A stretch of DNA of 64,000 nt from a virus (taxonomy: Duplodnaviria > Caudoviricetes). Shown here piece after piece: positions 1 to 64,000 of the stretch. The DNA lies in IMG/VR virus record IMGVR_UViG_3300042881_004206; one strand, 5' to 3'. The position numbers and the translations under genes were made by a program. The stretch's first letter is position 1. Every line of letters begins with the position of its first letter. Under the pieces are notes generated by a model, which worked only from the letters and a program-made list of their open reading frames with translations, was not told where the DNA came from and ran no database searches.

Positions 1-108
1 GTCAGTTGTGAATCGTTGCACCGAAAAGGATTGGTTAAACTGCACCACCACAATCTTTCTTTTGGTGAAGATTCTGACGATAAGATTGTAGTCGAAAGAA
101 TCGTTTAA
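1..108 (+). CDS. 3' end of a gene truncated by the window edge (hypothetical)
   Basis: Frame 1 open from base 1 to TAA at 106-108 (VSCESLHRKG...VERIV); next ORF starts 2 nt later. Confidence 0.4.
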   Translation, partial: VSCESLHRKGLVKLHHHNLSFGEDSDDKIVVERIV

Positions 109-109
109 T

Positions 110-265
110 ATGTTAATAATGTTTTTATTTTTGATGCTAACTGGTTTGGCTTTGTTAGTATCAATTGAAGATTTCAAATACGGTAATAATAAATCTGGAT
201 GGTTTTGTTTATTTTTGTCCGCATTTAATTTTACAAATTTTGTAAACATTGTATACAATTATTGA
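110..265 (+). CDS. small hydrophobic (membrane) protein, 51 aa, absent from ORF track
   Basis: Manual translation MLIMFLFLMLTGLALLVSIEDFKYGNNKSGWFCLFLSAFNFTNFVNIVYNY; two hydrophobic stretches. Confidence 0.5.
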   Translation: MLIMFLFLMLTGLALLVSIEDFKYGNNKSGWFCLFLSAFNFTNFVNIVYNY

Positions 266-289
266 AAGTGTTGTTTTTATACAACGAAT

Positions 290-314
290 AGTCGACCGCA
301 ATGGTCGACTTTTT
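290..314 (+). terminator. probable intrinsic terminator
   Basis: Stem AGTCGACC / GGTCGACT with GCAAT loop followed by T run, just upstream of a promoter. Confidence 0.5.
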
Positions 315-322
315 TCATTCCG

Positions 323-350
323 CTTGCCATTTTCCGTCCATCCGCTACAA
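323..350 (+). promoter_or_regulatory. sigma70-type early promoter
   Basis: TTGCCA-16 nt-TACAAT, 31 nt upstream of ATG 382. Confidence 0.55.
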
Positions 351-381
351 TCCATTTATTCACTCAACAAAGCACAGCACT

Positions 382-1269
382 ATGACCCAAGTTACTTTCG
401 TTAACGGCAAATACCAGGCTCTTATCAACGGCAAGATTGTCAAGCGTGCCAGTCGCGCTCATATGGATTATGTTTTGCGCAAGGCCGGTTTGTCCGCCAA
501 AACCGCGGATGTTAAGGAGCCTTCCCGTGAGTCCCGCTTTTCTATCAATGAACGCTTTGGTTTCGTTACCGATATGGTGACCATGCTCGCCAATGGTGCA
601 CAATCGTCCGTGGTTATCACTGGTCCTGGTGGTCTTGGCAAGTCCTATACGGTGTCCAAGACTCTGGAGAATGGTGGTTTCAAGGATGTTACCACCGTGG
701 ACGCCCTTGAGGTTGGTTTCCGTATCAATCACCACAAGTCCTTCCGTGTTATCAAAGGTTACTCCACGCCGAAAGGTTTGTATCGTTTGCTGTGGGAAAA
801 CCGTGACGGTGTTTTGGTGTTTGATGATTGCGATTCCGTACTCAAGGATCCAGTTTCCCTTAATCTGTTGAAAGGTGCTCTTGATTCTTATTCTCGCCGT
901 ATTATTTCATGGCGTGCGGATATTCGTGATGATGACCTGCCTACTTCCTTCGAATTTAAGGGCCGTGTTGTTTTCATCTCCAATTTGTCCTCTTCCCAGA
1001 TTGACCAGGCCATTATCACGCGCTCGATGGCTGTTGACCTGTCCATGACTACTGCTCAAAAGATTGAGCGTATGCGGTTCATTATGGATTCTGATGAGTT
1101 TATGCCTGAATTCAGCAAGCAACATAAGGTAGATGCTCTTAATCTTATCGACCAACTCAAGGATACGGTCAAGGAATTGTCGCTGCGTACTCTGATTCAG
1201 GTTACAAATATCCGCGCTAATGCAGGTGCCAACTGGCGTAATCTTGCTGAGTATACTATTTGTGGTTGA
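382..1269 (+). CDS. AAA+ family ATPase
   Basis: Walker A GPGGLGKS, Walker B VLVFDD, sensor-like FISN, IITRS; start moved to MTQVTF (382) because the track start overlaps the promoter. Confidence 0.8.
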   Translation: MTQVTFVNGKYQALINGKIVKRASRAHMDYVLRKAGLSAKTADVKEPSRESRFSINERFGFVTDMVTMLANGAQSSVVITGPGGLGKSYTVSKTLENGGFKDVTTVDALEVGFRINHHKSFRVIKGYSTPKGLYRLLWENRDGVLVFDDCDSVLKDPVSLNLLKGALDSYSRRIISWRADIRDDDLPTSFEFKGRVVFISNLSSSQIDQAIITRSMAVDLSMTTAQKIERMRFIMDSDEFMPEFSKQHKVDALNLIDQLKDTVKELSLRTLIQVTNIRANAGANWRNLAEYTICG

Positions 1270-1280
1270 TGAGGTAAATT

Positions 1281-1523
1281 ATGAAAACAATTATTGTTAA
1301 ATCCAGTTATGGTGATGTTATGTCATTTGTACCCGTGAGTGGGAATATCTATAAGTTTGGTAGTGAAATTCTATATTGCCGATTTGGTGGTAATGATATG
1401 AAGGATTTAGAGTTTTTCGATCCCCCTGGCGGTCCATTTATTTCGGCGGGTTATTCGATTGATGGCCGTAAGGTAGTTCGTATTATGGCTGAAGAAGACG
1501 GAATCTATTTTGAGGTAGAATGA
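1281..1523 (+). CDS. hypothetical protein
   Basis: 80 aa, GAGG RBS, coupled to next ORF. Confidence 0.6.
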   Translation: MKTIIVKSSYGDVMSFVPVSGNIYKFGSEILYCRFGGNDMKDLEFFDPPGGPFISAGYSIDGRKVVRIMAEEDGIYFEVE

Positions 1524-2095
1524 TTTCTCTGAGAATTGCCGAAACACCCGAAGATAAGAGTATTGCTGATCAAATGGTCATACAGCACCATTCCTATGTG
1601 GCTTCGGCGAGAACTGTAGGCCGCTGTATGAAATATATTATTTCTACTGCATATGAGGGAAAAGATATTGGCACCTTTTGGGTTGGTTCTGGTTTTAAAC
1701 CTACGCCTAAATCTATTCTGAATCATTTTGGCATGAGTCAATCAGAATATGATGGAATATTCAATGAAGTTGCCGACAATAAACGATTCTGCATGGTCGA
1801 AAAGATTCCAAACCTTGGCTCTCAGATATTAAAGGCCATACGCCGAAGGGTTAAAAAAGATTGGTATCAAAGATATGGTGACAATCTAAGGGCGATTATC
1901 ACGACCATTGGTGGGAATAAGAGTGGCTCAGTATATCTTGCCGACAATTGGAAACAAATTGGTTATACTGCCGGGTTACCTGCCAATCGTAAGTCTGTGA
2001 GTATGAAATGGGATGATAAGGATTCTATTGCTCAGAAGTATGTAAAACCCACAGGTGAAAACAAGAAAATTATATTAATTACGGAGAGAATATGA
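1520..2095 (+). CDS. DUF4338 (DruA) / Mom-like GNAT-fold protein
   Basis: HHSY, GR..KY, NKRF, PNLGSQIL...DWYQRYG, SGSVYLADNWKQIGYTAG resemble the DUF4338/Mom motif series NLAS..L...DW...YG...G..Y.A.NW...G.T.G. Confidence 0.6.
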   Translation: MISLRIAETPEDKSIADQMVIQHHSYVASARTVGRCMKYIISTAYEGKDIGTFWVGSGFKPTPKSILNHFGMSQSEYDGIFNEVADNKRFCMVEKIPNLGSQILKAIRRRVKKDWYQRYGDNLRAIITTIGGNKSGSVYLADNWKQIGYTAGLPANRKSVSMKWDDKDSIAQKYVKPTGENKKIILITERI

Positions 2096-2319
2096 ATAAA
2101 CTTTTCGATTTATTGCAACAATCAGAAGTATCTATTACTCATGTAAAACATTTTAATGGACATATTGATATTGAAAAATTTGCTAAATTGATTGTTGAAG
2201 AATGCATTGATATAATCAATAAAACACCGAATGGTTATCGCGACTATCGAAATCAAATTGAAGATGCTATGCGTAACGCCTGTGTAGATGATATTAAAGA
2301 ACATTTTGGAGTTGAATAA
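2092..2319 (+). CDS. hypothetical protein
   Basis: 75 aa, GGAG RBS, IEKFAKLIVEEC motif frequent in phage hypotheticals. Confidence 0.6.
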   Translation: MNKLFDLLQQSEVSITHVKHFNGHIDIEKFAKLIVEECIDIINKTPNGYRDYRNQIEDAMRNACVDDIKEHFGVE

Positions 2320-2489
2320 TGTTGATGAACCTAATTGTATATGGTATTCTTGGATACCTACTATCATCCATGGAAATTACCATAACAAAAGAACCTGCAC
2401 TTTTCTTTTCTTTTCTTGCACTATTCATGCTCATAGATACTAAACCATGGGAACACTGGAACAAAGATGAAACAAACAATAAATCTTAA
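2319..2489 (+). CDS. small membrane protein, 56 aa, absent from ORF track
   Basis: TAATG overlap with previous stop; MLMNLIVYGILGYLLSSMEITITKEPALFFSFLALFMLIDTKPWEHWNKDETNNKS. Confidence 0.5.
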   Translation: MLMNLIVYGILGYLLSSMEITITKEPALFFSFLALFMLIDTKPWEHWNKDETNNKS

Positions 2490-2670
2490 CTATAATGATG
2501 TTCAACGAATTCTTTCAGTTATGGAAAAATTCAATGTTTATGATAAATCTGTGCAACTGGTACATGATAGTTGTGCTGTTGGTTATACAATTGATCTTCA
2601 ATTTGAATATCTTCTGTGTGGTGAATTGGTCACTGTAACTGTACCTGTTGCAACATCGGAACATTGGTAA
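2467..2670 (+). CDS. hypothetical protein
   Basis: 67-aa ORF in co-directional run. Confidence 0.55.
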   Translation: MKQTINLNYNDVQRILSVMEKFNVYDKSVQLVHDSCAVGYTIDLQFEYLLCGELVTVTVPVATSEHW

Positions 2671-2678
2671 TAATATAA

Positions 2679-2888
2679 ATGCGTTACTATGCATACATGG
2701 AATACGATGCTAAAGGTGATCACAAATTAACAGTATCTGAAGAAGACATTAAACAAATGTATTGGCCATATTGGTATGAAAATAAATGTGAAAAGTACGG
2801 CAAAGAATTGACAGATAAAATGTATACATTTGAACATTGTTTGAAAGATTGGATTCAATTATATTGGGCATGGCCAGTTAACAAATAA
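2679..2888 (+). CDS. hypothetical protein
   Basis: 69-aa aromatic-rich ORF in co-directional run. Confidence 0.6.
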   Translation: MRYYAYMEYDAKGDHKLTVSEEDIKQMYWPYWYENKCEKYGKELTDKMYTFEHCLKDWIQLYWAWPVNK

Positions 2889-2901
2889 GAGGAGACAAAT
2901 T

Positions 2902-3273
2902 GTGCGAGAAGATTTAGATAAACTGCTGTGCGAAAAATATCCAAAGATTTTTGCTGATCATTATAATTTTGAATGTGGTGATGGTTGGTTTGATTTGATT
3001 GATAATCTATGTTCATCAATTCAAAATCACATTGATTATAACCATGCACCACAGGTAGTTGTTGAACAAGTAAAAGAAAAGTTTGGCACTCTGCGATTTT
3101 ATTATCGTGGTGGTGACGATATGATTTCAGGTATGGTTTGGCATGTTGAAAATCTAAGCGGTAAAACCTGTGAAGTATGTGGCGCACCAGGTAAAACCCG
3201 AGGCAAAGGTTGGTACTATACTGCTTGTGACAAACACGCTAGACCTGGTGATTTTAATGATGAGGTAAATTAA
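2902..3273 (+). CDS. conserved phage hypothetical protein with C-terminal Zn-finger-like motif
   Basis: GTG start after GAGGAG; QVKEKFGTLRFY motif; CEVCG...TACDKH. Confidence 0.7.
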   Translation: MREDLDKLLCEKYPKIFADHYNFECGDGWFDLIDNLCSSIQNHIDYNHAPQVVVEQVKEKFGTLRFYYRGGDDMISGMVWHVENLSGKTCEVCGAPGKTRGKGWYYTACDKHARPGDFNDEVN

Positions 3274-3869
3274 TGTTAGAAACAATTTCAGAACTATTTC
3301 AAGAAGCTTACAAACGTAATTGGATTACTGCTCGTGATGGTAATGCATCTATTCGATGGCATGACCGTGACCATTTTTATGTAACACCAAGTGGTGTGAG
3401 GAAACAAACTCTGCAACCAGAAATGTTTAAGAAGATTTCATTGGATGGTGTTGATTTGCACTATACGGATATAAGCAAGAATCTGATGGCCAGTGGTGAA
3501 TTGCCTATGCATAAAACATTGCAACAAAATATAAACACCGAGGTTCGTGTTGTGTTGCATTTTCATCCAACATATACTGTTGCAGCGATGTATAAGGGAA
3601 TACAATTGCCAGATTTGCTCAATGAATTTCCTGAATTGAGTAGATATACCAGTGTTGCACCTAATGTACCATTGCTTCCTCCTATTACGGAAGAATTGGC
3701 TGTTGCCTGTGTGGCAAATTTAGGTTACAATACCGAAACTGGTGCAGTAAAATATAACATTGTTGGTATGGATCGTCATGGTGTGGTTGCTGTAGATACT
3801 AGTCCATGGCGTGCATTTGAACACATTGAACGCCTTGAACATATTTGTAAAATTGTTCTTGCAAGTTAG
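3273..3869 (+). CDS. class II aldolase/adducin family protein (MtnB/FucA-like)
   Basis: ARDGNASIR, FYVTPSG, SGELPMH, VLHFHP, HGVVA metal-binding motif pattern. Confidence 0.8.
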   Translation: MLETISELFQEAYKRNWITARDGNASIRWHDRDHFYVTPSGVRKQTLQPEMFKKISLDGVDLHYTDISKNLMASGELPMHKTLQQNINTEVRVVLHFHPTYTVAAMYKGIQLPDLLNEFPELSRYTSVAPNVPLLPPITEELAVACVANLGYNTETGAVKYNIVGMDRHGVVAVDTSPWRAFEHIERLEHICKIVLAS

Positions 3870-3877
3870 GTAACATT

Positions 3878-4255
3878 ATGGATGAGAAGCAAAAAAATGC
3901 TCTAGATAATTTAGAAGAAACTTCACGAATCTTTCAAGAAGTTTTTGATGAAATTGAAAAAGAACAGGAAGAATATTGGAATTCTTTGACTGAAGAACAA
4001 CGATTAAAAGCTTTCTGTGCAGTATCTCGCCGAATACACGAAGGTGAAATCGAAAAGAAAGGTTCTTATCGTTATGTGCTTTATGATGTTTTTGGTTTTG
4101 GGCCTGAAGCATATGCACAAGCACAAATGGCAGGATATCTTGCCATCCACAATTCCATCATGTATGATGACTATGATTCGAAGCTGTTGAAAGCATTTTG
4201 CAAGAAATACAATATTGATAATGCTGATGAAAAGGTTACGGAATTTTTGATATGA
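3878..4255 (+). CDS. hypothetical protein
   Basis: 125-aa ORF, co-directional. Confidence 0.65.
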   Translation: MDEKQKNALDNLEETSRIFQEVFDEIEKEQEEYWNSLTEEQRLKAFCAVSRRIHEGEIEKKGSYRYVLYDVFGFGPEAYAQAQMAGYLAIHNSIMYDDYDSKLLKAFCKKYNIDNADEKVTEFLI

Positions 4256-4458
4256 TTAAAGAACCTGTTACTAAAAGTGATTTGAATCGAATAATGTTTC
4301 CTATTCTCGGCCGTTTCAAATATGTTGAAATATGGTGGCAATCTGAAAACAAAGCATTCAATAATAAAACACCCAATGAATTGTATTGGGCTGGTGGTGA
4401 ATCACGCCAAAAGGTGATTGATTATGTTCTTGGCCAAATGAACGGTGATTATTCTTAA
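4252..4458 (+). CDS. possible Xre/MbcA/ParS C-terminal-like (DUF2384) domain protein
   Basis: IWWQSENKAFNNKTPNELY...VIDYV resembles the W...PN.AL.G..P..LL...V..YL pattern. Confidence 0.45.
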   Translation: MIKEPVTKSDLNRIMFPILGRFKYVEIWWQSENKAFNNKTPNELYWAGGESRQKVIDYVLGQMNGDYS

Positions 4459-4473
4459 AAAGGAAATTATATT

Positions 4474-4890
4474 ATGATGCCTGCTGGTCTGTATTATGTT
4501 GGTGATTTGTGTTATGTAATGACTGACGAAGAATGGGACGATTTCTGTTCTATTACCATTAAAGGTAATGAATGTTTGTCTGGTGAATTTACAATGCCTG
4601 ATGGTCGTAAGTTTGCAACATATAACACCATGTATGGTGATGGTGAATATTCAGATCAATCTGCCCATTATTCTTTTGTTGTAGATTCGGGTTCGATTGG
4701 TTGCATTAAACTAACAGAAATTAACGTTGGTATTGATGATGTTGGTCGTTTAGGTTCTGTTATTCAATTCAATAGTGATTTTGAAACATCAGGCGGCCGT
4801 GATGAAAAATGGGATGGTGTGATTCGATTTGGCCACATACATATTGATACCGATCCAAATATCGAATTTGATGATAGTGGTTGGATTTAA
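4474..4890 (+). CDS. conserved phage hypothetical protein (acidic)
   Basis: YYVGDLCYV and VDSGSIG motifs; AAGG RBS. Confidence 0.65.
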   Translation: MMPAGLYYVGDLCYVMTDEEWDDFCSITIKGNECLSGEFTMPDGRKFATYNTMYGDGEYSDQSAHYSFVVDSGSIGCIKLTEINVGIDDVGRLGSVIQFNSDFETSGGRDEKWDGVIRFGHIHIDTDPNIEFDDSGWI

Positions 4891-4899
4891 GGAGAACCT

Positions 4900-5160
4900 A
4901 TGAGTGACCAAGAAGCAAAAGAAAAACGTTCTCGCCGAATTCAAAAAGAAGAAAATGCAATTCGCAAACAACTAAAACTGGCCAAAACATTTCATATGGA
5001 TGTAAAAGACCATGAAGGACACCGTTTTGCAAAACACCATGCATTGGATTGTGGAATTCCCAGTTGCCCAATGTGTTCCAGTCCTAGGAAAATCCGTGGT
5101 GAACTAACTATCCAGGAAAAACGTATGTACCAGGATATTGATCCGAATACCGAAGATTGA
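4900..5160 (+). CDS. hypothetical protein with Cys cluster
   Basis: GGAG RBS; HHALDCGIPSCPMC putative Zn site. Confidence 0.65.
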   Translation: MSDQEAKEKRSRRIQKEENAIRKQLKLAKTFHMDVKDHEGHRFAKHHALDCGIPSCPMCSSPRKIRGELTIQEKRMYQDIDPNTED

Positions 5161-5181
5161 TGTTGTATATTTGCAACATGG

Positions 5182-5210
5182 TTGCCAACCAACCATATTT
5201 TTGTTATAAT
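5182..5210 (+). promoter_or_regulatory. sigma70-type early promoter
   Basis: TTGCCA-17 nt-TATAAT. Confidence 0.75.
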
Positions 5211-5238
5211 GTAGTTTTTGAAATGTTGGAGTGAATCT

Positions 5239-6378
5239 ATGAGTCTAAATCGAAACGGTCGTGCATTTGTTCTCGCTGCTGAAGAAAAGTTTGGTATTGG
5301 TGCAATTATCACTCGCGATAATATCAATTCTGTAGTTGAAGAAAAAGGTGTGCCCTATCCCCATTGGCTTGTAACTAAGTCTGAACATCGATACGACCGA
5401 GGTTTGTATCGACTACCCAATATTGGTACGCAACAAATTAAACAAAAAGAACCTGAACTTGAAATGAATCTATCTGCTCAGGTGGTTTCTTTTCGTCAAC
5501 CTAAATTGATTGACGATTCCGACACTTCAATCCCCACTCTTTATCCTGACTATGTTCAATTTGGATTTTTTAAAGACCTGTCTAATATTGTTAAATCTCG
5601 GATGTTTTATCCTGTGTTCATTACAGGTCTATCGGGAAATGGTAAAACACTCATGGTTGAACAAGTTTGCGCAGTCTTGCAGCGTGAATGTATTCGTGTT
5701 AACATTTCGATTGAAACTGATGAGTCTGATCTTCTCGGTGGTCCAACTCTTGTTAATGGTAATGTTGTTAATCGGGATGGTCCTGTTATTCAAGCAATGA
5801 AGAAAGGTGCAGTCCTTCTGATTGATGAGGTTGACCGCGGTTCAAATAAACTTATGTGCTTACAGGGTATTCTAGAAGGTAAGCCATACTATAATAAAAA
5901 GAATGGTGAACTGGTCACTCCCGTATCAGGATTCAATGTAATTGCTACCGCAAACACCAAAGGTCGCGGTTCAGATGAAGGTCGCTATCTTTCACAGATT
6001 CTAGATGATGCTTTCTTGGAGCGTTTTCCAATTACTATTGAACAGGAATATCCTGATATTAAAACAGAAAAGAAGATTCTGAGTCCTCTTATTCCAGATC
6101 AAGAGTTTGTTGATTATTTGGTTCAATGGGCTGATGTTGTGCGTCAATCATTTGATCAAGGTGCTGTTGATGAAATTATCTCTACCCGGCGACTAGTGCA
6201 TATTGCAAAAGCTTACTCAATCTTTAAAAATCGTGTAAAGGCCATTGAATTGTGCGTTTCGAGGTTTGATTCGGAAACCAAGAGTGCTTTCCTTGACCTT
6301 TACAGTAAGGTTGATCCTAGTGTAAGTGGCGACACGGAATCCACACAAACAACCGTACCAAAAGAAATTTTAACTTAA
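5239..6378 (+). CDS. MoxR/CobS-like AAA+ ATPase
   Basis: GLSGNGKT Walker A, LLIDEVD Walker B, IATANTKG, DAFLERF, ISTRRL; start at MSLNR (5239) after GGAG. Confidence 0.85.
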   Translation: MSLNRNGRAFVLAAEEKFGIGAIITRDNINSVVEEKGVPYPHWLVTKSEHRYDRGLYRLPNIGTQQIKQKEPELEMNLSAQVVSFRQPKLIDDSDTSIPTLYPDYVQFGFFKDLSNIVKSRMFYPVFITGLSGNGKTLMVEQVCAVLQRECIRVNISIETDESDLLGGPTLVNGNVVNRDGPVIQAMKKGAVLLIDEVDRGSNKLMCLQGILEGKPYYNKKNGELVTPVSGFNVIATANTKGRGSDEGRYLSQILDDAFLERFPITIEQEYPDIKTEKKILSPLIPDQEFVDYLVQWADVVRQSFDQGAVDEIISTRRLVHIAKAYSIFKNRVKAIELCVSRFDSETKSAFLDLYSKVDPSVSGDTESTQTTVPKEILT

Positions 6379-6401
6379 TTAAAACATAACCGAAAAAGTG
6401 G

Positions 6402-6430
6402 TTGCCAACATTACTTTTTTCGGTTATAAT
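6402..6430 (+). promoter_or_regulatory. sigma70-type promoter embedded in an inverted repeat
   Basis: TTGCCA-17 nt-TATAAT, flanked by ATAACCGAAAAA / TTTTTCGGTTAT arms. Confidence 0.7.
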
Positions 6431-6474
6431 CCATAATGTTGGTTTTATTATTTGTTTTTTGAAAGGATATTATT

Positions 6475-6810
6475 ATGTCTAATGTTGTTCGTAAAGGTAA
6501 GCAAAATCGTCACGAAAAGATTACACAGGTTCTTCTTTCTGGTAAGCCTGTATCTCCTGATGAGATTCGTGCTGTATTCAAGGATACCGACCAAGAAAAG
6601 GTAATGTATCGACTGAGTACAAACATTTATAACATTCGCCTTGATGGTGGTATTATCAAAGTTCACAAGACTGGTCGTACTGTAACCGCTTATCAACTCG
6701 TGAATTTTGAAGAATTCAATTCTGAAGGTCGTTATGTGGGTAAGCAAAACAAGGTTAACCCTAATCCTGTAACTGTTGAGGTTGAAAATAACGAAACTGT
6801 TGAGGTCTAA
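6475..6810 (+). CDS. putative winged-helix DNA-binding protein
   Basis: Helix-turn-helix-like VSPDEIRAVF...YRLSTNIYNIR followed by beta hairpin IIKVHKTGRTVTAYQL. Confidence 0.45.
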   Translation: MSNVVRKGKQNRHEKITQVLLSGKPVSPDEIRAVFKDTDQEKVMYRLSTNIYNIRLDGGIIKVHKTGRTVTAYQLVNFEEFNSEGRYVGKQNKVNPNPVTVEVENNETVEV

Positions 6811-6852
6811 TATGATCACGGTATATAACCGAATAGAAGGAGTGGACGAATA

Positions 6853-7245
6853 ATGGCACTTTGGAAAATTACACCTACATGGAAAAAATCCATTGTAGAA
6901 GTTCAAGAATGGGTAAAGCCCGGTTCTGATGATGTTATCACGCACGAAATTGGTTGGCGTTGGGGTGAATTCTTTATTGAAACTGAGGATGATAATCCAC
7001 CTAAAATCGAAGAAGGTGTGGACATGTTTAATCTCCCTGATGACCTAACTTGTGACGATTGGTCTACAGAAGATGGTTGTTGGGAAGAAACAGATATTGA
7101 AATTGATGATGAAAATGAACACGAAGAAGTTGAAGAATTCTTGTCTGAAAATTCTATCTATGATCTAGAAGAAAAAGATTGGGTATTGTCCGATTCATAC
7201 ATGTACATTAATTGTGAATTGAATATCGAACGGGTTGAAGACTAA
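6853..7245 (+). CDS. highly acidic hypothetical protein
   Basis: About 41 D/E versus 8 K/R in 130 aa by manual count. Confidence 0.65.
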   Translation: MALWKITPTWKKSIVEVQEWVKPGSDDVITHEIGWRWGEFFIETEDDNPPKIEEGVDMFNLPDDLTCDDWSTEDGCWEETDIEIDDENEHEEVEEFLSENSIYDLEEKDWVLSDSYMYINCELNIERVED

Positions 7246-7427
7246 CTTCAATAATTTCCATGATTATTCTTAAAGATTTTTTAGATTTTTTAAGGTACTG
7301 TACATTCAAGGAAATTAAAACTCTTTTTATATTATTTTTTGTTAGCTTGCTTCAATTATTTGTTCCTCTTTTTCTGTTTTATTCAATCTATATAATATAT
7401 ACAACATAAACTTTTGGAAAATTTATT

Positions 7428-7766
7428 ATGTCTAGAAAAAAATTGTTTCTTGTTGAAACCATTTCTATGTTTCGTCATAGGTATGTGGTGAAAGCAAAGG
7501 AAGAATCTCATGCTCTTGATGAGGTTGTGATGAATGTTGGTTCAGATTATAAAGATTGTTTCGAAGAATTTTCACAATATCATATCGATGAGGTGATTTC
7601 TTCATCTAGACCTATTTCTAAAGAAGAATATTTTGAATTGTTTGATAAAGATAATAACTATCTGAAGAATTGGAACGAAAAACAAAAGCTTCGTTTCATT
7701 AATGTAATTGACTATGAGGAAGATAATCATGGCGACAACCAAGAAAACGACAAAAGCCTCGACTGA
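7428..7766 (+). CDS. hypothetical protein
   Basis: 112-aa ORF. Confidence 0.6.
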   Translation: MSRKKLFLVETISMFRHRYVVKAKEESHALDEVVMNVGSDYKDCFEEFSQYHIDEVISSSRPISKEEYFELFDKDNNYLKNWNEKQKLRFINVIDYEEDNHGDNQENDKSLD

Positions 7767-7944
7767 AAAGAAAACACGGGTATCAATTAAAAAGGCAATT
7801 GATAACATTCAATCCACACAAGTGTTTTTTCCTAAAGTGACTGTAGGTTCTCACTTAACGGTTACAGAATTTGCTAATGGTGCAACATATCTCGCATGGA
7901 ATGATGATGCACTACTGAAAGAAATTCAGGCAGCAACAAAATGA
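7729..7944 (+). CDS. hypothetical protein
   Basis: Start MATTKK at 7729 after GAGGA. Confidence 0.55.
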   Translation: MATTKKTTKASTEKKTRVSIKKAIDNIQSTQVFFPKVTVGSHLTVTEFANGATYLAWNDDALLKEIQAATK

Positions 7945-8645
7945 AGGTATATATCTCCCGATATCGTAATCATTGGCTGAGTCCTTATACTATCCTAGAA
8001 AAGGTTTGTTTTTGGGAAAAAGATAGGGATGTATTCTATAATCTGGAAGACAAACCAGACCACAAGTATGAAAAATGGGTTAATTTTTTGACTCCAATTT
8101 GTCAATCTCTGCAAAAGTTCCTTGATTTTGTTCATCCTCGTGTTGAGTATGTCAAGATTGATTACTACGATACTTGGAACATGGACCGAACTATAGGTTT
8201 GATTGCTCTCCCTATGTTGAAGCAATTGAAAGAAAAGAAACACGGTTCACCATTTGTTGACCTTGAGGATGTGCCAGAGTATCTCCGTGCAACCACAACG
8301 GAAGAATATGATGGTCAGTCTACTTTTGATTTCTACAAAGAACATAAAGTAAAAGAAGGTGAATGTGATATTCATGCACGCTGGGAATGGGTGATGAACG
8401 AAATGATTTTCGCTTTCGAACATCACCTAGATGATTCTTGGGAAGAAAAATATCGTAGTGGTGTTATTGATTGGAAAAATCAACCGTGTGCATGGGATGA
8501 AAATGGTAAGGCCACATTGTTTAAAACATCGAATGGACCAAATCATACATATGAATGTGATTATGATGGTATGGATGTAGTATACAAAAGAATTCAAAAT
8601 GGTTTCAGGCTTTTCGGTAAATACTATCAAGGTCTGTGGGACTGA
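7941..8645 (+). CDS. conserved phage hypothetical protein
   Basis: IDYYDTWNMD...PMLKQLK...HGSP, RWEWVMNEMIFAF, GFRLFGKYY motifs. Confidence 0.7.
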   Translation: MKVYISRYRNHWLSPYTILEKVCFWEKDRDVFYNLEDKPDHKYEKWVNFLTPICQSLQKFLDFVHPRVEYVKIDYYDTWNMDRTIGLIALPMLKQLKEKKHGSPFVDLEDVPEYLRATTTEEYDGQSTFDFYKEHKVKEGECDIHARWEWVMNEMIFAFEHHLDDSWEEKYRSGVIDWKNQPCAWDENGKATLFKTSNGPNHTYECDYDGMDVVYKRIQNGFRLFGKYYQGLWD

Positions 8646-17147: not shown

Positions 17148-17625
17148 AATTTCAGTCATTTATTTGGACATGGACGGTGTTATCGCAAATTTTATTAAGC
17201 GGTATGAAGAATTGTTTGGTATGAAACCGGAAAGAGCAGATAAATCTGGCAAGTTCAATCGACAATTTGATATGTTCATACATGAGAAAAACTTTCAGAC
17301 ACTGGATTTGATGCCTGATGCATCTAAACTTTTAGAGTTTCTCCGAAAGGCACCTGTACCTACTCAAATTTTATCTTCTACGGCTCGTGAGGATAGACAT
17401 GATGAAATTTCAAAACAAAAAATGGTTTGGCTGCAAACTCATGGTATTACATTTAAACCTAATTTTGTTCCAGGTAAGAAACTGAAAAAGAATTTTGCGA
17501 AACCTGACGCATTAATTATTGATGATACTGAAAGTATTATAGATGATTGGCGAAATGCTGGTGGAATTGCAATTTGGCACAAAGATGCAGAAACCACTAT
17601 AACACAACTCAAAATGTACATTTGA
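17134..17625 (+). CDS. HAD-family 5'(3')-deoxyribonucleotidase-like protein
   Basis: YLDMDGVIANF, ILSS, K, LIIDD motifs. Confidence 0.8.
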   Translation: MNKPKISVIYLDMDGVIANFIKRYEELFGMKPERADKSGKFNRQFDMFIHEKNFQTLDLMPDASKLLEFLRKAPVPTQILSSTAREDRHDEISKQKMVWLQTHGITFKPNFVPGKKLKKNFAKPDALIIDDTESIIDDWRNAGGIAIWHKDAETTITQLKMYI

Positions 17626-17630
17626 ATGTG

Positions 17631-17638
17631 CATAAATA
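17631..17638 (+). promoter_or_regulatory. T4-type late promoter variant
   Basis: CATAAATA, 31 nt before ATG 17669. Confidence 0.45.
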
Positions 17639-17668
17639 AGGTATTAGAACTTTTATTTTAGACTAAAA

Positions 17669-17866
17669 ATGCTTAATCCTATTGACGCAGCAATCGAAGC
17701 AGTAGTCGCATCAAAAATTGGTAAAGACCACCCTTCAGCCGGAGAACTGGTTTCTCGGTATAAAGGTGTTGCTGCATCCTTACAATGCAATGGTTCCAGA
17801 ATGGATCTGGAACAATTTCAAAAAATGATGCAGGATTTGATGCAAGAACTACATTCAATTAGATAA
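17669..17866 (+). CDS. hypothetical protein
   Basis: 65-aa ORF. Confidence 0.5.
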   Translation: MLNPIDAAIEAVVASKIGKDHPSAGELVSRYKGVAASLQCNGSRMDLEQFQKMMQDLMQELHSIR

Positions 17867-17884
17867 AATATACCGTTTTAATTG

Positions 17885-17913
17885 TTGACATAGGATAAAA
17901 CCTATGTTATACT
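17885..17913 (+). promoter_or_regulatory. sigma70 promoter of gp32 with palindromic spacer
   Basis: TTGACA-17 nt-TATACT; ACATAGG-ATAAAA-CCTATGT. Confidence 0.75.
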
Positions 17914-17977
17914 AAGATTTCGTTATGAATAATGTGGATAATCCGTTTATACTCCGTTTATACAAGAAAGGTAATTT

Positions 17978-18850
17978 ATGAGCTCATTTGCAAACCTCAA
18001 ACGCCAATCTGGCAACCTCGATAAGCTGACCAAAGCAATCGAAGCCCTTAACTCCTCAGAGGGCACAGAGAGTCGAGATAATTTCTGGCGCCCCGAAGTC
18101 GATAAAGCCGGTAACGGTATGGCGACCATTCGTTTTCTTCCTGCATCACCTGGCGATGGTGATGATTCTCTACCTTGGGTCAAGGTATTCTCTCATGGTT
18201 TCCAGGGTCCTGGTGGCTGGTTGATTGATAACTGCCTGACAACCAAGAGCCAACAATGTCCTGTGTGTGAACACAATAACAAGTTGTGGAACTCAGGTAT
18301 TGAAGCCAACAAGGAAATCGTCCGTAAACAAAAGCGTAAGCTAAACTACATTGCTAATGTGTATATTGTTTCGGATCCTAAGCATCCCGAGAACGAAGGG
18401 CAAGTTAAACTGTTCAAGTTCGGTAAGAAAATCTTTGATAAGATTACTGAAGCAATGAATCCTGCTTTCGAAGATGAAACTGCAATTAATCCTTTTGATT
18501 TCTGGAAAGGTGCAAACTTCAAGCTGAAGATTCGTAAGGTAGAAGGTTATCAGAATTACGATAAGTCTGAATTCGAATCGCCTTCCGCATTGTCTAATGA
18601 TGATGACGAACTTGAAAAAATCTGGAAGCAAGAACATACTCTCAAGGATCTTGTTGCTGACAAGGAATTCAAGTCTTATGATGAACTAAAGACTCGTCTT
18701 GATAAAGTTCTTGGTCTGAATGGTGAAACTGCACCAGTTAAGACTACTGTTGAACAACTGAAGTCTGCTCCAAAGAAAGATGTTGAACCTCCTTGGGAAG
18801 ATTCATCTGATGAAGATATGGCTTACTTTAGTAAGTTGGCAGAAGAATAA
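17978..18850 (+). CDS. gp32: single-stranded DNA-binding protein gp32
   Basis: DKAGNGMATIRFLP, HGFQGPGGW, CPVC, FKFGKKIFDKI, GANFKLKIRKV, acidic tail ending YFSKLAEE. Confidence 0.96.
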   Translation: MSSFANLKRQSGNLDKLTKAIEALNSSEGTESRDNFWRPEVDKAGNGMATIRFLPASPGDGDDSLPWVKVFSHGFQGPGGWLIDNCLTTKSQQCPVCEHNNKLWNSGIEANKEIVRKQKRKLNYIANVYIVSDPKHPENEGQVKLFKFGKKIFDKITEAMNPAFEDETAINPFDFWKGANFKLKIRKVEGYQNYDKSEFESPSALSNDDDELEKIWKQEHTLKDLVADKEFKSYDELKTRLDKVLGLNGETAPVKTTVEQLKSAPKKDVEPPWEDSSDEDMAYFSKLAEE

Positions 18851-18873
18851 GGCCGTGTGAAGGCCGTGCCTAG

Positions 18874-18896
18874 ACCCCGCTTCGGCGGGGTTTTTT
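18874..18896 (+). terminator. intrinsic terminator after gp32
   Basis: ACCCCGC-TTCG-GCGGGGT followed by T run; lies between convergent genes. Confidence 0.9.
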
Positions 18897-18901
18897 ATTG
18901 G

Positions 18902-20203
18902 TTAAACTACTCTTGTTGAATAGTAAATCATTCTTTGAAATGTTTCTTCTGGATTTCGAACAGATATTTTATCCAGTTTCGAAATGATCATTGATTGGTT
19001 CTTTTGTGTCTGTGAAACATTTGTCAAATTATTAACAGGAGCGGCCGCTGGTGCCTTTGGAAGATTTAATGTTTGATTTTCTTTGACAACACTTTCAAGT
19101 TGTTGCGGTCCCATTCTTGGCATGATTGGTGGTTCTGCTGGTGTAGTGGGTAATGCCGGCACATTAATAGGTCTGAGCATACCTTTTGGATTTGCAGTTA
19201 ACCATTCTTGCAATTCTTTACGAGTTTTTCCGGTTTCTTGTACAAGTTCTTGGTCGTTGAGGTTGCTACCTATTAATTCTCTTACATAACTTGCCGACAT
19301 ATCTCTTACCGCACGTCTGCGAAGTTGTTCACCACCTTGTTTTTCACTCTTTGCTTGTCCTCTCAGTTGTAGTGCATATGCATCATTATCAAACTTTGGA
19401 TTGAAAGGATCAGCTTCTATTTGTTTTCTTTTTTCACCCGTAAAAGATACGAATCCCAATAATGCTGCGGCAAAAGCTGCAGGACCAGCTGCAGTACCAA
19501 CTAACGCCTTTAAAGGTAGTGCAGACAATATATTTTTTGCGAATCCACCCAATAGACTCACAAATGGTTTTAAACCCATCAACCAATCTAAAGACTTTTC
19601 TATCATCACTTGAACTAAACCTTTGAACGATTCGAACATTTTTCTGATCGTTTCTAAAATTGAACCGAAAAGTGAACCATCATTTTCTTTTGGTTGTTTA
19701 TTGATAGTGCCTGTACCGACTCCTGTAATCGCTTTGATTAATTCTTTATGTCTTTTTTCTTTTTCTAAGTCTTCTTCCTCACGGCGATTGTTTAATAGTT
19801 CATATCTATTTTTTTCATTTTCATGATTAGACTTCAAGAAATTAAAAATATCAGTCAATATTCCCAGAGTAGAACCACCATCACCTCTAGGCAAAGCGCC
19901 AATTCTGTCGGCAGTTGTATTTCTACCAATAGGTCTTGCAGTGCCAGCAAAATACTGAATGTCTCTTTGACTTCTACCTAACATTCTACCCAATAACGCC
20001 GGCGCAAGATTTGATCCACCAGTTAAAAATTTTGCAATATTTAAAGGATCAAATTTTTCTTTTATTCTAGTCAATCTCGCAACAGACTTTTGACTAATTC
20101 CTTTTGTAAATGCACCAGAATAAGATTCGCCAGCAACAAGATTAGCTGCTATAACATCAGCAAGCGATCTGTTTCTTATATTTCTTGCTATTTGATAGTC
20201 CAT
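18902..20203 (-). CDS. virion protein at tape-measure/hub (gp29-like) position
   Basis: Helical 433-aa protein with charged coiled coil and hydrophobic ALVGTAAGPAAFAAALLGFVSF segment; synteny downstream of gp26/gp51. Confidence 0.55.
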   Translation of the reverse strand: MDYQIARNIRNRSLADVIAANLVAGESYSGAFTKGISQKSVARLTRIKEKFDPLNIAKFLTGGSNLAPALLGRMLGRSQRDIQYFAGTARPIGRNTTADRIGALPRGDGGSTLGILTDIFNFLKSNHENEKNRYELLNNRREEEDLEKEKRHKELIKAITGVGTGTINKQPKENDGSLFGSILETIRKMFESFKGLVQVMIEKSLDWLMGLKPFVSLLGGFAKNILSALPLKALVGTAAGPAAFAAALLGFVSFTGEKRKQIEADPFNPKFDNDAYALQLRGQAKSEKQGGEQLRRRAVRDMSASYVRELIGSNLNDQELVQETGKTRKELQEWLTANPKGMLRPINVPALPTTPAEPPIMPRMGPQQLESVVKENQTLNLPKAPAAAPVNNLTNVSQTQKNQSMIISKLDKISVRNPEETFQRMIYYSTRVV

Positions 20204-21564
20204 TATTGTCTCGATTTTCTAATTAGTGGTGGTGTGATTTCTTCTACCTTTTTGGTATCTATCTGTGGCGATTGTGATGTTTGTGCAACATTGTTTATGT
20301 TATTGATTATGTTGCCGGCCGTTTCATTCATTTCGCGCTTCAAGTTTTTATTTTCTTTTGACAAAGAATCTACAGGTAGATTTGGTGCATTTATTCTCGG
20401 TTCTTGTATTGGTATATTCTTTAAACCATTTTTAATAGATTCGGCATTTTCTTTGGCCCTACCTTTTACCTGTGTGGCATAAACGGAAGAAAGTATATTT
20501 TTTGATGCTTCATCCAACTGAAGATTTTCTAACTGCTTCATTAAAATTGGCCAATTTTTATACCAATTGACGCCCATGTTATATGTCATATCAACAAGAG
20601 CTGTTTGTGCTTGAAGATTCAATTTATCAAAATTTGGAATTTTTCTTGCATTTTCCTCATATTTCGGATAATCCTGTTTTAAGAGTTCATATGCATCTTC
20701 TTTAGAAATAACTGTGTCTTTTCCTCTTTCACCTAACACAGGAATTTTTTTATTGCCTGCCATGATGTAACCATTTTTTATTTCATTTTCCGTAATTTGA
20801 TGACCATAACCAACAGAATATAATTTTCTAGGATCACCTTTCTTCGGATCTAGATAAGATTTACCCGCAAAGCCCTCTTTGGATGATATTCTTGCAAGTG
20901 CTTCTTTTTGTAATGAAGCTGCAGTCACGGCTGTTCCGACCGCAATAGATGGAACTATTGGTGGTTTAGATACTGCAACTGGTGGTTTTGTTGGTGTTGC
21001 CGGTGGTGCAGGCGGTTTAGTCGGTGCAACCGGTGGTTTTGGTGCCGCCACAGGTGGTGCCGGTGCGGCCGGCGGTCTAGTTGCAACAGGAGGCTTGGTT
21101 GTTGTCACCGGTGGGGTTGTGGTGGTAACAGGAGGCTTGGTTGTTGTCACCGGTGGGGTTGTGGTGGTAACAGGAGGCTTGGTTGCAACAGGCGGTAATG
21201 TGGTAACTTCCGTAGGTTTTTTTAATTCTTTTGGAGGTTTTTCGCCCTTAGATTCTTTTGGTATTTCTTTGATTACTTTTTCAGGCTTAACTTTTTTCAG
21301 TTTTTGGCCAGTCAGAGCTTTAATTAGTTCGCGATTTCTTTTGTTTTCTCTTAAACCATCCAATTTTAAACTAAGATTTTCTATTTCACTCCTGACTTTT
21401 CTTTCTTCTTCCAGTCTGACCATAATTTTAAAAATTTCACCTAGAGCTGTTCTGGATGTTTTAAACTGAACACCAGTGGATTCAGCATCAACTGAACCTA
21501 AACTGAAAAGTGAAGACACCTTGTTCTTTAACTTTTCCGAAATACTTAGTTTTTCTTTTTCCAT
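20203..21564 (-). CDS. virion-associated T4-lysozyme-family (GH24) muramidase with coiled-coil N-terminus and Pro/Thr linker
   Basis: EGFAGKSYLD (E..D spacing of T4L E11/D20), YSVGYGH, ALVDMTYNMG, YATQVKGRA. Confidence 0.8.
   Translation of the reverse strand: MEKEKLSISEKLKNKVSSLFSLGSVDAESTGVQFKTSRTALGEIFKIMVRLEEERKVRSEIENLSLKLDGLRENKRNRELIKALTGQKLKKVKPEKVIKEIPKESKGEKPPKELKKPTEVTTLPPVATKPPVTTTTPPVTTTKPPVTTTTPPVTTTKPPVATRPPAAPAPPVAAPKPPVAPTKPPAPPATPTKPPVAVSKPPIVPSIAVGTAVTAASLQKEALARISSKEGFAGKSYLDPKKGDPRKLYSVGYGHQITENEIKNGYIMAGNKKIPVLGERGKDTVISKEDAYELLKQDYPKYEENARKIPNFDKLNLQAQTALVDMTYNMGVNWYKNWPILMKQLENLQLDEASKNILSSVYATQVKGRAKENAESIKNGLKNIPIQEPRINAPNLPVDSLSKENKNLKREMNETAGNIINNINNVAQTSQSPQIDTKKVEEITPPLIRKSRQ
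21085..21185. repeat. 42-nt tandem repeat (2.4 copies) encoding PPVTTTTPPVTTTK
   Basis: AACAGGAGGCTTGGTTG... restarts at 21085, 21127 and 21169. Confidence 0.9.
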
Positions 21565-21696
21565 TTATGATCGTCTTAGTTCTTTTAATTTTTGATTTTC
21601 TTCCTCAATATATTGTATCAACATGGAAATATAAATGTCTCTTTCCCACGGCATCATATTCTCAAGTTCCGTAAGGCTGTATTTGTGGTGTTGCAC
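21565..21696 (-). CDS. gp51: baseplate hub assembly protein gp51-like, absent from ORF track
   Basis: GTG start; VQHHKYSLTELENMMPWERDIYISMLIQYIEEENQKLKELRRS; the frame stays open upstream into the gp26 3' end. Confidence 0.8.
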   Translation of the reverse strand: MQHHKYSLTELENMMPWERDIYISMLIQYIEEENQKLKELRRS

Positions 21697-21746
21697 CAAA
21701 GAGAAATTAGTTTTGTAGTAATTTCTCAAATCATCATGACGAAATG

Positions 21747-22472
21747 TTAACCGAAAAAACTTTCTAGGCCTTCCACATCAATTTTATGTTCGAAACCACA
21801 TTTGCCACATTTCATTTCAATTTTATCTCTTAACTTTGGTAGATTGCCAAAAAATTCTTCTACTTTCTCAAACTGTTGTTGATTCATCGACTCTATAAAT
21901 TCAATCAATTCTTTTTCTGTAGATTCTTTTGCATAGTAAAATTGTTCACCATCATAAATGTACTCAATACTGTGTGCAATCATACTGAATGTCATTTCAC
22001 CGGCATTTTCATATTTTAATGAGTCTTTAATTTTACCAAATTCTGGATATTTAAACTTGACAGTCAACTTTTCATTCAATTGAATTTCTGGTTTAATCTC
22101 AGAATTAATTTCAACTTTTAAATTTAAAAGATTTAATTGATTGTCCATGATGTTATTACATTCTTTTCCTTCAACAAAGTTGTTGCATCTATATTTTGAT
22201 TCAACAACTTCACCAACAGACTTTGCCCTCAGGTGAATGAAAAGATATTCTACATCGATTACGGGCAGTTCATCAACCTTTATATTTTTTGTCAGAATAC
22301 AGTTTACTAAAACATCTTTGATTGCTCTATGAACTTCTTCCGTTTCATTAGATTCCATTGCCATCAAAAGATTTCTTTGTTCTTTAACAAGAAATGGTCT
22401 ATATTTAATCTTTTTCTTGGAAACTGGTAATGTCAATTCATAGGTTGGTGTATCAATTTTGGGCAAAGCCAT
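21747..22472 (-). CDS. gp26: baseplate hub assembly protein gp26
   Basis: MALPKIDTPTYELTLP, YRPFLVKEQ, IDVEYLFIHLRAKSVGE, C..C, GLESFFG. Confidence 0.9.
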   Translation of the reverse strand: MALPKIDTPTYELTLPVSKKKIKYRPFLVKEQRNLLMAMESNETEEVHRAIKDVLVNCILTKNIKVDELPVIDVEYLFIHLRAKSVGEVVESKYRCNNFVEGKECNNIMDNQLNLLNLKVEINSEIKPEIQLNEKLTVKFKYPEFGKIKDSLKYENAGEMTFSMIAHSIEYIYDGEQFYYAKESTEKELIEFIESMNQQQFEKVEEFFGNLPKLRDKIEMKCGKCGFEHKIDVEGLESFFG

Positions 22473-22482
22473 AATAACTCCT

Positions 22483-23133
22483 TCATGTAAAATTCAATAA
22501 AATATTATTTGTTAGTCCTCTATAATTTTTCCAATATGTGTAGGCAAAAGTCACAGTTATCTTATGATAACCATCGTTACCCCAATCCAGATCCATTTGA
22601 TTGATCGAAATTGGAAAAGCTTCATACAATTCTACAGTATATGAAGGAAAATCATTTACATCATACTGATTGATTGTTAATGTTGTTTGATATTGATCTC
22701 TGTATCTAAAATTATTTGTGTCTGAAGGATTGATATATTCGATCCAATCGTCAAATAAGAATTTTTCTTCCATCTTATCTGAGACAATGAAAGTTAAGTC
22801 AATATCATTATATGTTGTAAGATATGGGTGCTTTTCAATGGGACCATATATTCTCTGATCAGCTGTCGCTAAATTTCGGCCAGGTAAGTTTGCATTTTCG
22901 CATCGAAAGATTAAACTTCTAATTGTCGAATATCTGGTAAGTCTTTCTGCGGTGACCGTAAAAGATTGTTCAGTACCAGATACTAATGATTCGGCCGCAC
23001 CAGATGGTGTTTCACTCGTATTAAACAAGTTGCCATTCAAAAATCCGCTAGGAATAGGCACCATGACATTAAATCTACTTGTTCTTGCCAAGTCGGTTCT
23101 AAAACTGGATTTGAAGTCATTTAAACTAGGCAT
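22483..23133 (-). CDS. tail tube family protein (gp54/gp19-like)
   Basis: CENANLPGRNL, YNDIDLTF, FDDW, EAFPISI, VTFAYTYW. Confidence 0.8.
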   Translation of the reverse strand: MPSLNDFKSSFRTDLARTSRFNVMVPIPSGFLNGNLFNTSETPSGAAESLVSGTEQSFTVTAERLTRYSTIRSLIFRCENANLPGRNLATADQRIYGPIEKHPYLTTYNDIDLTFIVSDKMEEKFLFDDWIEYINPSDTNNFRYRDQYQTTLTINQYDVNDFPSYTVELYEAFPISINQMDLDWGNDGYHKITVTFAYTYWKNYRGLTNNILLNFT

Positions 23134-23739
23134 TTAAGATTTCCTTATCTCCTGTAGAGAATCTCGCCAAACTTCATTTGGCTTTGCTTTTCTGAATTGT
23201 TGCACTGGCAAATATGTCGCAATATCCCACTCATTAGGTTGTACCGCCAAAATCCTTGACCTTATTTGTGGATATAGGTATCTTTTTAGACAAGGTTTAT
23301 ATTCTCTAAATCTCCTGGTGGAATTCAGTATCTCATAGGTGATTCTTATTCTCTTTAACTCGTCCTGGTCGGTGTAGATTGCACCAAAACCAATTAATTT
23401 TTTCAGGAGTGCAACTCTATACTTGACGGGCAAATAGTGTAGGTTTAGTCCCAGGAATCCGTCAGTGTATCTTTCCAATATCAAAACCAATGGGAAAGTA
23501 TCATAATATGGTAAATCATCCTTGTTTTTTGGGTTATAATAGAAAAAATATAAACCACCCATTAGAAATCTGCGTGTATATCTATTTTTTTCCGATCTAA
23601 TTTGAGCCGGAACTGCACGTATATTCTTTATCTCAGCTATTCTTTGAACTAACCATTGTACAGCTTGACGGCTGAGCGTTTGCATTTCAGCTGCCGTTTT
23701 TTCGCGTTCTAGTAGTGTGAGATGAGATTCTTTTGCCAT
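23134..23739 (-). CDS. gp2: DNA end protector protein gp2
   Basis: FYYNPKNKDDLPYYDTFPLV, GFLGLNLHYLP, CLKRYL, EW. Confidence 0.9.
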   Translation of the reverse strand: MAKESHLTLLEREKTAAEMQTLSRQAVQWLVQRIAEIKNIRAVPAQIRSEKNRYTRRFLMGGLYFFYYNPKNKDDLPYYDTFPLVLILERYTDGFLGLNLHYLPVKYRVALLKKLIGFGAIYTDQDELKRIRITYEILNSTRRFREYKPCLKRYLYPQIRSRILAVQPNEWDIATYLPVQQFRKAKPNEVWRDSLQEIRKS

Positions 23740-23743
23740 ATTC

Positions 23744-23751
23744 TATTTATT
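23744..23751 (-). promoter_or_regulatory. late promoter variant for gp2 operon
   Basis: AATAAATA on minus strand, 5 nt before gp2 ATG. Confidence 0.45.
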
Positions 23752-24184
23752 TCAATCCTAAATGTTCTTCAGTTATTACTTTGAATTCCCAACCCCGGTC
23801 TAAACAATACTCATTGGCAGCTTTCCATTTTGCCTGATTCACGCCCCATGTTGCAACTTCTTGAATGTACTGTTTTGTGACCCTTTTCTTCTTTTCTGGT
23901 GGCTGAGCTTGTTTTTTTGGTTTTACTTCCAACATCATTGTTTTCAAAATACCATCTCTAGTTCGAAATTTAACTAAAAAGTCAGGGAAATAACGATGCC
24001 ACTTACCATCAACTGGTGATTTATAAGGAATGGTCATTTCTTCAGATGCCCAAGATATAATTTGTGGATTTTTGTCGAGCCAATTCATCACTCGACATTC
24101 CCAACTCGAGCGATATACAATATTTTTATGATCCCCAATGTATTTTTGAGGATTTGTTGGTCGAAATAAACCTGAATAAGCCAT
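23747..24184 (-). CDS. gp4: head completion nuclease gp4
   Basis: MAYSG, YRSSWE, WASEE, YFPDF, EVKP, NQAKWKAA; start at 24184. Confidence 0.92.
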   Translation of the reverse strand: MAYSGLFRPTNPQKYIGDHKNIVYRSSWECRVMNWLDKNPQIISWASEEMTIPYKSPVDGKWHRYFPDFLVKFRTRDGILKTMMLEVKPKKQAQPPEKKKRVTKQYIQEVATWGVNQAKWKAANEYCLDRGWEFKVITEEHLGLK

Positions 24185-24191
24185 ATAAATA
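24184..24191 (+). promoter_or_regulatory. T4 late promoter
   Basis: Perfect TATAAATA between divergent gp4 and gp48. Confidence 0.8.
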
Positions 24192-24218
24192 GTATGTATA
24201 TCTGTTTCCGGAAAAACC

Positions 24219-25253
24219 ATGGCCATAACAATAACACTACCAAGTTCTCTCGGAGGAATTATTGGACCAACTGAAACAATCGGTGGTCCTCTATCTTCCT
24301 TATACGAATCTCAATATGATGTTGCAAATTTGCATTATCCGAGAAACTTAGGTGCAACAAATAGAGGTCACTCCGTTCTTTTTACCATTCAGAAGGTAAA
24401 AGAAGTAACCTTGGAAGAAGGTGCTCAAGGAATTACGGACTTATTTAATAATCAGTATATAACTGGATATGATCCAATAAGTGGTCTTCCGACGACTTAT
24501 GATAAAATATTTGACACAAACTTTTCTCTTTCTGACACACTAAGTGGTTTTACGAATTTTTTTGGTGGTAATACAACCACATCCTTAAATTCTTCACAAA
24601 TCACTAGTTTCATTAGAAATACTGGAACATCGATTGGCACCAAACTACAGAGTGCTCTGAAACAGAGAACTGAACTGGCTGGCCAGATTGAATTATACAT
24701 GCCCGAAAACTTGAATTTTAGTTATGATGCACAATACAATTCACTTTCTTTAATTGAGGCTGCAGCTTCAATACCTCTGGTTGGTAAACTGGCTTCAGGT
24801 ATAAATTCAATAATGCAGAATAGTGCTGCAAAATTGGTACTAAACAGAGCTGGATATGTCTTTAACCCACAGCAACAGTTGTTATTTGAGGGTATTGATT
24901 TCAGAACATACCAAATGTCGTTTACTTTTTCTCCTGTTTCGCGAGAAGAAGCAAACATGGTGAAAAAAATTATTAGAGAATTTAGAAGATATGCTGCACC
25001 ATCAATTGTAAGAGAAGCTGCAGGTATGTTTTTTGTTCCTCCTGCAATATTTGAGTTACAGTTTAAATATAATGGTCAAGAAAATAAAAATTTAAACAAA
25101 ATTGAAAAGAGTGTAATTACAAATATTGAAGTAAATTATGCACCAAACGGCTGGGCCGCACACAATGATGGCGCACCAGTTCAAACTACAATGACACTAT
25201 CATTCAAAGAAATCGCACTCATTGACAGAGCTAAGATCGAAGAAGGTTTCTAA
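24219..25253 (+). CDS. gp48: baseplate tail-tube cap gp48-like
   Basis: LHYP, IELYMP, FNPQQQLLFEGIDFRTYQMSF, PVQTTMTLSFKE. Confidence 0.8.
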   Translation: MAITITLPSSLGGIIGPTETIGGPLSSLYESQYDVANLHYPRNLGATNRGHSVLFTIQKVKEVTLEEGAQGITDLFNNQYITGYDPISGLPTTYDKIFDTNFSLSDTLSGFTNFFGGNTTTSLNSSQITSFIRNTGTSIGTKLQSALKQRTELAGQIELYMPENLNFSYDAQYNSLSLIEAAASIPLVGKLASGINSIMQNSAAKLVLNRAGYVFNPQQQLLFEGIDFRTYQMSFTFSPVSREEANMVKKIIREFRRYAAPSIVREAAGMFFVPPAIFELQFKYNGQENKNLNKIEKSVITNIEVNYAPNGWAAHNDGAPVQTTMTLSFKEIALIDRAKIEEGF

Positions 25254-25254
25254 A

Positions 25255-25848
25255 ATGCAGTATTTCGATTCACTACCTAAATTATATACAATAACCCCTA
25301 GAGGTACCAGCGTTCTGACTAATATAATGGCCAGAGCCAGTATTATACAATCAGTACTTAATAATCCTTTATTATATTACACTTATGATATACAAGATAG
25401 TGATACACCAGAAATTGTTGCACATAAGTATTATGGATCATCTTATTATTATTGGGTGTTAATGTACACAAATCAATTAACTGATCCTTTGTGGGACTGG
25501 CCACTAAGTAGAAGAAATTTTGATGCATATATTGAACAAAAATATACACAATTTGATCCATATACAACAACACATCATTATGAAAAAATTATAACTCAAG
25601 TTGATGCTGGTACTAATACAACTACAGAAAATATTGTCAATATTTCTCTAATTGATTATATTGTTTTACAAGAAACAACTACAACATATTCTTTACCCAC
25701 AGGACAAGTTACTGTGTCGGTAACAAAAAAAGCTGTTTCGTATTATGAATATGAATTAAATTTAAATGAATCGAAAAGAACAATAAAAATATTGAACAAA
25801 TCTTATCTCGGTCAATTTGAAGATGAATTAAAAAGATTGATGCTTTAA
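25255..25848 (+). CDS. gp53: baseplate wedge gp53
   Basis: MQYFDSLP, DTPEIVAHKYYG...YWVLM, DWPL, YEYELNLNESKRTIKIL. Confidence 0.9.
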   Translation: MQYFDSLPKLYTITPRGTSVLTNIMARASIIQSVLNNPLLYYTYDIQDSDTPEIVAHKYYGSSYYYWVLMYTNQLTDPLWDWPLSRRNFDAYIEQKYTQFDPYTTTHHYEKIITQVDAGTNTTTENIVNISLIDYIVLQETTTTYSLPTGQVTVSVTKKAVSYYEYELNLNESKRTIKILNKSYLGQFEDELKRLML

Positions 25849-25851
25849 AAT

Positions 25852-27291
25852 ATGGAAATAGAAAATAATTTTAGTCAACCCGAAACACCAAATGGTGCAT
25901 ATTATCAACAAGACTTTGATTTAGAGTCTGTAGATATTCTCACCAATTCGGGTGAAAATATAAAATTAAAAAATTTGGTAACAGAATTGTCTTTTTTTGA
26001 AGACATTTATTCTTTTTCTGTTTCTGGATATGTTATTTTTAGAGATGCCATAGGTTTAATTGAAAAATTGTCACTTGACGGTAATGAATTTATACAAATA
26101 ACATACGGCAAAACAAAAACTCAAAGAGAAGAAAATAAAAATAAAAGAAAATATCGTGTTTATAAAGTTGGTGATAGAAGACCAATTGGTAATCACACAA
26201 GTGAATTTTTTACATTATTTTTCTGTTCTGAAGCTCTGATGTTATCGGAACAAATAAAAATTAGAAAATCATATCCTAAAAGACAAATTTCAACAATAAA
26301 GGGCACAAGAGAGGGTATCATTAATGATATTCTCTATAATCAATTGAGAGTGCCAGAAAATCGAATTGTTAGACTAGAAGAATCGTATGGTGTATATGAT
26401 TTTGTTGTTCCCACATTGAAACCATTTGAAGCTATCAGTTGGTTATCGACATATGCAAGACCAAAGGACACTCAAATTGGTGCCGATATGTTATTTTTCG
26501 AAACAAATGATGGTTATTATTTTAGGTCTCTACAATCAATGTATAGAGATATACCATACAAAACATATAAGTTTCAACCAAAGAATGTGGATCCCAACAC
26601 TGAGCCCGGTGAATTTGAAAACGGGTTTGTTACGGTTTTAGATATACAATTTCTGAAAACTTTTGATGTATTAAATGAGACAAGCTCGGGAACTTATGCT
26701 AACAAATTAATAACAATTGATCCTTTAACAAAGAGTTTCAGAGTCACAAATTATAGTTACGAAAAAGATTATTTGTTGAATAATGGAAAAAATAAACCAT
26801 CCACATTAAATGAAAATCCTCCTTTGGGACCAGGCAAGAATAGATTGGGAACACCACAGACAGCAGCGTATGATTCAACTGTAAAAGTCGCTTTTAGTAA
26901 TGCCAATCAGTCTTTTGCACCATTTATTAAGGATGCAGAAGGTAGTGTTGCACAAGATATTTTTGTGGAAACATATGTGCCATACAGAACTGCACAAATT
27001 TCACTTGCAAATTATACGGTTTTAAAAATTTTGATTCCTGGTGATAGTGCAATTACAGCAGGCAGAACAATCAATTTAAATCTGTATTCTCTTGCAACAG
27101 ATGAAAATAATATGAGAAAATTGGATAATTATTTTTCGGGTAAATACTTGGTGACAGCTGTAAGACATATCATGCAGTCAACAGGCGCGTATCAAACAAT
27201 ATTAGAAATTGCAAAAGAAAGTTCCAAAAAACGAATTTCTTCTCCAAATTTATCATCTTCAACATATCAAAAAGAACTGCAAGAATCATGA
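25852..27291 (+). CDS. baseplate hub protein (gp27-like position)
   Basis: FFEDIYSFSVSG, PFEAISWL, FFETNDGYYFRSL, SGKYLVTAVRH; between gp53 and gp5. Confidence 0.7.
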   Translation: MEIENNFSQPETPNGAYYQQDFDLESVDILTNSGENIKLKNLVTELSFFEDIYSFSVSGYVIFRDAIGLIEKLSLDGNEFIQITYGKTKTQREENKNKRKYRVYKVGDRRPIGNHTSEFFTLFFCSEALMLSEQIKIRKSYPKRQISTIKGTREGIINDILYNQLRVPENRIVRLEESYGVYDFVVPTLKPFEAISWLSTYARPKDTQIGADMLFFETNDGYYFRSLQSMYRDIPYKTYKFQPKNVDPNTEPGEFENGFVTVLDIQFLKTFDVLNETSSGTYANKLITIDPLTKSFRVTNYSYEKDYLLNNGKNKPSTLNENPPLGPGKNRLGTPQTAAYDSTVKVAFSNANQSFAPFIKDAEGSVAQDIFVETYVPYRTAQISLANYTVLKILIPGDSAITAGRTINLNLYSLATDENNMRKLDNYFSGKYLVTAVRHIMQSTGAYQTILEIAKESSKKRISSPNLSSSTYQKELQES

Positions 27292-28454
27292 ACAACTTTA
27301 TAGGTAAAGACGGTTTTTATTGGTGGGTTGGTGTTGTCGAAGATAACAAGAGCGATCCACTTGGTTTAGGTCGTTGTAAAGTCAGAATTTTTGGTTGGCA
27401 TACTGAGAATTTATTGGAAATGCCGACCGAAGATTTGCCATGGGCTCAGGTTTTACTATCACCTTCAGCAGCATTGTCGGCAACTACAGTGCGTGAAGGT
27501 GATTATGTTGTTGGTTTTTTCCAAGACGGAATGTCGGCTCAAGCACCAGTAATTTTTGGTATATACAACGGTGTCGAAACACAAGAACCTGATACATCTA
27601 AAGGTTTTTCACCACAAGTTGACAAACAAGAAGTTCCTGTGCCACCAGAGGGTGTGGTGGATAGAAAGGTCGGTGAACCAAACACACCAAGACCATATAG
27701 AGGTGTAATTGTCGACACCATGATATCAAAATCAAATGCAAATTTGGCTCACGCTTGCGGATTTAAATTTAATCTGAATATCAATGTTGACCTTGGATTA
27801 GGAACAATCACAGCAGTCAAAAGATTAGCGACAGCGCTCCAGAGAGGTATACGTGACGGCAAAAAAGGTTTTGCAAATGTTGTCAGAGCTCAGATGGGAA
27901 AAATTGTTTCGACCTTGAGAAAGGGTTTAGATGCAATCGTGAAAGCTGTTGGTATTGCCGATGTTACTGGTGTTGTGTCTATTTCATTTTCAGCAGTAAA
28001 GGATATTGTCAGTCAGCTGAATTCATTACTGTCTCAGGCAGCAGATATGCTTTACAATGTTGGTTTGGCTTTAGGTGTTGTGCAGGGCATACAAGAATTT
28101 ATTAAGTGGATTGGAACACTACCACAAAATATAAAGAATATTTTTATGAACTGTTTGAGTAATTTCACAAGATCGGTACAAAATCTCACAAATGACTTAA
28201 ATGCGTTACCGAAACAACTGGAAACGAGCATTGGTTCACAATTTAATTCGTTTACCGATAGCTTAAATTCTTCAATAAATACAATTCGTGGCGAATCAAC
28301 AGCAGCTTCAAGTTCACAATCGCAAACGATGACGAAATTGATAAATGGTGATTCCAGCACCAAAACTTTAAACGAATTGAGTACAATGTTGAAACCTAAG
28401 AGTAATCAAGAAATATTATCTGAAGTCACGCAGTCTTCGCTACAAAGGCCATAA
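27288..28454 (+). CDS. gp5: gp5 N-terminal OB-fold protein with a long helical C-terminal domain
   Basis: WWVGVVED..DPLGLGRCKVRIFGWH, LPWAQV, VVGFFQDG..AQAPVIFG. Confidence 0.8.
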   Translation: MNNFIGKDGFYWWVGVVEDNKSDPLGLGRCKVRIFGWHTENLLEMPTEDLPWAQVLLSPSAALSATTVREGDYVVGFFQDGMSAQAPVIFGIYNGVETQEPDTSKGFSPQVDKQEVPVPPEGVVDRKVGEPNTPRPYRGVIVDTMISKSNANLAHACGFKFNLNINVDLGLGTITAVKRLATALQRGIRDGKKGFANVVRAQMGKIVSTLRKGLDAIVKAVGIADVTGVVSISFSAVKDIVSQLNSLLSQAADMLYNVGLALGVVQGIQEFIKWIGTLPQNIKNIFMNCLSNFTRSVQNLTNDLNALPKQLETSIGSQFNSFTDSLNSSINTIRGESTAASSSQSQTMTKLINGDSSTKTLNELSTMLKPKSNQEILSEVTQSSLQRP

Positions 28455-28456
28455 TT

Positions 28457-29299
28457 ATGTCTAATGCACCAATGGGTTTTGATGGTTTTGTGGAACCAGT
28501 TTCTGCTGCTAACACAGATTATCAACCACAATATCCTTATAATAATATTACACAAACCAGAAGTGGACATAGTTTTGAACTGGATGATACGCCAACCAGA
28601 GAAAGAATTCGTTTGCAACACCGTTCTGGTACATTTACTGAAATGCACCCAAACGGCGACCAAGTTTGTAAAATATTTGGTAATGGTTATACAATCACAT
28701 TAGGCGATCATAATGTTTTGATTGGTGTTGACGGACAATCAAACAATAAATTAAACATCACAGTAAATGGTGATGTGAATTTAAATGTCAAGGGTGATTT
28801 TAATCAAGAGGTTGACGGCAATTATAACTTACATGTAAAAGGTAATTACACACAAACTGTCGACCAAATAACTGATATTGCATCTGTTGGCGACATGAGA
28901 GTGTCTGCTGGTGGATTTGCAGGTGGTGCTCTACGAATCAATCCAGGCGATGAGGTTCGTATTGAAGGCGACCTTAGAGTTAGTGGTGAAGTTAGAGCTA
29001 CACTTATTAATTCATCCACAAGAGTTAACGCACAAACTGGAATGACTGCTGGCGTACAAGGTATTGTTAGTTTGGGAGGTGTTTCAGTCGGTAGTCCAAC
29101 TCCTCCTATTCCAGGTACAGTTTTGGCTACTGCTTCGGTAATTGCACCGCTTTTATATGGAACTTCGATGACATACGGCAGTGTTATTATGGATCCTACT
29201 GGTGGATTACCAATGGTACGAACATTGTTCAATAGTCATAGACATATTGCACCAAATGGTCCAACATCAGGACCACTACCTTTAATGCCCTTACCATGA
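28457..29299 (+). CDS. gp5: gp5 C-terminal beta-helix spike protein
   Basis: YPYNNITQTRSGHSFELDDTP, HRSGTF, VxGxxxxx repeats, terminal SHRH. Confidence 0.85.
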   Translation: MSNAPMGFDGFVEPVSAANTDYQPQYPYNNITQTRSGHSFELDDTPTRERIRLQHRSGTFTEMHPNGDQVCKIFGNGYTITLGDHNVLIGVDGQSNNKLNITVNGDVNLNVKGDFNQEVDGNYNLHVKGNYTQTVDQITDIASVGDMRVSAGGFAGGALRINPGDEVRIEGDLRVSGEVRATLINSSTRVNAQTGMTAGVQGIVSLGGVSVGSPTPPIPGTVLATASVIAPLLYGTSMTYGSVIMDPTGGLPMVRTLFNSHRHIAPNGPTSGPLPLMPLP

Positions 29300-29309
29300 T
29301 GGAGTTGAG

Positions 29310-30116
29310 ATGACTACGATATATGAAAGACTGAATATTACCTTTACAAACTTCGGAGAAGCGTCAAACCTTTCTCCTGGTGCAGCAAATTCACTGACTT
29401 TTATTGCCGAGAATACTCCACCACTATCTGATTGGCAAAAATCAGACTTGGCCAATGGAAATATACAAAAAACAAATTATTTCCAGAATCCTATGGCCAA
29501 TAATGTTGCAACAATTACTGCAAACACAACAATCATCATAAATTCAGGCAACTTAGTCGGTGACACCGAAATGGTAAGCATCGGTCAAGCATTGAATGCT
29601 GAACTACAACTTTACAAAAAACACACAGATAATATTTCCGGTGTTACAATTGTAAACAGTGCGAACGTGCCAGCTTATGATACTGCATCTTCAGTGGGTC
29701 AACAAATTATGATGATTTTGGCTAAAACGGATGGTATGGTTTCGGTACAAAACACCGCACCAATCTTGGGTGCATTCACAAGTCTGTTTATTCGTGATGA
29801 GATGAAAGCCAATAATGATAAAATTGCGTATTATGCAAATATCTACTTTTCCAATACGCAACCTTATGGTGAAGGTTATACCAACCTACTTCCACCAGAA
29901 GAAATCGCAAACATTAAGAGTTACCTACAAAACACAACATCCCAATTGTATACAAGAAGAACAGAAGATGTCGCTTTCTATCTGAATGCGGCTCAAGTCA
30001 TGCAGGATTATGGCTATTTGCAACAATTTTCGAACGCAGGTGGTACAAATACTTATTTAATGAAAAATGTGGTGGGTACGCCAAGACTTGCAAACAATTT
30101 AAGTTCAAATACATGA
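29310..30116 (+). CDS. hypothetical structural protein
   Basis: 268 aa between spike and gp25; GGAG RBS. Confidence 0.6.
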   Translation: MTTIYERLNITFTNFGEASNLSPGAANSLTFIAENTPPLSDWQKSDLANGNIQKTNYFQNPMANNVATITANTTIIINSGNLVGDTEMVSIGQALNAELQLYKKHTDNISGVTIVNSANVPAYDTASSVGQQIMMILAKTDGMVSVQNTAPILGAFTSLFIRDEMKANNDKIAYYANIYFSNTQPYGEGYTNLLPPEEIANIKSYLQNTTSQLYTRRTEDVAFYLNAAQVMQDYGYLQQFSNAGGTNTYLMKNVVGTPRLANNLSSNT

Positions 30117-30202
30117 TTTTCCAAAAATTCGAATTTTTATGTTCCGGCCCGAGAATTTTTTCCACGCAAGCTCAAAATCCAAAATAGCGTTTTACTCCTA
30201 GA

Positions 30203-30210
30203 GATAAATA
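30203..30210 (+). promoter_or_regulatory. late promoter variant upstream of gp25
   Basis: GATAAATA, 5 nt before ATG 30215. Confidence 0.5.
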
Positions 30211-30214
30211 AAAG

Positions 30215-30607
30215 ATGGCAACTTTAAATAAAATATACTCAGACATAGATTTTACCTTCACCAAGAAACCGGTGTTAGGTGATATTGCTTTGAGTTATGA
30301 TAATCAAGCGGTCATTCGATCTATACGAAACTTATTGTCGACCAAATTTTATGAGAGGCCTTTTAATCCGAGTTTAGGTTCCAATATAGATTCTTTACTA
30401 TTTGAACCTATTTCTCCGATGACGACAAGTGCAATTGAACAAAACATAAAACAGACAATCGAAAATTATGAGCCTAGAGCCATATTGAAAAGTGTGGTTG
30501 CAGAGCCTGATGAAGAAAACAATGCATATAATGTAACAATTACTTTCTTCCTACAAAATGCGACACAACCAACAACAGTAACACTTTTTTTAGAGAGAAA
30601 TAGATAA
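30215..30607 (+). CDS. gp25: baseplate wedge gp25
   Basis: YSDIDF, AVIRSIRNL, ERPFNP, IENYEPR, LERNR. Confidence 0.92.
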   Translation: MATLNKIYSDIDFTFTKKPVLGDIALSYDNQAVIRSIRNLLSTKFYERPFNPSLGSNIDSLLFEPISPMTTSAIEQNIKQTIENYEPRAILKSVVAEPDEENNAYNVTITFFLQNATQPTTVTLFLERNR

Positions 30608-30608
30608 A

Positions 30609-32687
30609 ATGGCAGGTGCAAATTCTAATATCCAAATGACAGATTTGGATTTCAATAACATTAAGAATAACCTAAAAACATTTTTACAGTCACAGGATAT
30701 TCTGAAAGACTACAATTACGAAGGTTCTGCACTTTCGACTTTATTGGATATTCTTGCTTATAACACGCAATATAATGCATACTATCTCAATATGGTTGCA
30801 AATGAAATGTTTTTGGACACGGCATTACAAAGAGATTCTGTAGTTTCACTTGCAAAATTATTGAATTATGTTCCAAAATCTGCAACAGCACCACAGGCAA
30901 CAGTAAATTTTAGAGTTAATCAAGTTTCTGATTCTACTTTGTCTTTACCCAAGTTCACACCATTTTTATCGGAAGCTATTGATGGAGTAAATTATAACTT
31001 TGTTGCGGCCGACACATATACAACATCGGTTTCTGCAAATACGGCTGTATTTAATAATGTGATACTGAAACAAGGAATTCGATCTTCAGTATCATATGTC
31101 GTCAATTCAGTACAAAATCCAAAATATATTTTTCAAATACCAAATGAGAATGTTGACATAAGCACACTATCGGTTATTGTTGCTCAAGCATCACCTGACC
31201 CTTCATCGAATGTCTACACTCGTGCCACAAATTATCTGTCATTAGATTCAACTTCTACTGTTTACTTTTTACAAGAAGGTAAAGGTGGAAAATATGAAAT
31301 ATATTTTGGTGATGATGTATTGGGTAAAAAATTAGTAGATGGCCAATCTGTTTTCATGGAATATCTTGTAACACAAGGTGTCTCTGCGACTGGTGCAAAT
31401 AATTTTACATTGATGGGTAATATATCCGGATATGCAAATACATCCGTACAACCTTTAGTTGCTGCCACTCAAGGCTCTGAAAAAGAATCGTTGGATTCCA
31501 TTAAATTTCAAGCACCAAAGTCATATTCCGCACAGGGGCGTGCTGTCACTAAAGAAGATTATATAACGGCAATTAAACAAAATAATTTAGGTTATGCTGT
31601 GGACGCAGTGAGTGTGTGGGGCGGAGAAGAAAATGATCCTCCAGTTTTCGGGCAAGCATTTATTGCAATTAAACCTTCTGGTGGTTATTTACTGACAGAC
31701 ACACAAAAAGAAAGATTGATACAAGATGTTATCAAACCTATTTCTGTGGTAACTGTTGAACCCACAATTGTAGATCCTGACTATACATATATCAATGTCA
31801 CATCAAATGTTTTGTATGATCCTAAGAAGACAAGTAGATCATCTCAACAGTTACAATCTTTGGTGAAAAACGCAATCTATAATTTTGGTAACACAACATT
31901 AAATAGTTTTAATTCAACTTTTGTACAGTCCGATCTGATCAATTTGATAAAAAATATAGACTATTCAATTATTGCATGTGAGATTTCAGTAGATGTACAA
32001 AAGAAGTTTTTACCAAATTTAACCACACCAACAACTTATAAGTTATATTATGGTTCTCCTTTGTCGAAAGGTATTTTCTCCAGTAGTGTTAGGAGCAATC
32101 CATCGATGCAATACAGAAATCCTGAAAATGCATCACTTGTAATTGATGGTGTGTATTTGGAAGAAGAACCTTCACCAACAGCCGGTTTATCGTCTGTTCA
32201 GATTACAAATCCTGGTTTTGGTTATCAGAGTACACCAACAGTTACAATTTATGGTGATGGTACAGGCGCAACAGCTATGGCAGTACTGAGTACAAGTGGA
32301 AGTATCAGAGAAATTAAAGTTACAAACGCAGGTTCAGGATATACCAGTGCGGTTGTTGTCGTAACGCCGGCAGCTGGTGACACCACAGGACAACTATGTT
32401 CTGCTGTGGCTGTTTTAGAAGGTCAGTTTGGAAATCTAAGACTATATTATAACAATGTGAATACCGGAAAATCTTTCATCACCAAAAATGCTGGCACAAT
32501 TGATTATGTGAATGGTGTAATTACATTGGATTCTTTTAATCCATTATCAATAAATGATCCTTTGGGTCAATTGACTGTAACCGCAAAACCAACCACATCA
32601 ATTATTTCGTCTACATATAATCGCATAATTACAATAGATCAATTCGATCCAACATCTGTAGTCGTTAATATTTCTGCCAAGTCATGA
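30609..32687 (+). CDS. gp6: baseplate wedge gp6
   Basis: LDFNNIK, DYNYEGS, LAYNTQYNAYY, FLDTA, YFGD, QGRAVTKEDY, VWGGE. Confidence 0.93.
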   Translation: MAGANSNIQMTDLDFNNIKNNLKTFLQSQDILKDYNYEGSALSTLLDILAYNTQYNAYYLNMVANEMFLDTALQRDSVVSLAKLLNYVPKSATAPQATVNFRVNQVSDSTLSLPKFTPFLSEAIDGVNYNFVAADTYTTSVSANTAVFNNVILKQGIRSSVSYVVNSVQNPKYIFQIPNENVDISTLSVIVAQASPDPSSNVYTRATNYLSLDSTSTVYFLQEGKGGKYEIYFGDDVLGKKLVDGQSVFMEYLVTQGVSATGANNFTLMGNISGYANTSVQPLVAATQGSEKESLDSIKFQAPKSYSAQGRAVTKEDYITAIKQNNLGYAVDAVSVWGGEENDPPVFGQAFIAIKPSGGYLLTDTQKERLIQDVIKPISVVTVEPTIVDPDYTYINVTSNVLYDPKKTSRSSQQLQSLVKNAIYNFGNTTLNSFNSTFVQSDLINLIKNIDYSIIACEISVDVQKKFLPNLTTPTTYKLYYGSPLSKGIFSSSVRSNPSMQYRNPENASLVIDGVYLEEEPSPTAGLSSVQITNPGFGYQSTPTVTIYGDGTGATAMAVLSTSGSIREIKVTNAGSGYTSAVVVVTPAAGDTTGQLCSAVAVLEGQFGNLRLYYNNVNTGKSFITKNAGTIDYVNGVITLDSFNPLSINDPLGQLTVTAKPTTSIISSTYNRIITIDQFDPTSVVVNISAKS

Positions 32688-35533
32688 TTGATAATTTTCA
32701 AAAAAATTCCATATTAATACCTGAACAACTTCCCGAATTTATTCGGGATAATCCAGAGTATTCCAATTTCGTATTGTTTATAAAAGCATATTATGAATGG
32801 ATGGAACAAAATGGTCAGGTAACTGAACGCACCAGAAATCTTTTAAATTATCGTGACATAGACAAGACTACATCAGAATTTATTGATTACTATATCAATG
32901 ACTTTTTGCCATATTTTCCAAAAGATATATTGGTAGATGAAGACAAAGCTGTCAAGTTAGCCCGACAACTGTATCAGTCAAAAGGAACACCCGCATCTTA
33001 CGCTTTTTTGTTTAAAGTTTTATATAATTCTGATTTTGATATTTTTTACAATAAAGAAGCAGTTCTGAAACCATCCGATGGTGTTTGGTATATTGCAAAA
33101 AGTCTTAGACTAGGTACAACAGACGATAATTTCACCAAAGTAGATAATCTCAGACTTTTTGGTGAATCGTCCAAGTCAATTGCAACCATAGAAAACTCTA
33201 TACAAGCAAAAGACAAAACAGAAGTTTTCATTTCTAACATTCAAAGATTGTTTGAGTCTGGTGAATTTGTCAGAGTAGTTGACAATCAAAACAGAGATGT
33301 TTTATTCAATGGTCAACCACTTAGAGCCAAAATTTTAGGTCAATTAAGTCAGATACTGGTTGATCCTAAGAAAAGAGGTCTGTTATATCAAGTTGGCGAT
33401 CCAGTTGTTGTATTTGGTGGATTGAATTCAAATACTGGTATCGGTGCTATTGCTGAAGTTTCAGAAACAACAACAGGTTCCGTTAAAAGTGTTTCTGTTT
33501 TAGAAGGCGGGCAAGGTTATGTTTCACTAACCAGCACACCAACAGTTCCACCAAATACACAAATAGTTTTCGAAAATCTAAACAGTGGTGCAGCTTCACC
33601 GGTTGCAGTTGTTGCTTCTGTTGATCCAGATCAGGCATCAAATGTAGCTTTAGTTGCAACAGATTCGATTGAATTAAAAGCAGGAATACCAATAGGCAAT
33701 GCATACTACAATTTTGCGGCAAATTTAAATGCAAATGTAAGTTGTACACTAGCTAATGCACTTTCTTTCATAACATATTCTACGGGCCCAATAACATCTG
33801 TTATTGTAACCAATTCTGGTGGTGGTATTTCAACCATACCTGATGTTGTTGCAAGATCAATGTACCCCAATGACATTTTAGGTGGATCGAATCTGAAGAA
33901 CTTGGGCATCTTAGGGCCAATTAAAATTTTAAATGGTGGCCGAGGATATCAAAACAATGATACAATTGTGTTTACTGGTGGCACAGGATATGGTGCATAC
34001 GCAAAAGTAAATGGCGTAAATGCAACTGGATACATACAGTCCGTTGGTTATTATACTGTAGCAAACAGTTATTCACTTGGCGGTATGGGTTATCGTACCG
34101 AATATTTACCAGCATTATCTGTTTCTTCAGCCAATGCAAATGCAACTGGCGCATTACTGGTTGTATCAGGAATATTAGGTGATGGCGCTGAATTTGGTGT
34201 TGTTGTCGACCGAGCAGGTTCTGTAACAAGAATTAAGATGACTGAATTTGGTGAAGATTACATTGCAACACCAAATGTTTCTCTGAGAGTACAAGACATT
34301 GTTGTTTCAAATGTTTCATTGTCAAACTTACCTGACAGAAATTCTATAGTCTACCAAGGTTCAAATGTTGCAACTTCTGCTTACATTTCTCGTTACGATT
34401 CGGTATCTCTACTTGCACCAGATGCGGATTCATCCAAATCATTATATCGTCTAAGAGTTTATAACTATAATTCTTCTCCCAACACACAACTCAATTTATC
34501 AGTTCAAGACAAAAATATTAATTTTGTTATGGCAAACACGGCCTGGCTCGCACCTGGCCAGGTTTCATCAAACTATAACAGATTTGGTGTGAGAGTTTAT
34601 GGTGATGGTACTGCAAGAGCGAATGCAACTTTCTTGAACGGTTTGACTTTAGGTGATGGCCAATGGTTAAATTCTCGCGGCCGTCTTTCTTCTTTCTCTA
34701 AGTTACAAAACGAAGATTACAACAATTACACATATCAAGTAACAGTAGAAAAAGAAATTACCAAATACAGAGAAGTATTGTTGGAGTTATTACATCCTAT
34801 CGGTATGAAATTGATAGGTCGTTACAGTAATAGAGACCAAAAAGATTATGATTTTCATCCACAAACAGCTTTAAAATTTGGAAGAAATTTATTCTCTTAC
34901 ACAGGAACAGCCGCTTCTGCGGTGCAAGTTTACGCTGATTGGACCAATAAGAGCAATAACATATTGAATTTTGTTAATATGAGTGGTGCTAATGTTGCAA
35001 ATGTTGTATTTGCCAACAGTACAATATCTCTGAATAGTTTAACTGGTCCAGATTTTATCGCCGAAGTTGAATCAATTGATGGTGCAAATAACATAGTTGT
35101 TATGAAAAGCAATGTTTGGTTAACTTTCCCAAATGTTGCTTATGTGAGTGCAAATGCCAACTCTAATGTAATAAATATCAGATCAGTGACAAATTCTTAT
35201 AATATTGTTAATAACGGAAATTATAGCAACACAATGTATCCGATGATGGATATTGTATTCACGGGTGATAATATAAGGATAGGTAATGTAGTTAAACAAG
35301 TTCAACAACTTGATTTGGCCCGCAATAGAATTTTTGTTGCAAATAATTTCTCAACGAATGTATCGAATTCATTAATGTCCGTAAATAGAGTGTTAACAGC
35401 CGGCGGTCAGTTGTCGAGACAAGACGAAGTTATAATTTATGGTCCAGTTGGCACACAATACATACCAGAACTAATAACAGAATCGGGTGATACACTCACA
35501 ACCGAAGACGGAAAAATTCTAATCTTGGGGTAA
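32684..35533 (+). CDS. gp7: baseplate wedge initiator gp7-like
   Basis: QLPEFIR, FIKAYYEW, YQSKGT, LQNEDYNNYTY, LLHPIGM. Confidence 0.8.
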   Translation: MIDNFQKNSILIPEQLPEFIRDNPEYSNFVLFIKAYYEWMEQNGQVTERTRNLLNYRDIDKTTSEFIDYYINDFLPYFPKDILVDEDKAVKLARQLYQSKGTPASYAFLFKVLYNSDFDIFYNKEAVLKPSDGVWYIAKSLRLGTTDDNFTKVDNLRLFGESSKSIATIENSIQAKDKTEVFISNIQRLFESGEFVRVVDNQNRDVLFNGQPLRAKILGQLSQILVDPKKRGLLYQVGDPVVVFGGLNSNTGIGAIAEVSETTTGSVKSVSVLEGGQGYVSLTSTPTVPPNTQIVFENLNSGAASPVAVVASVDPDQASNVALVATDSIELKAGIPIGNAYYNFAANLNANVSCTLANALSFITYSTGPITSVIVTNSGGGISTIPDVVARSMYPNDILGGSNLKNLGILGPIKILNGGRGYQNNDTIVFTGGTGYGAYAKVNGVNATGYIQSVGYYTVANSYSLGGMGYRTEYLPALSVSSANANATGALLVVSGILGDGAEFGVVVDRAGSVTRIKMTEFGEDYIATPNVSLRVQDIVVSNVSLSNLPDRNSIVYQGSNVATSAYISRYDSVSLLAPDADSSKSLYRLRVYNYNSSPNTQLNLSVQDKNINFVMANTAWLAPGQVSSNYNRFGVRVYGDGTARANATFLNGLTLGDGQWLNSRGRLSSFSKLQNEDYNNYTYQVTVEKEITKYREVLLELLHPIGMKLIGRYSNRDQKDYDFHPQTALKFGRNLFSYTGTAASAVQVYADWTNKSNNILNFVNMSGANVANVVFANSTISLNSLTGPDFIAEVESIDGANNIVVMKSNVWLTFPNVAYVSANANSNVINIRSVTNSYNIVNNGNYSNTMYPMMDIVFTGDNIRIGNVVKQVQQLDLARNRIFVANNFSTNVSNSLMSVNRVLTAGGQLSRQDEVIIYGPVGTQYIPELITESGDTLTTEDGKILILG

Positions 35534-35536
35534 AAA

Positions 35537-37255
35537 ATGTCCACAGTAAAAATTTCAGAACTACCTGCAATAGCACAACTAAATTCAAATACATCAAACA
35601 CCTTGATTGTTGGCGTGGATATTCCTACAGGAGTAACCGGTAAAATTACTGCAACAGTTCTTGCACAAAGTTTATATTCAAACAATGTATTGAATGTTGG
35701 AAATAATAATATAACTTTTCCTGGTATTATAGGTCAATTTGTTAGTAACAATGAATCTTATCTACAAGTCAATTTACAGAATTTAAAACCCAACGGCTCT
35801 TCTGACTATGTTGCAACAGCTGACATTGGTACAGACTCTGTAAATTACATTGACATGGGTATTGCGGGATCAACAGATAATGATGTTAATTATCCCGTCA
35901 TTAAACCAATGGATGGTTATGTGTATGTGCAAGGAAATACCGCAACAACAACTGGTGGTAATCTATTATTTGGCACAATAACCACACACAGAGACATTTC
36001 GTTCTTTCAAGGTGGTGCAGAAGCAAATAATGTTGTAGCCAAATTCGTATATAATTCTGGTCTACATCTGCTGCAGAAGCCAATAACATTTGCCGATGGT
36101 ACAACACAAAATACTTCTTTTGATGCGGCAGCTACGGCGGCCAATACACCAAGCCATGTAGCTAATTCGGCTGCTTTGTATGCTAATGGAGCATTCCTAC
36201 AAGCCAATACACCAAGCCATGTAGCGAATTCAGCTAGTTCTTATGCAAATGGCGCATTCGTTCAAGCCAATTCCGCATTCAATAAAGCTAACAATGCTTT
36301 AGCAAATACTTCAGGAACATTTGGTGGTGATCTAACTGTTTCCGGAAATGTTACTGTTCTTGGTACCACAAGTTCAACTGGTCCTATCACAACAGGCAAT
36401 CTAATTGTTAATGGCACCAGTAGTTTCACTGGTAATGTGACGATGAATGCAACAACATATTTAACTGGAGCTGTGACTGTTAACAGCACCATGTTGTTGG
36501 CCAATAGCAACTTCAGTGCGACAGCCGCTGCACTGACAATTTCGGCTTCACCTACTGTTTCAACACCATCAAACGATGGTTACATGATTCACATTTCGGG
36601 CAAAAACGGTGTGCCATCCAGAATCGTTGCAGATTCATATGGTGCAAATTCTTACATTGTATTTGCTGGTCGTGCTGCAAGAGGTAATGTAAGTCATCCA
36701 ACTGCATTACAAGCAAACGATGTAATTGCTCGTTTTTCGGGTAATGGTTATGGTACAACAGGATATGCACCATTAGGAACAGGTCGCATCGATTTTGTTG
36801 CAGCAGAAAACTATACCGATGCAGCCAGAGGTTCTAGAATTGAATTCTGGAATATGCCAATTGGTTCGAACACATTAAACAAAATTGCATCTTTTAATGG
36901 TGATAGTGTTGATTTTACTGGTGCTATTAAACCGGAAAAAGGACTCATATATTCTTCAAATGTACAGTCAACACTGACAACATTTGCATTAGATTTTAAT
37001 CGTGACAGTCTTATTAAATTTAATGTGACAGCCGATGCATCGATTACGCTTTCAAATTATGTATATGGTAAAGTTGTGGAAGTTTGGATTACCAATTCTG
37101 CTGCACAAAACAAAACAATTACACATGGATGTTTGGCAAATAACTCAACATCGAAACAGACAACATTCACCATTTTAGCTAGCTCATGTGCTTATCTCAG
37201 ATATTTTAGTATTAATGGTGACCAGGCAAATACATTCGTTTCGATTACAGCGTAA
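35537..37255 (+). CDS. baseplate-associated fibre protein
   Basis: VKISELP N-terminus, ANxA heptad stalk, beta-rich fibre segments. Confidence 0.65.
   Translation: MSTVKISELPAIAQLNSNTSNTLIVGVDIPTGVTGKITATVLAQSLYSNNVLNVGNNNITFPGIIGQFVSNNESYLQVNLQNLKPNGSSDYVATADIGTDSVNYIDMGIAGSTDNDVNYPVIKPMDGYVYVQGNTATTTGGNLLFGTITTHRDISFFQGGAEANNVVAKFVYNSGLHLLQKPITFADGTTQNTSFDAAATAANTPSHVANSAALYANGAFLQANTPSHVANSASSYANGAFVQANSAFNKANNALANTSGTFGGDLTVSGNVTVLGTTSSTGPITTGNLIVNGTSSFTGNVTMNATTYLTGAVTVNSTMLLANSNFSATAAALTISASPTVSTPSNDGYMIHISGKNGVPSRIVADSYGANSYIVFAGRAARGNVSHPTALQANDVIARFSGNGYGTTGYAPLGTGRIDFVAAENYTDAARGSRIEFWNMPIGSNTLNKIASFNGDSVDFTGAIKPEKGLIYSSNVQSTLTTFALDFNRDSLIKFNVTADASITLSNYVYGKVVEVWITNSAAQNKTITHGCLANNSTSKQTTFTILASSCAYLRYFSINGDQANTFVSITA
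36140..36225. repeat. 23-nt direct repeat, 63-nt period (ANTPSHVA)
   Basis: GCCAATACACCAAGCCATGTAGC at 36140 and 36203. Confidence 0.85.
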
Positions 37256-37261
37256 TAAATA
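37254..37261 (+). promoter_or_regulatory. late promoter variant upstream of gp8
   Basis: AATAAATA, 8 nt before ATG 37269. Confidence 0.45.
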
Positions 37262-37268
37262 AAATACT

Positions 37269-38675
37269 ATGGCAAAAAAATCATTACTCACACATTACGC
37301 AAAGACTTCTTCAGCGCAAGAATCTTATTATTATCCTTCAGCTGTATTACCCTATGCAGCCGATAGTCCTTTAGCTACATTTTATTGTTTCTTAGCCAGA
37401 ACTGTTCCATGGGAAGATGACGATAATCCTCCCAATCCTTTGCAAACACAAAAATATATCAAAGAAACTTTCAAAAATATATTTGTCGCGAAAAGAATTT
37501 ACTCAGGTGATATTTCTCCCGTGATAGAGAGAGTGGATTGGAAAACAAATGTCATTTATAATTACTATCGAGATGATGTGGATATGCTTGAAGTGGATTC
37601 CAATGGTTATTTGGTCAGACAATTTTATGTGAAGAACAAATACGACCAAGTTTTTAAATGCTTATGGAATAATAATGATAGCCCTTCAACCGAAGAACCT
37701 TATTTTGAACCCGGCACATATAGCACAAACAACATTTATCAGGGAAACGATAACTATAAGTGGAAATATATTTACAGCATCGACACCGGCGCAAAAGTAA
37801 AATTTATGGATAGTGCATGGATGCCGGTTCCAGTTAGCTTGAGAGCGCCAAATCCACTACTATCATCAGCAGGCAGAGGAAGCATTGATGTAATCAACAT
37901 CACAAATGGTGGACAAGGATATGATTTAACGAATTCCGTCATTCAAATTGCCATCTCCGGAGATGGAAATGGTGCAACAGCAACCGTCACAACAAATGAA
38001 GTGGCCAATGGTGTAATTTCCGATATTGTTGTTGAAAATCCTGGATCAAATTACACATATGCCAATGTCACCATCACCGGTGTGGCAGCAAACGGTTCAA
38101 CAGTAGGTTCTGGAGCCACTGCAATATGTCCTACTTCACCTGTCGGTGGCCATGGTTTCGATCCTATTTCAGAATTAGGTTGTAACCATGTCATGTATAC
38201 AGTAGAGTTCAACAAAAGTGAGAGTAATATAATACCAACCGACAATAACTATTATCAAATTGGCATGTTGGTGAATCCTGTGACAAAACAAAATCCATTG
38301 GTTCCGGCTAATGGCGCAATTTACAAAACTTCAACCGATTTATTGGTCGCGCCAGGTTTTGGTAGTTATTCCGAAGATGAATATGTGTATCAGGTTCCAA
38401 ATCCAGGAGATCCACTTTCGGACGCAACATTTATTGGCACTGTTTTGAGTTTTAATACATCAACCAATGTGGTAAGACTAATAAATATAACAGGAACCGC
38501 AAACACAAACGCACCACTATTTGGTAATTCATCGGGAACAGCAAGAACCGTATTATCAATTGACTATCCTTTATTTGAACTTTGCTCTGGTTATATGCTG
38601 TATCTGGAAAACAGAAGTGGTGTTGAAAGAAGCGCAGACGGTATAGAACAATATAAGATTGTACTAGGTTACTAA
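37269..38675 (+). CDS. gp8: baseplate wedge gp8
   Basis: RVDW, FYVKNKYDQVFKCLWNN, STEEP, DNYKWKYIY. Confidence 0.85.
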   Translation: MAKKSLLTHYAKTSSAQESYYYPSAVLPYAADSPLATFYCFLARTVPWEDDDNPPNPLQTQKYIKETFKNIFVAKRIYSGDISPVIERVDWKTNVIYNYYRDDVDMLEVDSNGYLVRQFYVKNKYDQVFKCLWNNNDSPSTEEPYFEPGTYSTNNIYQGNDNYKWKYIYSIDTGAKVKFMDSAWMPVPVSLRAPNPLLSSAGRGSIDVINITNGGQGYDLTNSVIQIAISGDGNGATATVTTNEVANGVISDIVVENPGSNYTYANVTITGVAANGSTVGSGATAICPTSPVGGHGFDPISELGCNHVMYTVEFNKSESNIIPTDNNYYQIGMLVNPVTKQNPLVPANGAIYKTSTDLLVAPGFGSYSEDEYVYQVPNPGDPLSDATFIGTVLSFNTSTNVVRLINITGTANTNAPLFGNSSGTARTVLSIDYPLFELCSGYMLYLENRSGVERSADGIEQYKIVLGY

Positions 38676-38684
38676 AGGAATAAA

Positions 38685-41600
38685 ATGCTGAACTTTAATG
38701 TATCTCCATACTACGATGATTTTGATGAAACAAAAAACTTTCATCGTGTTTTATTTAAACCAGGTAATGCTGTACAGGCTCGAGAACTTACTCAATCTCA
38801 GACCATCTTACAGAATCAGGTCACCAAGTTTGCAAATCATGTATTCTCGGAAAATACTCCAGTTTCTGGTGGAAAAATGTCCATCAACTTTAAATGTTAT
38901 TATGTTAAATTGCAAGAAACATATAATGGAGTTGCAATAGATGTTAATGAATTCGAAAACCTTTTAGTTAAAAGCCAAAACGGAACCGTATTGGCTAAAG
39001 TTGTTGCAGTTGCACAAGCAACTGGTGGCGATCCACCAACATTAATACTATCTTATCTGAGTGCGCCTAGATTTACAGACAATGATGTAATTTATGTCAT
39101 AGGTTCAAATCTGGCATGCCAAGCAATAACATCAAATTCTACAGGTCAATCTTGTACCGCACATATTACTCAAGGTGTATTTTATGTATTGGGAAATTTT
39201 GTTTCGAATCCAGAAGATACAGTAATACTTTCCAAATATAGTATCACACCATCCGTTCGTGTTGGTTTGGAAATCAATGAAACAATTGTCGATTATGTTG
39301 ATGAACCTTCATTATTAGATCCTGCCGTAGGTGCCACAAACTATCAAGCACCTGGTGCTGATCGTTATAAGATAGGATTGTCCTTACAAACCAGACCTTT
39401 GTCTTTCGGCGATGATCAAAACTTCATTGAATTGATGCGTGTCGAAAATGGCATCATTGCAAAACAAATCGAAAACACATCCTATTCAAGATTGGATGAC
39501 TACTTTGCACAGAGAACTTATGAAACGAATGGCGACTTTGTTCTCAGAAATTTCAACTTAACACCACAAGCAAATACATCCAACACCGATATTTACAATA
39601 TGGTTGTCGGCCGTGGTGTGGCTTATGTTCATGGTTATAGACTTGAGAATCAATCGTCATTAGTCATCAAATCCAATCGTGCAAGAACAACAAAATCGGA
39701 ACAAAATAATCCAGTTTATATGGATTATGGAAATTACCTGTACATAAATTCTTTAAGAGGTGCAAATAATTCCGTATTGGATGTTGCTGCATATCAGCCG
39801 ATTGATTTGCATTGTGTACCTGTTGCAAGCATTAATACATCAAATACATCAACTTATAATGCAACGGTTGTTTCGAGTGGTTATATTAGAAATCTGGAGT
39901 ATGATGATTTTGGCTCGGCTTCTGATGCCAACACATATGTTTATAAAGCATTTGTTTATGATTTACAAAATGGAACACCAACAGCAAACGCGGTTGCCGG
40001 AAGTTCAAATACAATCACATTACCTGGAACATATTCAACTGTATCGAATGCATATTACGGCGTAACTATTTCCATCACCAATGGAACAAGTGCTGGTGAT
40101 TTCAGAAGAATCGTTTCTTATAACGGTACAACAAGAGTTGCCACAGTTGATACACCTTGGACATATACACCTACAACAAACTCTGTGTTTGCTTTGAATT
40201 TTGCTATCAAAGATGCTGAAACAATGGTGTCTTCAAATTCAACATTACACATACTTTCTACTGCGGTGTTGGATGCACAAGGTCGTGTAAACAATACAGC
40301 AACTGGTGATCCAGAACTACAGAATCCAAATGTACAAGAGATGTTGTTCCGTATCGGTATGCCATATGTTGCGACCTTGACAGATACATCTTTCACAACT
40401 AGACAAATATTCCGAGCTGTAACATTCACTTCTTCTGGCGGCAATTTAGTTGCACAATTACCTTTTGGTGGTGATTATAGTAATGTTATGAAACACATAG
40501 GAACTCCAAGTTCCACTTTATCAACTAGTACAGTTCGCGAAAACTTCATCGTCATTGTTACGAATAAAGGTTCAAGTAATTATAATGTTGGTGACTTATT
40601 GCCATGGACAATTAACAGTAGAACAGTTTCTTTAAATAGTGATGCTTCTATAGCAACACTTACTGGTACCTCAGCTGATTTAGGTGGCACATTCACAGCA
40701 ACAGTAATTGCCAAAGCTGCTGTAACAAATGGTAATAACACCGGTCACATACTAAAGAGAAAAAATTTAATCAAGGCAAATACATCTGCGGTAATAACAT
40801 CAAATACTGCCGTAGGAAGCAGCACATATACATTTGTTGATGATGCAGCTCTAACATCTAAAGGCCAAGTTTATATTCAAAATGCTGGTATAGTGTCCGC
40901 CGGACAAAAACAGAGTTTATATCTAAGTGACGTTAAGAGAATTGTTAAAATTGTCGACACACTAAATTCTGCAAATGTTCCTACTGTCGATATGCTGACG
41001 AATCCAGCATATGATGTTACTTCTAATTTTATTTTCAATAACGGTCAAAAAGATAGTTATTATGACCATGCATCAATTACATTAAGAGTTGGTGCACCAA
41101 AAGTTAGAGGCAATATGTTGGTATTGTGTGATTATTATCAACATACTGGTGGCGATGGTTATTTCAGTGTAGATTCATACTTGAATTCTTCTTTGCCAGA
41201 AGATTATAGAGAAATTGGAAGTTACACCAGTTCTTCAGGCAATTCTTATTCTCTAAGAGATGTTTTGGACTTCAGACCCACAAGACAAAATGCGACCTAT
41301 AATTTTGAATTCAGATATTCAAATTCAGGTGATACACAGAGATATGGAACGTTATTGCCATTAGATTTATCTCAATTTACAGGAGATTATTCTTATTATC
41401 TTGGTAGAAAAGATAAACTCGTATTGACAAAAGACAAATTATTCCAGATTTTGGAAGGTGCACCTTCGGTAAGTCCTATTTTCCCAACAGAACCAAATGG
41501 TTCATTATTGTTGGCTAATATCGTACACAATCCTTATACTGGTTATTTACCAACTGAAGTGGTTTCGGGTAGTTCTTCAGACTTAAAAATAACAAAGGTG

Positions 41601-43703
41601 AAACACAAACGATATACAATGAAGGATATAGGAGTCCTTGAAAAGAGAATTGAAAATTTACAATACTATACTTCATTGAATCTAGCTGAACAGAAAGCAC
41701 AGAGTCTACAAGTTTCAGACTCTTTGGGACTAAATCGTTTTAAAAACGGCATCTTAGTGGATAATTTCAGCACATTTTTGGCCTCAGATACATTGAGTTC
41801 AGATTTCAAATGTAATATCAATACGAACAAGCAGCAATTGTCTGCTATGCAATATGTAAAACGTTTTCCACTTCTAGCTCTAGATGAAGTTCTAACATAT
41901 AATACTTTTGGTGGCGTAACAGAATATACAGCAGATCAATATGGTTTATATAATATTTTTTCATTACCATATACAACAGAAAGAGCTGCTGGACAAGTTA
42001 TTGCTAGTAGACCATTTAATCTGAATTCTTTCAGTATAGTTAATCGAACAATTACAATAGCAGCATCACCCGCAAATATAAATCCTGTTGGTGGAGGTGT
42101 TCGTGTTGATGTACCAACACCTCGTGTTCCAGTTGTCGCAACTCAACCAAAAGCAAATGCAACTTCTAATGTGGTAGTGGCTGCATCCGCAAATGAAAAT
42201 GTATTTTTCACTCCAAACCCAATTGAAGTAAATAAAGCATTAACAATCATTGTAAGAAATGCACAACCAGGTTCGAATGTTAGATATAAGATTTCGTCTT
42301 CTTCATCATACGGCAGCTGGATTCCTTTAAATCAACTTGATGGGCCAGGAACACATAGACAAGTATTACCAACCGACACGTTCAGAGATCCTGGAATTTA
42401 TACATTTGATTTTGAATTCGCTTCCGGTAATACCAGACAAGCCAGTGTCACTGTTAATGCCGCAGGAATAGTGTGGACGGGAGGCGGAGTTGACTTGACC
42501 TCAACAGCTGTTGTTGCAGGAACGGTCAACTTAATTGATTGGAGAGGATTGACGGTAGGGACCGGCACCACTACAACCACTACAACCACTACAACCACTA
42601 CAACCACTACAACTACGGAAACGACCGAAACTGTCACAGATGGTACTGACACAGATGGTACTACCGTCGATGATCCATTTAATCCAGGTTCTGATGGTCT
42701 AGTAGGATTTGACGAGACTACATGTTATTTTGATACTGGTACGGTTATTATATGTGGAGATGGTGGTCTAACAGGCTGTGATTTAACAACCAATTTAGAT
42801 AGATTAGATACAGCATTATTAGAATTCACGACAATTGGAGTTTTAGATCCAAATTTCGTAGATGCAACAGGCCAAGCATTAGATACAATTTTAGGTCTCT
42901 CACTCGTTGCTGATTTGGGTGACGGAAACGGATATACATTACTCGGAACTTGTTTGAATTTTGATGGTTCTGAAGTGACCTGTGATGCGGTTACTGAAAC
43001 GAGACTTTTGGAAGATATTGATAATCTAGTTAACGGAGAAATTTACGCTGCATCGATAAATCAAAATGGTGACATTAATATTCTAGGTACAAATTCAATA
43101 GATGTGGACAATATTAATCAAGTCAGTGGACAATTAACTAGTGTTTCTTTGGAAAATAATCTGACTGAACTAACAGTAACAACTGGTGGATTGGTCGATG
43201 TGGTAAATTCTGTTGGTCAAACAATGACCATTTTTGATCAAAGTACTGGTGAAGTATCAGCAGTTATAACAATTACAGGTTTTGATGAGGCTACAGGAAG
43301 CGTCACCGGAACAGTTGTTTCGGGCAATCAAGCCGATGTTTCAAACGGAAGCCTATTCAATATTCATCAAAGTGATGCACAAGCAACAAACACCACGACC
43401 GATGGTACAGGTGGACTTGCTGGTCTTGCAATCATTCCGGAAAATACGGTTTCTGGTTCGACAGTAACATGTTTTGCAACTGATGCTGAAGGACTTAGTG
43501 GTGGAGGAAGTAATATATACAATGGTTCTTATTCAGAACATTCATTAACACAATCAGATCCTTCAGTTGGTAATGATGGCACATCAAATCAAGTGGCAGG
43601 TTTCCAAGATTTCGGAGTGTATGATAGCATTGATGGCTCCTTGAGTTACAATGTTTCATTCGGCGGCGCTGGTGGAAGTTTCTCATTTGATTATAGCAGT
43701 TAA
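38685..43703 (+). CDS. DUF4815/VrlC-like large virion protein, N-terminal part, with novel acidic C-terminal extension
   Basis: FNVSPYYDDF, VQARELTQ, APGADRYKI, RTYETNGDF, YTMKDIG, RFKNGILVDNF. Confidence 0.8.
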   Translation: MLNFNVSPYYDDFDETKNFHRVLFKPGNAVQARELTQSQTILQNQVTKFANHVFSENTPVSGGKMSINFKCYYVKLQETYNGVAIDVNEFENLLVKSQNGTVLAKVVAVAQATGGDPPTLILSYLSAPRFTDNDVIYVIGSNLACQAITSNSTGQSCTAHITQGVFYVLGNFVSNPEDTVILSKYSITPSVRVGLEINETIVDYVDEPSLLDPAVGATNYQAPGADRYKIGLSLQTRPLSFGDDQNFIELMRVENGIIAKQIENTSYSRLDDYFAQRTYETNGDFVLRNFNLTPQANTSNTDIYNMVVGRGVAYVHGYRLENQSSLVIKSNRARTTKSEQNNPVYMDYGNYLYINSLRGANNSVLDVAAYQPIDLHCVPVASINTSNTSTYNATVVSSGYIRNLEYDDFGSASDANTYVYKAFVYDLQNGTPTANAVAGSSNTITLPGTYSTVSNAYYGVTISITNGTSAGDFRRIVSYNGTTRVATVDTPWTYTPTTNSVFALNFAIKDAETMVSSNSTLHILSTAVLDAQGRVNNTATGDPELQNPNVQEMLFRIGMPYVATLTDTSFTTRQIFRAVTFTSSGGNLVAQLPFGGDYSNVMKHIGTPSSTLSTSTVRENFIVIVTNKGSSNYNVGDLLPWTINSRTVSLNSDASIATLTGTSADLGGTFTATVIAKAAVTNGNNTGHILKRKNLIKANTSAVITSNTAVGSSTYTFVDDAALTSKGQVYIQNAGIVSAGQKQSLYLSDVKRIVKIVDTLNSANVPTVDMLTNPAYDVTSNFIFNNGQKDSYYDHASITLRVGAPKVRGNMLVLCDYYQHTGGDGYFSVDSYLNSSLPEDYREIGSYTSSSGNSYSLRDVLDFRPTRQNATYNFEFRYSNSGDTQRYGTLLPLDLSQFTGDYSYYLGRKDKLVLTKDKLFQILEGAPSVSPIFPTEPNGSLLLANIVHNPYTGYLPTEVVSGSSSDLKITKVKHKRYTMKDIGVLEKRIENLQYYTSLNLAEQKAQSLQVSDSLGLNRFKNGILVDNFSTFLASDTLSSDFKCNINTNKQQLSAMQYVKRFPLLALDEVLTYNTFGGVTEYTADQYGLYNIFSLPYTTERAAGQVIASRPFNLNSFSIVNRTITIAASPANINPVGGGVRVDVPTPRVPVVATQPKANATSNVVVAASANENVFFTPNPIEVNKALTIIVRNAQPGSNVRYKISSSSSYGSWIPLNQLDGPGTHRQVLPTDTFRDPGIYTFDFEFASGNTRQASVTVNAAGIVWTGGGVDLTSTAVVAGTVNLIDWRGLTVGTGTTTTTTTTTTTTTTTTTETTETVTDGTDTDGTTVDDPFNPGSDGLVGFDETTCYFDTGTVIICGDGGLTGCDLTTNLDRLDTALLEFTTIGVLDPNFVDATGQALDTILGLSLVADLGDGNGYTLLGTCLNFDGSEVTCDAVTETRLLEDIDNLVNGEIYAASINQNGDINILGTNSIDVDNINQVSGQLTSVSLENNLTELTVTTGGLVDVVNSVGQTMTIFDQSTGEVSAVITITGFDEATGSVTGTVVSGNQADVSNGSLFNIHQSDAQATNTTTDGTGGLAGLAIIPENTVSGSTVTCFATDAEGLSGGGSNIYNGSYSEHSLTQSDPSVGNDGTSNQVAGFQDFGVYDSIDGSLSYNVSFGGAGGSFSFDYSS
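42567..42611 (+). repeat. 9-nt tandem repeat ACCACTACA x5 (poly-Thr linker)
   Basis: Five perfect copies read directly. Confidence 0.95.
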
Positions 43704-43720
43704 AAAATTCGGAGCAAATA

Positions 43721-45412
43721 ATGGCTGATCCAATAGCACAAACATTTCTAATAGAAAAATCAAAAGCCCCTAATGGTTATTTTGTAAAATCTATTAAATT
43801 ATTTTTTAAAACAAAGCCATCGAGCAGTGATGTGAATAGTCCTGTTATAATGACAATTGTTACCACAGAAAACGGAATACCAACAGGAAAAACTGTAGAT
43901 TGGGGCACATCGACCGTCTATACAAAACAGATTGTTGTTTCGGATAATCCTCATTATTTGGATTCCAACACATGGACTCAATTTACTTTCCCCGCACCAG
44001 TTCACCTGCAATCAGATGTTCTTTATGCTTTTACACTGAAAGCACCGACAAATGAATATGAAGTATGGGGTGCAGTGATGAGTGATAATGCTGTGCCTTC
44101 TTCTGTTAAAAATTCACCAACAGATGCAACACCAGCAAACCCAACAAAAATATCAAAAACACCTTTTGTTGGTAATGTTTTCTTATCTCAAAATGCTTCA
44201 ACTTGGGATCCAGAATTAAATGCATGTCTTATGTTTACAATAGATAGATGTAAATTTGATACAAGTGTTTCACGAAATATTCAATTTGTTGTTCCGAAAA
44301 AACTACCTGAAGGTTTATTGACAATCGATTCTTTAGGATATTACGCAAATGCAAACTCATTTGTGGCTGGTCTAACAGAAACTTCAGATAAAAAACTTTT
44401 TGTTGACGCTTTTAATATTACAACTTCTGATCTGATTCCTTCTGGAACAAGTTTAGATTACAATTATTCTTCAACATTGGTTGATGGAACAGTAACTTCA
44501 AATCTTCCATTTACACCAGGAAAATATGGTGCAGCAATGCCCACGGATATTTTTCTTTCTGATGGAAGAGGTCAGAGAATACTAGATCCAAATACACACA
44601 CATCATTGTCCGTTTATACTACATTAACTTCAGCAGATGATCATGTTAGTCCAATGGTGTCCGACTATCAGTTAGCAACATATGCTGTTAGAAATGTTAT
44701 CAATGATTGTGGTTTATCCAATGGTCAAATTACAATTGTATCTGGTGGTTCAGGTTATAATGCAAATACAACATCAGTAACATTTTCGGCACCCACCGGC
44801 ACAAATGGAACTCAAGCAACAGGAACTGTTACAATTGCAAATGGAAGCATCACCCAAATCAGCATAACAAGTGCTGGTTCAGGATACATTGAAACACCAA
44901 CAGTAACAGTAACTGATGCAAATACTACTCCGGGCACAGGAGTTTCTGTTGCAATTATCGGTGAGACTTCTTCTTCTGGCGGTAATGCTGTAGCAAAATA
45001 CATCAGCAAAAAGGTTACATTAGCAACATCTTTTGAATCTGGTGATCTAAATGTGTTCTTAACTGCATATCGCCCTGTTGGTAGTGATATACATGTGTAC
45101 TACAAGATACAAAATCAAAATGATACGCAAAACTTTAATGATAGTGCATGGCAGTTAATGACACCAATCAATAGTTCTGAAACATTATTCTCATCAAACA
45201 GAAATGATTTGTATGAATATGTTTTTGCACCAGGTACAAATGGTTCACCACAAGGATATGTTTCTTACACAAGCACAAACGGTGATTCTTATGTTACTTT
45301 TAATCAATTTGCTATTAAAATTGTAATGAGAACAAACGACAGTACGAATCCTCCAATTATTAAAGACATGAGAACTCTTGCTCTTCCAGCTGATGTTGAT
45401 TTGGTGGTCTAA
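43721..45412 (+). CDS. DUF4815/VrlC-like protein, C-terminal part as a separate gene
   Basis: DPIAQTF...FF..K, F.SQNASTW, KYISKKVTL, FNQFAIKIVM, P.IKDMRTLAL; own GGAG RBS. Confidence 0.8.
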   Translation: MADPIAQTFLIEKSKAPNGYFVKSIKLFFKTKPSSSDVNSPVIMTIVTTENGIPTGKTVDWGTSTVYTKQIVVSDNPHYLDSNTWTQFTFPAPVHLQSDVLYAFTLKAPTNEYEVWGAVMSDNAVPSSVKNSPTDATPANPTKISKTPFVGNVFLSQNASTWDPELNACLMFTIDRCKFDTSVSRNIQFVVPKKLPEGLLTIDSLGYYANANSFVAGLTETSDKKLFVDAFNITTSDLIPSGTSLDYNYSSTLVDGTVTSNLPFTPGKYGAAMPTDIFLSDGRGQRILDPNTHTSLSVYTTLTSADDHVSPMVSDYQLATYAVRNVINDCGLSNGQITIVSGGSGYNANTTSVTFSAPTGTNGTQATGTVTIANGSITQISITSAGSGYIETPTVTVTDANTTPGTGVSVAIIGETSSSGGNAVAKYISKKVTLATSFESGDLNVFLTAYRPVGSDIHVYYKIQNQNDTQNFNDSAWQLMTPINSSETLFSSNRNDLYEYVFAPGTNGSPQGYVSYTSTNGDSYVTFNQFAIKIVMRTNDSTNPPIIKDMRTLALPADVDLVV

Positions 45413-45414
45413 AA

Positions 45415-45636
45415 ATGAATTATGTAAGAGTAAAGGGAACTAATTTGATTAGGGATACTAATTCCATGGGTTTAACAAATAATGATATGAATGGATTGGA
45501 AGACTACAAAACAAGACGCAGATTATTAAAGAATCAAAAAGAAGAAATAAATAAAGTAAAATCAGAAATAAAAGATGTCAAAGATGAATTATCGGAGATA
45601 AAATCTTTGATGTTAAGACTACTTGACAAGGGTTAA
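45415..45636 (+). CDS. small coiled-coil protein
   Basis: LIRD..S, heptad [23 protein letters not shown]. Confidence 0.7.
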
Positions 45637-45637
45637 A

Positions 45638-47827
45638 ATGGCTAATACAGTACCAATTCTAAGTTATGCCAACACTTTTAGTGATTGGTTTGTTGCAACC
45701 AACGCATTGTCTGGTGAAAACAATCTTTTAGCCAAAGGCGATTACACCAAAGATACCGGAACATTGTATCTGAGTGAAACAACACAAAACTCATTGCAAT
45801 CCAATGGAAACATTATTGTACAAAAACAATTACTCGTACAAGGTCTAGGTTCTTCAGCAACAATTCAAAATAATTTAACTGTCGGCGGCCAAATTTATTT
45901 TACGAATACCACATTAGGTCTAGTGGCCAGTGGTCAAGCAAACATATCTGGTCCAATTTATGCATTATCACCAAATACAGGTTTAATTGTTGCAAACAAT
46001 ACAACATTACAGGGTAATTTAATTTCCATTGGTCCGGCGACCTTTGCAAATTCGGTTTCTGTTTCAAATTGGTTAAATGTTGCAAGTTGGTTGAGTGTTT
46101 CTTCCAATTCATCTTTCAGAGATTCGGTTTCTATTTTAGGACCGATGACAGTTTCAAATAATGCATCTGTTACCGGAAATGTTTTGGTTTCACAAAATTT
46201 AGGAACCTCATCTCTATCCGTTATTAACAATGCAAGTGTTGATTCATTACAGGCTAATGCTTCGGTTAATACTAGAAGTATAACAGTAACAAATAGTGGT
46301 ACAGTAAATGTATTACATGCCAATACTAGTGTAAACACCGTTATAGTATATGCAAATAGTGGTGCAGTTGTTGCCGGCGTAAATGTGGTTCCTTTTATTA
46401 CCGCATCATTCTCACACGCTAATGCAGCATACGAATCTCAAAATACTACCGGTGTATATGCTAATGCGGCTTATGCACAAGCAAATTCGGCATCTTTGTA
46501 TGCGAATGGTGCTTTCGATAGAGCAAATAGTGTCTCTGCAATAGCGAATTTAGCACTACAAACATCAAACAGTGCATTTGCTACAGCCAATTTAGCAGCA
46601 AATAATGTTAGTTTTGCTTTCAGTGCTGCAAACTCCGCATCTTTGTATGCGAATGGTGCTTTCACACAAGCCAATGCCGCTTTCACATTAGCAAATACTA
46701 TCAACACATATGTTGTAACAGTTGCCAATAATGCATTAGCAAATACAAGTGATATTATTACAGCAGGAAATTTAACAACAAGTGGCAATTTAGTTGTAAA
46801 TGGTTCCGCATCGATGTTCATTGGTGCAACCAGAGTAATTGCAGCAAACGGTTCATGGGTTGGACCAAACAGTGGTTTGATTGGAGCAACAGGCGCTGCA
46901 GGTGCTAATGGTGCTCCTGGTGCAGCAGGTTCACCTGGACCAACTGGTGCCACAGGCGCTGCGGGACCTGCAGGATCTAATGGTGCACCGGGACCCACAG
47001 GATTAACAGGGCCTGCAGGACCTGCGGGACCTACTGGACCAACAGGACCAACGGGGCCAACTGGCCCTACAGGTGCTACAGGCACAGGATCTCCAGGCCC
47101 GGCGGGACCCACAGGTTCTGCGGGACCAACAGGAGCAACTGGACCAACAGGACCAACAGGTCCATCAGGCACCTCTGGTTCTCCCGGCCCAACAGGTCCT
47201 GCTGGACCAACAGGTCCCACGGGCGCTACGGGCACTGGATCTCCAGGTCCATCTGGTCCATCTGGACCACCAGGCCCACCAGGACCCACCGGTCCTACTG
47301 GACCAACAGGCCCATCAGGTACAGGACCAACTGGTCCATCTGGCCCATCCGGACCACCAGGTCCACCAGGACCCACCGGCCCAACAGGACCAAATGGTGT
47401 AATAGGATTACCTGGACCAACTGGCCCAGCAGGTCCACCAGGACCTACCGGCCCTACTGGACCAACAGGCCCAACAGGAAATCCTTTTGGTGGTGGAACA
47501 TTTACAGGTAGCATAGGTGTACAGGGCAACATTTACGCCACAGGTGAAATTACTGCGTTTTCGGATGAAAGACTGAAAACTAATATTACAGAGATACAAA
47601 ATGCATTGGAAAAAGTGAATAATCTTAGAGGTATATTCTTCAATAGAAAAGATGATGAAATCCGAAGCGTTGGTGTAATTGCTCAAGAGGTAGAAAAAAT
47701 ACTACCAGAAGCAGTAAGACAAACTGAAAATGGATATATGGCTGTGAGTTATGGTAACATGGTTGGTTTATTGATTGAAGCGATTAAAGAGTTGAAAAAA
47801 GAAATAGAAGAATTGAAACAAAAATAA
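45638..47827 (+). CDS. tail fibre with collagen-like stalk and C-terminal S74 intramolecular chaperone
   Basis: ANTFSDW N-terminus, about 200 aa of Gly-[12 protein letters not shown]...GVIAQEVE...[15 protein letters not shown]. Confidence 0.88.
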
Positions 47828-47834
47828 ACTCAAG

Positions 47835-47861
47835 GACCCCACCAATAAATAAGGTGGGGTC
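47835..47861 (+). promoter_or_regulatory. GC-rich hairpin with a late-promoter motif in its loop
   Basis: GACCCCACC-AATAAATAA-GGTGGGGTC. Confidence 0.55.
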
Positions 47862-47880
47862 TTAAAATCAGGAACTTATT

Positions 47881-48222
47881 ATGCCAGCAGGATACGCAGA
47901 TCAATTTATAGAACAGGGCACAACTTTTACCAGCGACCTTACACTTGATGATGTTAATGGTAACAGTTATAATCTAACTGGCTTTTCGGTCAGTAGTCAA
48001 GCACGCCGTTCCTATTATTCTACGAATCCAACAATAGTTTTTAATGCATCAATTGTTGATGCTAGTAATGGTGTAATTCGTTTAACAGCTAATTCGGCTG
48101 TAACATCAAATGTTAAACCTGGAAAATTAGTGTATGATGTTCGACTAATAGAAAATTCTTCAAACAATGTAACAAGAATACTAGAAGGACAAATTTTTGT
48201 TTCTCCTGCTGTAACCAGATAA
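47881..48222 (+). CDS. small Ig-like fibre-associated structural protein
   Basis: IEQGTTF, YNLTG, ARRSYYS, YDV, RILEG.I.VSP.VT. Confidence 0.7.
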   Translation: MPAGYADQFIEQGTTFTSDLTLDDVNGNSYNLTGFSVSSQARRSYYSTNPTIVFNASIVDASNGVIRLTANSAVTSNVKPGKLVYDVRLIENSSNNVTRILEGQIFVSPAVTR

Positions 48223-48236
48223 AGTAAAGGCAAGAG

Positions 48237-49442
48237 ATGCCAACGAAGATTACGGTCACAAATCCACAACCAATAACAGTCAAAGTAGACTCGGGTAAAG
48301 ACCAAGTAGTCCATAGCACGACCACCTTTTTAGGTTCTGCAAACAATTTCTTTTCCAATACTGGTGGAACAGTAACTGGTAATATTATAATTGAAGGTAC
48401 AACATTTACCGGAAATATATTACCTAGATCCGATCAAGTTTATAATATTGGATCGCCGACACTTAGATATAAAACACTATTCATTGCGGCGAATACGATA
48501 GACCTTGGTGGTGGAACAATCTCCGCCAATGGTAATACGATGGTATTGAGTTCCCCATCAGGCGGAACAATGTTTTTTAATGCGCCAGCAAATACAACAA
48601 TCGATGCCGGCGCAGGTGAAAGAGCAGAAGACACAGCAAACACAGCCTACTCATTATCTGTTGGAGCATATTATTACTCTGGTGAAGCAATTGCAACATC
48701 AAATACAGCTATCAACACAGCGAATACTGCGCTCGATTCTTCAAACGCAGCGTTCAGTACTGCAAATACAGCTTATGATCTAGGCCTTGGTGGTTATTAT
48801 TACTCGGCTGCGGCACTGACTACTGCAAATGGCGCCATCGAAACGGCAAATGCTGCAGCAAATACAGCAAATACATCATATGATATTGCTGCAGGCTCTT
48901 ATTATTACGCAGCAACCGCTTACATAACGGCAAATGAAGCATTTGTAACCGCACAGACGGCCACAATCGATGCACAAACTGCTATCATAACTGCGCAAAC
49001 AGCAGAAATAACCGCACAAACCGCTATTGACGCTGCAAATTTGGCGTTGGCGATTGCAAACAGTATTGTTTTAACTAATTATGTACAGAGAATTGGTGAT
49101 ACAATATTGGGACCTTTGGTTTTCTTAGGTGAACCAACGGCAAACCTACAAATTGGTAATATTCAGAGTGCAAATGGCATAGATTTATATGCACAAAACA
49201 CAGGATATGCACAAGTAAACTATTCCAATATACACTTTGTCACCACAAATTCTTTTGGAACTCTGATACAGACGCAAAATAGTGCAATAAATTTGGATTC
49301 GAATAACAAAACAATCGATTTAATTTCCGAAAACGAAATAAATGTTAACGTTAATAATTTTAGTGCAATAACGGTCTATCCGAATAACGACATTTATCTC
49401 AGAGGATCTATTTCGGCCACAGTTGACGGTGGCAATTTTTAA
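48237..49442 (+). CDS. fibre protein with Ala/Thr/Asn heptad stalk
   Basis: YNIGSPTLRYK module, ANTA/AQTA repeats, C-terminal DGGNF. Confidence 0.7.
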   Translation: MPTKITVTNPQPITVKVDSGKDQVVHSTTTFLGSANNFFSNTGGTVTGNIIIEGTTFTGNILPRSDQVYNIGSPTLRYKTLFIAANTIDLGGGTISANGNTMVLSSPSGGTMFFNAPANTTIDAGAGERAEDTANTAYSLSVGAYYYSGEAIATSNTAINTANTALDSSNAAFSTANTAYDLGLGGYYYSAAALTTANGAIETANAAANTANTSYDIAAGSYYYAATAYITANEAFVTAQTATIDAQTAIITAQTAEITAQTAIDAANLALAIANSIVLTNYVQRIGDTILGPLVFLGEPTANLQIGNIQSANGIDLYAQNTGYAQVNYSNIHFVTTNSFGTLIQTQNSAINLDSNNKTIDLISENEINVNVNNFSAITVYPNNDIYLRGSISATVDGGNF

Positions 49443-49448
49443 TAAATA
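49441..49448 (+). promoter_or_regulatory. late promoter variant
   Basis: AATAAATA upstream of ATG 49482. Confidence 0.45.
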
Positions 49449-49481
49449 ACAATATAAAACTTCATCAATTGAGGAACAAAA

Positions 49482-51122
49482 ATGGCAAATACCAACATCA
49501 GAATTAAACGCTCACTATCAACAGGTGTACCGTCATCGTTGTTAGCGGGCGAATTGGCATACTCCTATCAGTCCAATACGATTTTCATCGGTTCTCCGGA
49601 TGGTAATGGTGTTGTTAATGTTGGTGGTCAATACTATACCTCACAAATTGATAATGCAACAGATACAAATATTGGAAATACTCTTGTTCGTAGAGATGCT
49701 TCCGGTAATGTTTCTTTCAATTATATTACCGCAAATATTATTGGTAGCATAATTGGTAACTCCAATTCTGCAACACAACTCTTAGTTCCTAGAGACTTCT
49801 CAATAAGTGGCGGAGACATTTCCGCCAATGCTGTATCTTTTGATGGTACAAGCAATGTAGTTCTTAATGCTTCTTTAGATCCTGTATCAGGTTTAACAGC
49901 CGGTGTTTATGGTGGAGCAACCGCAATACCAGTTGTAACTGTGGCCGCCAACGGTCGTGTAATGGCGATTGCAAACACCGTAGTCGCGACCTCTTTCACG
50001 ATTTCAGGCAATACAGGAACAGATACATTTAATGGTGGTGAAACACTATCATTCTTGGGTAATGGATCAGGTGTCGTAACAGCAGTATCGAACGGTCAAG
50101 TTGTATTTGGTACTGATACTACAGTTGTTCGTTCCAATACAGTAATCTCGAAACAGACAATTGATGGTGATGTTGAGATCAGTGGTAACCTGATTGTTCT
50201 AGGTACTGAAACAATCATTAATGTCGATACATTGAATATTGCTGACCCATTACTATTCTTAGCATCAAATAATTCAGCTGATATTGTTGATATTGGTTTT
50301 GTTGGTCACTATAATGACGGATCAGATCGACATGCTGGTGTTATTCGCCACGCCGGAACAAAAGAATTCTATGTCTTTGATCACTACAATGTGGAGCCCA
50401 GCGGTAATGTCATTGACCTTGCAAACAATGATTTCAGAACCGCAAATGTTAATGCTGGTTACTTCAAGGGTAATTTAATTGCAGGTTCAATTACTGTTAG
50501 TAACCTGTCAGTCAGCACACCACTAGGTGTTCCAAGTGGCGGTACAGGTCAATCGTCATTTACAGCAGGACAAATTTTACTTGGTGATGGCACCAATTCA
50601 GTCAAACAACTTGCGAATGTAAGTGCAGTCAATTCATCGTTATCTGCAAATGCAACTGTTTCGAATCTGACAACAGATGTTTATGGTCGTGTAACATCAT
50701 TTACCACACAAGCAATTTCTGGACTGACTACCAGCCAAGGTGGTACAGGCCAAAGTTCATTCACTAGTGGTGCTATTCTTATCGGTAACGGAAGTGGCGC
50801 TCTAGAAACATTATCAAATACAACATTTGTTGCAACTGGAACAGGCGCATCGAACAGCACAATTACATCAGTAACAGTTGATGCATACGGAAGATTTACG
50901 GCAGCCACATTTACTGCAATTTCTGGATTGACTACTGCACAAGGTGGTACAGGACAAAATACATTCACAACAAATGGCATGTTGTATGGAAATGCTTCAG
51001 GACCATTACAAGTTACCGCAGCAGCAGGCACTTCAGATCAAACATTCTCAAATCAAATTATGACAGTCACAAATGCTGGTGTTCCCGTATGGTCAACCAC
51101 ACTTGATGGTGGTCAATTCTAA
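49482..51122 (+). CDS. fibre protein with Mtd-N-terminal-like domain
   Basis: IRIKRS...GELAYSY, GGTGQSSFT and VTVDAYGR repeats, C-terminal DGGQF. Confidence 0.7.
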   Translation: MANTNIRIKRSLSTGVPSSLLAGELAYSYQSNTIFIGSPDGNGVVNVGGQYYTSQIDNATDTNIGNTLVRRDASGNVSFNYITANIIGSIIGNSNSATQLLVPRDFSISGGDISANAVSFDGTSNVVLNASLDPVSGLTAGVYGGATAIPVVTVAANGRVMAIANTVVATSFTISGNTGTDTFNGGETLSFLGNGSGVVTAVSNGQVVFGTDTTVVRSNTVISKQTIDGDVEISGNLIVLGTETIINVDTLNIADPLLFLASNNSADIVDIGFVGHYNDGSDRHAGVIRHAGTKEFYVFDHYNVEPSGNVIDLANNDFRTANVNAGYFKGNLIAGSITVSNLSVSTPLGVPSGGTGQSSFTAGQILLGDGTNSVKQLANVSAVNSSLSANATVSNLTTDVYGRVTSFTTQAISGLTTSQGGTGQSSFTSGAILIGNGSGALETLSNTTFVATGTGASNSTITSVTVDAYGRFTAATFTAISGLTTAQGGTGQNTFTTNGMLYGNASGPLQVTAAAGTSDQTFSNQIMTVTNAGVPVWSTTLDGGQF

Positions 51123-51165
51123 TGTAACTATATAATCTATATCATCTTTATAATAGGAGTTTGAA

Positions 51166-51798
51166 ATGGCAGCAAATGAAAAATATCTTAATTATTATAT
51201 CGAGACATTAACTACCACATTAACAGATTGTGTGGTACGAAATGTCTCGATGCAGGCAAATGCTAGAATTTCTGAAGAAGTTATTGGTGATTTACAACAA
51301 AAAGTTGAAGAATTGCAAGGTATTCTAAGTTCTTCTAAAGAATCAAGTGAAACGACAATAACACAATATTCCAATGAAATTAAAAAATTATCAACTGAAA
51401 TTAATGAACTTAAAATAATTAGAAATCAATATGAAAATGTAAAAAGTGAGGCGGCACATGTTGAGACTTTTAGAAATGAATTGGTAAAAGAACGTGAAGC
51501 ACACCAATCAACACGAAATGAATTACAAGTAAAAGTAAATAACATTACAAATGACTTCAACAACAGAATTAATAAGTTGAATAGTGAACAAAATGATAAA
51601 TTAAATTCTTTGAATAAAGAACATAACGAAAAATTGAATAAAACAATTTCCAAACACAAAGAGGAAATTAAAGCTCTTAATGATCGAATTGCTTATCTTG
51701 AAATGTCTCCTGCCAAGAGAAAAAAGTTTGACTTGATGAATGCTAAACCTACAGTTGAAGAAACTGAAGAAGAAAACAAGGACGGCGGAGTTTTTTAA
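51166..51798 (+). CDS. coiled-coil protein
   Basis: Long heptad K/E/N-rich helix; GGAG RBS. Confidence 0.7.
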   Translation: MAANEKYLNYYIETLTTTLTDCVVRNVSMQANARISEEVIGDLQQKVEELQGILSSSKESSETTITQYSNEIKKLSTEINELKIIRNQYENVKSEAAHVETFRNELVKEREAHQSTRNELQVKVNNITNDFNNRINKLNSEQNDKLNSLNKEHNEKLNKTISKHKEEIKALNDRIAYLEMSPAKRKKFDLMNAKPTVEETEEENKDGGVF

Positions 51799-51802
51799 TT
51801 AA

Positions 51803-53068
51803 ATGCCTACAGCAATCACTAATACAGCTATACAACTAAAAAAGTCAGGAAGTTCAGGCAACACACCAGCAAACTTAAATTATGGTGAACTTGCTATCAA
51901 CTATGCTGATGGTAAGCTGTTTTATAAAAATTTATTAAACAACATTGATTTTATTGAAAATCAAGATACTTTCAATACTATCAATGCGAACTCCACATTA
52001 GTAATTTCCACATCACCAACTGATGTACTATCTCTTGCCGCTGGGCCTGGCATATTAATTGATGCGAATGCCAGCAGTAAAACAATAACACTCTCATCTA
52101 CTGGCGGTTCAGCCGGTTCGTATGCAAATGCAGCTTTCTTACAGGCAAATGCAGCATATGGTTTAGCAAATACTTTAGCTTCCGGTTCTGTTGATACTTA
52201 TGCAAGACCACACGCAAATGCGGCTTTCAACAGAGCGAATAACTCAGTACTGAAAACTGGCGATACAATGACGGGTGATTTGCTGATGAACACAGCAAAC
52301 ATCGAAGTCAAGTATATAATTGTTGAAAATACATTATATTCCGGTCTTGCAACTAGAGGTCATACACCACTACCAAATTTAATTGCTCAATTTACTGGCA
52401 ATGTTTCTTCATATGTTCAGGTCAATGCACAAAATATTGACGAACACGGATCAGCAGATTATGTTATCACGGCAGATGTTGGTACTGATGAAACATTTTA
52501 TTTGGACCTTGGACTACACAGTTCACAGTTAACAGAAGGTACGATTTATCCTCTTGATGGTTATCTTTATGTGCAAGGTAACACCAGTCAATTAGGTGGA
52601 AACTTAATTATTGGTACCACATCCGATACACCTGGCATTCAAACAAGAATTGTTGCAGGTGGATATGATGAACAAAATGTAGTCATCACAATTGATCCCG
52701 ACAATACAACTGTTAAAAATAAATTAAAAGTTAATGCTGCGCTGTCGGTTAATACCAGTACACTCACTTCAATATCATATACCTCATCAAATACAAATCA
52801 AGTAATAGTTGATAGATTTTTAACATCAGAATTTAGAAGTGCTAAATATGATGTACAGTTAACAAACGGATCAAATTATCATGTGTTTGAAGTCAGAGTT
52901 TTACAAGATGGAAGTTCTGCATTCATAACACAGTATGGTGAAATATTTACGAGCACAAGACTGGGTAATGTGGATGCTTCTTGTTCCGGTGGTTATTTAA
53001 ATCTTTTATTTCAACCTGATGCGTCACCAACAACAATCAAATTATTGAGGACTGCTATCGCAACATAA
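51803..53068 (+). CDS. fibre protein with Mtd-N-terminal-like domain
   Basis: IQLKKS...GELAINYADGKLFYK; C-terminal FRSAKY...QYGEI module. Confidence 0.7.
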   Translation: MPTAITNTAIQLKKSGSSGNTPANLNYGELAINYADGKLFYKNLLNNIDFIENQDTFNTINANSTLVISTSPTDVLSLAAGPGILIDANASSKTITLSSTGGSAGSYANAAFLQANAAYGLANTLASGSVDTYARPHANAAFNRANNSVLKTGDTMTGDLLMNTANIEVKYIIVENTLYSGLATRGHTPLPNLIAQFTGNVSSYVQVNAQNIDEHGSADYVITADVGTDETFYLDLGLHSSQLTEGTIYPLDGYLYVQGNTSQLGGNLIIGTTSDTPGIQTRIVAGGYDEQNVVITIDPDNTTVKNKLKVNAALSVNTSTLTSISYTSSNTNQVIVDRFLTSEFRSAKYDVQLTNGSNYHVFEVRVLQDGSSAFITQYGEIFTSTRLGNVDASCSGGYLNLLFQPDASPTTIKLLRTAIAT

Positions 53069-53084
53069 GTGAAAGTGAAATATT

Positions 53085-53657
53085 ATGAAAGGTGAATGGT
53101 GTTATTTTAAAAGTTATTTTTCTCCGGAAACTTGCAATCAAATTTTAAATTTAGGTCTACAACTACCTAAACAAAACGCAACCCTTGGTGTCGAGGGCAA
53201 AAGTGTAGACACCCAATACAGAAAAAGCCAAACAAGATTTATATTAAAAGAACATCGACAATTTAATTTTTTGTTTGATGAGATGTGGAAAATGGCTATC
53301 AAAGCAAATGAAGATTGGTTTGGTTTTCATGTCACAAAAATAGATTATATACAATTGGCAGAATATGATTCTGCTTATCAAGGTGAATATAAAAAACACC
53401 ATGATGTTTTCTGGATCAATAACGATCCAGTTTATCACCGAAAATTAACAGCCGTTGTTCAATTAACGGATCCTTCTGATTATGATGGTGGAGATTTTGA
53501 AGTTTACGATGCAAATTTCTATCCAAATAAAGAAGAAATCCGCGAACAAGGTACTGTAATTTTTATTCCTTCTTTTATGCCACATGCCGCATTACCTGTA
53601 ACCAAAGGTGTGCGGCATAGTTTGGCTTGTTGGTTTGATGGTCCAAAGTGGAGATGA
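53085..53657 (+). CDS. 2OG-Fe(II) oxygenase (prolyl-hydroxylase/PKHD-like)
   Basis: HHD (HxD), RKLTAVVQL, YDGGDF, PH, RHSLACW. Confidence 0.9.
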   Translation: MKGEWCYFKSYFSPETCNQILNLGLQLPKQNATLGVEGKSVDTQYRKSQTRFILKEHRQFNFLFDEMWKMAIKANEDWFGFHVTKIDYIQLAEYDSAYQGEYKKHHDVFWINNDPVYHRKLTAVVQLTDPSDYDGGDFEVYDANFYPNKEEIREQGTVIFIPSFMPHAALPVTKGVRHSLACWFDGPKWR

Positions 53658-53658
53658 T

Positions 53659-54789
53659 ATGAGATTCCATATATTAGGTTTGCCCCATACAGTTACTTCA
53701 AAAGAATATAATGCATGTGCATACACTCAAAAGGTGTGGAAATTTGGTAAAATGATGACCAATTTAGGCCATGAAGTCATACACTATGGCCATGAAGAAT
53801 CAGATTTACAATGCACAGAACATGTAACTGTTACAACAAATGAGGACCTTAAAAAAGCTTATGGTTCTTATGACTGGCGCAAAAACTTTTTTAAATTTGA
53901 TACAGGCGACCATGCTTATCAAACATTTTATGCAAATGCAATTAGAGAAGTGGGTAAAAGAAAAAAGAAAAACGATTTTATTTTACCATTTTGGGGTTCA
54001 GGTGTCAGACCAGTTTGTGATGCACATCCAGATTTAATTACTGTTGAACCTGGAATTGGATATGCTGGTGGGCATTGGGCAAGGTTTAAAATATTTGAGT
54101 CTTATGCAATCTTTCATGCATACTATGGACTGAATTCTGTTGGTACATGTATGCAAGATTGGTATGATGTTGTAATACCAAACTATTTTGATCCTGATGA
54201 CTTTGTTTTCAACGATAAAAAAGAAGATTATTTTCTATTTTTAGGTCGCGTGTATGAGGGTAAAGGTGTAAACATTGCAGTACAAGCAACGGAAGCTATT
54301 GGTGCTAAACTAATTATTGCTGGGCAAAATTCACTTAAACAAATGGGTTATCCTGCAATACCATCTCATGTAACAGAAATTGGATATGCAGATGTGAACA
54401 AAAGAAAAGAACTAATGTCAAAAGCCAAAGGCGCATTTGTAGCTTCACTATATAATGAACCATTTGGTGGTGTTCAGATGGAGATGTTGTTCTCAGGAAC
54501 TCCAACAATTACCACCGATTGGGGAAGTTTTACAGAAAATAATATTCATGGTGTAACTGGTTATCGTTGCAGAACATTTGAACAATTCACTTGGGCTGCA
54601 AAAAATATTGATAAAATTGATCCTAAAAACTGTAGGAAGTGGGCTGAAAACTTCACATTGGAAAAAGTTGGAAGAATGTATGAAGAATATTTTCAGTCAG
54701 TATTGAATGTGTTTACAGGCAATGGTTGGTATGAAATAAATCCTATGAGAAATGATTTAAATTGGCTGAGTAAGAATGTTTCACTTTGA
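53659..54789 (+). CDS. GT4 (GT-B) glycosyltransferase
   Basis: FLFLGRV..GKG, EPFGGVQME (EX7E), GTPTITTDWG; start MRFHIL at 53659. Confidence 0.9.
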   Translation: MRFHILGLPHTVTSKEYNACAYTQKVWKFGKMMTNLGHEVIHYGHEESDLQCTEHVTVTTNEDLKKAYGSYDWRKNFFKFDTGDHAYQTFYANAIREVGKRKKKNDFILPFWGSGVRPVCDAHPDLITVEPGIGYAGGHWARFKIFESYAIFHAYYGLNSVGTCMQDWYDVVIPNYFDPDDFVFNDKKEDYFLFLGRVYEGKGVNIAVQATEAIGAKLIIAGQNSLKQMGYPAIPSHVTEIGYADVNKRKELMSKAKGAFVASLYNEPFGGVQMEMLFSGTPTITTDWGSFTENNIHGVTGYRCRTFEQFTWAAKNIDKIDPKNCRKWAENFTLEKVGRMYEEYFQSVLNVFTGNGWYEINPMRNDLNWLSKNVSL

Positions 54790-54795
54790 TAGATA

Positions 54796-54803
54796 GATAA
54801 ATA
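54796..54803 (+). promoter_or_regulatory. late promoter variant upstream of giant fibre
   Basis: GATAAATA, then GGGG RBS and TTG start. Confidence 0.45.
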
Positions 54804-54833
54804 GTTAATACAATAATAACAAGGGGAAAGTGA

Positions 54834-61835
<7,002 letters not shown>

Positions 61836-61836
61836 A

Positions 61837-62208
61837 ATGGCAGAGCCAAATATAGTCAATGTAACAACAATTTATGCTAGAACAATTGGGACACAGTTAA
61901 CTACTAATAATATGACTACTGTGTTCAACAATCCTGCCGGATCTGGAAAAGTTAGCAAAATCAATACATTAAATGCATCAAATTTTTCAAATGCCACAGT
62001 AACACTCACAGTGTCCTATTATACGGCTGCGAATGTTGGCGGAACAGGTTTTCGAATTCTCGGTGAAGTAACAATTCCTGCTTATAGCACATTAAATGTT
62101 ATTGATAAAGGAACACAATATTACATCGAAGAAGACCGTAGCCTTGGTTCACAAGCTTCAACAGCAAACTCTGTGGTGATAACAGCCAGTTATGAGGATA
62201 TAAGTTAA
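61837..62208 (+). CDS. small fibre-associated structural protein
   Basis: MAEPNIVNVTTIY...GKVSKIN...YIEED.SL; GGAGG RBS, start at 61837. Confidence 0.7.
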   Translation: MAEPNIVNVTTIYARTIGTQLTTNNMTTVFNNPAGSGKVSKINTLNASNFSNATVTLTVSYYTAANVGGTGFRILGEVTIPAYSTLNVIDKGTQYYIEEDRSLGSQASTANSVVITASYEDIS

Positions 62209-63398
62209 TGGTAAAAAGATTTTCTGGCGGAATAATACCACAAGTTGGTTTACCTTCTGCTGGTCGCGCATTTTGGAATCTAAGCGATCAATATGTAAAC
62301 TCAATTAAAGGGCTTTGGCCAGCCAATATAGCTAAAACTGGCAATACCTGGATTTTGACTGGTATTGGTGCTGTTTCGGGGCTTACTGAGCTGAGAACCA
62401 GTATGTCGAGTTTAGTCTACAGCAATTTATCTAGTTCAGGTTTTCTTAAATATAAAATAAAAACTGGAACATCCACATCTAAAGACATAACTGTAGCCTA
62501 CGAAAAATCTAATAGTAACACATCATTTACTCAATCAGCATTTTCTCTATTATCAAACACATTTCAATACACTACAAGTGCATCAAGTATATTACTTTAT
62601 TCCAATGACGATCATGATAGTTTAGCAATGGATGCCGATGGTAGAGGAATAGTAGCAAGAAGTCAACAAACTGCTGTTAACAGTGGATCATGGGATAAAT
62701 TTCAAGGAACAACTGAAGTAACACTTAATTCCGCACTGAGTAGTGTGGCTACTTATAATCCAGATTTTATATCTGGAACTCAAATTGGAACTTTAATTTC
62801 ATTCCCATTGGTCACTGGAGGAGTTTGGATTAACTTATCTTTAGCAACGTACAAAGTAAACAATTTCAGTTCGGCGATTCTTCCACCCGCAGTAAATATT
62901 GGTTCTGCAGGTCCAGGAAATAGCTTATATACAATTTCTGACGGCGTAAATCAGTTTATTATTGGTAGATTTGGTAGTACGTCAGCTTGGAGACTTGAGG
63001 TAAATTTTGAAACTGGCACATTAACAGTATTAGACTCAATCACTTATGCCGCTGCACCTGCAATGGCCAATGCTACCGAAGAAGATGCATTTGGAACTCA
63101 ATTATTTACTGTGGATAATAGAGTCACATTTTTGAATGGAGTAAATTATTATTATGGAGGAACAAATAATTGGACATCCACAGTTGATTGGAGTTCAATC
63201 ACAGGTAAATCATCTGCTACTGCGGGCACATCTAGCACACAAACTGGTATGGATGGAATGTCATCAGTTGGTACAGATCGATATGTATGGATAGCAGATT
63301 GGGGTCATGATGATGGTGGATTGTTTGGCATAGGTAACGATGATAGGTTAAATACTAGGAAATCAAATATAATTATGATACCGGAAGATTATGTTTAA
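62208..63398 (+). CDS. putative receptor-binding/adhesin protein
   Basis: MVKRFSGGII N-terminus; S/T/G-rich beta-type body; follows fibre genes. Confidence 0.5.
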   Translation: MVKRFSGGIIPQVGLPSAGRAFWNLSDQYVNSIKGLWPANIAKTGNTWILTGIGAVSGLTELRTSMSSLVYSNLSSSGFLKYKIKTGTSTSKDITVAYEKSNSNTSFTQSAFSLLSNTFQYTTSASSILLYSNDDHDSLAMDADGRGIVARSQQTAVNSGSWDKFQGTTEVTLNSALSSVATYNPDFISGTQIGTLISFPLVTGGVWINLSLATYKVNNFSSAILPPAVNIGSAGPGNSLYTISDGVNQFIIGRFGSTSAWRLEVNFETGTLTVLDSITYAAAPAMANATEEDAFGTQLFTVDNRVTFLNGVNYYYGGTNNWTSTVDWSSITGKSSATAGTSSTQTGMDGMSSVGTDRYVWIADWGHDDGGLFGIGNDDRLNTRKSNIIMIPEDYV

Positions 63399-63444
63399 AT
63401 TTTTCAGAAAGAAACTAATACTGATATTTAAAAGAGATTAACAA

Positions 63445-63705
63445 ATGCCACCTATACTTTTTTCATCTTTACTCAATACTACCATTGCAGGTTCAACTGG
63501 TGCCACAGGACCAACAGGACCAACAGGACCAACAGGACCAGCTGGCGGAGCAACTGGTCCAGGATTCTTATATGAAAATGAATTGTCGATTAACTATAAT
63601 TACACAATAACTTCAGGTAAATCAGCCATGAGCGTAGGACCAATAAATATTGCAAATGGTGTATCAGTAACAGTTCCTTCAGGATCAAAATGGGTGGTCT
63701 TATAA
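63445..63705 (+). CDS. short collagen-containing fibre accessory protein
   Basis: GPT repeats then YENELSINYNYTITSGKSAMSVGPI...TVPSGSKWVVL. Confidence 0.7.
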   Translation: MPPILFSSLLNTTIAGSTGATGPTGPTGPTGPAGGATGPGFLYENELSINYNYTITSGKSAMSVGPINIANGVSVTVPSGSKWVVL

Positions 63706-64000
63706 ATGGCAAGCATTAACGCAAGCATATCAAGTACAGCATTAATTACTACAGGTGACGCCACCGGAAACCTTGAGTTACAGGGTAATGGCACAACAGG
63801 ACTAACTGTAAACAACAGTGGAAAAGTCGTTATAGCAAATACAGCATTGAGTACTGCCAGTGCAGGTACACTGGAATATGATGGTGGAGAATTGTATTTC
63901 ACTCCACTGGGTACACAGCGTGGTTTGGTGCCAGGCATGCAGTATTACAGATTAAACGGTAGTTTAGCGGGATCCAATGTAAACACTGCTCAAAGTGTTT
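63706..64000 (+). CDS. fibre/structural protein, truncated by window end; absent from ORF track
   Basis: ATG directly after previous TAA; MASINASISSTALITTGDATGNLELQGNG...; frame open to base 64000. Confidence 0.65.
   Translation, partial: MASINASISSTALITTGDATGNLELQGNGTTGLTVNNSGKVVIANTALSTASAGTLEYDGGELYFTPLGTQRGLVPGMQYYRLNGSLAGSNVNTAQSV

What the first reader, a model, noticed from the sequence alone, without database searches (positions are those of the whole stretch)
53085..54789. 2OG-Fe(II) hydroxylase and GT4 glycosyltransferase embedded among collagen fibre genes: candidate virion-fibre modification system
Seen: the two enzyme genes are adjacent (1-nt gap) inside the late fibre cluster, directly before the 2332-aa collagen fibre and about 5 kb after another collagen fibre. 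The Gly-X-Y repeats are dominated by GPT/GAT/GST (Thr at Y), with GPP in the 45.6-kb fibre. Known: eukaryotic and mimivirus collagens are hydroxylated and glycosylated, and Bacillus BclA GXT collagen is O-glycosylated. Inference: the phage hydroxylates and/or glycosylates its own fibres for triple-helix stability, protease shielding or receptor mimicry.
Basis: inference. Interest (0 to 1): 0.72.

Follow-up and report, generated by a model that had tools for sequence, protein, structure and literature searches.

The report
Phage collagen-fibre hydroxylase and glycosyltransferase pair
An uncultured lake-water T4-like phage encodes a proline-hydroxylase-like enzyme and a sugar transferase wedged between its collagen-like tail-fibre genes, and across about 200 related loci each enzyme's presence tracks the residue it would modify (proline or threonine), so they probably decorate the fibres, though no chemistry has been shown.

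Summary
ORF 53085-53657 is a P4H-like 2OG/Fe(II) oxygenase (OX) with an intact catalytic motif. ORF 53659-54789 is a GT4-like glycosyltransferase (GT) with an EX7E motif. They lie 1 nt apart, just before a 2332-aa collagen-like fibre (319 Gly-X-Y triplets; Y=Thr 60%, X=Pro 33%).

They are the only PF13640 and PF00534 genes found in the 157-kb genome.

In about 200 related loci:
- OX sits beside collagen fibres rich in X-position Pro. Collagen was present in 7/7 OX+ against 7/24 OX- control loci.
- In GT loci, X=Pro is 0.37-0.61 with OX and 0-0.33 without.
- GT goes with Thr-rich collagen (Y=Thr median 0.74 against 0.40), including one bacterial chromosomal locus.
- Each enzyme often occurs without the other, so they probably act independently: Pro hydroxylation, and Thr O-glycosylation.

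Caveats: these correlations rest on few independent evolutionary events, and nothing biochemical is known. A classic collagen P4H (Y-position Pro) does not fit, and the repeats contain no Lys. I found no enabling genes for DNA modification. Host-surface glycosylation remains a rival for GT.

This scan has noted similar fibre-tailoring cassettes in other phage genomes.

The parts
53085..53657 (+). OX: 190-aa P4H-like 2OG/Fe(II) oxygenase, a minimal double-stranded beta-helix core
   Evidence: PF13640 E 7e-14. H105-x-D107, H167 and R177-x-S179 are invariant in 65 homologs. AF2 pLDDT 87.6. The best structural matches are protein prolyl hydroxylases. It is the only PF13640 match in the genome.
53659..54789 (+). 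GT: 376-aa Glycos_transf_1 (GT4-like) glycosyltransferase. Its RBS lies inside the OX 3' end. It lacks the C-terminal methyltransferase domain found in its closest relatives.
   Evidence: PF00534 1e-14, phrog_3408 2e-189. E267-x7-E275 invariant. The profile matches TeGSS alpha-1,2-glucosyltransferase 7fg9 at 2e-20. It is the only PF00534 match in the genome. The 555-aa GT-methyltransferase fusions are 94% identical.
54837..61835 (+). 2332-aa collagen-like fibre, the presumed main substrate. Collagen runs alternate with repeated globular modules.
   Evidence: 319 triplets; X=Pro 106, Y=Thr 190, no Lys in the repeats. Many PF01391 matches.
45623..47827 (+). 734-aa tail fibre with a collagen region and a C-terminal Peptidase_S74 intramolecular chaperone; presumed second substrate
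   Evidence: PF01391 4e-25, PF13884 4e-17, many tail-fibre PHROGs. 66 triplets; X=Pro 42, Y=Thr 30, Y=Pro 11.
47881..49442 (+). Context: a 113-aa tail-fibre-assembly-like protein and a 401-aa tail fibre protein
   Evidence: phrog_3304 2e-18; phrog_25042 1e-10
49482..53068 (+). Context: three structural-module ORFs (546, 210 and 421 aa) of unknown role. The same gene order precedes OX in the nearest relative, L006.
   Evidence: phrog_697 structural protein 2e-11 for the 546-aa ORF. Gene order 547-208-428-OX-GT in L006. No Pfam family above its cut-off.

Best explanation
The two genes encode late, fibre-module accessory enzymes that post-translationally modify the phage's own collagen-like fibres inside the infected cell before assembly. 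OX is a minimal prolyl-hydroxylase-like 2OG/Fe(II) oxygenase. It most likely hydroxylates prolines in Gly-Pro-Thr/Ala triplets, that is, X-position Pro, as non-animal P4Hs can. GT is a retaining GT4-type enzyme that uses a host nucleotide sugar. It most likely O-glycosylates the Y-position threonines; in close relatives the sugar would then be methylated by the fused methyltransferase. The two act independently rather than as a hydroxylate-then-glycosylate relay. The likely benefit is folding or stability of a Gly-Pro-Thr triple helix, and a sugar coat on the host-binding fibres.

Shown: gene identities, intact catalytic motifs, fold class, synteny, and the composition correlations. Inferred: the substrates, the modified residues, the sugar, and the benefit.
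For: 1. Enzyme class. OX hits PF13640 and has an invariant HxD...H...RxS motif. The structural matches rank protein prolyl/lysyl hydroxylases first: PPHD Z 17.7, PBCV-1 collagen P4H 16.4, Cr-P4H 15.6, mimivirus L230 14.5. AlkB (12.9) and TET (11.1) rank lower. GT has Glycos_transf_1 and an EX7E motif.

2. They are the only PF13640 and PF00534 genes found in the 157-kb genome, and both lie inside the fibre module.

3. OX orthologs (80 loci) lie directly after a collagen-bearing fibre or in the order OX-GT-collagen. Of loci with at least 8 kb upstream, 29/33 hold collagen ORFs, with median X=Pro 0.49. The marine S-CAM9-like lineage shows the same pattern.

4. In neck-gene (gp15)-anchored control loci, 7/7 OX+ loci have collagen against 7/24 OX- loci (Fisher p=0.0013). 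The Gly-X-Y ORFs in loci with neither enzyme are G-Y-S, G-I-S or G-T-Q repeats with X=Pro at most 0.03.

5. Among GT loci, X=Pro is 0.37-0.61 with OX (n=11) and 0-0.33 without (n=23). The separation is complete.

6. Collagen next to GT is Thr-rich: median Y=Thr 0.62. Among OX loci, Y=Thr is 0.74 with GT and 0.40 without (p=2e-4).

7. GT lies beside Gly-X-Thr collagen in distant settings: S-CAM7/ACG-2014f, S-CBWM1 (31% identity), and a Hyphomicrobium MAG chromosome with the order autotransporter, collagen (Y=Thr 0.93), GT.

8. Known chemistry. (Gly-Pro-Thr)10 is a random coil unless the Thr is galactosylated, and TGP triplets are anomalously frequent in viruses (PMC11923368).
Against: - No chemical evidence of any modification exists.
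- The composition correlations are phylogenetically shallow. OX state changes only 3 times on the GT tree and GT state about 6 times on a poorly supported OX tree. The independent-pair tests cannot reach significance.
- Counter-examples exist. Some GT-negative loci have high Y=Thr (L092, L094, L099, L136). L110 and L113 have both enzymes but Y=Thr of only 0.36. Four of 33 OX loci show no collagen within 10 kb, and 13 GT loci with full upstream flank show none.
- Both genes lie at the edge of a hypervariable fibre region where unrelated accessory genes collect (PMC7029224).
- Most cellular GT homologs (15 of 18 MAG loci) are not beside collagen.
- OX's best structural match is an EF-Tu prolyl hydroxylase, so a host protein target is possible.
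- Y-position Pro, the classic collagen P4H site, is nearly absent from the 2332-aa fibre.
- The GT structural model was too poor to examine an acceptor site (pLDDT 63).
Confidence: 0.55

Rival explanations
1. GT, with or without OX, modifies the host cell surface (LPS, O-antigen, S-layer or exopolysaccharide) during infection. This could block superinfection or stop progeny from re-adsorbing to debris. Its place next to fibre genes would reflect only the hypervariable host-recognition island.
For: This is the usual reading of glycosyltransferases in the fibre-region islands of cyano- and pelagimyophages (PMC7029224; PMC12801897). GT4/Glycos_transf_1 enzymes commonly build surface glycans, and the weak NCBIfam matches are to such enzymes. 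Relatives often carry extra GTs next to it: a 298-aa GT1 and a GT2+HtrL_YibB protein. Most MAG homologs have no collagen neighbour.
Against: GT lies directly beside Gly-X-Thr collagen ORFs in several distant lineages, including a non-phage bacterial locus. Y=Thr is higher where GT is present. The genome encodes no sugar-nucleotide or lipid-carrier genes next to it. This reading does not explain OX or its link with X-position Pro.
Confidence: 0.17
2. Positional coincidence. Both are unrelated accessory genes parked at the fibre-neck junction. OX would hydroxylate a host protein (for example EF-Tu or a ribosomal protein, as PPHD and OGFOD1 do) or a small molecule, and GT would have some other acceptor.
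For: The top structural match is the P. putida EF-Tu prolyl hydroxylase, and PiuC/YbiX proteins of unknown substrate also score well. The junction is a known hotspot for accessory genes. Evolutionary contrasts are few. A 2OG oxygenase turned up in a cyanophage virion proteome and its authors judged it non-structural (PMC12801897).
Against: These are the only such genes found in the genome, and they lie exactly here. OX presence goes with collagen presence in neck-anchored controls (p=0.0013). OX presence also goes with X-position Pro content across three sampled sets.
Confidence: 0.15
3. Coupled relay. OX makes hydroxyproline and GT glycosylates that hydroxyproline, as in protist Skp1 (PhyA then Gnt1) or plant extensins, rather than glycosylating threonine.
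For: The two genes are 1 nt apart with the GT RBS inside OX. Dictyostelium PhyA is among the best structural matches. Hydroxylation followed by glycosylation is the known logic for collagen Lys and for Skp1 (established knowledge).
Against: The enzymes are separable. GT occurs without OX in 23 of 34 informative loci, beside collagen with almost no Pro but much Thr. OX occurs without GT in 22 of 43 loci. GT is of the GT-B/GT4 type, not the GT-A types (GT60, GT95) known for Hyp glycosylation.
Confidence: 0.08
4. DNA hypermodification. The oxygenase makes a hydroxylated base and GT glycosylates it, as in phage TET-plus-GT systems or ThyA-homolog-plus-GT systems.
For: An oxygenase-plus-GT pairing is known for phage DNA modification. 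A candidate DNA glycosyltransferase of Rhizobium phage RL38J1 has the same best PDB templates, 7fg9 and 8x3q (PMC13326640).
Against: OX has a P4H-like fold, with NgTET1 far lower (Z 11.1 against 17.7). The genome shows no ThyA/dCMP-hydroxymethylase homolog, no C5 DNA methyltransferase and no Tet_JBP match. Caveats: the genome is about 92% complete and the Tet_JBP control did not ring. The genes lie in the structural module, not the nucleotide-metabolism module.
Confidence: 0.04

Closest known systems
PBCV-1 viral collagen prolyl 4-hydroxylase (vCPH; PDB 5C5T/5C5U) and other non-animal P4Hs (Chlamydomonas Cr-P4H, Bacillus anthracis P4H)
   Same: A small, single-domain, virus- or microbe-encoded P4H-like 2OG oxygenase. 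The fold match is strong (Z 16.4 for vCPH, 15.6 for Cr-P4H, 13.2 for BaP4H). It is encoded by a virus that also encodes Pro-rich repeat or collagen-like proteins. These enzymes do not need Pro in the animal Y position (established knowledge).
   Different: Sequence identity is only about 17-20%. This one is a bacteriophage enzyme placed inside the tail-fibre module. The presumed sites are Gly-Pro-Thr/Ala, with Pro at X. No activity has been measured.
Bacillus anthracis BclA: Gly-Pro-Thr collagen-like exosporium protein O-glycosylated on Thr
   Same: The collagen-like region is dominated by Gly-X-Thr/Gly-Pro-Thr triplets. Thr is the proposed sugar attachment site. Related glycans carry O-methyl sugars, which recalls the GT-methyltransferase fusions here (PMC11923368; established knowledge).
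   Different: BclA is a bacterial spore protein, not a phage fibre. No homology between this GT and the BclA glycosylation enzymes was shown. No hydroxylase is known to take part in BclA glycosylation.
Mimivirus L230 and animal LH3/PLOD with GLT25D1 (collagen Lys hydroxylation, then Hyl glycosylation)
   Same: A virus-encoded 2OG oxygenase and a glycosyltransferase that act on the virus's own collagen-like fibres. The L230 hydroxylase domain matches the OX model (Z 14.5).
   Different: The collagen repeats here contain no Lys. The enzymes are separate genes and occur independently. GT is GT4-like, not of the LH3/GT25 type. The chemistry is therefore presumably Pro-OH and Thr-O-sugar rather than Hyl-O-sugar.
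Mycobacteriophage virion glycosylation (Freeman et al. 2023, PMC10527164, cited)
   Same: Phage-encoded glycosyltransferases next to structural genes that glycosylate virion proteins in the infected cell.
   Different: There the targets are the C-termini of the capsid and tail-tube subunits, not collagen-like fibres. The hosts are actinobacteria. No hydroxylase takes part.
Riftia cuticle collagen and synthetic (Gly-Pro-Thr)10 peptides (Mann 1996; Bann 2000, as cited in PMC11923368)
   Same: Gly-Pro-Thr triplets need Thr galactosylation to form a stable triple helix. This gives a mechanistic reason for a dedicated GT.
   Different: That is an animal and synthetic system. Nothing shows that phage fibres, which have their own trimerisation domains, need the sugar.

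Membership tests
Prolyl-4-hydroxylase-like 2OG/Fe(II) oxygenases (Pfam PF13640, P4Hc) | Profile match above the curated threshold | tested here: met
   PF13640 at 53 bits against a cut-off of 27, E 7e-14; phrog_61 at 7e-26
Prolyl-4-hydroxylase-like 2OG/Fe(II) oxygenases (Pfam PF13640, P4Hc) | His-x-Asp...His iron triad plus a basic residue that binds the 2OG C5 carboxylate | tested here: met
   H105, D107, H167, R177 and S179 are invariant in 65 homologs
Prolyl-4-hydroxylase-like 2OG/Fe(II) oxygenases (Pfam PF13640, P4Hc) | Double-stranded beta-helix fold closest to protein prolyl hydroxylases | tested here: met
   Model pLDDT 87.6. Foldseek top hits are 4iw3, 6t8m, 4j25 and PHD2 with TM 0.70-0.75. 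VIA-align gives Z 17.7-15.6 for prolyl hydroxylases, 12.9 for AlkB and 11.1 for TET.
Prolyl-4-hydroxylase-like 2OG/Fe(II) oxygenases (Pfam PF13640, P4Hc) | Hydroxylation of peptidyl proline | not testable with these tools
   Needs an enzyme assay or mass spectrometry
Animal-type collagen P4H (C-P4H) | Acts on Pro in the Y position (X-Pro-Gly); has a peptide-substrate-binding domain and a PDI subunit | tested here: not met
   The protein is a 190-aa catalytic core only. Y-position Pro is nearly absent from the 2332-aa fibre and is about 0 in relatives' collagen ORFs.
CAZy GT4-type retaining GT-B glycosyltransferases | Glycos_transf_1 domain with an E-x7-E motif | tested here: met
   PF00534 at 54.9 bits against a cut-off of 26.4. 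E267 and E275 are invariant. The profile matches GT4-type structures 7fg9, 5zer and 2jjm.
CAZy GT4-type retaining GT-B glycosyltransferases | Two-Rossmann-domain GT-B fold | tested here: inconclusive
   The AF2 model has pLDDT of only 63.3, so it was not used for a fold search
Collagen Lys hydroxylation/glycosylation systems (LH3/PLOD, mimivirus L230) | Lys in the Y position of the collagen substrate; lysyl hydroxylase joined to a GT | tested here: not met
   The repeats here contain no Lys, and the median Lys fraction is 0 in 92 neighbouring collagen ORFs. The genes are separate, and no OX-GT fusion appears among the 120 best GT homologs.
Hydroxyproline O-glycosylation relays (Skp1 PhyA-Gnt1; plant HRGPs) | The glycosyltransferase depends on the hydroxylase (obligate co-occurrence) and is a GT-A family enzyme | tested here: not met
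   GT occurs without OX in 23/34 loci, and OX without GT in 22/43. The GT is of the Glycos_transf_1 type.
Phage DNA hypermodification (TET/JBP or ThyA homolog plus GT) | A base hydroxylase or hydroxymethylase (Tet_JBP or ThyA homolog), with a C5 DNA methyltransferase where needed, in the same genome | tested here: not met
   No PF00303, PF00145 or PF12851 match in the 157-kb, about 92% complete genome. The PF12851 control did not ring, so that part is weak.
Phage virion glycosylation (mycobacteriophage type) | Phage GT genes next to structural genes; glycans found on virion proteins | tested here: inconclusive
   Adjacency is met. Glycans on virions are not testable here.

The most novel reading that the evidence does not exclude
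Aquatic T4-like phages carry a modular, substrate-matched collagen-tailoring kit. A minimal prolyl hydroxylase is kept only where fibre collagen has Pro in the X position (Gly-Pro-Thr or Gly-Pro-Gln). A separate GT4 enzyme, sometimes fused to a methyltransferase, is kept where the Y position is Thr. If so, this would be the first bacteriophage collagen modification system. It would also be a natural case of X-position prolyl hydroxylation plus Thr O-glycosylation, which would explain how Gly-Pro-Thr collagens fold; the free peptide is a random coil.
Probability: 0.35. Interest if true: 0.8.

Novelty: new variant of a known kind. Interest (0 to 1): 0.62.

Why it matters
Collagen-like fibres are among the commonest host-recognition structures of aquatic phages, and Gly-X-Thr triplets are over-represented in viral and bacterial collagens, yet nobody knows whether or how they are modified. 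Papers on marine viruses call viral P4H genes 'cryptic' (PMC9301287) and read fibre-region glycosyltransferases as LPS or DNA modifiers (PMC7029224, PMC12801897).

If these two enzymes hydroxylate and glycosylate the fibres, that would give a function to a widespread class of phage 'auxiliary' genes. It would add a layer to phage host-range determination and to evasion of proteases and grazers. It would also supply small, soluble enzymes for making stabilised recombinant bacterial collagens.

The hypothesis is directly testable with peptides and mass spectrometry.

Tried and rejected
- GT structure. The AF2 model was too uncertain (pLDDT 63.3), so no fold search was run on it. I used a sequence profile against the PDB instead.
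- Promoters and terminators. Sigma-70-like and terminator-like sites were no more frequent than in shuffled sequence (62 against 56 expected). The T4 late motif TATAAATA occurs once in the window, below chance. No statement about late transcription can be made from these.
- Phylogenetic independence. Independent-pair tests on the GT tree and the OX tree gave too few contrasts (2-3 and 1-6) to be significant. The Mann-Whitney and Fisher p-values are therefore not corrected for relatedness.
- Other oxygenases. I looked for other 2OG oxygenase paralogs in the GT loci using seeds from annotated cyanophage genes. Almost none turned up. One 'seed' (the 187-aa ORF upstream of GT in ACG-2014f) has no Pfam hit and is not demonstrably an oxygenase.
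- Lys hydroxylation and glycosylation (LH3/L230 model): rejected, because the repeats contain no Lys.
- DNA-modification model: no enabling genes found.
- Methyltransferase domain of the fused relatives: not found elsewhere in the genome, but that search had no positive control.
- Literature. A search for PiuC function found nothing.
- Complex prediction was not used. No stable protein-protein binding is claimed, and enzyme-substrate pairs are poor targets for it.
- psbA is absent, so I do not call the phage a cyanophage; the host is unknown.
Full report
**What is there**

The window is the minus strand of the first 64 kb of a 156.6-kb virus record, about 92% complete. It belongs to an uncultured T4-like myovirus with no close cultured relative. 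No psbA was found, so the host is unknown. Most related contigs come from IMG/VR metagenomes, and earlier notes of this scan call it a lake-water phage.

From 38.7 kb to the window end, every gene is on the + strand and tightly packed. In order they are:
- a 1672-aa DUF4815 protein;
- a 734-aa fibre with collagen repeats and a Peptidase_S74 chaperone;
- a tail-fibre-assembly-like protein and a tail fibre protein;
- three structural ORFs;
- the two enzyme genes;
- a 2332-aa collagen-like fibre.

Two further collagen-bearing frames lie at the far end of the record, just beyond the window if the genome is circularly permuted.

ORF 53085-53657 (OX, 190 aa) hits PF13640 above threshold. ORF 53659-54789 (GT, 376 aa) starts 1 nt after the OX stop. 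Its GGAG ribosome-binding site lies inside the OX 3' end. It hits Glycos_transf_1 and, very strongly, phrog_3408.

The 2332-aa protein has 319 Gly-X-Y triplets: X=Pro 106, Y=Thr 190, almost no Y-position Pro and no Lys. The 734-aa fibre has 66 triplets: X=Pro 42, Y=Thr 30, Y=Pro 11, including 5 GPP.

**The enzymes**

OX
- It keeps an invariant H105-x-D107...H167...R177-x-S179 motif across 65 homologs.
- It folds with confidence (pLDDT 87.6).
- Both Foldseek and an independent all-against-all aligner place it with protein prolyl hydroxylases. Scores are P. putida PPHD Z 17.7, PBCV-1 collagen P4H 16.4, Trichoplax and Dictyostelium PHDs about 16, and Chlamydomonas P4H 15.6.
- Lower down come mimivirus lysyl hydroxylase at 14.5 and B. 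anthracis P4H at 13.2. The nucleic-acid oxygenases rank below these: AlkB 12.9 and NgTET1 11.1.
- It is a bare catalytic core without the substrate-binding domain of animal collagen P4H.

GT
- It has the E-x7-E motif (E267, E275 invariant).
- Its C-terminal half matches retaining GT4-type enzymes such as the cyanobacterial alpha-1,2-glucosyltransferase TeGSS (7fg9, 2e-20) and pteridine glucosyltransferase (PMC9909042).
- Its model was too poor to use.
- Its closest metagenomic relatives (94% identity) carry an extra C-terminal class-I SAM methyltransferase domain that the window copy lacks.

OX and GT are the only PF13640 and PF00534 matches in the genome. No PF13759 oxygenase was found. This differs from marine cyanophages, which carry many scattered 2OG oxygenases (for example).

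**Comparative genomics**

I fetched four sets of loci:
- 80 loci around GT homologs;
- 80 around OX homologs;
- 80 around the neck/sheath-stabiliser gene gp15, as position-matched controls;
- 10 around the marine S-CAM9-type OX ortholog.

I also used annotated cyanophage records and 20 MAG contigs.

Position. Both genes are accessories at the end of the fibre module, just before gp13/gp14/gp15.

OX
- It lies directly after a collagen-bearing fibre (offset -1 in 21 loci) or in the order OX-GT-collagen.
- Of loci with at least 8 kb upstream, 29/33 have collagen ORFs, with median X=Pro 0.49.
- In gp15-anchored controls, 7/7 OX+ loci have collagen against 7/24 OX- loci (Fisher p=0.0013).
- The Gly-X-Y ORFs in loci with neither enzyme are G-Y-S, G-I-S or G-T-Q repeats with X=Pro at most 0.03. 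An OX+/GT- locus has G-P-Q collagen.
- Among GT loci, collagen X=Pro is 0.37-0.61 when OX is present (n=11) and 0-0.33 when it is absent (n=23). The separation is complete.
- In the marine S-CAM9-like lineage (45-48% identity), OX again follows a fibre with X=Pro 0.38-0.54.

GT
- In 25 of 81 loci it is directly adjacent to a collagen ORF. Of loci with full flanks, 22/26 contain one.
- Y=Thr has a median of 0.62, while Y=Pro and Lys are about 0.
- Among OX loci, Y=Thr is 0.74 with GT and 0.40 without (p=2e-4).
- GT also adjoins Gly-X-Thr collagen in S-CAM7/ACG-2014f and in S-CBWM1 (31% identity).
- In a 99-kb Hyphomicrobium MAG contig the order is autotransporter, 333-aa collagen-like protein (Y=Thr 0.93, X=Pro 0), GT. 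This is a non-phage setting. A Planctomycetota MAG shows a similar adjacency.

**Limits of the comparisons**

These associations are not corrected for shared ancestry.
- On a GT tree the OX state changes only 3 times. On a weakly supported OX tree the GT state changes about 6 times. Independent-pair tests cannot reach significance.
- Exceptions exist. Some GT-negative loci have high Y=Thr. Two loci have both enzymes but Y=Thr of 0.36. Four OX loci and 13 GT loci have no collagen within reach.
- Most cellular GT homologs have no collagen neighbour.
- Absence calls on contig fragments are imperfect.

**Mechanism**

The best reading is that both enzymes tailor the fibres, each on its own residue. 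OX would hydroxylate X-position Pro in Gly-Pro-Thr, Gly-Pro-Ala or Gly-Pro-Gln. GT would O-glycosylate Y-position Thr using a host nucleotide sugar, with O-methylation in relatives that carry the fused methyltransferase.

Because the two genes are separable, a hydroxylate-then-glycosylate relay of the Skp1 or LH3 kind is unlikely. The lack of Lys rules out the animal and mimivirus route.

A functional reason exists. (Gly-Pro-Thr)10 is a random coil unless the Thr is galactosylated, and TGP triplets are anomalously frequent in viral collagens. Whether such Thr residues are glycosylated in nature is stated to be unknown (PMC11923368).

**Rivals**

- Host-surface glycan modification is the usual reading of such GTs (PMC7029224, PMC12801897). 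It remains possible for GT, but it explains neither the collagen adjacency in unrelated lineages nor OX.
- A host-protein target for OX (EF-Tu-like) cannot be excluded.
- DNA hypermodification is unlikely. The fold is not TET-like. No ThyA homolog, C5 methyltransferase or Tet_JBP gene was found (PMC13326640).

**Novelty**

Virus-encoded collagen hydroxylases and glycosyltransferases are known in giant viruses (PBCV-1 vCPH, mimivirus L230). Virion glycosylation is known in mycobacteriophages (Freeman 2023, cited). For aquatic phages, viral P4H use is called 'cryptic' (PMC9301287).

I found no paper that describes a fibre-linked P4H-like and GT4 pair, or its composition-matched distribution, in tailed phages. 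Earlier AI notes of this scan describe similar fibre-tailoring cassettes in at least nine other genomes. These are leads, not evidence.

I class this as a new variant of a known kind.

Noticed in passing
P0124 (555 aa), L006:10001-11686, L086:10001-11671; compare window 53659-54789: The closest GT relatives (81-94% identity) are fusions of the GT with a C-terminal class-I SAM methyltransferase (Methyltransf_23/11/12/25). The window copy ends 47 nt before the fibre gene and lacks that domain. No copy was found elsewhere in the genome, though that search had no positive control.
   Followed up: partly
L086:9447-10004; L001:11440-12003; the 186-188-aa ORFs in L007, L112, L118 and L119: A conserved 185-188-aa ORF with no Pfam hit sits between OX and GT, or next to GT, in 18 related loci and in ACG-2014f. 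It is absent from the window. It may be a third member of the cassette.
   Followed up: partly
L275-L284 and L004/L005 (S-CAM9, S-8S56 lineage): In this marine lineage the fibre collagen has Y=Lys 0.32-0.44 as well as X=Pro about 0.5. Two 2OG oxygenase genes lie in tandem after it (a 203-aa paralog, then the OX ortholog). This hints at separate prolyl and lysyl hydroxylases.
   Followed up: no
L268:4330-9902 (Hyphomicrobium MAG contig, GC 0.62): A chromosomal locus has an autotransporter (DUF7507, SpaA_4, beta-domain), then a 333-aa collagen-like protein (Y=Thr 0.93), then a 636-aa GT homolog. It looks like a bacterial surface collagen with its own glycosyltransferase.
   Followed up: partly
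window 54837-61835: The 2332-aa fibre is built from about four copies of a roughly 515-aa super-module. Each has a collagen run, two about 95-aa globular domains with a weak Phage_depo_C beta-sandwich match, another collagen run, and a '[17 protein letters not shown]' domain. Tandem Repeats Finder sees only a 63-nt collagen sub-repeat.
   Followed up: partly
L235:484-4772; L253:1-2964: Long Gly-Tyr-Ser / Gly-Ile-Ser repeat proteins (about 200 triplets) in fibre modules of related phages pass a Gly-X-Y filter but have neither Pro nor Thr. They are probably a different kind of repeat fibre, not collagen.
   Followed up: no
G000:C1:104087-104461 (outside the window) and G000:C1:153253-156152: The genome holds one GT2-family gene (247-aa frame) far from the fibre module. 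It also has two more collagen-bearing frames (591 and 797 aa) at the far end of the record, which would continue the fibre cluster if the genome is circularly permuted.
   Followed up: no
L051:252-1853; L054:6597-7493; L038:4934-5776: In relatives, other recurrent neighbours of the GT are a GT2+HtrL_YibB protein (533 aa), a second GT1 (298 aa) and a papain-like cysteine peptidase (280 aa). Some lineages may therefore build a longer glycan or process the fibre.
   Followed up: partly
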